From assembly GCA_013824915.1 (NCBI GenBank), contig PNOQ01000053.1, positions 1 through 48,090 of the forward strand: DNA of 48,090 bases. Direction: 5' to 3'. Source of the DNA: Nanoarchaeum sp. Its GTDB lineage: Archaea; Nanobdellota; Nanobdellia; SCGC-AAA011-G17; PNOQ01. Positions 1 through 48,090 of this stretch are shown piece after piece (the stretch's first letter is position 1; each line of letters opens with the position of its first letter). The position numbers and the translations under genes are program-made. A model generated the notes under the pieces. The model ran no database searches and was not told the DNA's origin. It saw nothing but the letters and a program-made list of their open reading frames with translations.

Positions 1-601
1 CTTGTTTCTTTGGCATCCTAAAATGAGAGGATATATTCTTTGAAGATACTTTCTTTTTTTCGTTTATATAATTATAAAATTTATCAAATTCTGTAAGATA
101 TATCTTTTTCGGTTGTTCTGGAAGAACTAATTTTTTAATTTCCTCTTTTTTCTTTCTGGGGGTCTTTAATATTGATATTAGTTGGAATAATATCAAGAAA
201 CCGAAGACTATATGGATATATAAATTATTGAATAAATAGGATATTACTCCACCAACTAATAAAAATAAGATTAATAAAAATATTTTTAATCCTAAGACAG
301 ATTTTTTTCTTGGTTCTTTTATTTTCTTTTCTTTGGGAGCTTTTTCTTTTTTAGGTAGTACTACCTTAATCTTTTGTTCTTTGTTTTTTAATATTTCAAT
401 AGAACCGGCTAAGTTGTTAGTACTATTTGTTTTTTCTGTAACAGATTTTTTAGGAAATTTAAAAATTGGAGCTTTTACTTTCTTTTTTTGTAATAATTTT
501 TTTGTGTTGTTTTTTTGTTTAAGTTTATGATTAATTAAACTGATTCTTTTCTTTTTTTTATATTTAGAAATATTATGATTAACTCTTCTCTTTTTCCCCA
601 T
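1..601 (-). CDS. Hypothetical membrane protein (runs off window start); Lys-rich N-terminus, two TM segments
   Basis: Not in ORF track. ATG at 601 opens MGKKRRVNHNISKYKKKK...; no stop before base 1; hydrophobic stretches LKIFLLILFLLVGGVISYLF and IVFGFLILFQLISIL. Confidence 0.75.
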   Translation of the reverse strand, partial: MGKKRRVNHNISKYKKKKRISLINHKLKQKNNTKKLLQKKKVKAPIFKFPKKSVTEKTNSTNNLAGSIEILKNKEQKIKVVLPKKEKAPKEKKIKEPRKKSVLGLKIFLLILFLLVGGVISYLFNNLYIHIVFGFLILFQLISILKTPRKKKEEIKKLVLPEQPKKIYLTEFDKFYNYINEKKKVSSKNISSHFRMPKKQ

Positions 602-655
602 GATTATAGATCTCAAAAAATATGTTTATTAAAGATTGCTTTAATTAAGTAGTAG

Positions 656-1513
656 TTATAAAATTCTAGGGGTATTGTTTATTAATACATTCAAATCTGA
701 AAAGTTTATTAGGTACAATCCACGAGGATAATTTACCGTTATCATTTCGCCAGAATAGGGGAAAGTTGCAACTAATGATGTTGATATTGTAGCATTATTA
801 CGATCTAATTCAATACATTGCGTACATAAAGAGCCAATTGTTAAGTTAATTTGGTTATTTATCAAAAATCTGTTTATAGATGTGGAATTTAAAGCATAAT
901 TAGTTGTAGTAGCATTACCATTCGTGCCAATGAGAGTTAAGTTGAATATAAAATCACTTCCAGGATTTTGGGTCAACCATTGAACTGTTGGATTTGAAGC
1001 AGATGTTTGAGTGATATTTAATCCTACTCGTGATAAATATGTTCCGGGATAAACAGCTAAGATTACCCTATCATTTTGATTTATATGGGTATATCTAAAA
1101 TTGTTTGGCTCGGCGATAATAGGTATTTTTTCTGTGCTATTGTATACTTTACTTAAATCAAAACTTATTTCTTGTTGATCATTTTGTATATAACTAGATA
1201 AAGATTGCATTCTAGAATAAAATGATGAGCCATAATTGGTAAAATCTGTATCTAAAGTTTCTGCTATTTTTAGATTTGTAGAATTTGTATTGGTATCCCA
1301 AGAAATATCCATTGTTAATCCGTTATCTAGTTTGCTGATTATGTTATCTATTGAAACTTTTAAAAGGTATAATCTATCTAAAGAACCGGATTCTCCAAGT
1401 CTTTCGTTTGACTGTTGCAAGGTTTTTACAACTAATAAGGATAAAACTACGACTAACATAACTAAGAAGAATGCACTAAATGTGAAAAATATTCCTTTTT
1501 TTAGTCTAACCAT
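656..1513 (-). CDS. Class III signal peptide (pilin-like) protein
   Basis: RLKKG|IFFTF then hydrophobic helix; Asn/Thr-rich remainder; last gene of an overlapping pilin-like operon. Confidence 0.7.
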   Translation of the reverse strand: MVRLKKGIFFTFSAFFLVMLVVVLSLLVVKTLQQSNERLGESGSLDRLYLLKVSIDNIISKLDNGLTMDISWDTNTNSTNLKIAETLDTDFTNYGSSFYSRMQSLSSYIQNDQQEISFDLSKVYNSTEKIPIIAEPNNFRYTHINQNDRVILAVYPGTYLSRVGLNITQTSASNPTVQWLTQNPGSDFIFNLTLIGTNGNATTTNYALNSTSINRFLINNQINLTIGSLCTQCIELDRNNATISTSLVATFPYSGEMITVNYPRGLYLINFSDLNVLINNTPRIL

Positions 1514-1929
1514 ATTTTATACTCCGCATTGCAAAAGCTCGATCCAGATGAAAAATAAAATTTGCCGCTTGTTATTGCTACATCATCGGGCGGTGAAGAA
1601 CCTACTTCGAAATTACATAATCCACCGGAATTACTTATTATGTACATATTAAATCGTTCTGGTAAAGTATCTTCTATAAACTGTGAAATTAATGCTTGAT
1701 TCGGGCTATCAAAATATCCTTTATATTGCATTATAACTATTAAATCTGTTCCTGTTCTTAATAATTGTAAGTTTGAATATGGATCTTGAGATTTTTGGAC
1801 TACAAAATAATTAGATACCATTAGTAGAGAGAAAACTACAACTAACGCTACAGCAACATCTAAAGTAAAGATGAATGCTTTTTTATGGCCCGCCTGAAAG
1901 CCAAAATTCAAGTATTGCTTCAGATTCAT
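1501..1929 (-). CDS. Class III signal peptide (minor pilin-like) protein
   Basis: HKKA|FIFTLD plus hydrophobic helix; overlaps neighbours. Confidence 0.7.
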   Translation of the reverse strand: MNLKQYLNFGFQAGHKKAFIFTLDVAVALVVVFSLLMVSNYFVVQKSQDPYSNLQLLRTGTDLIVIMQYKGYFDSPNQALISQFIEDTLPERFNMYIISNSGGLCNFEVGSSPPDDVAITSGKFYFSSGSSFCNAEYKIWLD

Positions 1930-2404
1930 TGTATATCACATATCTTTTTAAGGTTACATAAGTTGTATCATTTAACTTTTCGCCTTTCTCTATTTTTGGA
2001 TCAAAATCAGATCCGTCTATATTAGATAGTCTAAAATAATATTCATAATTATTTATACTTAACTTAGATTTTATATAGTCATACTCTAGATTTAGAAATG
2101 CGTTTAATTTATCATTATCTATTACATGATCTTGTTTTGCTAAACCTATTATAGTTACAGGATTTAATGATGTACCTTCATCAAATTTTTCCCATGCAGA
2201 AGGTTTTCCTGCATATCTAGTTAATAAATCAGAGATATGATATGCACGTATCATATTTGTATTTGTGTCTATTCTTTTTTCTATTTTTTCATTATAATTA
2301 TTTAACGTAATCATTATTCCTGTTACTAAAACTCCAAATATCATCGCAGCTATGAATAAGTCCAGTACAGCTATTTGTGCTTTTTTATTGTGTTTCGTTG
2401 ACAT
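1883..2404 (-). CDS. Class III signal peptide (minor pilin-like) protein
   Basis: NKKA|QIAVLD plus hydrophobic helix. Confidence 0.75.
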   Translation of the reverse strand: MSTKHNKKAQIAVLDLFIAAMIFGVLVTGIMITLNNYNEKIEKRIDTNTNMIRAYHISDLLTRYAGKPSAWEKFDEGTSLNPVTIIGLAKQDHVIDNDKLNAFLNLEYDYIKSKLSINNYEYYFRLSNIDGSDFDPKIEKGEKLNDTTYVTLKRYVIYNESEAILEFWLSGGP

Positions 2405-4019
2405 TTTCTAAAATTATATAATTATTTTCATTTTTTATTTTTATATCGCCAAAAACTTGTTGATATGGAGCAAATGCAGAAAAATGACAAGTTATGTCGC
2501 TCTCTCTTTCTGGATGTGCAACCATATAATATGCTACAGAAATTAAATCGACTAAGACTTGAGAAAATTGTTTTGTTGGTATGTTAATATAATTGACATA
2601 GAAATCTCCAAAATAAAATATTTTGCCTTCACCATAATTCCAATATGCAATTGCAGGTTGATTTCTACTATCACTCATGTAAGAAGAATTTCTATATCTG
2701 GCTATTACTGTGAACTCATTATCTAACCCTTCAGAGAGAGGATTTAGGTCTATCCAGTCAACTCTTGTTCCTGTATTACTACTTCTTATCCCACTTATTT
2801 TAAGATTGTCCCCGCTGTTCAAATTTAGATTAAAGGTTTCTTCTCTCCAAATTTCTCCACTACCATAACCATTTGTAGATTGCCATGTGTGATTTAAATT
2901 TCCATTTATATAAAAACTATAATCATCGGGATTACCACTATCGTCTGTTTCATCACAATACCTAATAGTAATTTCATACTCTCCTGTAGTTTCTGGAAAA
3001 TTATTCAAAGATATATTTGCTTGTGTACCTGATGTTCCAGTATTTCTAGCACATCTCCCTGCGGATGGAGAAGAACAAGAACAAACTGAAGAAGAATAAT
3101 AACCGCCGTTTAAACTTAAACTCTCTGCTTCATAACCGGTAGTTGAAACATCATTATTAACATAAGGCCTTTCTTCAAAACTTAGTTGATCTCCAATTGC
3201 TAAATCAAATGCTTCATTAGTATTTTCAACTACAACATTGTATTGATGAGATGGAAAATAGTAATAATCACTAAATCTTTGATGAAGATTAATCCCAAAC
3301 ATTTCCCAATCGTTATCTAATGGCAAAGCATTTTCGCATCTGTAAGAAGTATTTGAAAAAGGCCCATAAGTAGATTCACTACAAAAAACATGTTCTGATA
3401 AAATCAAAGCATTCCCTTCTGAAACCCAATCTTCCAAACGATTAATATAATCTGTTGCATAATGATCATAATTAAGTGTTGCATCTTCTAAGTATATAGT
3501 ATTATAATTATCTAAATTATTCATCAAATCATGTATTGTTCTATTTATTCTCGTATTCATCCAAGGAGTTTGGTCGCAACCAGAAACACCAATATCACTA
3601 AAACAGTTCTTGTACCAATCTGGGTCTGGATCTAATTCTAAATTAACCCTATCATAAAAACTTTGTAAAGTTGGGCCCGATTCAGATGCTAAGAACGCTA
3701 TTCTTGGGACATCACCATATTCTTCAACACTATTTAATGTTTCAACACTAACCATGCTCCCATTAAAAGCAGTTATTAAAAAATCTGTATGTGTTTCTAC
3801 TTCGGTACCCGGACCAGAGATATAAACAGAATTTATTAGATTAACAATTTTTAAACATTCACTTCTTTTTTCTATGTAATCTTCTGTTTCCCCAAGTTTT
3901 ATTTGATGATTTAATGTAAAAACTGCAACTAGTAAAAATAAAAACATTATGATTCCTACCCCTAACATTACTTCAGGAGTTGATTGAGATTTACGATTTT
4001 TGTATTTGAATAGTACCAT
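2385..4019 (-). CDS. Large pilin-like protein with CBM6/CBM35-like beta-sandwich (putative adhesin)
   Basis: NRKS|QSTPE signal; YEAESLSLNGG...GEYEITIRY...YINGN...LNSGDNLKI...VDWIDL resembles CBM6/35. Confidence 0.65.
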   Translation of the reverse strand: MVLFKYKNRKSQSTPEVMLGVGIIMFLFLLVAVFTLNHQIKLGETEDYIEKRSECLKIVNLINSVYISGPGTEVETHTDFLITAFNGSMVSVETLNSVEEYGDVPRIAFLASESGPTLQSFYDRVNLELDPDPDWYKNCFSDIGVSGCDQTPWMNTRINRTIHDLMNNLDNYNTIYLEDATLNYDHYATDYINRLEDWVSEGNALILSEHVFCSESTYGPFSNTSYRCENALPLDNDWEMFGINLHQRFSDYYYFPSHQYNVVVENTNEAFDLAIGDQLSFEERPYVNNDVSTTGYEAESLSLNGGYYSSSVCSCSSPSAGRCARNTGTSGTQANISLNNFPETTGEYEITIRYCDETDDSGNPDDYSFYINGNLNHTWQSTNGYGSGEIWREETFNLNLNSGDNLKISGIRSSNTGTRVDWIDLNPLSEGLDNEFTVIARYRNSSYMSDSRNQPAIAYWNYGEGKIFYFGDFYVNYINIPTKQFSQVLVDLISVAYYMVAHPERESDITCHFSAFAPYQQVFGDIKIKNENNYIILENVNETQ

Positions 4020-4395
4020 TTTCTAAAATTTCAATCTCCATTTCAAATTGCCCTTGCTCTGCAGGTATTGAACCAGTTACTGGACCTTTTGTTGTATAAT
4101 AAAAATCAGAAATATCTCCGAAAATATTTACTTTGATTAAAATTTCAGTCCCGCTAACTCTTGTTTCAGTTATTCCGCCAGGCAGACTAATCATCACATA
4201 ATCTTTATTTCCGGGCCCAAAAGCATAAAGTGCATCTGAAGTTTTTCCAAGAGTTTGAACTGCATCTTCTAACTTTTCAACTTTAACATTTTGAGAGGAG
4301 TAATAACTTACATAATGGAATAAGGGGATTAAAACTACTAATAAAGCGCCCACTAGTATCATATATTCAAAAGCTGCCTGCCCCCTCTTTTTCAT
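3991..4395 (-). CDS. Archaeal type IV pilin-like protein (class III signal)
   Basis: MKKRG|QAAFEY: Q+1/E+5 motif followed by hydrophobic helix. Confidence 0.85.
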   Translation of the reverse strand: MKKRGQAAFEYMILVGALLVVLIPLFHYVSYYSSQNVKVEKLEDAVQTLGKTSDALYAFGPGNKDYVMISLPGGITETRVSGTEILIKVNIFGDISDFYYTTKGPVTGSIPAEQGQFEMEIEILENGTIQIQKS

Positions 4396-4523
4396 AATAC
4401 GAATTTCGTGTTAATAGTATATATAACTTATTGTTTTTTTGAATGTGACATATGGCAAACTTTATAAATTAGTATTTTTAGAAATAAGTTAGTATTATAA
4501 TAATTTAAAGAGGTGAAAAAGAG

Positions 4524-5012
4524 ATGAATAATAAAAAAGGACAAGCAGCTATGGAGTTCTTGATGACTTATGGTTGGGCAATTTTAGTTGTTTTGATTGC
4601 TATAGGTGCATTAGCATACTTCGGTGTTTTGAATCCAGGTAGATTCTTACCTTCAAGTTGTACAATAATGCCGGGTGTGTCTTGTGAAGATTTCCAAGCG
4701 ATAGATTCTACAGATACTGTATCATTGACTTTGAGAAATGGTATTGGTGATGATGTTACTAACGTAACAGTATTAATAAACCAACCAGATAGTAATGTTA
4801 CAATATGTCCGTTGACTTGTAGTAGTGGTTGTACAGGAACAAATACTATGCCAGATGGACAATTAGTTACATGGACATCAAGTAGTTGTACTGCAGGTAC
4901 AGGTGTTGGAGCACAAGGTAGTAAGTTTAAAGCAGATATCTTGTTTACATACACTACAGGTAGTAGTCTTTCACATACTAAGACTGGTTCTGTAACAACA
5001 CAGGTTGAATAA
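4524..5012 (+). CDS. Probable major type IV pilin
   Basis: NKKG|QAAMEFLMTYGWAILVV; strong SD GAGGTGA upstream; paired Cys; T-tract after stop. Confidence 0.85.
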   Translation: MNNKKGQAAMEFLMTYGWAILVVLIAIGALAYFGVLNPGRFLPSSCTIMPGVSCEDFQAIDSTDTVSLTLRNGIGDDVTNVTVLINQPDSNVTICPLTCSSGCTGTNTMPDGQLVTWTSSSCTAGTGVGAQGSKFKADILFTYTTGSSLSHTKTGSVTTQVE

Positions 5013-5015
5013 ACC

Positions 5016-5033
5016 TTTTTTCTTTCTTTTTTT
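5016..5033 (+). terminator. Oligo-T archaeal terminator
   Basis: TTTTTTCTTTCTTTTTTT directly after pilin stop. Confidence 0.55.
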
Positions 5034-5069
5034 AGTTAGTTTTTTATACTATTAATTTTAGTCATTTTA

Positions 5070-6536
5070 ATGGCAAAATATTATATAACAACTGCAATAG
5101 ATTATGTAAACGCAGCTCCTCACATAGGCCATGCTTATGAGAAGATATTAGCGGATGTTTTAGCTAGATGGAAGAGGCTTAATAATTTCGATGTTTTCTT
5201 TTTAACCGGAACAGATGAGAACGCACAAAAAAATGCTCAAGCTGCTAAAGAAGCTGGAATAACTACTAAAAAATTTGTGGATTTAAATTCTAAAAAATTT
5301 GAAGAACTTTGTAAAAAATTAAATATTTCTAATGATTATTTCATTAAAACGAGTGAAAAAAGACATTTTGAAGTTAGTCAATTAATATTTAAGAAAATTT
5401 ATGATAATGGGGATATTTACAAGAAGAAGTATTCTGGGCTATATTGTGTAGGTTGTGAAGCATTTTTAACTGAGAAAGATTTAGTTGATGGAAAATGTCC
5501 AGATCATAATAAAGCACCTAAGTTGATTGAAGAAGAAAATTATTTCTTTAAATTAAGTAAGTATGAAAAACAAATTTTAAAATTGGTTTCTAGTTCAAAT
5601 TTTATAATTCCTGAAGGTTGGAGAAACGAAATTGTTAATAGGATTAAATCAGATGGATTAAAAGATATATCTGTTAGTAGACCAGGAATGGATTGGGGCA
5701 TTGATGTACCTATAGACAAGGAACATAAAATTTATGTTTGGATTGATGCGCTAAGTAATTATATTTCAGCTTTAGATTATCCAAATGGTGCAAAGTTTAA
5801 AAAATATTGGCCTGCGGATGCACATGTAATCGGAAAAGGCATTAATTGGTTTCACTCTGTGATATGGCCCGCATTGTTAATGTCTGCTAAAATTGAAGTG
5901 CCTAAGAATATTTGGGTTCATGGGTATATAACTGTAGATGGGAAGAAAATAAGTAAAAGTTTGGGTAATTCTATAGATCCTGTTGCGTTAGTTGAAAAAT
6001 ATTCTACAGACATAGTTAGATATACTTTGTTGAAAGATGTTCCATTTAATCAGGATGGAGATTTTTCAGAAAAATCTTTGAAAGATAGGAATAATAACGA
6101 ACTAGCTAATGATTTAGGAAATTTGATTAGTAGGACTTTAAGTTTATGTGAGAAATTTTATTCTGGAAAAATAACAAAACAGAAAGATGATAGTTTGTTT
6201 AAAGAGTTGAATTTAGTTAAAATAAACGAATATATAGATAAATATGAATTACATAATGCCTTGGAAGAAATTTGGAAGTTTATACGAGCTACTAATAAAT
6301 ATGTAAATGATAAAGAACCTTGGAAGAATGAGGAAGATAGAGAACTTGTTTTATATAATATATTAGAAGCCATTAGAATAATTAGTATACTGATTAGTTC
6401 GTTTATACCTGAAACTAGCGATAGAATAAACAAGCAGATTGGTGTTAAAACGGGCGATATTAAAACTGTTAAGTTTGGTTTACAAAAAAATTATATTGTC
6501 AAGAAGGAGGGAATACTTTTTAGTAAGGTAGAATAA
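5070..6536 (+). CDS. metG: Methionyl-tRNA synthetase (catalytic and anticodon-binding domains)
   Basis: YYITTAIDYVN, HIGH, GTDE, CVGC..CPDH knuckle, YVWIDAL, KISKS. Confidence 0.96.
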   Translation: MAKYYITTAIDYVNAAPHIGHAYEKILADVLARWKRLNNFDVFFLTGTDENAQKNAQAAKEAGITTKKFVDLNSKKFEELCKKLNISNDYFIKTSEKRHFEVSQLIFKKIYDNGDIYKKKYSGLYCVGCEAFLTEKDLVDGKCPDHNKAPKLIEEENYFFKLSKYEKQILKLVSSSNFIIPEGWRNEIVNRIKSDGLKDISVSRPGMDWGIDVPIDKEHKIYVWIDALSNYISALDYPNGAKFKKYWPADAHVIGKGINWFHSVIWPALLMSAKIEVPKNIWVHGYITVDGKKISKSLGNSIDPVALVEKYSTDIVRYTLLKDVPFNQDGDFSEKSLKDRNNNELANDLGNLISRTLSLCEKFYSGKITKQKDDSLFKELNLVKINEYIDKYELHNALEEIWKFIRATNKYVNDKEPWKNEEDRELVLYNILEAIRIISILISSFIPETSDRINKQIGVKTGDIKTVKFGLQKNYIVKKEGILFSKVE

Positions 6537-6537
6537 A

Positions 6538-6867
6538 ATGGAAATTGAATTTGAACAATGGGCTAATATGGATTTAAGAGTTGCTGAGATTATAGATGTT
6601 GAAGATCATCCGAATGCAGATAAATTGTATGTTTTGAGAGTTTTAATCGGTGAAGAAGAAAGAACTATTGTTGCAGGAATAAGAAAATATTATGGCAGAG
6701 AAGAGCTAATCGGAAAGAAAATAATTGTTTTTGCTAATTTGAAACCTGCTGTTTTACGTGGAATTGAAAGCCAAGGTATGTTATTAGCTGCTTCTGATTC
6801 TAACAAAGAGAATGTAGTTCTTTTAACAGTTGATAGTGATATTGAATCTGGGGCTAAGGTCGGTTAG
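6538..6867 (+). CDS. Stand-alone tRNA-binding OB domain (MetRS C-terminal/Trbp111-like)
   Basis: DLRVAEI..HPNADKLY..RTIVAGI..NLKPA.LRGIESQGMLLAA. Confidence 0.92.
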   Translation: MEIEFEQWANMDLRVAEIIDVEDHPNADKLYVLRVLIGEEERTIVAGIRKYYGREELIGKKIIVFANLKPAVLRGIESQGMLLAASDSNKENVVLLTVDSDIESGAKVG

Positions 6868-6869
6868 AA

Positions 6870-7631
6870 TTATTTCTTCTTTATCGTTTGTTTCCACAAT
6901 AATTCAAAATATGACTTAAAACTATCGGCAATGTCTTGATTGATTATTTCTACAGCTAACGGATGTTCTCCTTGAGGTATTGCTATTAATGTTGTATCTT
7001 TGTATATCATTGTCCAACTGGGAGTTTCTAAATTTTCAGGCATCCTTCTTGCTTGACATAATTTGTTTTGGTTTCTATTCTTGAGGACATCATTTGTGAC
7101 AGTATAATTGTAAAGTAATCTTGAACGTATTCCTAACTCATCAAGTTTTTTATTTGCTTGTTGCCATTTAGCATGATGATGTGTAGGTTGAGATGCAGGA
7201 AGCCCATAAATGACTACTTCGTCATCTTTTTTTAATACATCGTATCTTTTTTCGTAGGCAGTCATGAGTCCTTTGAAACCTTCATAAATTGTTGCGATGC
7301 TTTTTTTGTTAAATGCTTGTTTTTTTATAATTTCAGGAATAAGTTTTTGTAAATCTTCTCTTGTTTTGTTTAGGTTTTCTTTCTTTTTGTCTATATATTC
7401 GATTAACTGTGAAGGTTGTGCTGCTTGGAACACTTTTGTTTTTTCTTTGATAATATAGCTGACTAGTCCTTTTTTGATAAGTTTGTTTAAAATTCTGTAA
7501 ATAATACTTTTAGTAATTCCTGATTCTTCTAAAATTGGACCTATACTCGATGGGCCAGTTTCAATTAGAGCTAGATAGACCTTTATTTCTCCATTGGTCA
7601 TACCTGCTTCTTCTAACGGCGTAATATCCAT
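6870..7631 (-). CDS. TrmB-family transcriptional regulator
   Basis: N-terminal wHTH (GMTNGEIKVYLAL...IYRILNKLIKKGLV), coiled coil, C-terminal effector domain ending FKSYFELLW. Confidence 0.88.
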   Translation of the reverse strand: MDITPLEEAGMTNGEIKVYLALIETGPSSIGPILEESGITKSIIYRILNKLIKKGLVSYIIKEKTKVFQAAQPSQLIEYIDKKKENLNKTREDLQKLIPEIIKKQAFNKKSIATIYEGFKGLMTAYEKRYDVLKKDDEVVIYGLPASQPTHHHAKWQQANKKLDELGIRSRLLYNYTVTNDVLKNRNQNKLCQARRMPENLETPSWTMIYKDTTLIAIPQGEHPLAVEIINQDIADSFKSYFELLWKQTIKKK

Positions 7632-7652
7632 ATTATTTGTTTTATTGTTGAT

Positions 7653-7728
7653 TATTTAAACCTTTTTATTAGTGATACTACTAGTGGTATACTAACATAT
7701 AAATACAGTAGTTACTAATAAGTAGTTA
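7653..7728. promoter_or_regulatory. Divergent promoter region with operator-like palindromes
   Basis: Minus-strand TTTAAATA 7660-7653; plus-strand TATAAATA 7698-7705; near-palindrome ATACTACTAGTGGTAT 7675-7690; TACT-N4-AGTA 7713-7724. Confidence 0.6.
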
Positions 7729-7732
7729 TAAC

Positions 7733-7760
7733 AAGTCATAGCCACGGACTTAAAAGTGGC
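7733..7760 (+). ncRNA. Putative 5'-leader H-type pseudoknot, copy 1
   Basis: AAGTC-ATA-GCCAC-G-GACTT-AAAA-GTGGC; same topology at 38531-38557 with a different but still paired stem 2. Confidence 0.65.
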
Positions 7761-7773
7761 AGGATAATTAAAA

Positions 7774-8154
7774 ATGAAAAACATATTAACAGAAATAACA
7801 GACCATTTCGATTATACAAAAGAATATCTGGCACCATTAGGAACACGTAAATTTGATTTAGCTGCTCAAGAGAGTGCCGCATTATTTTATTATAGAAGCG
7901 GATTAATAAGAGGCAAAATTATTGGTTTAGGTTTAGAACAATCCATGGAAGATATTATAGATGGAATGAACATAACACACGAAAGAGTCATACCTACGGA
8001 CATTCATATTCTTGATTCCTTTTGCGATGGAAAATCTAGCCAACATTCTCGAGCTGCACATTATGAGTTACTTAAATTTGGTTTAGATTATGTAGACAAA
8101 TGGGTAATGTACAATAATTTATTCGCGGAGGAAAAAACCAATGACAAATCTTAA
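7774..8154 (+). CDS. Hypothetical protein
   Basis: 126-aa ORF, AGGA SD-like site; no family recognised. Confidence 0.7.
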   Translation: MKNILTEITDHFDYTKEYLAPLGTRKFDLAAQESAALFYYRSGLIRGKIIGLGLEQSMEDIIDGMNITHERVIPTDIHILDSFCDGKSSQHSRAAHYELLKFGLDYVDKWVMYNNLFAEEKTNDKS

Positions 8155-9088
8155 ACAAAAAAGCGAAACTTATAACACATTAAAAACTAAATTGGAAGAA
8201 ATAGTTGAATCGCGCCCAGATCACAGTTTTCAATCACGAGTTGACGAAATTAATTCATATATAGAATTATCCGACTCATTATATGGGGAGCTTACAGATA
8301 GAGAAAAAGCAATCATAAATCTTTCTTATGATGGACTCGTAAGTGTGTGTGACGCAGAAAGCCTATCAAGATCAGTTAGTAGGATCATACACGCTTCCGG
8401 AAGAGAATATTGGGAAGAAAGAAAAGATTTACTAGAAGTTTATGATAGATATATGAGCGATGAGAGCATTCCTCAGGCAATTACTGAAAATGGTGCTTAC
8501 AAAACAATATGCAAAATAATTGATGATTCGATGAAAAACATAATGGAAGTTCATCCTATGGGTTATTTTTACCATAGTTCGTTCGCGATTGGCAAACTAA
8601 TTGTAGAACACGCAGAGGAGTTAAGTAATTTTGAAATCGAAAAAGTCACAGCAAAAAGAAATGGATTTGTAGCAACATATATTGAAAACAGAGAAAGATG
8701 GCAATACCGAACAAGAAAACATGAAGAATGTAATTATAGAGAAAATCTTAAAGGATTAATTGATTCAGATATATATAACGACATGTTTGGAACTAATGAA
8801 ACCTGGGATTTAATCAGAACTCCATTCGACACTATTAATGAAAAACTCGAAGAAGTTACTAAAAACTTTTTGATAAGCATAAATAGAGAACAAAACCCAA
8901 TAGCAAGAGAATTAGGAACACTTGGAATCGCCTATTCTACAGTAGTTGAGAAACTTTCTGAGAATGAACTTAAGATTTTGACTAAGAAACTACGAGTACT
9001 CATGAAAGCAAGTAACTGTGGTTTTTATAATGTTGAAAAAAGAAAAGAAGCCGAAAGAAATCTGAGAGAATCAATATTGATGAATTAA
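8141..9088 (+). CDS. Hypothetical protein (predicted helical)
   Basis: 315-aa ORF, GGAGG SD within upstream gene, overlapping start. Confidence 0.8.
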   Translation: MTNLKQKSETYNTLKTKLEEIVESRPDHSFQSRVDEINSYIELSDSLYGELTDREKAIINLSYDGLVSVCDAESLSRSVSRIIHASGREYWEERKDLLEVYDRYMSDESIPQAITENGAYKTICKIIDDSMKNIMEVHPMGYFYHSSFAIGKLIVEHAEELSNFEIEKVTAKRNGFVATYIENRERWQYRTRKHEECNYRENLKGLIDSDIYNDMFGTNETWDLIRTPFDTINEKLEEVTKNFLISINREQNPIARELGTLGIAYSTVVEKLSENELKILTKKLRVLMKASNCGFYNVEKRKEAERNLRESILMN

Positions 9089-9157
9089 CTCATTACATAA
9101 GAAACGCTGAAAATACAGAAGAAAGTATAACTGTAAACCTAATAAAATTGCATAAAT

Positions 9158-9196
9158 TGGTAGGGGAAAATATTGCCCCCCCATTTTTTCTTTTTT
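9158..9196 (+). terminator. Hairpin plus oligo-T terminator-like element
   Basis: GGGG-aaaatattg-CCCC stem followed by TTTTTTCTTTTTT. Confidence 0.5.
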
Positions 9197-9245
9197 AAAA
9201 GATATAGCAACATATTTTACAATTTTTTATGTTTAGAATTATGAA

Positions 9246-9355
9246 TGGCCCGAACCGGATTTGAACCGGCGATCTTCCGAGTTCTGCTATACCTAGATAT
9301 CAGTTTCATCCTCAAATGTGAGACGGATGCTCTAGCCAGGCTAAGCTATCAGGCC
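9246..9355 (-). tRNA. tRNA-Ile(GAU) with two introns (30/31: 9305-9323; 37/38: 9282-9297)
   Basis: Acceptor GGCCTGA/TCGGGCC, T-arm GCCGG-TTCAAAT-CCGGT; removing 19 and 16 nt gives a 75-nt tRNA with TCCGA-CTGATAC-TCGGA; intron 1 has a complete bulge-helix-bulge. Confidence 0.85.
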
Positions 9356-9389
9356 ATGTTAAAAAGACTAATCTATTTATTTTATAAAT

Positions 9390-10049
9390 TTAACTGTTAT
9401 TTGCAAGTTTCTTATATTTTTCAATAAATTTAGGGTTTTTCGGGTTTATTATATCGAACCACTTATTTACTCTTTCTATGCCTCTTACTTCAATTACATG
9501 TACATCTCTCCATCTTGGATTGTTTCTTAGATTAACGTAATAACCTGATTGTATGTTTAGTTTTGATAATTCAACTTTTATTTGTTTTGCTAAATATTCT
9601 GATGTAGTTGTTATCTTTACTCTTGGATACAGTTTATTATTTTTATGTTCTAAGTACAAACAACCATCTGTATCAAATATACCTCTAATTGAAGATATCA
9701 TTAATTCTTTTTTTCTTAAAAACATTTGAGGAATTCCTATTTCTCTCTTTTGACCTAAAGGCAATTTTAATATATTGTGTTTGAAATTAACTAGCTCATT
9801 TGACCAAATTTGGAAACCAAAAACGCCAGTTGTATGCATTTCCCTTAAAGAAACATCATAATCATAAAGTTCTTTGTATATTGGTTTTATTCTAGTCTTA
9901 TAATGTTCAACATCATCTAAAATATGTCCTCTTAATTGATAAATCCCTCTTTGTTTGTTATTACTTAAATAAAAGTTCATAGAACCATCGCCTATATGCC
10001 AACCAGTTTCTTCAGCTAGTTCAGAAGTGATAGATTTAGGAATTTCCAT
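9390..10049 (-). CDS. Free-standing LAGLIDADG homing endonuclease-family protein
   Basis: Two motifs: LAEETGWHIGDG and SIRGIFDTDG. Confidence 0.85.
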   Translation of the reverse strand: MEIPKSITSELAEETGWHIGDGSMNFYLSNNKQRGIYQLRGHILDDVEHYKTRIKPIYKELYDYDVSLREMHTTGVFGFQIWSNELVNFKHNILKLPLGQKREIGIPQMFLRKKELMISSIRGIFDTDGCLYLEHKNNKLYPRVKITTTSEYLAKQIKVELSKLNIQSGYYVNLRNNPRWRDVHVIEVRGIERVNKWFDIINPKNPKFIEKYKKLANNS

Positions 10050-10100
10050 AAAAGAATAGATGAAAATTAGTTTAAATACCTGGTGCAGGTGGTTGGCAAG

Positions 10101-13100
10101 CTAACTATTAGGTCTTGGTGGAGAAGATTGTGGTATTCCTGGATAAACCCAGTAAGCTTTGCCGATTTGTAGTATTTCGGAACTTATATCTGAGTAAGAA
10201 TTTCCGTTCCATTCCATAACTGTGTACTGGCCAGGGCCGTAATTTTGATTTACTGTGCCTTCAATAATTGTACCCACAAGATTCCAACTATTAGGGGTTA
10301 ATGAATCGCAATAGCTTTCAAAAGTTCCTTCAATTGGTAAAGAGATATAACTAGTAGATTCGATTATATAACCATTACAAGGAGTTATATTTTGTATCTG
10401 TTCTATCTCTTTGTAGTTCATAAACCAATGTTCTAATTCAGAATTATAATACATTATTGAGTTTGAATTGAAGGATGTTTTTGTAAATTGATCATTAGGG
10501 GCTGAAATAAAATTGTAACCTGGTTGTAAATTTATTGAATAATCAGAATCAGAATTCATATTAATAAAAAATGTTGAAGTCATCCAGTTGCTTGAAATAT
10601 CACTAGCATTTATTGAAACTTCATAATTCTGATTAGGAATAAATACGAAATTTGTAAAGTCTGACTCGAACCAAGAAAATTGTGTGTCATAAAAAATATT
10701 TTCTGGTTGGCGTACAGAATAGGGATTACCAATAGCGATTAGTTGAACCTCTTGATTATTTATTGTTAATTTTATACTTTCTAAATTATCATCAGCTATT
10801 GTGAATCTAAACGTTCCATTAGGAAAAACTAAATTATTCGATGCGGAAGTTCCATTTAATATGTCTACGTCTATCAAAACAGGAGGAATATTATCTATTT
10901 CGTTAGCCGGATCAAAATAAAAAGTTGAATTAGTAGTATAAACAATATTACCAAATCCAATAGCTGATTGTTGTATAGTCATAGGCCTAGATAAATCTAA
11001 ATTTCTGAAGTTTGGGTAAATGTCTAAAAGCGCACTATTTGTGTCATTTATATAGACATTCGAACTTGCCCAATAGCTAAATGTCATTTCAGAATCTACA
11101 CCTTCTTGATAAAAATTGAATGTCATTGCAGATAGTCTGTATGGTAAATCGCCTGATTGAGAAGATAAGAAACTATCAAAATCTAATATATTTTCATTTG
11201 ATCTGTGTCTGTTAATAATAAATACTGGATCGAGTTGTAAATTTGAATTTTCAGTTATAGAATATACTTTGTTCATAATATAATCTTGATCTAAACTTTT
11301 TATTCTTGTAACGAAATGTAACTCTTCTTGATTTAAATTAAATAAATTTGAAATAGACACTAAAGGTTGACTAAATTCATAAAATCCTAGATTAACCCAA
11401 CGTTTAGGATTAGAAATGTTCATAAAATCTATAGATAGATCTTCAAATAAATAGTCTTCTGGTTTTTGAGTGTTATATAACGTCAGTGGATTTATGGAAG
11501 TATTAAGATAATTATCTGCTGTTAATGAAAAATGAGATAAATATTTATCTATTGAGTATGTTTTTGTATTATTCGAGAAATATCTTGTTAGTATATTAAT
11601 CACTGCATGGTCTTCCGAACTTATACTTGGGAAGTATATTTGTTTTTCTATAAATTCGGAAGGATCATTTGACATTACTATCGAACTTGGTGGGTTACCA
11701 ATTCTGTCTTGTAGCAAATATATTGCATTGTCATCAATTCCTACAATAAAATAATCTAAAGTATATTTTTCTGGTATATTATTTGTCAAGAAGGTTACAT
11801 TTTCGAATAATTCTATGTTATATTCAGGATATGTTGAATTTGAACTAAATGGAAATGAAAATCCACCGTAAGTCCTAAACGATATCCCACCAGTAGATCT
11901 AAATCCGCTGGTTTTTGAAAAACTTTCTCCGTTAGGAAGCAGTGGATCGTATTTTATTGATTTTGACCAATCAAAAGAACTGATAGTTAATGTTTCGTTA
12001 TTAGTTATATTTACTTCGTCTAGGATTATAGTAGTTATGTTTGAATCATAAATAAGTTTTGAATAATTGTTTAATGTTTCATTAGATGTAAGATATGTAT
12101 TCTGAGTAATTAAAAAAATGTCATAATTACTAGATGGGTCTATAATTATTAATATCTTACTCTCGCCTGTGTCCATATTTTCATTTATAAAACCTGTAAA
12201 AACTGAAGATTTATTTTCTGAATTTATTATTACTAATAATGGTGGCATGAATAAGTTCTGAAGATCATATTTTAAATTAAGTTCTACTGTGTTTGCAGGA
12301 TAGAATAAAACTGGCAAGGTTATTGATTCTTCATTGCTAGTAATTAATATTTTTCCTTCGATTAAATTTTCGGGGCAACTATTATCTAAGGATAGATTTA
12401 CAGAAATTAATTGACTTGATGAAGGTTCAAGCATTATTTCTCTTGGAAAAACCAATTCAGCACAAGATTCAGTAGATAAATATTGTAATGAATAAACACG
12501 TCTTTCATTTGAAGGGTTTATTAATGTAAAATTCTTCATTATATTTTCGGGATTTTTTTGATCAACATAACCGAAACTTATACCGGATTCCAAAACTTTT
12601 GAGTTTATGTTTTCTAAATCTACTGCTTTTAATGCATTAACTACGCCATGTCCTTGATCAGTTGCGTTATAACCTAAATCTTCTGCTGTGCTTGTTATTG
12701 AAGCTTTTACTAGTTCAGGAGACCAATCGGGATGTGCTTGTAAAATTAAAGCAGCTAGTCCTGCAACGTGCGGAGTAGCCATGCTAGTTCCAGATAAATA
12801 AACATGATTATTATCTAAACAATTTAATCCCGGAAAAGAACTATCATATCTTGCTGCACAAATATCTACACCTGGTGTAACTATATCTGGTTTGATCAGA
12901 AGTTCTTGAGAGCTTGTTGGACCCCTTGAACTGAAATCGGCTAATTTTAAGGTGACATCGTCAATTGCACCAACTGTGATTGTTTTTCTTGAGTTACCTG
13001 GGCTGATTATCGTATACTTATTTGGCCCGGAATTTCCTGCAGCAGATACGCTAACTAAGCCTTGTTCAACTAAAGAATCAACTGTCAAAGAAACCTGGTC

Positions 13101-14006
13101 ATCTGGATAACCTCCGGGAAAACCCATACTCATGCTGAATATGTCTACACTATCCTCCTCGTTTTCTAAAGGAATTCCATTCTGATTTAAATCTACTAAA
13201 TATTCGAAACTTTCTAACAAATCGTCTAAATATCCAGAACCAGTTTCATCTAACACCTTGAGTGCATACAACGTTGCATCTGGTGCGACACCGTTTAATT
13301 CGCCTTTACCTGCAGCAGTTGAAGCTACATGCGTACCATGACCATGATCATCCATAGGATCAGGATCATTGTTAATAAAATCATAACCACCTGAAACTTT
13401 ACAAGTTGTTCCAAAACATCCGCCTAAATCAGAATGGGTATAGTCTATACCCGTGTCTATTATTGCAATTTTTATTCCTTGACCAGTAATATTCAATCCT
13501 TGACTATCTTGTAATAACCAAACTTGATCTGCACCTATACTACTGACACTATTATCTAAAGTCGCAGTTAGTTTATAATTAGGAATTATTGATAATATAT
13601 CTTGGTTATCTTTTATTTTTTCTATATTTTCTTTAGATGCTTTAACTAGAAATGCATTTGATGATTTTTTAAATTTTTTATTTATTTGTATGTTATTAGA
13701 CAAAAGTTCTACTTCTTTTTCTTTTTGATAATTATTTAGGTTTAAATTTTCTGCAACTTTATTATTAGAATTCATTAAAGGTTTTTCTTTGAAAAATATA
13801 ATGTAAGAATCTTTTTCAAATTCTGGTGTAGATATTTCAGATAGGATATTTAGTGTACTTGATTCGCCAGCTAGGTTTATATCATTGTAGTTTAATTTAT
13901 TTTCTTCTTGTGAGAATATTTGTGTTTCGGGAGATAATTGTTTTTCTTGTTTGCACGATGATATTAAGATTAATACTAGTATTAGAAAAATCACCAATTT
14001 TTTCAT
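10101..14006 (-). CDS. Secreted S8 (subtilisin-like) serine protease, multidomain
   Basis: Signal/lipobox-like ISSC, I9-like propeptide, catalytic IIDTG, HGTHVA, GTSMATPHVAG; long C-terminal extension. Confidence 0.92.
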   Translation of the reverse strand: MKKLVIFLILVLILISSCKQEKQLSPETQIFSQEENKLNYNDINLAGESSTLNILSEISTPEFEKDSYIIFFKEKPLMNSNNKVAENLNLNNYQKEKEVELLSNNIQINKKFKKSSNAFLVKASKENIEKIKDNQDILSIIPNYKLTATLDNSVSSIGADQVWLLQDSQGLNITGQGIKIAIIDTGIDYTHSDLGGCFGTTCKVSGGYDFINNDPDPMDDHGHGTHVASTAAGKGELNGVAPDATLYALKVLDETGSGYLDDLLESFEYLVDLNQNGIPLENEEDSVDIFSMSMGFPGGYPDDQVSLTVDSLVEQGLVSVSAAGNSGPNKYTIISPGNSRKTITVGAIDDVTLKLADFSSRGPTSSQELLIKPDIVTPGVDICAARYDSSFPGLNCLDNNHVYLSGTSMATPHVAGLAALILQAHPDWSPELVKASITSTAEDLGYNATDQGHGVVNALKAVDLENINSKVLESGISFGYVDQKNPENIMKNFTLINPSNERRVYSLQYLSTESCAELVFPREIMLEPSSSQLISVNLSLDNSCPENLIEGKILITSNEESITLPVLFYPANTVELNLKYDLQNLFMPPLLVIINSENKSSVFTGFINENMDTGESKILIIIDPSSNYDIFLITQNTYLTSNETLNNYSKLIYDSNITTIILDEVNITNNETLTISSFDWSKSIKYDPLLPNGESFSKTSGFRSTGGISFRTYGGFSFPFSSNSTYPEYNIELFENVTFLTNNIPEKYTLDYFIVGIDDNAIYLLQDRIGNPPSSIVMSNDPSEFIEKQIYFPSISSEDHAVINILTRYFSNNTKTYSIDKYLSHFSLTADNYLNTSINPLTLYNTQKPEDYLFEDLSIDFMNISNPKRWVNLGFYEFSQPLVSISNLFNLNQEELHFVTRIKSLDQDYIMNKVYSITENSNLQLDPVFIINRHRSNENILDFDSFLSSQSGDLPYRLSAMTFNFYQEGVDSEMTFSYWASSNVYINDTNSALLDIYPNFRNLDLSRPMTIQQSAIGFGNIVYTTNSTFYFDPANEIDNIPPVLIDVDILNGTSASNNLVFPNGTFRFTIADDNLESIKLTINNQEVQLIAIGNPYSVRQPENIFYDTQFSWFESDFTNFVFIPNQNYEVSINASDISSNWMTSTFFINMNSDSDYSINLQPGYNFISAPNDQFTKTSFNSNSIMYYNSELEHWFMNYKEIEQIQNITPCNGYIIESTSYISLPIEGTFESYCDSLTPNSWNLVGTIIEGTVNQNYGPGQYTVMEWNGNSYSDISSEILQIGKAYWVYPGIPQSSPPRPNS

Positions 14007-14088
14007 AAGTATATTGAACTAATTTGTTTTATAAGTATTTCTAAAAACCGAAGTTTTAAATATTAAAGTTTTCAAAAATATAATAATA

Positions 14089-14838
14089 ATGATAAAAAAC
14101 AGAAAGCCATATAACAAAAAATTGGGTAAAATTTCAGAGTTTACCATTTGGAGTGTGGATGGCAAGTATATTAGGAAGTATATCGATCCCGAATTTACTA
14201 ATTTTGGACAACATTACAAATATTATTTTATACCACCTAATGAGTTTTGGATAGATAAAGAATTTGGTAAACATTCTGAAACTAAATATTTTGTTGATCA
14301 TATGTTGGTTGAAAATAGATTGATGGCTGAAGGCAAAAGCTATATTGAAGCTATTGACATGGGCGATAAAGTTGAAAGAAGAGAAAGAAGAAAAGCTTTA
14401 ATTTTAGAGAGGAAAAAGGAGCTAAACCCCAAAAAAACAAAAATTATAGACAGGATTCATTTAAATTTATTAAAAAAATATAGCGGAAAACATTTGAAAG
14501 TTTGGGTAGTAGATGGTAATTTAGTTAGAGATAGATTCCGTATTGAATTTACAGAGGGCGGGCATGACAAAGTGTATAATTTTGTGCCCAAGAATGAAGT
14601 TTGGTTAGATGATGATTTGAGCCAAAGAGAAAGGAAGTTTATTTTGCTACATGAGTTACATGAAAGGTATTTAATGTGTTTAGGTTGGATTTATGATTCT
14701 AATAAGTTTAATGAGAAAAAATCTGCACATAGAAGTGCTAGTAAAATAGAGTATTATTGTAGACATTATCCTAAAGAATTGGATAAACATCTTAATCTAG
14801 AGTTGAAAAGAAATATTGATTTTAATTCTAAAAATTAA
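14089..14838 (+). CDS. Hypothetical protein with an internally duplicated domain; HExxE metal-binding-like motif
   Basis: W.VDG..IR...EFT..G.H...F.P.NE.W.D occurs twice; LLHELHE in second copy. Confidence 0.75.
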   Translation: MIKNRKPYNKKLGKISEFTIWSVDGKYIRKYIDPEFTNFGQHYKYYFIPPNEFWIDKEFGKHSETKYFVDHMLVENRLMAEGKSYIEAIDMGDKVERRERRKALILERKKELNPKKTKIIDRIHLNLLKKYSGKHLKVWVVDGNLVRDRFRIEFTEGGHDKVYNFVPKNEVWLDDDLSQRERKFILLHELHERYLMCLGWIYDSNKFNEKKSAHRSASKIEYYCRHYPKELDKHLNLELKRNIDFNSKN

Positions 14839-14845
14839 AAATAAG

Positions 14846-14920
14846 CGCCTTGGGGCAGATTTGAACTGCCGACCCCGTGGTTAACAGCCACGTGCTACCA
14901 CCAAGCTGAGCTACCAAGGC
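14846..14920 (-). tRNA. tRNA-Asn(GUU)
   Basis: GCCTTGG/CCAAGGC acceptor, CGTGG-CTGTTAA-CCACG anticodon arm, GGCAG-TTCAAAT-CTGCC T-arm, G73; no encoded CCA. Confidence 0.96.
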
Positions 14921-14960
14921 ATAAAAAATTGAGGATTTAGAATATTTATAAAACTAACTA

Positions 14961-15848
14961 TTACATAGATCTTAATCTTTTGATTCTGTCGTCTATAGGT
15001 GGATGTGTACTCCACAACTTAGATAAGTTCTTTTTAGAGAATGGATTAGATATGAATAAATGTGCTGTAGCTTTATTTGCTTTGTCTACTAAAGGATCTG
15101 GATCTTGTTTTATTTTTTCTAATGCCGAAGCTAAGCCTTCTGGATATCTAGTTAGGATAGCTCCTGAAGCGTCAGCCATATACTCTCTTTTTCTTGAAAT
15201 TGCTAATTTGATCAGTTCTACAAATATTGGAGCTAGAATGGCTAAAACTAATCCTATAATCAAAAATATTGCGTGAGAATTATTTCTATCATTACTGCCT
15301 TTCCCACCATATAACATAGATCTTAAAAAGAAATCACTCAATAAAACAGTAATACCTACTAGAACTGCAGTTAACATCATAAACCTAATATCATAATTTT
15401 TTATATGAGACATTTCATGAGCAATAACTCCTTCTAGTTCTTGTCTGTTTAATTTATTTAGTAAACCAGTTGTTACAGTGATTGATGCTTTTTTTGGATC
15501 TTTTCCTGTAGCAAATGCGTTTAATGCCGAATCCTCAATAACGTATACTTTAGGTGTTGGAATTCCTGCAGCAATTGCTAATCCTTCAACAGAATGATAT
15601 AAGTGTGGATAATCTTGTTTTTTTACCTCTTTAGCACCAGACATGGATAGTATCATCTTATCGCCCGAATTAAAAACAATTAAAGTGTAGAAAAATGCAA
15701 ATATTGCGGCTAATATTGCACCTGCATAGATATTACCCCAAAAGTTCCCTAAACCTAAACCTATTAATGTAATTATGATTATGAATATAAATATTAAGAA
15801 AATTGAGTTCCACTTATTTCTATTTACCTCTGAAAACATGTCTGCCAT
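14961..15848 (-). CDS. htpX: HtpX-like M48 zinc metalloprotease
   Basis: NAFATG, HEMSH, SRKREYMADA, STHPP; downstream of lemA. Confidence 0.93.
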   Translation of the reverse strand: MADMFSEVNRNKWNSIFLIFIFIIIITLIGLGLGNFWGNIYAGAILAAIFAFFYTLIVFNSGDKMILSMSGAKEVKKQDYPHLYHSVEGLAIAAGIPTPKVYVIEDSALNAFATGKDPKKASITVTTGLLNKLNRQELEGVIAHEMSHIKNYDIRFMMLTAVLVGITVLLSDFFLRSMLYGGKGSNDRNNSHAIFLIIGLVLAILAPIFVELIKLAISRKREYMADASGAILTRYPEGLASALEKIKQDPDPLVDKANKATAHLFISNPFSKKNLSKLWSTHPPIDDRIKRLRSM

Positions 15849-15863
15849 ATTAAATAAAAAAAG

Positions 15864-16415
15864 TTAAAATTTAACCTTTACAGGTTCTTTTTCCTTTTCT
15901 TCTGTCTTGAAGAATTCTTCTTCCTTGAAGCCCATTATACCTGCTGCGATGTTACTTGGGAATACATGTATTTTTGTGTTATAATCCATAGTTGTGTCGT
16001 TGTAGTATTGCCTTGCGTAACTAATCTTGTTTTCTGTGCCAGCTAACTCTTCTTGAAGCATTTTGAAATTTTCAGAAGCTTGTAACTTCGGATAGTTTTC
16101 AGCTACTGCAAATACAGATTTTAATGCTTCTGTGATTTGGTTAGATGCTTTTGCTCTTTCTGTTAATGAACCAGAAACTAAATTAGCTCTTGCGTTAGTA
16201 ATCTCTGTTAGAACTTCTCTTTCATGTTTCATGTAACCTTTGACAGATTCAATTAAATTTGGGATTAAATCGTATCTTCTTTTTAACTGTACATCTATCT
16301 GGCTCCAAGCGTTTTTTACTTTATATCTTAATCTTACTAATGAGTTGAATATCAAAATAACCCATAAGACTAAAATACCAAGTACAATTAAGCCTATTAT
16401 CAATGAACTTACCAT
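15864..16415 (-). CDS. lemA: LemA family protein
   Basis: NAWSQIDVQLKRRYDLIPNL, AENYPKL, ENKISYARQYYN. Confidence 0.96.
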   Translation of the reverse strand: MVSSLIIGLIVLGILVLWVILIFNSLVRLRYKVKNAWSQIDVQLKRRYDLIPNLIESVKGYMKHEREVLTEITNARANLVSGSLTERAKASNQITEALKSVFAVAENYPKLQASENFKMLQEELAGTENKISYARQYYNDTTMDYNTKIHVFPSNIAAGIMGFKEEEFFKTEEKEKEPVKVKF

Positions 16416-16461
16416 GTTTTAGAAACAAAAAATTAGTATTTAAATGTTTGGATTCGAGAAA

Positions 16462-17559
16462 TTATTCTAGAAAATCTTTATTCTTAATTTTGTTAGGAAG
16501 ATAAGTTTCGGATATAAAACTAATCCCTTTTGTGGCTAATGCCTGAATTTCTACTTTTCCGTGAAATTCTTTCATCATTTTGAATTGTCTTTGCCAAGCC
16601 TTGTTATCTTTGAACCAGTCATATTGGGATATTTGTTTTATTCTTGCTAAATCTTTTTCATCTAGTCTAATAAGATGTTTCTTTAAATCATAATTTATTA
16701 TATCATCCATAGTTATTCCTATATACTTAACACTTGGAATAGTTAATCTGTCTGAAGCATGAGCTAAAGCAATAGACCCATATTTAACAACCGAATAAAT
16801 ATATGCTCCGTAAATATCTCCATCACATAATACATAAATTGGTAAATTTTGTTCCTCTGATAATCTCTGTAATAATCTTCTTATGCCTCTAGTTGTTTGA
16901 CCTTGAGAAGTTACTAAAATACAATTATTTTTTACCCAGAATTTATCTTCATTTAATCTTTCGAATATAGCTGCTTTTTCTGTGTACAATATGTATTTAG
17001 CCTCTACTTTTTTGAATTCTAATTCATCAGTTATAGAAGGAATAGAATAACCTCCACGGCCTAGCCTAGAACAGTCTATTAAATCGCCAGCGTCAACTAA
17101 AGATATACTTCCAACCATACTACCCATTTTATTAGCAGAAACATGTAACTCTTCTCTAGACAAACCAGTTATAACTTCTAAATCTTCAATTATTTTATCA
17201 GATTCAGTCTGGTCATCTACAAGATTAATATTTGTTCCAGGTAGAGTTCTTTTTGCAATATAGAATATACCTCTTAAATGTTCATGTTTATTTGTTTCGA
17301 TTAATTGTTTTTTTATTATAGATGCTATTTCTATTGTTTGTAAGAATTTTTTTGAATGACCTAAATTAAAGAAACTTCTTTCTGTTATTGATTTACCAAG
17401 TTCTAGTTTTTTTGTTTGCTTGTTATATTTAATATTGGATAAAGATCTTGTAGGAAATTTAACTGAAGGGTTCTGTTTTTTTGATATTTGCCTAGCTAAG
17501 TTATCTCCTAATTCTTTTAACTTCTCTTCCGAAAGACTAATCTTCTTTGATGGTACCAT
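16462..17559 (-). CDS. top6A: DNA topoisomerase VI subunit A
   Basis: LRGIFY catalytic Tyr region, EKAAIF, GQ..RGIRR, DGDIYG Toprim motif; overlaps top6B. Confidence 0.93.
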   Translation of the reverse strand: MVPSKKISLSEEKLKELGDNLARQISKKQNPSVKFPTRSLSNIKYNKQTKKLELGKSITERSFFNLGHSKKFLQTIEIASIIKKQLIETNKHEHLRGIFYIAKRTLPGTNINLVDDQTESDKIIEDLEVITGLSREELHVSANKMGSMVGSISLVDAGDLIDCSRLGRGGYSIPSITDELEFKKVEAKYILYTEKAAIFERLNEDKFWVKNNCILVTSQGQTTRGIRRLLQRLSEEQNLPIYVLCDGDIYGAYIYSVVKYGSIALAHASDRLTIPSVKYIGITMDDIINYDLKKHLIRLDEKDLARIKQISQYDWFKDNKAWQRQFKMMKEFHGKVEIQALATKGISFISETYLPNKIKNKDFLE

Positions 17560-19141
17560 CTTCTTTGTTTAATATTTTTAATTGCTGTGTTAATATTATT
17601 TTTAAGTTATCTTCTAATTCTGATTTTGATGTATCGCTTAATTTTGAAATTGATGCTGCAAGTTCTGGAATATATTTTTCAAATAAATTTATACGTTCAC
17701 GTTCTGCTTTTGCTTGAATATGTTTTTTTATGTACTTACTTAAATATCTTCCACATTCTTGTAATGCCAATTTTATTTCTTTTACTAGTTCAGGATAATG
17801 CGCAATAGATTCTTTGCTTTCAGATGTAAATGGAACCCAAACTGATGCTATATGTACTACAATAACTAATGGGCCAATCGGAGTATTTCCACCAGATTGA
17901 TGTAATCCATAAGGTTTCCAGTTAGTGGACATAATCGATTTTGTTATTGCACAAGCGCCCTGTTGATATTGTAATGGAACTTTATTTGCAAACCTTATAA
18001 TCTCTGCAGGTTCTTCTTTGCTCAAATTACCACCATAAGCAACTGCTGCTTCAATAATAAACGGATTACCTCTATAAACTGCTGCTGGTCTAACTGTAGC
18101 AGCATAAAACTCAGCATCAAACTCTTTTCTTAAACTTTTTTCTAAAGCTTCTTGTCCAATTGGAGAAAGACAATCTGTTGGAGGAGCTATAAACTTTGTT
18201 TTCTTTATTGATTGGAATAAATTATCTGCTTCTTGCTTAGCAATTCTTGATGGCCTTGAATTTGGAGAAACATTTGCTAGTTCACATATTTCTTTTGCAG
18301 TCTTTGGACCAATTCTTGAAAAATCGCTTGTTAAAAAAGATTGCAATGTTCTTGATTCTGTTGATTTCAACATATTAATTAGATTACCTAATTCTACACC
18401 TTCTGGATGTGGCTTAATTTCTTTTGGCTTTATTGGGGGAACTTCAGTTGCACGAGGATATTCTATTCTTGTTCCGTCTGGTTCTACTAATGTTAATTTG
18501 GCATGTGGATTTGCTACTGCAGTATATTTCATATATTCAGAAACAGATCTTTTACCTTTTTGGTATTTACCTTCCATTTCTATTTCTACTCTTGTGCCAT
18601 GGTCACGAGCCCATTCGACTACTTCTTCTTTAGTAATTTCAGGTTCATTTTTTGAAGTGTCTAAATGTAATTCATAATAATAAGCTGGATTGTTTTTTCC
18701 AATTTTAGATGTAATTATTATTGGTTTACCCGTTGTTAATTGACCGTATAAAGCAGCTGCAGAAATACCTATCCCTTGTTGACCACGAGATTGTGATAGC
18801 TTATGAAATTTTGAACCATACAACAATTTACCAAAAATTCTCGGTATCTGCTGTTTTACTATACCTGGGCCATTATCATCAATTATAATTAAAAATCTTT
18901 CAGGAGTAGTTTGTTTTAATTCGACTAAAATTTCAGGCATTATATTTGCATCTTCACATGCATCTAAAGAATTATCAACTCCTTCTTTTATTGCAGTAGA
19001 AAGTGCTTTTAATGGATTATCAAAACCAAGTAAATGTCTATTCTTTGTAAAAAATTCGGAAATTGAGATTTCTCTTTGTTTTTTTGCTTGTTCTATTGCA
19101 AACTCAATTTCTTTTTTTTCTTCATTCAGCTTCGTCTGCAT
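17537..19141 (-). CDS. top6B: DNA topoisomerase VI subunit B
   Basis: EGVDNSLDACE, DNGPGI, SRGQQGIGIS GHKL motifs, RFANKVPL. Confidence 0.97.
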   Translation of the reverse strand: MQTKLNEEKKEIEFAIEQAKKQREISISEFFTKNRHLLGFDNPLKALSTAIKEGVDNSLDACEDANIMPEILVELKQTTPERFLIIIDDNGPGIVKQQIPRIFGKLLYGSKFHKLSQSRGQQGIGISAAALYGQLTTGKPIIITSKIGKNNPAYYYELHLDTSKNEPEITKEEVVEWARDHGTRVEIEMEGKYQKGKRSVSEYMKYTAVANPHAKLTLVEPDGTRIEYPRATEVPPIKPKEIKPHPEGVELGNLINMLKSTESRTLQSFLTSDFSRIGPKTAKEICELANVSPNSRPSRIAKQEADNLFQSIKKTKFIAPPTDCLSPIGQEALEKSLRKEFDAEFYAATVRPAAVYRGNPFIIEAAVAYGGNLSKEEPAEIIRFANKVPLQYQQGACAITKSIMSTNWKPYGLHQSGGNTPIGPLVIVVHIASVWVPFTSESKESIAHYPELVKEIKLALQECGRYLSKYIKKHIQAKAERERINLFEKYIPELAASISKLSDTSKSELEDNLKIILTQQLKILNKEDGTIKED

Positions 19142-19182
19142 AAATTAGCTCGGAGAAACATGAGTTTATAAAGATTGTTGCA

Positions 19183-19605
19183 CTAAAATGACAATACTAA
19201 ACTAATTATGACTAATCCTAAGATTATTCCAGATAAAACTTCTAAGACAGTGTGACCTTCTCTTTGTAAGTTAAATTTAGTCGCATCTTTTTTGTCAATT
19301 TTTTCTAACATTTGTTTTTGTTTACCGACTTGTAATCTTAATCCAAAAGAGTCTCTTATTATTATAAGACTAAAAACAAAAGTTGCAAGTGTTAAGTAAG
19401 AAAAACCGGTTCCTAACAACATTGTAAATGTTAATGCAGAAACTAAAGCAGAATGAGTACTTGGAATTCCTCCATCAGATAAGAAATAAGATAATCTTGT
19501 TTTTTTACTTTTGTTTGATTCTATAATACCTTTTATTGTTTGAGAGATAACTATTATTAATAAAAATCCTAAAATCATTCTTCCAAATAAAGGGTCATAC
19601 AGCAT
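19183..19605 (-). CDS. Divergent PAP2 (DUF212) family membrane protein
   Basis: SDGGIPSTHSA, D..GLR..VG.Q, GHT..EV..G. Confidence 0.88.
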   Translation of the reverse strand: MLYDPLFGRMILGFLLIIVISQTIKGIIESNKSKKTRLSYFLSDGGIPSTHSALVSALTFTMLLGTGFSYLTLATFVFSLIIIRDSFGLRLQVGKQKQMLEKIDKKDATKFNLQREGHTVLEVLSGIILGLVIISLVLSF

Positions 19606-20131
19606 TTTCTTTGTATTCTAATTCAGATTCTTTTTGTTTTTCAATCCATCTATATGCATGACTATGGGGAGCACCATTTAAAATAATTTCTACTCCTCTT
19701 TTAGCGAAATAAACGTCTTCTTGTAATCCTATTATTGTTATTGTTTTACCGTAAACAGAAATATTTGTATTGGTCATGTTTTCTAAAGTCTGTTTTGCTT
19801 TACCATTACTACCTATTACTCTAGATCTTAAACGCTCTTCACTATTTTTTGATTTGCCTGCGAAATCTTGAATATTAATTATTTCCATTGTGAAACCTTC
19901 TCTTAATAATAAAAGCGCAATGTCTGGATTAAAACCTCTTCCAATACATTTTACTATGTTTCGGGTTATCATTGTGTTTAAAGAATCTTCACCCTCTATA
20001 GAAACATCTCCTTCTTCAGAACTAACACGGATTATTGTGCTCGTTAATTTTTGTATTTTTCTTTTTGTTTCGCCTTTTTCACCTATTAAGACTGCGATTC
20101 TTTCTCTTGGGATTTTTATTTCTTCAAACAT
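19595..20131 (-). CDS. KH-domain rRNA-processing protein (Dim2/Pno1/Krr1-like)
   Basis: RIAVLIGEKG, IGRGF.P..A, RVIGSNG; likely ATG at 20131 (MFEEIKIP). Confidence 0.92.
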   Translation of the reverse strand: MFEEIKIPRERIAVLIGEKGETKRKIQKLTSTIIRVSSEEGDVSIEGEDSLNTMITRNIVKCIGRGFNPDIALLLLREGFTMEIINIQDFAGKSKNSEERLRSRVIGSNGKAKQTLENMTNTNISVYGKTITIIGLQEDVYFAKRGVEIILNGAPHSHAYRWIEKQKESELEYKENAV

Positions 20132-20132
20132 T

Positions 20133-20510
20133 TTAGAATTCTTCAAGCTCTGCTGTTTTTTTAATTAGGCCTCTTTGTCTTAACCATTGAACTTGTGTAG
20201 GGTTGTATTTCCAAACTATGTCTCCTTTTGCGTCTCCACCAAATTCCCATGGCTCAACAAGAACTGTGTCTCCTTCTCTTACCCATAAAGATTTTTTTAA
20301 TCTACCGGGAATTCTTACTATTCTGGTTTTACCATCGAAACATGCAACATTCATTCTAGATCCACCTAATCTTTGAGTAACAGTACCTAAAACTTCTTTA
20401 TCTCTTGGTGTTCTGACTCTTATTACTTGTTCTTCACCAGATGTGTTTTCGGTTTTCTTTTTAAATTTATTATTATTTCCAAATCGTTTTTTTGTATACG
20501 GAGCAACCAT
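20133..20510 (-). CDS. eif1a: Translation initiation factor aIF-1A
   Basis: LGGSRM.V.CFDGKTR..RIPGRLKK.LWVREGD.VLVEPW. Confidence 0.96.
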   Translation of the reverse strand: MVAPYTKKRFGNNNKFKKKTENTSGEEQVIRVRTPRDKEVLGTVTQRLGGSRMNVACFDGKTRIVRIPGRLKKSLWVREGDTVLVEPWEFGGDAKGDIVWKYNPTQVQWLRQRGLIKKTAELEEF

Positions 20511-20533
20511 AAATATAAGGGTAAGAACTTCTT

Positions 20534-20869
20534 TTATAAAGGTTTTGTTATATCTTCTTCTGGTTTTTTACATCTTAATAACGCTGTTAATCTATTAACT
20601 TTCTTACCAGCTTGAACATCTAATGTTGTTAGTGAAAAGGTTGTTTTAACTTCGCCTCTGAAAACTCTTTTAAATTTTTTGCATATACCAAATATTCCGT
20701 GCCCTGAAGCAACATATAAATCTATTCCATCTTTCATTTGAAATTCCTGATTTATTTTGTTACCTGTTTTTTTTAATTCAGATTTAACAAATGAATAGAC
20801 TTTTTCGTCAGTAGGCCTTATTTGAATTTTTGCTTGATAGGCTACTGTTGGTTGATATACTCGTTTCAT
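20534..20869 (-). CDS. Short NMD3-like protein (single domain)
   Basis: YQAKIQIR..DGIDLY..GKKVNRLTALLR resembles part of archaeal NMD3; adjacent to DUF424 as in other archaea. Confidence 0.65.
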   Translation of the reverse strand: MKRVYQPTVAYQAKIQIRPTDEKVYSFVKSELKKTGNKINQEFQMKDGIDLYVASGHGIFGICKKFKRVFRGEVKTTFSLTTLDVQAGKKVNRLTALLRCKKPEEDITKPL

Positions 20870-21156
20870 AATTCATACACCTGTGCGTGCGGCACGTTTT
20901 GTATTTTGATTATATTTTTCTTGTCAATTATTCCGCATTTTATTGCTAAAGCTATTGATTTCTTACCAGTTATGTTTATATTTTTAGATTCCATCATTAT
21001 TTTACTCGTTTCTTCATTGTTTAGAACTTCTCCTTTATAAAATCGTTCGGAAATATCTAATTCTAAATTTTTCTCAGAGAATTTTTTACCCATCAAGTCT
21101 TCATCACATATTGCAACTATATTTCTATCTTTTGAAACATGAATTTTTACATACAT
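20866..21156 (-). CDS. DUF424 family protein
   Basis: IVAICDEDLMGKKF...FYKG...NITGKKSI...VPHAQ; likely ATG at 21156 overlapping the upstream stop (TAATG). Confidence 0.9.
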   Translation of the reverse strand: MYVKIHVSKDRNIVAICDEDLMGKKFSEKNLELDISERFYKGEVLNNEETSKIMMESKNINITGKKSIALAIKCGIIDKKNIIKIQNVPHAQVYEL

Positions 21157-21620
21157 TATCCGTGATAACCAGCCTTCTTCTTTTCTGGTTCTTTCTCCCA
21201 ATTATCCATAACTGTTTTTAAAAAACGTTTTTGTTTTTCTTTTAATTCAGGCCACTCTTTCCAAAAAGATTTTATGAACTCTGCAGTTTTTTCATCAGAT
21301 TCTAACTCATAATAAAAACATTTTTGATACAAAGAACCCACTTTAATATAAAAATCAAATATCTCTTTTTTTAGTTCTTCGTTTATGTTGTTTATTATCA
21401 TCATAGAATAAAGTGAAGAAGGATTTGGATTTATTAATGAGTCTAATGATTCTAAAAATGATCTTAATTTATTGGCTATTAATCTTAATATTGCTTTAAT
21501 TGGACGCCCTGATTTATTTTCTTCTAATGCTCTTATTTCAAATTCCTCATCAAGTTTCTCGAAAGTGGGAAGCTTGTATTTTTTAATTAATTCATTATAA
21601 TCATGTTTTATTGTATCCAT
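21156..21620 (-). CDS. Hypothetical protein (conserved-looking, helical)
   Basis: 154-aa ORF tightly coupled within the operon. Confidence 0.8.
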   Translation of the reverse strand: MDTIKHDYNELIKKYKLPTFEKLDEEFEIRALEENKSGRPIKAILRLIANKLRSFLESLDSLINPNPSSLYSMMIINNINEELKKEIFDFYIKVGSLYQKCFYYELESDEKTAEFIKSFWKEWPELKEKQKRFLKTVMDNWEKEPEKKKAGYHG

Positions 21621-21621
21621 T

Positions 21622-22032
21622 TTAAATCTTAGACCTCACTGGATGTTTAGCACCACATGCAGAACATTTTAGAGTTAATATTTTTTCTTCTTTTACTAAT
21701 TGTGTATCTGGTTTTTTGCAATCTGCGCAGATAACGAATTCATTTGCATATCTTTCTATTTTATTATTAATTTGGGATGAACTTATTTTTCTTCCTAAAA
21801 TTAATCTTTGATTATCTATAATTCCTGGTGTTGCTAATTCTCTTAATAAATATTTTAAAAGATGATCTGCATCTCTTCTGAATGATGAAACTATTTGTTG
21901 GAAGTTTGTGATTATTGTTTTATTTCCTTCTATGTGACCTTTAACTTTAGGTATTTCGAATCTTTCTTTACTCTCTGATCTTTTTGGCAAAGTTTTTATT
22001 GCTCTATCCACTAAATCTTCATATGAACTCAT
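21622..22032 (-). CDS. eif2b: Translation initiation factor aIF-2 beta
   Basis: ERFEIP, GNKTII.NF, ELATPG, CADCKKPDT..CSACGA zinc ribbon. Confidence 0.96.
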   Translation of the reverse strand: MSSYEDLVDRAIKTLPKRSESKERFEIPKVKGHIEGNKTIITNFQQIVSSFRRDADHLLKYLLRELATPGIIDNQRLILGRKISSSQINNKIERYANEFVICADCKKPDTQLVKEEKILTLKCSACGAKHPVRSKI

Positions 22033-22727
22033 TGTATTAATTTTACTCTCCCTGTTTTAATTTCGAATATTTCTCCTTCTTTTAATAGATCGTATATCAA
22101 GTTTTGAGCTTTTGTTTCTTTTATTTTTGATTCAAAGATAACTTTAGCTAAATCGGCTCCATCTCCTTTATCATTTTTTTCTATTGTATTTAAAAGCTTT
22201 TGTCTTAGTGCATTTGAAGGTTCTTCTTCAAAAATTGATTCTTCTGTTATTTTTGGTAGCATATCATCTTGAAATTCTTGTTCAATTTCATGTTCTGAAT
22301 TAATTACTTGTTTTCTTTCACCATATTCTGAAACTAATTCTTTTTTTCTTAGAATCATCCATTCGGGTTTGTCTAACTTTCTTACTATTTCTGGTGTTAA
22401 ATATATTTTATTGTTATATTCTTTAACTCTAGCAATAACTAGAATCATATCTCCTATTTCAACATTATTTAATAATTTTGAGTCTTCATTCCAAGTTTTT
22501 AGTGAAATATTATCAGAACCATCATCTAAGGTTAAAGATATATGATTAGAATCTTCGTTTTTATATTTATCAATTGCATTTGCAATTATGTTAACTCTTG
22601 AAACATTCAAATTTTTTACTTTTACATAACTTGGGTCCCATTCACCTTCTGGATTAATGAATTCACCATTAACTAAATCGGAAATCCAAATTTTGTATGC
22701 CGTTTGTCTTATTTGTGCGCTTACCAT
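22029..22727 (-). CDS. RPA32-like OB-fold protein with C-terminal winged helix
   Basis: RQTAYK, VSRVNI, LDDGS, LLKEGEIFE; next to mcm. Confidence 0.82.
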   Translation of the reverse strand: MVSAQIRQTAYKIWISDLVNGEFINPEGEWDPSYVKVKNLNVSRVNIIANAIDKYKNEDSNHISLTLDDGSDNISLKTWNEDSKLLNNVEIGDMILVIARVKEYNNKIYLTPEIVRKLDKPEWMILRKKELVSEYGERKQVINSEHEIEQEFQDDMLPKITEESIFEEEPSNALRQKLLNTIEKNDKGDGADLAKVIFESKIKETKAQNLIYDLLKEGEIFEIKTGRVKLIQ

Positions 22728-22729
22728 GT

Positions 22730-24754
22730 TTATATTTTTTGAACGTATCCTCGTTTTGGTTCGAAGATATCTCCACTCTTCTTTAACTTTTCTATTATCT
22801 CAAATACTTGGTCTTCACTTATATTCTTATGTAATGCTTCCATAGAGATATCATCAATTTGTATACTCTTAGAGCCTCTTTCGCTTTCTAATCTATTAAT
22901 TATTTCTTTAACAGTAATTATTTTACTTCTCTCCGAAGTGGCCATTCCTGTTGCAAATCGGTCCATATCAAATTGACCAGTTTCTTTATCCATTCCTATT
23001 TGAGTTAAACAGTATTTAGTTATGCTTATTGCTAACTTTGCATCATCTCTTGTTACTTTGTTAGACAATCTTAGTCTTGCAGATGCTTCTGACAATCTAA
23101 TTATAGCTTCTAACTGTCTCGCGGAAATTGGAATTGGTTTTACTTCGCTGTCTGATTGTACAGAGTTCCTTAAAGTTACATAGAAATCTTTTATTTCTTT
23201 TGCTGCATCATCAGTTAAGATGGGCATTATTGTTCTTTTTGCATATGCAATATACTTTCTCATTAAAACTGGATCTATTGGAGTTATTAGGGCATCTCTA
23301 TCTTGGTATAATTTTAAAACATGCCCTGCAATCCTGTCATCTGTTTCTACATTAGGTAAGTCTCTTATAGGGAATATTAAGTCAAATCTATTAATTAATG
23401 TTGAAGGCAAATCTATTTGCGAAGCGATTGGTGTGTATGGATCAAACCTACTTAGTTTTGGATTTGCCGCTGCAAGAACGGTAGTTTCTGCTCTTAATGT
23501 TGCCTGTATATTTGCTTTTGAAATTGTGATTGTTTGTTGTTCTAATGCTTCATGTAGGGCACTTCTATCTTCTGGTGTCATTTTATCAAGTTCATCAATA
23601 CAACATATTCCTTTATTTGCTAAAACCATTGCTCCAGCTTCTAAACTCCAACCTTTTAAGAATTCATCTTTAACTACTGCTGCTGTTAAACCTGCTCCGG
23701 ATGCACCTTTACCACTAATAAATCTTGCTTTAGGTGCGGATTTTGCTATAAACTGTAATAATTGAGATTTACCTGCACCAGGATCTCCGACTAATAAAAT
23801 ATGAATATCTCCTCTTCTGATAATATTATCTTTCATTACTTTTCTGGATCCACCAAATAATTGAAGTAATAATGAAGCTTTGATTTCTTTATGACCATAA
23901 ATTGAAGGAGCAATAGATAATGTTAATTTTTTGAACAACTCTTTATCTTTTGACATTTCTTTTATTGCTATAAGTTCTTCGTCAGTGATATCTAATTCTT
24001 CAAAACTTTCTTGCATTGGTTCTATATTGTTTGCATCTAATGCTAATTCAAACATTCTTGAAGGCGCACCAGATTTTAACATAATAGGAATTTCTTTTAA
24101 TATACCTATAACTCTAACTCTTGTACCTGGAGTTGTTTTTTGTTCCATTTTAGGTTCAACTAAATCGTCTTGTAAGAAAACTTGTAGTCTTTTTGGTTGC
24201 GCACCACCTTCTAAATTTTCTGGCGCTTCTTCTATGACTATTCTTTGTGTGTCTACTAATGTTTTTTTTAATAATTTGAACTGACCTTTTCTACCGCAAC
24301 TACATCTAGACGGCTCTTTAAACGCTTGATCTATTTGAAGAATTGAAAGTATATTACCACAAGTGGGGCATTCAAATTTAGCAGAAGTTACTTGAGGTCT
24401 TACATCAGATGCTTGTCTTACTAAACCCTCTATAATAATCATGCTGTCTAAATCTATTCCTCTTATGTCTTTGATAGCTTTCTTTTGAGAAGGAGGAAGA
24501 CCTGTAAATCTTATGTTAAAATTTTTCTTGCTAGGTAGTTCTAATTGATCAATAGCTAGCTCAGCATTTTGTAAAGATTCTACTGGTTCGTTCAAGAATT
24601 GTTCTGCTAGCTCAATATCAAATTTAGATAAGTCTAGAAAGTTTATAATTAAAGCTTTTTGGCCTTTCTTTATGGCGTTATGTATTTCTTTAATATAAGC
24701 TGTTTCTATAAAATCTTTAAATTTCTCAATCTGAACTATCGGGTCTTTTTGCAA
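22730..24754 (-). CDS. mcm: MCM replicative helicase
   Basis: CPTC..CSC zinc finger, GDPGAGKS, IDELDKM, AAANP, NRFD, ARQLE; TTG start with GGAG SD; no intein. Confidence 0.97.
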   Translation of the reverse strand: MQKDPIVQIEKFKDFIETAYIKEIHNAIKKGQKALIINFLDLSKFDIELAEQFLNEPVESLQNAELAIDQLELPSKKNFNIRFTGLPPSQKKAIKDIRGIDLDSMIIIEGLVRQASDVRPQVTSAKFECPTCGNILSILQIDQAFKEPSRCSCGRKGQFKLLKKTLVDTQRIVIEEAPENLEGGAQPKRLQVFLQDDLVEPKMEQKTTPGTRVRVIGILKEIPIMLKSGAPSRMFELALDANNIEPMQESFEELDITDEELIAIKEMSKDKELFKKLTLSIAPSIYGHKEIKASLLLQLFGGSRKVMKDNIIRRGDIHILLVGDPGAGKSQLLQFIAKSAPKARFISGKGASGAGLTAAVVKDEFLKGWSLEAGAMVLANKGICCIDELDKMTPEDRSALHEALEQQTITISKANIQATLRAETTVLAAANPKLSRFDPYTPIASQIDLPSTLINRFDLIFPIRDLPNVETDDRIAGHVLKLYQDRDALITPIDPVLMRKYIAYAKRTIMPILTDDAAKEIKDFYVTLRNSVQSDSEVKPIPISARQLEAIIRLSEASARLRLSNKVTRDDAKLAISITKYCLTQIGMDKETGQFDMDRFATGMATSERSKIITVKEIINRLESERGSKSIQIDDISMEALHKNISEDQVFEIIEKLKKSGDIFEPKRGYVQKI

Positions 24755-24793
24755 TTTTCAATACTCCAATATAAAAAAAGGGAAGTTAAATGA

Positions 24794-25333
24794 TTATTTT
24801 AACTTTTTCAAATTGGTAACTAGCTTGTTTATTGCTTCTTTTAGTAAAATTTCAGATTTTGTACCTGTACAAACTATCTTTCCATTACTGAATAACAAGA
24901 AAGTTGCCCTTGTTCCGGGTAATTTGTAAACTAGACCTGGAAATTGTTCTGGTTCGTATTCTGAATTCTCTAATTTCATTGCCAATTCGTTTAAATTTAA
25001 ATCCATGGCAATGTCCCCAGCAGCTACCATATTTTGAATTGTAATCTTTGGTTTTATCGTTACTTTAACGCCGATCTTAGCTACGGCTTTGATTATCTGG
25101 TTTATTGATTCTCTTACTTTTAACATAGATCTAGCACCAGTACAAACGACTTTACCTGAACTGAAAATCAATGCTGATGTTTTTGGTTCACGAATTCTCA
25201 TTACTAATCCTGGAAATTGTTCCGGATTATACTCGGTGTTTGATAAAGTTTCAGCCAACTTAATCAAGTGCACATCATGTTCTAAAGATGTAGAACAAAC
25301 AATATTAACGATTTTAAAAGTTATTTTTGTCAT
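24794..25333 (-). CDS. tbp: TATA-box binding protein
   Basis: Two repeats: YNPEQFPGLV...IFSSGKVVCTG and YEPEQFPGLV...LFSNGKIVCTG. Confidence 0.98.
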   Translation of the reverse strand: MTKITFKIVNIVCSTSLEHDVHLIKLAETLSNTEYNPEQFPGLVMRIREPKTSALIFSSGKVVCTGARSMLKVRESINQIIKAVAKIGVKVTIKPKITIQNMVAAGDIAMDLNLNELAMKLENSEYEPEQFPGLVYKLPGTRATFLLFSNGKIVCTGTKSEILLKEAINKLVTNLKKLK

Positions 25334-25419
25334 TTTAATTCCTCCTTGAAATAAACTATTAGTATATAAGTGTTAAGAGAAAACTATTTAAATCTTTATA
25401 AATAAATGGTTGTCATTAA

Positions 25420-28212
25420 TTAGTTAGTAATTTCCATAAGAATAGTAAATTCTTTGTCTTTTATTGTAACGTTTTCTTTGATTTTGTAATTTTTTTCTTT
25501 GAAATCTAAACTTATTGCTCCGACCTTAGAAGATATTGTTTCTGACCATTTAGTTAAATTTACTGGAGTTATTATTGCTAATTTAATTTTATCTTGTTTG
25601 TTTAGATTTTGGGATTTTCTCATGTCTTGTACTTTTCTAGCTATTTCTCTTGCAAAACCTTCTTCTTCTAACTCTTTTGTCATTTTTGTATCAAATACTA
25701 AATTGAATTCACCTTTTTTAATTTCTAATTTTTTTATGTTTAATTGTCTCATTACTAATGCTTGTAACTCTTTTGATAATTTTTTATCTGAATTTACAGT
25801 TGCTTTTGATAATGGCCATTTTAATCCAATTTGTACTTTATTCCTTTCTTTCATTCCTGCTTCTAATATTTGCATAACAAATTTGAATTCTTCTTCTAAC
25901 TTAGAATCTATCTTTTTTTCATCGAAAGTTGGCCAAGATTGTAGATGGACTGACTCTTTTTCATTTAATTCAATCCAAATCTTATCAGTTAGGAATGGAC
26001 AAACAATAGAAAACATCTTTAATGTATCTTTATAAACTTCATTAACTGTATGTAAAACTTTGCCTGGTTCTGAATTAACTTTATCTCTTGTAAATTGAAT
26101 ATAAACTCTTGATAAGTCTAAATATAAATTTTCTATTTCTCTTATAATTTCATCAATTTTGTATTGTTCCATTAATTCTGTTACTTTTTTTATTGTTGAA
26201 TTTTTCCTAGAAATTATATATTTTTCTTCTAAATCCATTGATTTATCTTCTTTAGTTTGTAATTTTAATTCTGATATGAATCTTGATAGATTATACAATA
26301 TGTTTAGATTTCTCTGTTTTATTTTTACATCTTCCCAACTAAAGTTTATGTTTTCCCCAGCAGGAACTTGACACATGTAGTATCTTAAAACATCTGCACC
26401 ATATTTGTCTACAACTTCATAAGGAGAAATTATGTTTCCTAAACTTTTGGACATCTTTGTGCCCTGATAATCTAAAATCATACCGTGACAATATACATTA
26501 TTATAACAAGATTTACCTAATGCTACAGCGGAACATATTTGCAACATACTGAACCATAATTTGATTTGTTCTGTTGCTTCTAAAATAAAATCTGCTGGGA
26601 AATATTTCTCGAAAAGTTCGGTTTTATTAGGATAGTATAAACAATTCCATGAAGTTGTGCCAGAATCAATCCATACATCTATAACATCTTTTACTCTGTG
26701 CATTTTAGCTTTACATTTTGGGCATTCTAAAACAACTGCATCTATCCAAGGTTTGTGTAAATCTGCTGGAACTTTTCCTTTTAGTTTTTTTATTTCTTCT
26801 GAATTTGCTATAACTTCTATGTTATCACATTTAGAACATTCCCAAATTGGAATTGGGCATCCCCAATATCTTTGTCTTGAAATCCCATTATCTTTTAAAT
26901 TTTCAATCCAATTATCGTAATTTTTCTTAGTATAATTTGGCTGCCAGTTCACATTATCATTAAATTTAAGCATATTAGGAATTAAATCTTCTATCTTCAT
27001 GAACCATTGTTCGGTTGATCTAAATACTACAGGATTATGACATCTCCAACATGTTGCATATTCATGTGAAACAGGGGTTTGTAAAACTAAAGTATTTAAT
27101 GAGTCTAATTCTTCAATAAATTTTTTATCATCTTTTTTTGCTTTCCATCCATTAAATTTTCCACAATTTTTGAAAATACCTTTTTCATCAATTTCATTGA
27201 AAGCATCTATTTCGTAAGGTTTACATGCATCGAAATCTTCTGGACCACAACCAGGAGCACAATGAACTAAACCAGAACCTGCTTCCAAAGTTACGTAATC
27301 TTTTGATAATATAACAGTATGAATATTTTTTGATTTTTTCTTTAATTCTTTGTAATCTATTTCTGATTCGAAAGGATGTTTGTATTCTAATCCTTCTAGA
27401 GATTTGCCACTGAATGTTTTTAATATTTTATACTCTTTGTTGAATAACTCCATTACGGGTTTAACTAAATCTGTAGCTAGTATCCATTTTTCTTTTTCAA
27501 CTTGAACTTCAGAATAATCAAAATCCGGATTAACCATTATGGCTAAATTAAATGGTATTGTCCATGGAGTAGTTGTCCATATTAATAAAAATCTATTATC
27601 TTTTGTTTTGAATTTTAAGAATATTGAGTTATCTTCTAAGTTTTTGTATTCCAATTCATGTTTTGCTAAAGATGTTTCGCAACTTGCACACCAATGCATT
27701 ATTTTTTTGCCTTTGTATAACCTATCTTGGTTGTAAGCCTGTTTTATTAACCACCATTCACTTTCCATGAATTCATTTTTTATAGGCCAATATGCATTTT
27801 CAAAATCCATCCAAACACCTAAACGTGTTAAATCTTGATCCATTTGTTTGGCATTATTTGAAGAAAATTTTATACATTCTTTAATGAATTTTTCAACACC
27901 ATATTTTTCTATTTCTAATTTGTCTTTTATTTTAAGTTGTTTTTGAACTGCATTTTCAGTTGGAAGGCCATGCATATCATAACCCGCTCTGTCCCAAACA
28001 TTGAAACCATTCATTCGTTTATATCTTAAAACTAAATCTTTTATTGTATTATTCCATGCATGCCCAATGTGTAGTCTACCTGAAGTGTATGGTGGGCCTT
28101 GTAAAAAATAAAACTTCTTACCTTTTATGTTTTTTTTATTTATTTTTGAATGTGTTTTATTCTCTTCCCAGAATTTTAATACTTCTTCCTCAACTAGTTT
28201 AAAATCATACAT
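25420..28212 (-). CDS. ileS: Isoleucyl-tRNA synthetase
   Basis: GPPYTSG.LHIGH, WTTTPWT and GSGLVH.AP editing motifs, ISRQRYWG, KMSKS; GGAG SD at 28223-28220. Confidence 0.96.
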   Translation of the reverse strand: MYDFKLVEEEVLKFWEENKTHSKINKKNIKGKKFYFLQGPPYTSGRLHIGHAWNNTIKDLVLRYKRMNGFNVWDRAGYDMHGLPTENAVQKQLKIKDKLEIEKYGVEKFIKECIKFSSNNAKQMDQDLTRLGVWMDFENAYWPIKNEFMESEWWLIKQAYNQDRLYKGKKIMHWCASCETSLAKHELEYKNLEDNSIFLKFKTKDNRFLLIWTTTPWTIPFNLAIMVNPDFDYSEVQVEKEKWILATDLVKPVMELFNKEYKILKTFSGKSLEGLEYKHPFESEIDYKELKKKSKNIHTVILSKDYVTLEAGSGLVHCAPGCGPEDFDACKPYEIDAFNEIDEKGIFKNCGKFNGWKAKKDDKKFIEELDSLNTLVLQTPVSHEYATCWRCHNPVVFRSTEQWFMKIEDLIPNMLKFNDNVNWQPNYTKKNYDNWIENLKDNGISRQRYWGCPIPIWECSKCDNIEVIANSEEIKKLKGKVPADLHKPWIDAVVLECPKCKAKMHRVKDVIDVWIDSGTTSWNCLYYPNKTELFEKYFPADFILEATEQIKLWFSMLQICSAVALGKSCYNNVYCHGMILDYQGTKMSKSLGNIISPYEVVDKYGADVLRYYMCQVPAGENINFSWEDVKIKQRNLNILYNLSRFISELKLQTKEDKSMDLEEKYIISRKNSTIKKVTELMEQYKIDEIIREIENLYLDLSRVYIQFTRDKVNSEPGKVLHTVNEVYKDTLKMFSIVCPFLTDKIWIELNEKESVHLQSWPTFDEKKIDSKLEEEFKFVMQILEAGMKERNKVQIGLKWPLSKATVNSDKKLSKELQALVMRQLNIKKLEIKKGEFNLVFDTKMTKELEEEGFAREIARKVQDMRKSQNLNKQDKIKLAIITPVNLTKWSETISSKVGAISLDFKEKNYKIKENVTIKDKEFTILMEITN

Positions 28213-28282
28213 TGTTATTCTCCAGTGTTAGTTTTTTGTTTAAATAGCTTGCCATTGTTGAACCTTTAAAGATAGGTCTAGC

Positions 28283-28324
28283 CTAGATAATAGAAATAAT
28301 CCTTATTTGTATTAAGCTAACCAT
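28283..28324 (-). CDS. Putative ileS leader peptide MVSLIQIRIISII
   Basis: ATG GTT AGC TTA ATA CAA ATA AGG ATT ATT TCT ATT ATC TAG; 6 of 13 codons Ile; ATG sits at the window's leaderless-start distance from a TATA box. Confidence 0.7.
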   Translation of the reverse strand: MVSLIQIRIISII

Positions 28325-28345
28325 GAAATAGCTAAAATTGGAAAT

Positions 28346-28360
28346 TATTTAAAGCTTTCT
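28346..28360 (-). promoter_or_regulatory. BRE/TATA promoter of the ileS leader
   Basis: AGAAAGC-TTTAAATA at -29..-22 from ATG 28324, same spacing as for trmB-like (7631), lemA (16415) and trm5-like (35153). Confidence 0.75.
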
Positions 28361-28417
28361 GATTTGCTTGCCAAGTACTTACAAAACTCTTATAAATGTG
28401 CTAGGACTTACGGTTTT

Positions 28418-29353
28418 ATGTTTGTAGAAAAGTATAGACCGCAGGGATTTTCTGATATGAAAGGGCAGGAAAAGATAGTTTCTAGAATCAAAGCTTTCGT
28501 AGATTCAAAGAATATACCTCATTTGTTATTTTCTGGGCCCGCAGGAGTTGGAAAAACTACTTTGTCTTTAATTGTTGCAAGAGAATTATTTGGTGAAGAT
28601 TGGAAAAATAATTTTTTAGAATTAAATGCTTCAGATGAAAGAGGTATTGATGTTATAAGAAACAAAGTAAAAGATTTTGCTAGGACTATGTCTGTTATGG
28701 GAGTTCCGTTTAAAGTTATTTATTTAGATGAATGTGATTCTTTGACTAGTGAAGCACAACAAGCATTAAGAAGAACTATGGAAAATTATTCTAATACCTG
28801 TAGATTTATTTTGTCTTGTAATTATTCAAGTAAAATTATTGATCCTATACAATCTAGATGTACTGTTTTCAGATTTCAACCTTTGAAACTTGAAGATATT
28901 CATGCCATAATAAAAGATATTTCAAAAAAAGAAGGAATTGAAATAACTAATGAAGCTATAAAAGCAATTTATGAAATTAGTAATGGAGATGCTAGAAAGG
29001 CTGAAAATATTTTGCAAAGTTGTGCTGTAATAAATAAAAAAATAGATGAAAAATTGATTTATGATATTGTTTCTTTTGCTCAACCAAGAGAAATTATACA
29101 AGTCTTGGAAATGAGTTTAGCAGGAGAATTTGCTAAAGCACGAGATTTATTGTTAGATATAATGCTAAAACATGGTTTATCTGGAATTGATATAATAAAA
29201 CAAATACAAAGAGAAGTATTAGAATTAAAAATAGATGAATCAAAGAAGGCTAAAATGATAGAAAAATGTGGTGAAATAGAGTTTAGAATGGTAGAAGGTA
29301 GTGATGAGTATATACAATTAGAAGCATTATTAGCTGGATTTATTTCAATATAA
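28418..29353 (+). CDS. rfcS: Replication factor C small subunit
   Basis: VEKYRP, GPAGVGKT, LELNASDERG, LDECD, QALRRTME, SRC; likely ATG at 28418. Confidence 0.97.
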   Translation: MFVEKYRPQGFSDMKGQEKIVSRIKAFVDSKNIPHLLFSGPAGVGKTTLSLIVARELFGEDWKNNFLELNASDERGIDVIRNKVKDFARTMSVMGVPFKVIYLDECDSLTSEAQQALRRTMENYSNTCRFILSCNYSSKIIDPIQSRCTVFRFQPLKLEDIHAIIKDISKKEGIEITNEAIKAIYEISNGDARKAENILQSCAVINKKIDEKLIYDIVSFAQPREIIQVLEMSLAGEFAKARDLLLDIMLKHGLSGIDIIKQIQREVLELKIDESKKAKMIEKCGEIEFRMVEGSDEYIQLEALLAGFISI

Positions 29354-29354
29354 A

Positions 29355-30509
29355 ATGTGGACAAAAAAATACGCTCCGAATTCTGTAAAAGAAATAGTTG
29401 GGAATACTAGTTCAATTATGAAGCTAGAAGGATTTATTAAAAATTTTAAAAAAACTAAGAAAAAAGCAGTTATGTTGTATGGCCCAACTGGAACTGGAAA
29501 AACACAAGCTGTTTATGCATTGTCGCAAGATTATGATTTAGAAATTTTAGAAGTTAATGCTAGTGATTTTAGAAATAAAGAAATGATAAATGAAACTGTT
29601 GGAAAAGCAATGAATCAATATAGTTTATTTGGAAAAGGAAAAATAATACTTATTGATGAAATAGATGGTTTATCTGGAAACAATGATAGGGGTGGAGCTC
29701 AGGCCTTAGCTGCTTTGTTAGATAGAACTTCATTTCCTATAATTATGACTGCTAATGATCCGTGGGATAAAAAATTGGCTTCCTTAAGAAGCAAATCAAT
29801 TATGGTAGAATTTGAAGCGTTAAATTATTTAGATGTTTTTAGAGTATTGAGAAAAATAGCAGATAAAGAAGAAATACAAATAACAGATCAAGACTTGAAA
29901 ACTATTTCTAATGGTGCAGGCGGCGATTTAAGATCGGCAATAAATGATTTTTATTTAGTTTCGTTTAAGAGAAAAAAAGTAAAAAGTGAAGATTTGGAAG
30001 ATATTGGAGAGAGAAATAGAGAAGAACATGTACATAGTTTGTTGAACTTAATGTTTAAGAGTAAAAATTCTAAGATGATATTAGAATCGTTTGATAATAC
30101 AAACTTAGAGTTTAATGAGTTAAAATTGTGGATTGATGAAAACTTACCAAAAGCATATAATAAATCAGAATTGAAAGATGCATATAATAGTTTATCCAAA
30201 TCAGATGTATTTAATGGTAGAATAATTAGAAGACAATATTGGAGATTTTTAGTTTATCAAAAATATTTTATGTCTGTTGGTGTTGCAATGAGTAAAAAAG
30301 AAGCTAAAAAAGAATTAATTAATTATGCTCCAACAAAAAGAATCTTAAAAATCTGGAGATCAAAAATGAAATATGCAAAAAGAGATATTTTAGTTGATAA
30401 GATTGCCAATGAATGTCATGTTTCTAGTAAAAAAGCACTAAAAGAAGTTTTACCTTATTGTCAAGTGTTTTTAGAGAAAGATTTAGTTGCTGAAAGCAAT
30501 CTTTCTTAA
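29355..30509 (+). CDS. rfcL: Replication factor C large subunit
   Basis: WTKKYAP, GPTGTGKT, EVNASD.R, IDEIDG, GDLRSAIND, WIDEN. Confidence 0.95.
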   Translation: MWTKKYAPNSVKEIVGNTSSIMKLEGFIKNFKKTKKKAVMLYGPTGTGKTQAVYALSQDYDLEILEVNASDFRNKEMINETVGKAMNQYSLFGKGKIILIDEIDGLSGNNDRGGAQALAALLDRTSFPIIMTANDPWDKKLASLRSKSIMVEFEALNYLDVFRVLRKIADKEEIQITDQDLKTISNGAGGDLRSAINDFYLVSFKRKKVKSEDLEDIGERNREEHVHSLLNLMFKSKNSKMILESFDNTNLEFNELKLWIDENLPKAYNKSELKDAYNSLSKSDVFNGRIIRRQYWRFLVYQKYFMSVGVAMSKKEAKKELINYAPTKRILKIWRSKMKYAKRDILVDKIANECHVSSKKALKEVLPYCQVFLEKDLVAESNLS

Positions 30510-31322
30510 TCTTTTTACTCTTTCGTTTGTAGAAGGATGGGTACTTAAAAATTTCATTACTTTTTTTCCGGAAAATGGATTTACTATAAATAGATTTGCG
30601 GAGGCAGGATTACCTGATTTTATTTTTGGTGCGTTCTCTATTTTTATTAATGCTTCAGATAAAGATTCTGCATCTTTTATTATTTTTGCGCCAGTTTCAT
30701 CTGCTGTATATTCCCTTGAACGAGAGATTGCAAGTCTTAGTACGGTAGCAGAAATGGGAGCGATTAAAGTTAATAATAATAATTCAAAAAATCCAGGATT
30801 AGTATTTTCATCTGATGAACCTAATGTTGCAACTCTTGCAATTAATGCTACATAAGCTATTGCACTAGCAATTACAACTGAAACTGTGGAAATCAAAAGA
30901 TCTTTATTTTTTATATGTGCTATTTCATGAGCAATTACTGCTCTCAACTCTTGATCTGTTAGTAATGTTAATAGGCCTTCAGTTACAACAATTATTGAAT
31001 TTTTTTCGTTTCTACCTGTGGCAAATGCATTTGAAGTTGGAGAATTTATGATATACACTTTTGGTTTATGTATGGAAGCTCTAGTTGAAACATCTAATAT
31101 TATATCGTGTAATCTTGTATATTGTGTGTATTCTGCAGCTTTTGCGTTGTATATTTTTAACACTAATTTGTCTGAATACCAGTAAGATACTGTGTTTATT
31201 ATTAAAGCAAATATTAAAGCTATAACAATTCCTGTGGTTCCACCTAAAGCGTAACCTATTATTAAAAATATAATTGCTAAGATACCCAAATAAAATACCG
31301 TTTTTAATTGATCTAGGAACAT
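30483..31322 (-). CDS. htpX: Second HtpX-like M48 metalloprotease
   Basis: NAFATGR, HEIAH, SRSREYTAD, STHP. Confidence 0.92.
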   Translation of the reverse strand: MFLDQLKTVFYLGILAIIFLIIGYALGGTTGIVIALIFALIINTVSYWYSDKLVLKIYNAKAAEYTQYTRLHDIILDVSTRASIHKPKVYIINSPTSNAFATGRNEKNSIIVVTEGLLTLLTDQELRAVIAHEIAHIKNKDLLISTVSVVIASAIAYVALIARVATLGSSDENTNPGFFELLLLTLIAPISATVLRLAISRSREYTADETGAKIIKDAESLSEALIKIENAPKIKSGNPASANLFIVNPFSGKKVMKFLSTHPSTNERVKRLRKIAFSN

Positions 31323-31410
31323 GGAGATAGAATTCAGATTAAAGTGCTTTATAAATTTTTATATACTCTAAATAGAAAGAATTAAAAATAAAAGATTTGA
31401 CTTTATAATA

Positions 31411-31950
31411 ATGGAGAAGGGTTTTAAGTTTAAATATGCTTCTGAAATAAGTTTGTGGCTAGATGGTTACGATGATTTATTTTCTGACTTTGATCCTAGA
31501 AAATATCAAGAAAAGGCTATATCTAATGATTTCTTGGAAGAATTGAAAAGAGCAGCCAAAGACAAACCCTTTGATAAAATTGCTTTAAATTTGTTGGTTC
31601 CTAAAACTAAAAGGAATTTGAATAATGAGACAGTTATAAAGAATAGATTAGAACATCATTTTAATCATCATTATGAGTTAGTTAAAGAAGAAAAGAAAAA
31701 AATAATCAAAAAAGGTGTGATTCTTGCATGTTTAGGTTTAATTGTATTATTTTTACTTATCTATTTTACAAGAGATATATCTACAGATAGTATGTTGGTT
31801 AATTATCCAATTGGAATTGTAGAAATAACTATTTGGTTTTTGTTTTGGGAAGGTCTGAATATGATATTATTCGAAACAAAAAGTGTGAACCATAATTTAG
31901 ATTTTTACAAAAAGATGTCTAAATGTGATGTAAAATTCCATCATTCTTAA
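31411..31950 (+). CDS. Hypothetical membrane protein (2 TM)
   Basis: LDGYDDLFSDFDPR N-terminal motif, two hydrophobic segments, W..WEG. Confidence 0.8.
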   Translation: MEKGFKFKYASEISLWLDGYDDLFSDFDPRKYQEKAISNDFLEELKRAAKDKPFDKIALNLLVPKTKRNLNNETVIKNRLEHHFNHHYELVKEEKKKIIKKGVILACLGLIVLFLLIYFTRDISTDSMLVNYPIGIVEITIWFLFWEGLNMILFETKSVNHNLDFYKKMSKCDVKFHHS

Positions 31951-31990
31951 TTTGAATAATTTTAAAAATGAGGAGATTTATTAAAATAAT

Positions 31991-33325
31991 ATGCAACATA
32001 ATATAATTATTGGTAGATCTGCAAAAGATAAAAAAAAGTATGGTGAAAAAGGTACTATTTTTTTAGGAAGACATTATGTTAAAATGGAACAAACTGTTTC
32101 TTTAAGTAGTAATATTTTAATGGATGTTGCTAGAGCGCATGTTGTTCTCATTGATGGTAAAAGGGGATCTGGGAAATCTTATACACTTGGAGTAATGGCT
32201 GAAGAAATGTCTTGTTTGCCTGAAGAAGTTGCACAAAATATTAGTGTATTAATATTTGATACTATGGGAATTTTCTGGACAATGAAATATCCTAATCAAA
32301 AAGAAGAAGCATTATTATTGGGTTGGGGGATGAAACCTAAAAAATTAGATAATATTGATGTTTACATCCCAGAAGGACATTTTAAAGAATACAAAGAAAA
32401 GGGGATATTAGTAGATTATCCTTTAAAATTAAAAACGTCTGAACTTGATGCAAGTGATTGGGCAAATGTTTTTGGTGTTGATTTGAATAATCCTATAGGA
32501 GTTGCAATTGAAAAATCGATAGGGGCGTTAGAAACTAAAGATTATGGTATAGTTGACATTATTAATGAAATAAATTCGGATAATACTATTCAAAAAGATG
32601 TTCGAGACGCAGCCATTAATAGATTCTTAGCTGCCGAGACTTGGGGTTTATTTAGTAAGAAAGGAACCGAGATAAAAGATTTAGTAAAAGGTGGAAGAGT
32701 TAGTATAATTGATATTAGTTGTTATAGTCATACTGCGAGTAGTTGGGGTATAAAAAATTTGGCTACAGGTATAATTTGTAAAAAATTATTGAACGATAGA
32801 ATGATTTCTAGAAAAATCGAAGAAATGAAAATGATTGAAGCTGGAACTAGTTTCTTTGGTTTTGAAAAAGAAACAAAAATGAAAGAAGAAATGCCATTAG
32901 TTTGGATTTTAATTGATGAAGCTCATGAATTCTTGCCTGCTGATGGTAAAACTGGAGCAAGTGATGCGTTAGTACAATTACTAAGAGAAGGTAGACAACC
33001 TGGAATTTCTATGGTTTTAGCTACACAACAACCGGGTGAGATTCATAAAGATGTTATAACCCAATCAGACATTGTAATAAGTCATAGAATTACTGCTAAA
33101 AAAGATATTGATGCATTAAATAATATTATGCAAACTTATATGTTAGCAGATGTTCAAAAGTATATTAATAATTTACCTAGAGCAAGTGGAGCAGCTATAA
33201 TATTAGATGATAACTCTGAAAAAATTTATCCAATTAATGTTAAACCAAGATTCACATGGCATGGTGGAGAATCACCAACTGCAGTGCATTTGAAATCGAG
33301 AGAATTATTAGATCTTGGACTTTAG
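31991..33325 (+). CDS. HerA/FtsK-like (DUF87) P-loop ATPase
   Basis: GKRGSGKS, ILIDEAH, REGRQPG, ATQQP. Confidence 0.88.
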   Translation: MQHNIIIGRSAKDKKKYGEKGTIFLGRHYVKMEQTVSLSSNILMDVARAHVVLIDGKRGSGKSYTLGVMAEEMSCLPEEVAQNISVLIFDTMGIFWTMKYPNQKEEALLLGWGMKPKKLDNIDVYIPEGHFKEYKEKGILVDYPLKLKTSELDASDWANVFGVDLNNPIGVAIEKSIGALETKDYGIVDIINEINSDNTIQKDVRDAAINRFLAAETWGLFSKKGTEIKDLVKGGRVSIIDISCYSHTASSWGIKNLATGIICKKLLNDRMISRKIEEMKMIEAGTSFFGFEKETKMKEEMPLVWILIDEAHEFLPADGKTGASDALVQLLREGRQPGISMVLATQQPGEIHKDVITQSDIVISHRITAKKDIDALNNIMQTYMLADVQKYINNLPRASGAAIILDDNSEKIYPINVKPRFTWHGGESPTAVHLKSRELLDLGL

Positions 33326-33344
33326 AAAGATTTTTATAATAAAA

Positions 33345-33358
33345 CCGATAATTATCGG
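33345..33358. promoter_or_regulatory. Perfect palindrome CCGATAATTATCGG (operator candidate 1)
   Basis: Between TATA TTTATAAT (33333-33340) and ATG 33362; identical copy at 34021-34034. Confidence 0.75.
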
Positions 33359-33361
33359 GCT

Positions 33362-34027
33362 ATGTGGATTGCTAAATTTAAATTGAAAGATAGTGAAGAT
33401 ATTTATAATCATTTATGTGTAAAATACAAAATAGATTTCTTTGCATTCCCATTCACAAATTATCTCAAAAATAAAAAAATAAATTTAGTTATCGGTGGTA
33501 TAATCTCTGGTTCTGAGGAAAACAAAAAACAATTTTTAAAAGAATTGAAAAAAGATCAAAGGATAAAAAATATAGAAATTCAAAAAGATTTTATTTTAAT
33601 TCACGCACAACATTCAGAATCTAGAGAAACAAGAGCAGAAATAAGAATATTTTATAATCCCGAATATATTCGAGTAAAACCAGTTCATCTTTCTCCAGAT
33701 GGTTGGGAATATTGGGAAGTTGCATGTTTAGACCGCAAAGAATTGAATAAACTAATAAAATCTGCAAATAAATATTACCATGGAAAAGTAATTTCATTAA
33801 ATGAAGAAAAAATTAAAGGTATTTCTAGTTTGGAAATAGCGCCAGAATTAACAAAGAAGCAGTTTGAAGATTTAGAAATTGCATATAAAGAAGGGTACTA
33901 TTCTTATCCAAGAAAACTAACAATTCCAGATTTAGCAAGATTAAAGAAAAAATCTTATTCCACATTCCAAGAAAATCTAAGAAAGGCAGAAAATAAATTG
34001 GTCGATTATTTCTTAAAATACCGATAA
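33362..34027 (+). CDS. Transcriptional regulator with C-terminal HTH_10 (Bat-like) domain
   Basis: LTKKQ..L.IAYKEGYY.YPRK.T..DLA.....STFQENLRKAE.KL. Confidence 0.9.
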   Translation: MWIAKFKLKDSEDIYNHLCVKYKIDFFAFPFTNYLKNKKINLVIGGIISGSEENKKQFLKELKKDQRIKNIEIQKDFILIHAQHSESRETRAEIRIFYNPEYIRVKPVHLSPDGWEYWEVACLDRKELNKLIKSANKYYHGKVISLNEEKIKGISSLEIAPELTKKQFEDLEIAYKEGYYSYPRKLTIPDLARLKKKSYSTFQENLRKAENKLVDYFLKYR

Positions 34028-34035
34028 TTATCGGT
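34020..34035. promoter_or_regulatory. Perfect palindrome ACCGATAATTATCGGT (operator candidate 2)
   Basis: Overlaps the regulator stop codon; just upstream of a TATA-like tract at 34041-34051. Confidence 0.75.
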
Positions 34036-34092
34036 GTAAATTAAATAAATATTTAGGTCATACTCGTAAGTAGTTAAACCATGGAGGTAAAA

Positions 34093-34308
34093 ATGGTAGA
34101 AGAAAAAACAGAAAGAGAAAGAATTGATCATAATCTTCCATCAGGAAGTCTAGTGCTTGAAGAAAAATTGGGTAGTGGAGTTCATGTTTGGATATTGCCA
34201 GACGGAAGCACATATGATGCACAGTACGGAATTAGAATACCCAAGAAGTATGATGGCATAGAAACAGATAGTACTGAGAAGAGAGAAGGAAGACCATATT
34301 TTTTCTAG
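34093..34308 (+). CDS. Small hypothetical protein
   Basis: GGAGGT SD five nt before ATG 34093. Confidence 0.65.
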   Translation: MVEEKTERERIDHNLPSGSLVLEEKLGSGVHVWILPDGSTYDAQYGIRIPKKYDGIETDSTEKREGRPYFF

Positions 34309-34358
34309 ATAGTATAGGTGAATTGATAGATTTTATCACAAATGTTTAATATAAAATA

Positions 34359-35153
34359 TCAAAGTTTACTTTGTAAGTCTAAACAAACTCTAAACTTTCC
34401 TGGTGCTGGAGAACCTGCTTTGAATAACTTAACTTGGAACTCTTCAGAATATTTATCTTTTAACTTTTGAAAGTTTTCTTCTTTCTCAAAAAGGTATAAA
34501 TGTATTGTGCCTTGAGGATTTAGATATTTCTTTGCTAATTCTAGATAACTTTCTGAGTTTTTTGGTAAAGGCATTATAATTCTATCAAATTTCTTTTTTA
34601 GTTTAGGTAGAATTTTCTTTACATCTCCTTGATATAATTTTATATTATTTACTTTATTTAATTTTAAGTTTTCTTCTCCGTATTTATGGCCTTCTGGGTT
34701 TATTTCTATTCCGTAAATTTCTTTTGCTTCAGAATGTTTTGAGATTACTAAAGGGAAAGGAGCTACACCAGAAAACATTGTTAAAATAGATTCTCCTTTT
34801 TTTACTTGTACTGCAATTCTTAATCTTTCTGTGCTAGATCTTGAAGAATAATAAACTTTTTCCGGATTAACTTTAATTGAAACTCCATTTTCTTTATGTA
34901 TTGCTTCTTTTGTATTTGTTCCTGCAATTATTTTTATTTTTGGAGTTCTATATTTTCCTGAATAAAATCTTGATTTAATTGCAACAGTTTTAATATTTTT
35001 TAGCTTTTTTATTAAATATTCACCAACTAACTGTTTGTTTAGCTTTTTAGGAAATTCTGAAAAGATTAAGATTGAACCTATAATTTCAAATGATTTAGGT
35101 ATCTGGTTTATTTCTTCTGGAGTCAATTCTTTCTGTTTTTTAAAAAAGCACAT
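34359..35153 (-). CDS. Trm5/Taw2 (Met-10+) family tRNA methyltransferase
   Basis: SFEIIG.I, HKENG, VYYSSR..TER.R, MFSGVAPF, EINP, DRIIMPLP. Confidence 0.88.
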   Translation of the reverse strand: MCFFKKQKELTPEEINQIPKSFEIIGSILIFSEFPKKLNKQLVGEYLIKKLKNIKTVAIKSRFYSGKYRTPKIKIIAGTNTKEAIHKENGVSIKVNPEKVYYSSRSSTERLRIAVQVKKGESILTMFSGVAPFPLVISKHSEAKEIYGIEINPEGHKYGEENLKLNKVNNIKLYQGDVKKILPKLKKKFDRIIMPLPKNSESYLELAKKYLNPQGTIHLYLFEKEENFQKLKDKYSEEFQVKLFKAGSPAPGKFRVCLDLQSKL

Positions 35154-35230
35154 ATTATTTTTATTATTTCGATATATTTAAATATTACTTAGTGAATTGT
35201 TTAGTTATGCTTAACAAAAAAGGTGATTGG

Positions 35231-35581
35231 ATGAGCCCACAGAGTTGGTGGTATTTCTTAGGCGGATTAATATTTTTAGCTGTCGGTTTAATGCCTTTCT
35301 TTGACTTTTTATCAATTAATCTTACATTTGAAGGAGTTTTACTAAGAGTTTTGATAGTTGTTTTAGGCTTTTTAATATTAATAGAAGGTTTTACAGCTAT
35401 GTTGGGTAAAGCTGGTAAGGTCTTATTGAGTTTAGTATTTATGGTATTTGGTTTATTGTTATTATTGATGTACTTTAACGTAAGTTGGATCCCATTTAAC
35501 TTCAATTTAAGTGATATTGCATTACAGATAATTTTAATAATATATGCAGGTTACCTATTCATAGGTGCATGGAGACAATAA
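35231..35581 (+). CDS. Hypothetical 4-TM membrane protein
   Basis: AGGTGA SD before ATG 35231; four hydrophobic segments. Confidence 0.75.
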   Translation: MSPQSWWYFLGGLIFLAVGLMPFFDFLSINLTFEGVLLRVLIVVLGFLILIEGFTAMLGKAGKVLLSLVFMVFGLLLLLMYFNVSWIPFNFNLSDIALQIILIIYAGYLFIGAWRQ

Positions 35582-36456
35582 AAATGAAAAAAAATATTTT
35601 ATGGTTCTTAACTTTGTTCTTAATTCCGTTCGTTAGTGCTGCTACTACTAATAATCCATTAAAGGATTTCTTTAATGGGGTTGGAAAAGCCTTTTCTGAT
35701 GGGGTAAGAATAGGGGGGCAAAATAGTGAAATCAAAATATTGTTTGTGTTTGGTGCACTTATATTGTTAACTGTTTTATTCTATGTTGGTACCATAAGAG
35801 TTTTTAAAGATAATCGAGTGGTTTCTATAATAATATCTATTCTTTTTGCCGCGGGTATTGTTTTTGGTACATCATTTGCTTATTGGTTAAAAGACTTGTT
35901 TGAGGTTAGTGCAGTTTTATTGTATATTTTGTTTGTATTATGTTTTATTGTAGGCATTTATTTTGGATTTGTAAAAGTGCCCCATAAATTTGGTTTAAAA
36001 GCACATAGTGAAGCAATGGAACAGACAAAAGATTGGGCACAGGATAGATCCGATTACAATAGGGAAATGGCAGTTTATAGAAAAGAAAGGCAGATTTATG
36101 TTAATGAAGTAAATCAATTTGAGTCTATATTAGGGAGGATGAAAGGATTGCCAGATCCAAGTGATGCTAGTTATGGCCCTCAAAAGGACAGTATAAAAGG
36201 TGAAATTGATACTGCTCAAAATATGGTTCAAAAAACAATTAATTATGACAAGAATTTAATAACAAATACTAAAAGGCCAAATAATTTAAACAAACTTTTG
36301 TTGAAGATATCAAATCGTATGAAGAATGAATGTGATGATGCTAAAACAAATTTAGATAAACCCAATCCTAAACGTGCTATAAATAATATTCAAAGAGTAA
36401 TTAAGTTGTTAAAGAAAGAAAGAAAGGGATTAAAAGATTTATCTAGAACACCTTAA
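35569..36456 (+). CDS. Hypothetical membrane protein with C-terminal helical domain
   Basis: Signal-like N-terminus (FVSA), three TM segments, coiled-coil-like tail; start may be 35584. Confidence 0.75.
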   Translation: METIKMKKNILWFLTLFLIPFVSAATTNNPLKDFFNGVGKAFSDGVRIGGQNSEIKILFVFGALILLTVLFYVGTIRVFKDNRVVSIIISILFAAGIVFGTSFAYWLKDLFEVSAVLLYILFVLCFIVGIYFGFVKVPHKFGLKAHSEAMEQTKDWAQDRSDYNREMAVYRKERQIYVNEVNQFESILGRMKGLPDPSDASYGPQKDSIKGEIDTAQNMVQKTINYDKNLITNTKRPNNLNKLLLKISNRMKNECDDAKTNLDKPNPKRAINNIQRVIKLLKKERKGLKDLSRTP

Positions 36457-37451
36457 AACCATTTATCTAAGTTCTTTTGTTTTTTAGGTTGCAATCTTTC
36501 TATTAATTTGTTTATTCTTTCTTGCGCGAAATCGTGTTTTTCTAAGATTTTAGTTATTTTATCATAATCGGGTTCTGTCCATTTTAATCTGTAATTTTTT
36601 ATTATTGGCATGTTTTTGAAAGTAGCATAAACCTTTTTCCAGTTGAATTCTGCTTGAACATTAGCAAAGATAGTGTCAAAGTCTTTGTATTGTTGTACAA
36701 GCTTTAATGCGGTTTTAGGACCTATCCTATGAACACCACCTGGATTGTAATCTGTGCCGACTAAAATTGATAAGGCTAACAATTGATCTTGATTTATGTT
36801 TAGACTTGAAAGAACTTCTTTTAGTTCTATAACTTCAGGATTGACTTTGATATAAGTTCCTTTTACTTTTCTTCTTTGTGAAACTGTTAAGTTTCTTATT
36901 AATCTTGGGGCAGAATATAATAATGAATCCGTATCTTGTGAAACTATGGCATAAACATCGCCTTGTTCGGCTAAGAAAGCTGCTTGGGCTTCTGCTTCTG
37001 AATGTGCTTGTATAATTGGTAGGCCTAAAGCCTTGATAAATTCTTTAGATTCTTCTTTTATGTCTCTAGTTATTCTAATTGTTTGTTTACTGTACTTAGA
37101 CATAGAATCAACATCTTTTTCTTCTTTTGCCTTTTGGTATTTTATTTCTGCAATTTCTTTTCTTTCTTCTCTTATTCTAGATTCTCCATATTTCATTTCT
37201 GGAGGTTGACCATCAAAAACAAAGCATAATTTAATATTTTGTTCCATTAGATTTGGTATTCTTGTGGATAAACCCATTAAATGAGAAGTTATATTTCCTT
37301 CATTATCCATCAAAGGAGTGCCATCTTGTTGTCTAATTGAAGCTAGAAATTGGTATAGAACGTTAGATGAATCTACTGCTAATTTTTTTCCGTATAATTC
37401 TTGTAAGGTTATTTCCTTTCTTGGTAATAGTTCGGTTATTGCAACTCCCAT
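36453..37451 (-). CDS. fen: Flap endonuclease 1
   Basis: MGV, YQFLASIRQ.DG, VFDG, EAEAQAA, SQD.DSLL, GTDYN, PIP box QKNLDKWF. Confidence 0.97.
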   Translation of the reverse strand: MGVAITELLPRKEITLQELYGKKLAVDSSNVLYQFLASIRQQDGTPLMDNEGNITSHLMGLSTRIPNLMEQNIKLCFVFDGQPPEMKYGESRIREERKEIAEIKYQKAKEEKDVDSMSKYSKQTIRITRDIKEESKEFIKALGLPIIQAHSEAEAQAAFLAEQGDVYAIVSQDTDSLLYSAPRLIRNLTVSQRRKVKGTYIKVNPEVIELKEVLSSLNINQDQLLALSILVGTDYNPGGVHRIGPKTALKLVQQYKDFDTIFANVQAEFNWKKVYATFKNMPIIKNYRLKWTEPDYDKITKILEKHDFAQERINKLIERLQPKKQKNLDKWF

Positions 37452-37491
37452 TGTTAAAAGAAGTATGATTGATTTTTATAAAAGTTTTGAA

Positions 37492-38430
37492 TTACTCAAA
37501 AACGCACAAAGGGGGCCCAATAGAAATAAATTCTTTTTGAAATAGTGATACTTCTATAATCTTATTTTCTGGGAAAGATTGTTCTATTTCTTGTAATATA
37601 GGTCTGAGTAAATAGGGATTATTAATCGCCACACCAAATTCTAAAAAAGGATCGCCGATATATTCTGCAATGAACGAAATATTTTGATGTAGGGTTAAAT
37701 ATTGTATAAGTTTTTTTCTTTCCAAAGTATTGTTGTTTTCTATAAAAATACTATATTGTAATAAATTTATTTTCGATATATCAATAAATAACGAATATTT
37801 TTCTATTATGTTGGATTTTTCTAGATTTTTTATCCTTTGGGCAATTGATTGAGGAGTTAGACCTATAAGTTTAGATAGGGTTACAGAGTCTAGTCTAGAG
37901 TTATTCATTAGATTTTTTAATATTGCTTTGTCTTTGTTATCTAATTTAACTTCTTTGTTAATTCTCTTTATAGATTTGGGATTTTGTGTTCTAAAATATT
38001 TTTCATAAAAGAAATTTGATTTCTTATGCAGTACAAATCTATGATCTATTATATCTTCTTTAAATATATTGTAAAACTCTAAAAATCTTTCATCTATTTC
38101 ATTATTATTTTTTCCGTATATAGATAATCCAAAGTTCCAAACCCCAGATAATTCTGACATCCAAGAAACAAATTTACATTTGTCCAAATAATCCTTAAAC
38201 TCTTTAATTCTTCTTTCTCTTATCTTGATAAAAACAGCTGCCCCAGTAAATCCTAAGTTTTCTATATTAATTTCGGTAACAAAGTTTAGAATTATTTTGT
38301 CTTTTATTAATTGAGATATTCTATAATTTATTACTTCCCTGGATCTTTTTAATTTTTTTGCTAGTTGAGTTATAGGAATTCTAGAGTTTTGCATAAGTTC
38401 AAGTAATATCTTTTGGTCTAGACTGTCCAT
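37492..38430 (-). CDS. Tandem (double) Lrp/AsnC-family regulator
   Basis: Two HTH units: LDQKILLELMQNSR and LDNKDKAILKNLMNNSR. Confidence 0.9.
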   Translation of the reverse strand: MDSLDQKILLELMQNSRIPITQLAKKLKRSREVINYRISQLIKDKIILNFVTEINIENLGFTGAAVFIKIRERRIKEFKDYLDKCKFVSWMSELSGVWNFGLSIYGKNNNEIDERFLEFYNIFKEDIIDHRFVLHKKSNFFYEKYFRTQNPKSIKRINKEVKLDNKDKAILKNLMNNSRLDSVTLSKLIGLTPQSIAQRIKNLEKSNIIEKYSLFIDISKINLLQYSIFIENNNTLERKKLIQYLTLHQNISFIAEYIGDPFLEFGVAINNPYLLRPILQEIEQSFPENKIIEVSLFQKEFISIGPPLCVFE

Positions 38431-38530
38431 TTTACATAAATTATAAGTTTGTGTTTAAAAACCTTCTTATTGTAAAAATTTTAGTAGTTAATTTTATATT
38501 TGTTTAAGTTATAACTATATGGTAATAAAT

Positions 38531-38557
38531 AAGTCATTATCGCAGACTTAAAAGCGA
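38531..38557 (+). ncRNA. Putative 5'-leader H-type pseudoknot, copy 2
   Basis: AAGTC-ATTA-TCGC-A-GACTT-AAAA-GCGA, directly followed by AAGGAG SD. Confidence 0.65.
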
Positions 38558-38569
38558 AAGGAGAGTAAT

Positions 38570-38932
38570 ATGAACATTAAAAATGGAATAATATATTCAG
38601 TAATTGGTTTAGCATTAATAGTTGGTGGTAGAGAAGTTTATTCAACAACAACAGAAACTTTGCACAAACCTGAGTTAAGATATGCAGAGTATTGTGTATT
38701 AAGAGATAATGTTGAGCAAATTGAGATGAATTTAAAAAAAGATTTACGGAAAGGAAACTCGATTGATTGCGAAGACATAGTAAAATTAAAGGAATCAAAA
38801 AAGCAAATAGAAAGTATAGATACAGATAGAATCAATGATTGTGAACGGAACATTGGTTTGACTAGTATAATGATTGGCCTAGGTATAGGTTCTTTGGGAG
38901 TAAGCGGAGGATATATGTTAAAAAGAAAATAA
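38570..38932 (+). CDS. Hypothetical membrane protein (TM - coiled coil - TM)
   Basis: 120-aa ORF with SD; hydrophobic termini. Confidence 0.7.
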   Translation: MNIKNGIIYSVIGLALIVGGREVYSTTTETLHKPELRYAEYCVLRDNVEQIEMNLKKDLRKGNSIDCEDIVKLKESKKQIESIDTDRINDCERNIGLTSIMIGLGIGSLGVSGGYMLKRK

Positions 38933-38934
38933 AT

Positions 38935-41250
38935 TTATTTTTTAAAATTAAATAATGATGTTTGTTTTGTTCCTTCAATCAAATCATCAAAAGTTGTATC
39001 AAAAAATAGTAATATTGAGTCCGCAATTGGCTTAATTTGTTTATCAATATAATGATCGTAGTCTATTTTATGTTTTAATGCTTGTATTGGTTCTGGGCCA
39101 TCAGTTGTAATATAGTATTCTATTATGTCTGAATCTAGTTTAGCTAGTTTACGAGCGGCCTTGATATGGGGGGGGGTGGTTCTTACATACTCTTCCAGAC
39201 CTTTTCTTATTGATTTTCTGTAGATTAAATCTTCATCATGCTTTCCGGATTTTAAGTCTTCAACAAATTTTTTAACAAAAACTGTAACTTCTTTTTTATG
39301 GAATACTCTGTCCAATAATTCTTCTTGAAATTTCTTGGCTGCATTTGTCCAATCACTACGAATAAATTCTAAACCCACAAATTGTAATTCTTCTTTACCA
39401 TCTTTAATTATTATTCCAGCATATCTTTTTTTAGCCCCAGAATCACTGCCACGTAATTTTGGCATTAAAAATCTAGTATAACATTTTTCGTATTGTAATT
39501 CTAAATGACTTTCTCTATTATACTCTTTCTTTATTGTTTTTTTATAAAATTCATTAATTTCTTTTTCTAAGTGTTTAGCTATTTTTTCTGCTTCTTCTGA
39601 AGTTTTTGAATTAGTTACAACAAACAATGAATCTGTGTCCGAATAAATTACTTTATAATTCATCTCTTCTACTAAACTCGCAGTTTGTTTAATCAAATAC
39701 TGACCAAAGTGAGTAATTGCATTAGCCATTTTTAAATTATAAAATCTACATGAAGGATTAGCTAATACTCCAAAAAAAGAATTCATTAATATTTTTATAG
39801 CATATCTTGATAGTTCATTTTTTTCTTTTCTTGATTTTTCTCTTGCTTGCCATAATTCGTCAATAATTTCTGGTAAAATTCCATCCTCATGACTAAAATA
39901 AGCTTTATTTGGAGACTCAATAGAATTCTTTGTTTTGGTTTCTGAAAAAGCTGTTGGATCAATATTGAAAGTTCTTATTATTGAAGGATATAGTGATTTA
40001 AAGTCTAAAACTATAATATTATCATAAATTCCAGGTAATGATTCTTTTACAAAACCGCCTTTGATTCTTGATTCACGATCTTCAGAAAAGGAAGTTGGAC
40101 AAACTAGATTACGTGAACGTGCTCTTTGTAAGTATAAATAATCTAGAGAGGCTATTGATGAATTAACTCGATCTAAAGTCATACCAGTTAGTAATGAACG
40201 TTGTATTGCTAAGTTGATTAAATCGGCTTCCATTACAATTCTGTATGCTAATTCTGAATCTAGTAAATTATATTCCACTAACTTTTTTTGGTCTTCTTTG
40301 TATAATCTATCTATTTCTTCGTATTTTTCATGGCCTATTGATTCAATTAATTTTCCTTTTCCTAATAATTTTTTTGCCGCTGTGTCTAACTTGTAATTTT
40401 GCAACTTTATGAAAGAAGATTTTATTAAATCAATACCATCTAGAACAACCCTTCCAGAAATATCTGCTTTACTTGTTCTAAAAAAGTCAGATTCTATTCT
40501 TAGTTTTGAAATTGAATTATCTCTACCTAACACAAAAGGTATTCTATACTTACTAAATTTCTCTTTTAAAAATTGAAAATCAAAATCAATAACATTCCAA
40601 CCCGTTATTATGTCTGGGTCGAAGTCTAAAACTTCTTTTTGAAATTCTTCTAATAATTCTTTTTCGGTTTTGCAGGAAGTAACGTTTTGTAATTTTTTGT
40701 TTGATAACAATAAAGATTTTTTGTAATTATGACTATATAATGAAATACAGTATACTTTTTTTCCTTTTCTATCAGATTCTATATCGAAAGATAAAACTTT
40801 TAGATTTTTTGGAACATAATCTACACGTTTTAATTCAGGTTCTTTGTAAAATCTATCTATTCCTTCTTTTTTTAGTTCGTAATCTCCTTCTATATCTATT
40901 GAGCCTTGTATCTTATTATCTATTAAAAATCTAGTAGGGAATCTTATATCAGATTCATATGTTTTTATTTTTGCGTTTTCTAAATCTGAACGTAATTCAG
41001 GAAGTTCTTTTGGAGAATCTAACATTATTTTAGACATAGGTTCTTTTTCAAAATTAGTTAATTTTGTCTTTTCTGATTCAAATTTACCTATTTTCTTTGC
41101 TTTTTCTAAGTTTTTTGTTTCTATGAAAAAATAAGGTTTGTATTCGTTTATAGTTAAAAAAGAATGGTTATTTTCTAGTCTCCCATATAGCAAAACGTAT
41201 GATTTTTTATCAATTACTCTGTAGGTTGAACTAATAATGAATCCTTTCAT
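38935..41250 (-). CDS. polB: Family B DNA polymerase
   Basis: Exo motifs SFDIE, GWNVIDFD, YNLLD; polymerase motifs DFKSLYPSII, KILMNSFFG, YSDTDS, KKRY. Confidence 0.96.
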   Translation of the reverse strand: MKGFIISSTYRVIDKKSYVLLYGRLENNHSFLTINEYKPYFFIETKNLEKAKKIGKFESEKTKLTNFEKEPMSKIMLDSPKELPELRSDLENAKIKTYESDIRFPTRFLIDNKIQGSIDIEGDYELKKEGIDRFYKEPELKRVDYVPKNLKVLSFDIESDRKGKKVYCISLYSHNYKKSLLLSNKKLQNVTSCKTEKELLEEFQKEVLDFDPDIITGWNVIDFDFQFLKEKFSKYRIPFVLGRDNSISKLRIESDFFRTSKADISGRVVLDGIDLIKSSFIKLQNYKLDTAAKKLLGKGKLIESIGHEKYEEIDRLYKEDQKKLVEYNLLDSELAYRIVMEADLINLAIQRSLLTGMTLDRVNSSIASLDYLYLQRARSRNLVCPTSFSEDRESRIKGGFVKESLPGIYDNIIVLDFKSLYPSIIRTFNIDPTAFSETKTKNSIESPNKAYFSHEDGILPEIIDELWQAREKSRKEKNELSRYAIKILMNSFFGVLANPSCRFYNLKMANAITHFGQYLIKQTASLVEEMNYKVIYSDTDSLFVVTNSKTSEEAEKIAKHLEKEINEFYKKTIKKEYNRESHLELQYEKCYTRFLMPKLRGSDSGAKKRYAGIIIKDGKEELQFVGLEFIRSDWTNAAKKFQEELLDRVFHKKEVTVFVKKFVEDLKSGKHDEDLIYRKSIRKGLEEYVRTTPPHIKAARKLAKLDSDIIEYYITTDGPEPIQALKHKIDYDHYIDKQIKPIADSILLFFDTTFDDLIEGTKQTSLFNFKK

Positions 41251-41300
41251 AGATATTATAGAATAATTAAACTTTTAAAGGTTTATGATTCCTTGGCGAG

Positions 41301-41942
41301 ATGATAAAAGTAATATCCTTTGATATGGATGGAACTCTATTGGATGGAGTTATAGACGATTATTTTTGGTTTGAAGAGATTCCAAAGTTATATTCAGAAA
41401 GGCATAAAGTGAGTATTTTAAAGGCTAAACAAATAACAAGAAAAGCTTATGATGATTTGGGACAGGATAATCTACTTTGGTATGATCCACAATATTGGTT
41501 TGATAAGTTTGAAATAACTGCTAAGCCAGTTGAGATATTAAAAGATTTAAAACACCATATTTTTGTGTATCCTGAAGTTATAAATATGTTAAAAGAGTTA
41601 AAAAAGGATTATAAATTGGTTATATTGACTAGATCTACTAAAGATTTTGTTGAAGTAAAAACTGAAGCAGAAGGTCTAAAAAATTATTTTGATCATATTT
41701 TTTCTGCAATATCTGATTTTAAAGAAATAGACAAACATCATGGAATTTATCAAATGATGTTAGATATCTTAAAGGTTAAACCTAATGAAATAATACATAT
41801 AGGAAATGAATTAAAAAATGATTATGAAACTCCTATGTCTTTAGGAATCAAATCGTTTATAGTAAATAGGAATGGAAAGATAAGAGGACAGTTCGTAGTA
41901 AAGAATTTTAATGAATTTTTAGAGAGAGTTAAGCTTTTATAG
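41301..41942 (+). CDS. HAD-superfamily hydrolase
   Basis: FDMDGTL motif I, HIGN..ND motif IV. Confidence 0.9.
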   Translation: MIKVISFDMDGTLLDGVIDDYFWFEEIPKLYSERHKVSILKAKQITRKAYDDLGQDNLLWYDPQYWFDKFEITAKPVEILKDLKHHIFVYPEVINMLKELKKDYKLVILTRSTKDFVEVKTEAEGLKNYFDHIFSAISDFKEIDKHHGIYQMMLDILKVKPNEIIHIGNELKNDYETPMSLGIKSFIVNRNGKIRGQFVVKNFNEFLERVKLL

Positions 41943-41963
41943 TTATTTTAATCTTTAATTTTT

Positions 41964-42827
41964 ATGGATGATTGGATCAAAGCGGGGGAAATTGCTTCGC
42001 AGGCAAGAGAATATGGAAAAAAACTTATAAGAGTTGGAGAATCTCATTTAGAAGTTACTAAGAAAATTGAAGCTAAAGTTTTTGAATTAGGTGGAAAATT
42101 AGCGTTTCCAACTCAAATTTCTGTGAATAATATAGCTGCGCATTATAATCCTATAGTCGACAAAGATTTCAAATTTAAAGAAGGGGATGTTGCTAAATTA
42201 GATATCGGGACACATGTTAATGGCGCAATTGGTGATACTGCAGTAACTGTTGATCTTGGAGATAATGAAAAATTACTGAAAGCAAGTAGAAATGCTTTAA
42301 ATGCAGCTATTGAGATAACTAAACCAGGAGTTAAACTAAGAGAAATTGGAAGAGTTATTCATGAAGAAATTACTTCTTTAGGTTTTAGCCCAATAAGAAA
42401 TCTTGGCGGGCATGGTTTAGATAGGTGGCAGATACATAGTGAACCTAGTATTCCTAATTTTGATAATGGTGATGAAAATAAGTTAAAAGAAGGCCAAATA
42501 ATTGCTATTGAACCGTTTGCTAGTAGTGGTGCAGGTTTAGTTTATGATGGAAAACCTTCTGAAATATATCAAGTTTTAATAAATAAGAATGTAAGAGATA
42601 TGAACGCAAGAAAAATTTTAAAATATGCTTATGAAAAACATAAAACATTACCCTTTGCAAGAAGAGACTTGCCGTTCAATAAATTACAACTAAGTGTAGG
42701 TATAAATGCTTTGAAAAGAGAAGGAATATTACATGAATACGCTACTCTTCCTGAAAAGAAAGATAATTGCTTAGTAAGTCAGCATGAACATACATTAATA
42801 ATTGGAAAAACTGTAACTACAAAATGA
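41964..42827 (+). CDS. map: Methionine aminopeptidase type II
   Basis: AAHY, KLDIG.HV.G.IGD.A, NLGGH, IAIEPF, QHEHT. Confidence 0.96.
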   Translation: MDDWIKAGEIASQAREYGKKLIRVGESHLEVTKKIEAKVFELGGKLAFPTQISVNNIAAHYNPIVDKDFKFKEGDVAKLDIGTHVNGAIGDTAVTVDLGDNEKLLKASRNALNAAIEITKPGVKLREIGRVIHEEITSLGFSPIRNLGGHGLDRWQIHSEPSIPNFDNGDENKLKEGQIIAIEPFASSGAGLVYDGKPSEIYQVLINKNVRDMNARKILKYAYEKHKTLPFARRDLPFNKLQLSVGINALKREGILHEYATLPEKKDNCLVSQHEHTLIIGKTVTTK

Positions 42828-43735
42828 GATTTAAATCTAAAGTTTTTTTAGCACCAATGGCTGAAGTTAATGATCCTGCTTTTAGAATATTATGCAGAAA
42901 ATATGGTGCAGGACTAACTTGGACTGAAATGATTTCTTCTAGTGCTCTAGCTAGGAATGATAAAAATAAATTATTTAATGTTCAAACAATTGAAAAACCA
43001 ATTGCTGTACAATTAATGGGGCATAATTTAGAAGATATTAGTAAGGCAGTAAAAATTATTTCTAAAAAAGCAGATATTGTAGATTTTAATATGGGTTGCC
43101 CAATGAATAAGATTGTCAACGCTGGTTGTGGCGCTGCCTTGCTTAAAGATCCTGAAAAAGTAAAACAAATTGTTGAAACATTAGTTAGTTCTACAAATAA
43201 ACCAGTTTCAGTTAAAATCAGAAGTGGATGGGATAATAGATCAATTAATGTTTTACAGATTGCAAAAATAATTGAAGATAATGGGGCTAGTATGATAACT
43301 GTGCATCCAAAGACCAGAGTTCAATTAAAAAGTGGGGAACCAGATTGGAGCTTAATAAAAAAAGTTAAACAAAAATTAAGTATTCCCGTTATAGGGAATG
43401 GCGGAATAAATAAACCAGAAGATGCTGAAAAAATGTTCAAAGAAACTGGTTGCGATTATGTTATGATAGCAAGAGCTGCTTCAAAAAATCCTTATATATT
43501 TACTCAAGTTAATGAATATTTAAAAAATGGAAATTATAAAAAAGAGGATGCTGAAAAAATGTTTTTAGATTATTTAAAATTAGCAAAAAAATACAAATCT
43601 AATCTTAATTATATTAAACTACATGCAATTTATTTTACAAGAGGATTAAAAAATAGTAATACGTTAAGAACTGAATTGTCTAGAGTAAAAAGTTTAGAAG
43701 AAATAGAAAATAAATTAAGCGGCTTCTTCAAGTAA
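42824..43735 (+). CDS. dus: tRNA-dihydrouridine synthase (DusB-like)
   Basis: LAPMA, NMGCP, G.GAALL, SVKIR.GW, VIGNG, VMIAR. Confidence 0.93.
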   Translation: MRFKSKVFLAPMAEVNDPAFRILCRKYGAGLTWTEMISSSALARNDKNKLFNVQTIEKPIAVQLMGHNLEDISKAVKIISKKADIVDFNMGCPMNKIVNAGCGAALLKDPEKVKQIVETLVSSTNKPVSVKIRSGWDNRSINVLQIAKIIEDNGASMITVHPKTRVQLKSGEPDWSLIKKVKQKLSIPVIGNGGINKPEDAEKMFKETGCDYVMIARAASKNPYIFTQVNEYLKNGNYKKEDAEKMFLDYLKLAKKYKSNLNYIKLHAIYFTRGLKNSNTLRTELSRVKSLEEIENKLSGFFK

Positions 43736-43957
43736 ATCTACACCGGTCACTATACCCCAAATCCATGCACCAATTATCATCGGTATACCTATTAAGATTA
43801 ATATTAATGGTATTCCTAATAAGAATAATATTAATTGCCAAGTTCCTTCTTTCTTTCTCTTACCAATTAAACTACCTAGGCCAGGTAAAAGAATTATATT
43901 TAAAATTAAACATAAAATTGCTCTTGATTCAGAAATTTTCTTTCTTTTCTTTGCCAT
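43715..43957 (-). CDS. Small membrane protein (TM2-like)
   Basis: LNI.LLPGLGSL...G..QL...WIWGI. Confidence 0.75.
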   Translation of the reverse strand: MAKKRKKISESRAILCLILNIILLPGLGSLIGKRKKEGTWQLILFLLGIPLILILIGIPMIIGAWIWGIVTGVDLLEEAA

Positions 43958-43989
43958 ATTTAAGAAAATGGAAAAAGGAGTTTATAAAA

Positions 43990-46299
43990 TTAACCCATGT
44001 AAGCATGGGTTTCTCTTATAGCTGCTCCTCTTGCAGTTCTTAAGAACTGTTCCTCAATCTTCTTGTACTTTTCAATGTCTTGCTCTGTTACGGAGGCTTT
44101 GACTTTCTTTAGCGCTTCATTGAAGTATTTATTTGATATTTCTTTTATGTTAATATCTTGTCTCAATGCTAACATTGCGGCTTCTTTAACTAAAGCTGAA
44201 ATATCTGAACCCGTAAAGAATGGTGTTTTTTCCGCTAATAGTTTTATATTAACGTCTTTACCCAAAGGCATATTTTTAGTATGTACTCCAAGTATTTTTT
44301 CTCTTGATTCTTTATCAGGTATTGGTGCCATTATAATTCTGTCAAATCTGCCAGGCCTTAGTAATGCGGGATCAATTAAATCAGGTCTGTTAGTTGCTGC
44401 GATTATAACTACATCATTTAATTCTTCTAAACCATCCATTTCGGTCAATAATTGATTTACCATTCTTTCAGTTGACCTTGACCCATTATCAAACCCACGT
44501 GTTGTAGCAATAGCATCAATTTCATCAAAGAAAATTATTGTTGGGGCAGCTTGTCTTGCCTTTTCAAATATTTTTCTTATACCTTTTTCAGATTCACCTA
44601 CCCACATAGATACTAGTTCTGGGCCACGGATTGAAATGAAATTAGCTTCTGCTTCGCTCGCTACAGCTTTAGCTAATAATGTTTTTCCTGTACCCGGTGG
44701 ACCGTATAATAAAACTCCTTTCGGTGCTTTAATTCCTAATCTTTTGAATGCATCGGCGTGCTTAATTGGCCATTCAATAACTTCTTTTAATTCTTGTTTT
44801 ACACTTATCAAACCACCAATATCTTCCCAGCTTACATTTGGTTTTTCAACTAAAACTTCTCTCATTGCTGAAGGTCTTACTAATCTTAATGCTTCTTTGA
44901 AATCTTTTTCTGCAATTTTTAGTTTTGTTAAAAACTCTTTTGGAATTATTTCTTTATCTTTAAGATTTAGTTCAGGTAAATTTCTTCTTAATACACTCAT
45001 AGCCGCTTCTTTACATAAGGCAGATAAATCCGCACCTACAAAACCGTGAGTTATTCTTGCAATTTCTTCTAAATTAACTTCCTTTAACAAAGGCATATTT
45101 CTTGTATGTATTTTTAATATTTCTAATCTACCTTTTTGATCTGGAACACCGAATACAATTTCTCTATCAAATCTTCCCGGTCTTCTTAATGCTTCATCTA
45201 AAGAGTTTGGCCTGTTAGTTGCACCGATAACAACAACGTTTGCACGTTTGTTTAAACCGTCCATCATTGTTAATAGTTGAGCTACAACTCTTCTTTCAAC
45301 TTCACCGTGTGTTTCTTCTCTTTTTGGTGCAATAGCATCAATTTCATCAATAAAAATAATTGATGGTGCTTTTTCAGCTGCTTCTTCGAATATTTGTCTT
45401 ATTCTCTTTTCAGATTCACCATAAAACTTATTCATAATCTCTGGTCCATTGATTAACATAAAATTGGCTTCGGCTTCATTTGCTACAGCTTTAGCTAATA
45501 ATGTTTTTCCTGTACCAGGAGAACCATGTAACAAAACTCCTGAAGGAGGTTCAATTCCTAATGCAGTAAATAATTCTGGATGTTTCATCGGTAGTTCTAC
45601 CATTTCTCTTATCTTTTTTATTTCTTCAGATAAACCACCAATATCTTCGTAAGTAACATCCGGTGCAATTCTTGTTTCTTCTGTTACTTCAACTGCTTTA
45701 GGATTTAATTTTAACTCTGTATTTTCTGTTATTATTACAGCGTTGTTTGGAGTAGAATCTACTACTATAAATTTAATAGATCCAATTTGGCCCATAAAAC
45801 CAGAGTTCATATCTTCCATTAATTCTCCAATATGTTGGAATATATCGAATGGACTTCCAGAATCTCTAAATGTTTTTGATCTTCGTGTAGTTCCGCCCAA
45901 AGGAATTATATCTCCTTTAACAACCACTCTTCCCAATAGATTCTTTTTTATTGCTTCTGAGTCTGCTTGTATTACTATTCCTTTTTGAGATGGAGCTATA
46001 ATAATTTTTTTTGCTTCTTTTACATCTATTTTTCTTACTTTTACTTGTTCGCCTATTCCAGTCTTGGCATTTCTTCTCATAATACCATCCATCCTAATAA
46101 CAGGTTCACCGACATCAGTAGGATATGCTCTATCTGCGATACCTACAGTTTTTCTGCTACCTTCGATTTCTACTATATCTCCGGGTCGAATTCCGATTTC
46201 TTTCATGTCTTGAGAATCAATTCTAATTATCCCTTTGTATGCTTCTTCTTGCATTGCTTCCATAACTCTAAGAGTTACTTCTTTACCGTTCTTTGCCAT
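43990..46299 (-). CDS. cdc48: CDC48/VCP (VAT) AAA+ ATPase
   Basis: N-domain, two AAA modules ([26 protein letters not shown]), C-terminal HbYX-like YMG; GGAGG SD before ATG 46299. Confidence 0.97.
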
Positions 46300-46660
46300 T
46301 TTTTTCCTCCAAATCCTTTTTGAAATATAAACATATTTTACCAGGTTCATCTAAAGAAAGTCTCATTATTTGTTCGATCTCTTTTTCTAATTGAGTAAAT
46401 CTTTCTTCAAATTCTATAATCTCTCGCGGTATTGTAACTGAGAAACTATTTCCTACCATTCTAAGTTTGACTGAAAATATTCTTTGTTTTAATATCTTGA
46501 ATTCTTCATACTCTTTTATATCGCTGGGATGATACCATCTTTGAGTACATTTAGGGCATTCAAAATATCTAAGTCTAAATCCATCTTTTAAAATTGCAGC
46601 CTTATTTGTTTTTATGTTACATTTATTACATAAAACATTTGTGTCAAATATGTCTTTCAT
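46283..46660 (-). CDS. Zinc-ribbon plus AbrB/SpoVT-like DNA-binding protein
   Basis: CNKC...CPKC then VKLRMVGNSFSVTIPREII; overlaps cdc48 start; likely ATG at 46660. Confidence 0.75.
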   Translation of the reverse strand: MKDIFDTNVLCNKCNIKTNKAAILKDGFRLRYFECPKCTQRWYHPSDIKEYEEFKILKQRIFSVKLRMVGNSFSVTIPREIIEFEERFTQLEKEIEQIMRLSLDEPGKICLYFKKDLEEKNGKER

Positions 46661-46663
46661 TTT

Positions 46664-46699
46664 GGTGTATACAAGGTGTATACACAAGAAGTATATAAA
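46664..46699 (-). promoter_or_regulatory. Promoter with tandem TGTATACA palindromes
   Basis: TTTATATA 46699-46692; TGTATACA at 46666-46673 and 46677-46684. Confidence 0.65.
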
Positions 46700-46719
46700 T
46701 ATTTCGGTTGGGTTGGCTT

Positions 46720-46767
46720 TGCACAAAAAGTAAAATCTGCACAAAAAGTAAATGAATTGCACAAAAA
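46720..46767 (+). repeat. Three direct repeats TGCACAAAAA
   Basis: Copies start at 46720, 46738 and 46758; first two extend to TGCACAAAAAGTAAA. Confidence 0.8.
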
Positions 46768-46778
46768 CAGAGAGATTA

Positions 46779-47252
46779 CTAATTTATTGTTTTTAATTTT
46801 ATGTCTTTTAATTGTCTAAACTCTAAGTCTACATAAGAAATGCAACAATCTCCATCAAAATTCCAAAATGTGGCACTATGGCTGGCGGAAAAATGACTTA
46901 ATTTTTTAAATTGTTTTGCTTTTTCGCAATTTTCACTTTCGCATACAATTTGTTCTCCTTCTAGAAAATCATTTATATTTTCAAATATATTAAAATTTTC
47001 ACAAGAAAAATTTTTGTCTACAAATAGTTTTATTTTGGATTTATTTTTTTCTAAGATATCATGTGGAATTTTAGATAATCTTACTTGTTTATTAATAATA
47101 CAGATAGCTTTCTTACCGCCCAAACTTTTTATTTTTGCAGATTTTTGATTTTTGGACAGTATGGGATTATTTTTGAACTCATGGACTTGGCGAGCAATTC
47201 CAATCATATTCTCTCCAATCAAAAAAGAACCTATATTTTCGGAAGAAGCCAT
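46779..47252 (-). CDS. Hypothetical protein
   Basis: 157-aa ORF, third gene of a tightly spaced trio. Confidence 0.65.
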   Translation of the reverse strand: MASSENIGSFLIGENMIGIARQVHEFKNNPILSKNQKSAKIKSLGGKKAICIINKQVRLSKIPHDILEKNKSKIKLFVDKNFSCENFNIFENINDFLEGEQIVCESENCEKAKQFKKLSHFSASHSATFWNFDGDCCISYVDLEFRQLKDIKLKTIN

Positions 47253-47253
47253 T

Positions 47254-47508
47254 TTAATTAATTTCTTCTATGTATCCCTTTTCTTTTAAAATCTTTATAG
47301 ATTTAATAATATTATCTGCACGTTCATTTAAATTAACCACTAAATCCGAGATTCTAACTGAATTTCTTCCAATCATAAATTCTTTTATTCTTTCTGATAA
47401 TATTTCATCTTTTAGTTGTTTACTTGTTGAATTTGGTGCCATAAAAAAGCTTCCAGTATTCTGAAATAATGACGCTCCTTGGGCAATCATAATGTTTGTG
47501 CTTATCAT
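47254..47508 (-). CDS. Small winged-helix-like protein
   Basis: ISDLVVNL...IIKSIKILKEKGYIEE. Confidence 0.6.
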   Translation of the reverse strand: MISTNIMIAQGASLFQNTGSFFMAPNSTSKQLKDEILSERIKEFMIGRNSVRISDLVVNLNERADNIIKSIKILKEKGYIEEIN

Positions 47509-47510
47509 TT

Positions 47511-47861
47511 TTATTTTTTATCTTTTTCTTTTATTTCCTTATCTAAACTGTCCGAAAATGCTTTAATTTCTTCAACAAATTTTTGTTTTTCATTTGGTGA
47601 CATTTCAAATATAAGAACCATCTTATTTGAAATTGTTGAAGCCCTTACGAATAAATCAATCAAAGTTTTTCTTGATTCATTATCAAGATTTTTTGAAAGT
47701 TCTAATAACGCAGATGGGTCCTTTTGCAATTGAACCCAATTTTTATAGTCTTCTGAATATTTTTCCTGCATAAATTTGAGTTGTTCTATCGACCTAGCAG
47801 TATCAGTTAAAAAAATTTTATAAAATTTCGATAACTCAATAATAAAATCTTTTTTTGTCAT
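47511..47861 (-). CDS. Hypothetical helical protein
   Basis: 116-aa ORF, 2-nt gap to the next gene. Confidence 0.7.
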   Translation of the reverse strand: MTKKDFIIELSKFYKIFLTDTARSIEQLKFMQEKYSEDYKNWVQLQKDPSALLELSKNLDNESRKTLIDLFVRASTISNKMVLIFEMSPNEKQKFVEEIKAFSDSLDKEIKEKDKK

Positions 47862-47961
47862 TTTGTCCCATTTGTAAGTATACCATAAAATTTATAATTC
47901 TTGTGGTTTATGAGGCTTTAGGTATAAGTCTTAGAATAACCTTATTTTTTACACAGAGAAA

Positions 47962-48090
47962 TTAAAATAATCTAAAACTTTTGATTAATGCTATTATTGA
48001 GATGATTATTGCTATAATAGAAATAATTATAGAAAATTCTCTATGCCTTATACTATCTAATTCTCTTAATTGTATTAATCCTCTTCCGGT
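47962..48090 (-). CDS. C-terminus of a membrane-anchored protein (starts beyond the window)
   Basis: Open frame TGRGLIQLRELDSIRHREFSIIISIIAIIISIIALIKSFRLF*. Confidence 0.6.
   Translation of the reverse strand, partial: TGRGLIQLRELDSIRHREFSIIISIIAIIISIIALIKSFRLF

What the first reader, a model, noticed from the sequence alone, without database searches (positions are those of the whole stretch)
28205..28360. Isoleucine-sensing leader peptide upstream of archaeal ileS: candidate ribosome-mediated attenuator
Seen in sequence: a minus-strand uORF at 28324-28283 encodes MVSLIQIRIISII*. Six of 13 codons are Ile (ATA, ATA, ATT, ATT, ATT, ATC), four of them in the last five. Its ATG lies 22 nt from a TTTAAATA box, exactly as for the leaderless trmB-like, lemA and trm5-like genes here, so the ileS mRNA probably begins with this uORF. 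ileS itself starts 112 nt into the transcript with a GGAG SD. The end of the uORF (UAUUAUCUAG, 28292-28283) can pair at 9 of 10 positions, including one G-U, with CUGGAGAAUA (28225-28216), which contains that SD. Established: cognate-amino-acid-rich leader peptides control bacterial operons such as trp, his, ilv and pheST, and T-boxes control many bacterial ileS genes. I know of no characterised equivalent for an archaeal synthetase. Inference: low Ile-tRNA stalls the ribosome over the anti-SD and frees the ileS SD, giving translational attenuation. Both Ile decoding systems (AUA and AUU/AUC) would be sampled. Caveat: Ile codons are common in AT-rich DNA.
Basis: partly seen in the sequence, partly recalled or inferred. 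Interest (0 to 1): 0.9.

Follow-up and report, generated by a model that had tools for sequence, protein, structure and literature searches.

The report
Isoleucine-rich leader ORF before archaeal ileS
A tiny gene made largely of isoleucine codons sits in front of the isoleucyl-tRNA synthetase gene in many small DPANN archaea. It looks like a sensor that lets stalled ribosomes adjust synthetase production, a kind of control well known in bacteria but not found described for archaea.

Summary
The 13-codon ORF (28324-28283, minus; MVSLIQIRIISII*) starts at the position of a leaderless gene. It is the most Ile-enriched of 834 small intergenic ORFs in this genome.

An equivalent ORF precedes ileS in 33 loci from at least seven families. 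In all 33 it is in frame; in the 23 checked, its ATG lies 28-33 nt after a TATA box in 22. It has 11-27 codons, 45% of them Ile and 74% of the last six. In the first 23 loci the stop is TAG in 20.

A hairpin (P2) follows within 0-9 nt of the stop in 27 of the 29 loci where one was parsed. Its arms co-vary between lineages.

The pairing of the uORF end with the ileS Shine-Dalgarno is no better than shuffles, and that SD is not conserved. In the window's family the 3' arm of P2 is SD-like and precedes a second small ORF whose stop overlaps the ileS start.

A conserved second BRE/TATA lies 32 nt before ileS, so two promoters are likely. No RNA data exist, so the transcript, the direction of control and the output step are inferred. 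No cognate-rich uORF was seen before 13 other aaRS genes here.

The parts
28346..28353 (-). distal TATA box (TTTAAATA), preceded by A-rich BRE-like AGAAAGC; promoter of the leaderless uORF1 transcript
   Evidence: TTTAAA starts at -29 from the uORF1 ATG, the genome-wide mode for gene starts. The spacing is -28 to -33 in 22 of 23 related leaders.
28283..28324 (-). uORF1, the Ile-codon leader ORF MVSLIQIRIISII* (stop TAG 28285-28283)
   Evidence: Conserved in 33 loci and always in frame; 209 of 469 non-start codons are Ile.
28314..28319 (-). P1 5' strand (UAGCUU, codons 2-4 of uORF1)
   Evidence: Centroid fold. In the swap test, cognate partners beat other-clade partners (1 of 20000 permutations). 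P1 is poor or absent in about a third of the loci.
28279..28284 (-). P1 3' strand (AG of the stop codon plus GCUA)
28274..28278 (-). P2 5' arm (GACCU), starting 4 nt after the stop codon
28261..28265 (-). P2 3' arm (AGGUU), SD-like, 5 nt before the AUG of uORF2
   Evidence: P2 swap test: 0 of 20000 permutations; 1 and 36 of 20000 with 33 loci.
28205..28255 (-). uORF2 (MASYLNKKLTLENNNV*, 16 codons); its TGA (28207-28205) overlaps ileS codons 2-3
   Evidence: In 18 of 23 loci an ORF opens just after P2 and either ends at or within 6 nt of the ileS ATG or is in frame with ileS.
28238..28246 (-). proximal TATA-like box (TATTTAAAC), lying inside uORF2, with TTTAAA at -32 from the ileS ATG; probable second promoter
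   Evidence: Invariant TAT-TAAA columns in the 15-sequence alignment. Present at -32/-33 in family loci that lack uORF1. -32 is within the shoulder of the genome's TATA distribution.
28220..28223 (-).
   Evidence: Not conserved in relatives.
25420..28212 (-). ileS (isoleucyl-tRNA synthetase, 930 aa)
   Evidence: Pfam tRNA-synt_1 5.4e-119 and Anticodon_1 4.7e-29; orthologues found.

Best explanation
uORF1 is a leaderless sensory leader ORF for ileS. Its only conserved coding content is a cluster of Ile codons at its 3' end. These are mostly AUU/AUC, the codons read by tRNA-Ile(GAU), and they are followed by a stop (usually UAG) and then, 0-9 nt later, by a hairpin (P2).

Proposed mechanism. When charged tRNA-Ile is scarce, the ribosome that loaded at the 5'-terminal AUG dwells on the last Ile codons. 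Its leading edge then reaches into the 5' arm of P2 and keeps P2 open. In the window's family the freed 3' arm is a Shine-Dalgarno-like sequence 3-8 nt before the AUG of uORF2. uORF2 ends on the ileS start codon region (ATGTATGA), so ribosomes admitted to uORF2 are handed to ileS by termination-reinitiation. More IleRS is made when Ile-tRNA runs low. When Ile-tRNA is plentiful, uORF1 is cleared quickly, P2 refolds, and ileS is served mainly by a constitutive proximal promoter.

Shown: the ORF, its conservation, frame, codon content and leaderless geometry; the position and covariation of P2; the SD-like 3' arm; and the uORF2 arrangement in this family.

Inferred: that the distal transcript reaches ileS; that stalling opens P2; the direction of control; and that the relay is positive. 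In more distant families ileS has its own SD and no relay ORF, so the output step may differ there.
For: 1. Specificity. uORF1 is the most Ile-rich of 834 small intergenic ORFs in the genome. It is one of only 4 uORFs with at least 4 identical residues among the last five, and the other three precede genes that are not aaRS by their sequence (a regulator-like protein, a Cys-rich secreted-looking protein and a hydrolase-like protein; no family search was run on them).

2. Conservation. There are 33 instances, all upstream of ileS, in loci with different upstream neighbours.

3. Unbiased association. A scan of species-representative genomes for the 18-mer core gave 115 loci. Nine have an IleRS start 85-140 nt downstream on the same strand, and a tenth has the same leader cut off at a contig end. 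No other hit showed an IleRS-like match in the fetched stretch.

4. Coding signature. The ATG lies 28-33 nt after the TATA start in 22 of 23 loci. Lengths are 11-27 codons and always in frame. The N-terminal halves are unrelated, whereas the C-terminal I-x-I-I-I pattern and its variants are kept even where the nucleotides differ (TCT, GTT, TGT, ACT).

5. Codon and stop bias. ATT 98, ATC 18 and ATA 28 in uORF1s, whereas ATA is the commonest Ile codon genome-wide. TAG closes 20 of 23 uORF1s against 144 of 858 genes.

6. P2. In 27 of 29 parsed loci it starts no more than 9 nt after the stop. The 40 nt after the stop fold to -7.15 kcal/mol on average, against -2.78 for 833 control small ORFs and -3.37 for GC-matched controls (Mann-Whitney on clade representatives, p 2e-7). 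Cognate arms beat arms swapped between clades: 0 of 20000 permutations, and 1 and 36 of 20000. At least eight unrelated stem sequences occupy the same place.

7. The 3' arm carries a core SD 4-mer in 14 of 29 loci against 3 of 29 for the 5' arm. It is the G-richer arm in 21 loci and the poorer one in 6. SD motifs peak at -14 to -9 genome-wide.

8. uORF2, or an in-frame AUG, leads to the ileS start in 18 of 23 loci.

9. Precedent. Leaderless polycysteine sORFs in mycobacteria act in this way (bioRxiv 10.1101/834739; abstract and Discussion read).
Against: 1. There are no transcript or ribosome data of any kind (one search lists no RNA holder).

2. A conserved BRE/TATA 32 nt before ileS suggests that ileS can be transcribed without the leader.

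3. The window's own 127-nt leader folds no better than shuffles (z +0.60; 141 of 200 shuffles fold as well), and its P2 is one of the weaker ones (-6.7 kcal/mol).

4. RNAalifold on a MAFFT alignment of 16 leaders predicted no pairs. The covariation evidence therefore rests on my own swap test, not on a curated structural alignment.

5. A ribosome stalled at the first Ile codons of the cluster would not reach P2. Only the last one or two codons and the stop place it there, an inference from bacterial footprint sizes that I recalled.

6. The SD-like 3' arm and uORF2 hold mainly for three families. In the other four families ileS has its own SD 52-112 nt away, and only 5 of 10 loci there have any ORF leading to it.

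7. No alternative, mutually exclusive pairing was found.

8. Nine of 24 loci in the window's own family lack the element, so it is dispensable.

9. None of the 13 other aaRS genes looked at in this genome has a counterpart.
Confidence: 0.55

Rival explanations
1. Transcription-level control by the same sensor. uORF1 and P2 form a short upstream transcription unit that reads towards, or across, the proximal ileS promoter. Ribosome position on uORF1 sets premature termination or read-through (factor-dependent termination of untranslated RNA), and so sets promoter occlusion or the amount of leadered ileS mRNA.
For: A conserved proximal BRE/TATA lies at -32 and is also found in relatives without the uORF, so the promoters are in tandem. 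Some loci carry T4-T7 runs in or just after P2, for example T5 after P2 in L017, L020 and L169 and T7 in the loop of L373. The distant families lack the relay ORF.
Against: The terminator-like scan found 0 sites at 27900-28700. Most loci have no run of five or more T after P2. No antiterminator alternative was found. Archaeal intrinsic termination needs oligo-T rather than hairpins (recalled knowledge), which leaves P2 unexplained.
Confidence: 0.15
2. Stalled-ribosome mRNA stabiliser. A ribosome paused on the 5'-proximal uORF1, helped by P1 and P2, protects the leadered ileS mRNA from 5'-to-3' decay, as ribosome stalling in the ermC leader stabilises that mRNA in Bacillus (recalled).
For: The uORF sits at the extreme 5' end. 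P1 and P2 lie within 65 nt of the 5' end. This needs no alternative pairing, which fits the failure to find one, and it would work in both the relay and the SD-led architectures.
Against: It does not explain why the Ile codons cluster at the very end next to the stop, why P2 keeps a fixed distance from the stop, or why the 3' arm is SD-like with an AUG 3-8 nt after it. Nothing is known of RNA decay in these organisms.
Confidence: 0.08
3. The 3' end of uORF1 pairs with the ileS SD, and a ribosome stalled on it frees the SD.
For: The 9-of-10 complementarity is present in the window. L038 and L057 show better-than-shuffle pairing of the uORF end with the ileS initiation region (z -2.2 and -1.8).
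Against: Window z is -0.38, and 32% of shuffles do as well. Mean z over 23 loci is +0.18. The GGAG is not conserved in the family.
Confidence: 0.05
4. A structured non-coding RNA or protein-binding operator, for example IleRS binding its own leader, in which the open frame is incidental.
For: The core ATTATTTCTATTATTAT is conserved at nucleotide level. P1 and P2 co-vary. There is a bias to ATT and to TAG.
Against: The ATG is at the leaderless position and the frame is kept through lengths of 11-27 codons in 33 of 33 loci. The x position changes codon (TCT, GTT, TGT, ACT) while the Ile codons stay. Rfam gave no match. No loop resembling a tRNA anticodon loop was seen.
Confidence: 0.07
5. A small hydrophobic peptide with a function of its own, or a chance ORF in AT-rich DNA.
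For: The peptide is hydrophobic, and AT-rich DNA yields Ile codons.
Against: The N-terminal halves are unrelated between lineages. The link to ileS is strict. It ranks 1 of 834 for Ile content.
Confidence: 0.03

Closest known systems
Polycysteine leaderless short-ORF attenuators of mycobacteria (Canestrari et al., bioRxiv 10.1101/834739; abstract and Discussion read)
   Same: A leaderless sORF is the first cistron. Cognate codons run consecutively. [quoted passage not shown] Control is translational, with no intrinsic terminator.
   Different: The organisms are bacteria and the targets are cysteine metabolism operons, not an aaRS. Here the domain is Archaea, the amino acid is Ile, the codon cluster abuts the stop codon, the hairpin sits after the stop, a second relay ORF overlaps the target's start, and a second promoter is likely. 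Nothing has been tested here.
Classical leader-peptide transcription attenuators (trp, his, ilv, pheST of enterobacteria; recalled knowledge)
   Same: A short leader ORF is enriched in the codons of the amino acid that the downstream genes deal with. pheST shows that an aaRS can be the target.
   Different: Those use mutually exclusive antiterminator and terminator hairpins with a U-run. None was found here. The leader there is SD-led, not leaderless.
ermC / cat translational attenuation (as summarised in the Discussion of 10.1101/834739)
   Same: A ribosome arrested on a leader ORF remodels a hairpin and frees an SD.
   Different: There the arrest is drug- and peptide-dependent, not dependent on tRNA charging.
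T-box leaders of bacterial ileS, including the actinobacterial form that sequesters the SD (PMC1262725; passages read)
   Same: The regulated gene is the same, the presumed signal (uncharged tRNA-Ile) is the same, and the actinobacterial form acts on translation initiation.
   Different: T-boxes bind tRNA directly and have no ORF. Rfam found no T-box or any other family here.
Translational coupling by termination-reinitiation in archaea (PMC6728339; title and start of the abstract seen in the listing)
   Same: The uORF2 stop overlaps the ileS start region, the geometry that couples neighbouring genes.
   Different: The overlap here is 8 nt (ATGTATGA) rather than the ATGA or TGATG overlaps named in that abstract. 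Coupling has not been tested here.

Membership tests
Leader-peptide (ribosome-mediated) attenuators, broad sense | Short ORF upstream of the regulated gene, enriched in codons of the cognate amino acid | tested here: met
   6 of 12 post-start codons are Ile in the window. Across 33 loci, 209 of 469 are Ile, against a background of about 10%.
Leader-peptide (ribosome-mediated) attenuators, broad sense | Leader ORF and regulated gene lie on one transcript | not testable with these tools
   No RNA run holds the region. The TATA spacing argues for a start at the uORF1 ATG, but a proximal TATA at -32 may give a second start.
Leader-peptide (ribosome-mediated) attenuators, broad sense | Expression responds to supply of the amino acid through ribosome stalling | not testable with these tools
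   This needs a reporter or ribosome profiling.
Classical transcription attenuator (trp/his type) | Terminator hairpin with a U-run, and a mutually exclusive antiterminator | tested here: not met
   0 terminator-like sites at 27900-28700. P1 and P2 are adjacent rather than exclusive, and no conserved alternative pairing was found.
Translational attenuator with leaderless sensory sORF (mycobacterial type) | sORF starts at the 5' end of the mRNA | tested here: inconclusive
   TTTAAA lies at -29, the mode for genes of this genome. The spacing is -28 to -33 in 22 of 23 leaders. This is promoter geometry only; no TSS was mapped.
Translational attenuator with leaderless sensory sORF (mycobacterial type) | [quoted passage not shown] | tested here: inconclusive
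   P2 starts no more than 9 nt after the stop in 27 of 29 loci and co-varies. Its 3' arm has a core SD 4-mer in 14 of 29 loci, with an AUG 3-8 nt later in 14 loci. This does not hold in the distant families.
T-box riboswitch | Specifier loop, T-box sequence and stem I architecture | tested here: not met
   cmscan of 28100-28500 against Rfam 15 at E up to 1 gave 0 matches. The leader is only 112 nt.

The most novel reading that the evidence does not exclude
This would be the first family of ribosome-mediated, amino-acid-sensing leader ORFs in Archaea. It is a leaderless Ile-codon sensor that travels with ileS across many DPANN (Woesearchaeota-labelled) lineages. It works through a hairpin placed just after its stop codon and, in some families, through a two-ORF relay into the synthetase start. 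It would be a cis-acting control device in organisms with very few regulators.
Probability: 0.5. Interest if true: 0.85.

Novelty: new variant of a known kind. Interest (0 to 1): 0.8.

Why it matters
Charged-tRNA sensing by leader peptides and T-boxes is textbook bacterial biology. I found no archaeal counterpart in six full-text searches. How archaea match synthetase levels to demand is largely unknown.

A conserved, compact element of about 110 nt would give a directly testable model, because it has clear predictions: Ile codons, reading frame, hairpin arms, relay ORF. It bears on translation-coupled regulation on leaderless mRNAs, the dominant mRNA type in many archaea.

It would also show that genome-reduced, host-dependent DPANN cells keep a feedback loop on Ile-tRNA charging. 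Finally, it would provide a sequence signature for annotating ileS leaders in metagenomes.

Tried and rejected
I tested it with RNAduplex against 300 dinucleotide shuffles per locus on 23 loci. It was rejected (mean z +0.18).

- A third helix, between the spacer after the stop and the uORF2 AUG. RNAfold suggested it in the window and a few loci. The swap test shows nothing: 6905 of 20000 permutations reach the observed value.

- Alignment-based covariation. The MAFFT alignments A1, A2, A3 and A6 do not put the 3' arms of P2 in register, and RNAalifold predicted 0 pairs on 16 leaders. A covariance model built from two leaders (R1) found all 26 known leader copies in 100 sources and none in the negative loci, plus 2 antisense chance hits. 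Its alignment A5 forces divergent stems into gaps, so I did not run the count of structure pairs on it. Instead I used cognate-versus-swapped duplex energies.

- R1 on 151 genomes drawn evenly from the class. Six genomes matched at E up to 0.01. Three are known family members. The other three lie in other sequence with no Ile ORF and no IleRS, so they are false positives. R1 is too narrow: it misses the window's own genome at that threshold, so this says nothing about wider distribution.

- Metagenome scan for the 18-mer. Two have ileS 89-95 nt downstream (L277, L298), one has only a remote weak IleRS-like hit, and the rest are unrelated.

- Other aaRS genes. Thirteen were located through PF00133, PF00587 and PF00152. 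None has a cognate-rich uORF. The aaRS families not covered by these three Pfam models were not looked at.

- Whole-leader stability in the window: z +0.60.

- 16S rRNA 3' end of this genome: not found in the assembly. The anti-SD is therefore inferred from the SD peak.

- Expression: no RNA holder is listed. Read laying was not used, because DNA contigs cannot show a transcription start.

- Kinship of the four distant genomes to the window's genome is not given by the tool. They were not among the 240 genomes of the order searched.


Full report
What is there. On the minus strand, ileS (25420-28212; Pfam tRNA-synt_1 5.4e-119) is separated by 205 nt from a divergent replication factor C small-subunit gene. 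That gene starts at ATG 28418 with its own TATA at 28390-28396. TTTAAATA lies at 28353-28346, so TTTAAA begins 29 nt before the ATG.

The genome is 829 kb in 57 contigs with 30% G+C. It is dominated by leaderless genes. In 835 upstream regions TTTAAA/TTTATA peak sharply at -29 (45 and 72 genes), while GGAG/GGTG peak at -14 to -9 in a minority. The uORF therefore has the geometry of a leaderless gene start.

Is it more than chance? Ile makes up 9.1% of codons in genes and 10.1% in small intergenic ORFs. Of 834 ATG ORFs of 8-40 codons that begin in intergenic DNA on either strand, this one has the lowest binomial p for Ile content (5.6e-4). Of 340 ORFs of 10-16 codons it is the only one with six or more Ile. 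Only four uORFs in the genome have at least four identical residues among the last five. By their sequence the other three precede a regulator-like protein, a Cys-rich secreted-looking protein and a hydrolase-like protein, none of them an aaRS; no family search was run on them.

Relatives. I collected ileS loci from 30 relatives and read their upstream regions. In the window's family (25 genomes held) I saw 24 ileS starts, the last one. Fifteen carry an equivalent ORF 108-118 nt before ileS, for example MTSLIQIRIISII, MSKIIQIRTISIII, MKSSTIIISIII, MKKSKIGINSIII, MRVTNDINIISIIII, MVSSIIQIISIII and MINTITKITSIII. One more is a degenerate copy (L008), and one further leader is cut off by a contig end (L084). 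Eight loci lack it.

Among 86 ileS loci of other families of the same order (7, 79), four have it, two in each of two families: MVLTIEYKIISIII, MKIEKGIIISIIV, MNLPIFLEAIGILIVIII and MMALNLSRAERIFICIII.

An unbiased scan of one genome per prokaryotic species for the 18-mer ATTTCTATTATTATYTAG gave 115 loci. Nine have an IleRS start 85-140 nt downstream on the same strand, and a tenth has the same leader cut off at a contig end. No other hit showed an IleRS-like match in the fetched stretch; most of the listed records are titled as bacteria, and one archaeal hit (L080) lies in another context. Four of the nine come from genomes outside the order. In the families of those four I found ten more among 27 further ileS loci, for example MRQTIIANISIIIIS, MIVETQQKITSIKNIIISII, MNKLLIVQIIISIIIIA, MSGVISIIITIII and MRAKKPQNIRISSIVSFIIII.

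In all there are 33 full instances. Of their non-start codons, 209 of 469 are Ile (45%), rising to 74% in the last six codons.

Coding or RNA? The evidence favours a translated ORF.
- The ATG lies 28-33 nt after the TATA start in 22 of 23 leaders (one at -40).
- Lengths run from 11 to 27 codons, and the ATG is in frame with the Ile cluster and the stop in all 33.
- The N-terminal halves are unrelated between lineages.
- At distance the codon that interrupts the Ile run changes (TCT, GTT, TGT, ACT) while the Ile codons stay.

This is the pattern of a leader peptide whose product does not matter. There are also nucleotide-level biases. ATT 98, ATC 18 and ATA 28 are used, although ATA is the commonest Ile codon in the genome. 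TAG ends 20 of 23 uORFs, although only 144 of 858 genes end in TAG. These may reflect sensing of the AUU/AUC-reading tRNA, RNA pairing, or both.

Conserved RNA structure. Immediately after the stop there is a hairpin (P2).
- In 27 of 29 loci where my parser found at least four stacked pairs, it starts no more than 9 nt after the stop, most often after 4 nt.
- Its sequence differs between lineages: ACCUC/GAGGU, GUCUC/GAGGC, ACAUC/GGUGU, AGAGC/GCUCU, AGGCC/GGUCU, CAACCA/UGGUUG, UUUGAGC/GCUCAAA, UCUCCCU/AGGGAGA, ACUAGCU/GGCUAGU and others.
- The 40 nt after the stop fold to -7.15 kcal/mol on average. The figure is -2.78 for the same window after 833 control small ORFs of this genome, and -3.37 for GC-matched controls. 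Using 14 clade representatives, Mann-Whitney gives p 2e-7.
- MAFFT cannot register the arms, and RNAalifold predicted nothing. I therefore tested covariation by pairing each 5' half with the 3' half of other clades. Cognate pairs are stronger (-8.0 against -5.5 kcal/mol). Clade-level permutations reached the observed mean 0 times in 20000, and 1 and 36 times in 20000 with 33 instances and two choices of representatives.

A second helix (P1) pairs codons 2-5 of the uORF with the stop codon and the next few bases. It shows the same kind of signal (1 of 20000) but is poor or absent in about a third of the loci. The window's own leader, folded alone, is not unusually stable (z +0.60). Rfam has no match.

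What lies downstream. In the window's family and two others the 3' arm of P2 is purine-rich and SD-like. A core SD 4-mer is present in 14 of 29 3' arms against 3 of 29 5' arms, and the 3' arm is the G-richer arm in 21 loci against 6. An AUG follows 3-8 nt later in 14 loci. That AUG opens uORF2 (28255-28205 in the window, 16 codons). In 18 of 23 loci uORF2 behaves in one of three ways:
- it ends on the TGA that overlaps ileS codons 2-3 (ATGTATGA);
- it ends within 6 nt before the ileS ATG;
- it is in frame with ileS.

Overlapping stop and start codons are the geometry of termination-reinitiation coupling in archaea (PMC6728339; title and start of the abstract seen in the listing).

The same stretch also contains a conserved BRE/TATA (TATTTAAAC, 28246-28238; TTTAAA at -32 from ileS). 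It is invariant in the 15-sequence alignment. It is present at -32/-33 in family members that have no uORF1, where it must be the ileS promoter. Tandem promoters are therefore likely: a proximal one giving nearly leaderless ileS mRNA, and a distal one giving the leadered form.

In the four more distant families ileS has a strong SD of its own, the spacer is 52-112 nt, and only 5 of 10 loci have an ORF leading to the ileS start.

The GGAG at -11 is particular to the window's genus; most family members have no SD before ileS. Pairing between the last 21 nt of uORF1 and the ileS initiation region is no better than dinucleotide shuffles in the window (-5.9 against -5.2 +/- 1.9 kcal/mol; 32% of shuffles as good). 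Averaged over 23 loci the z-score is +0.18. Only L038 and L057 stand out, at z -2.2 and -1.8. I therefore keep the sensor and reject this output.

Most likely mechanism. The features shared by all instances are a leaderless ORF, Ile codons packed against the stop, and a co-varying hairpin within reach of a ribosome that sits on the last codons. They fit a translational attenuator of the kind shown for leaderless polycysteine ORFs in mycobacteria, where stalled ribosomes block a structure that hides the next ribosome-binding site (bioRxiv 10.1101/834739; abstract and Discussion read).

Low Ile-tRNA would prolong the ribosome's stay on the terminal Ile codons. That keeps P2 open and exposes the SD-like arm and the uORF2 AUG. 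uORF2 would then deliver ribosomes to the ileS start.

Several steps are inferred and not shown: the existence of the long transcript, the footprint argument, the sign of the effect, and the positive nature of the relay. Rival outputs remain open and are scored separately, namely control of read-through into or across the proximal promoter, and protection of the mRNA by the stalled ribosome.

Scope. I found no analogous cognate-rich uORF before 13 other aaRS genes of this genome. Here the device is therefore specific to ileS.

Novelty. Six full-text searches returned no paper whose title or abstract start describes an archaeal leader-peptide or ribosome-mediated attenuator. Only listings and abstract starts were seen, apart from the two papers I read. 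The library lacks most subscription journals, so this is not proof of absence. The kind of device is known from bacteria. The domain, the target, the leaderless-plus-post-stop-hairpin geometry and the relay ORF are new variants.

Verdict. Function remains untested.

Noticed in passing
window 28354-28389 (between the divergent TATA boxes); L001, L004, L010, L015, L017, L020, L026 upstream regions: A conserved TTGGCAA / TTGACAA / TTGTCAA motif lies between the RFC TATA and the ileS-side TATA, about 15-20 nt from each. It occurs in several genera, with or without uORF1. It may be a shared transcription-factor site of the divergent promoter pair.
   Followed up: no
window 24794-25333 (-), 28418-29353 (+), 29355-30509 (+): The neighbours of ileS are a TATA-binding protein gene (Pfam TBP 2.1e-60) downstream and two adjacent RFC-type AAA+ genes (small and large subunit-like) upstream on the other strand.
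   Followed up: partly
order-wide ileS search: IleRS falls into two classes in this order, about 50-83% and about 35-45% identical to the window's N-terminus, and both are scattered across families. Two genomes of other families (G200, G162) are 82-83% identical, closer than the window's own family (55-64%). This suggests horizontal exchange of ileS. In one distant family the leader was seen with the first class only (3 of 4 loci against 0 of 12).
   Followed up: partly
L014 (-37), L180 (-80), L380 (-73), L008 (-75/-102): Truncated or atypical Ile-containing uORFs occur before ileS: MIISKFEDLLNQNV, MKIIIICMIFYIPNKKVYK, MKQIIS and MSIIVNTLIFKWQII. They look like decayed or rearranged versions of the leader.
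   Followed up: no
spacers of L354, L355, L356, L376, L378, L380: TATA-like boxes (AATATAAAC, TTTATAAATA, AATATTTAAG) recur 35-45 nt before the SD-led ileS genes of distant families too. A promoter between leader and ileS may therefore be a general feature, or it may simply reflect AT-richness.
   Followed up: no
G000 contig C4, about 15700-15870 (upstream of the 794-aa class I aaRS gene): The upstream region of this gene contains a GC-rich stretch that looks like a tRNA gene on the opposite strand. It was not checked with ARAGORN.
   Followed up: no
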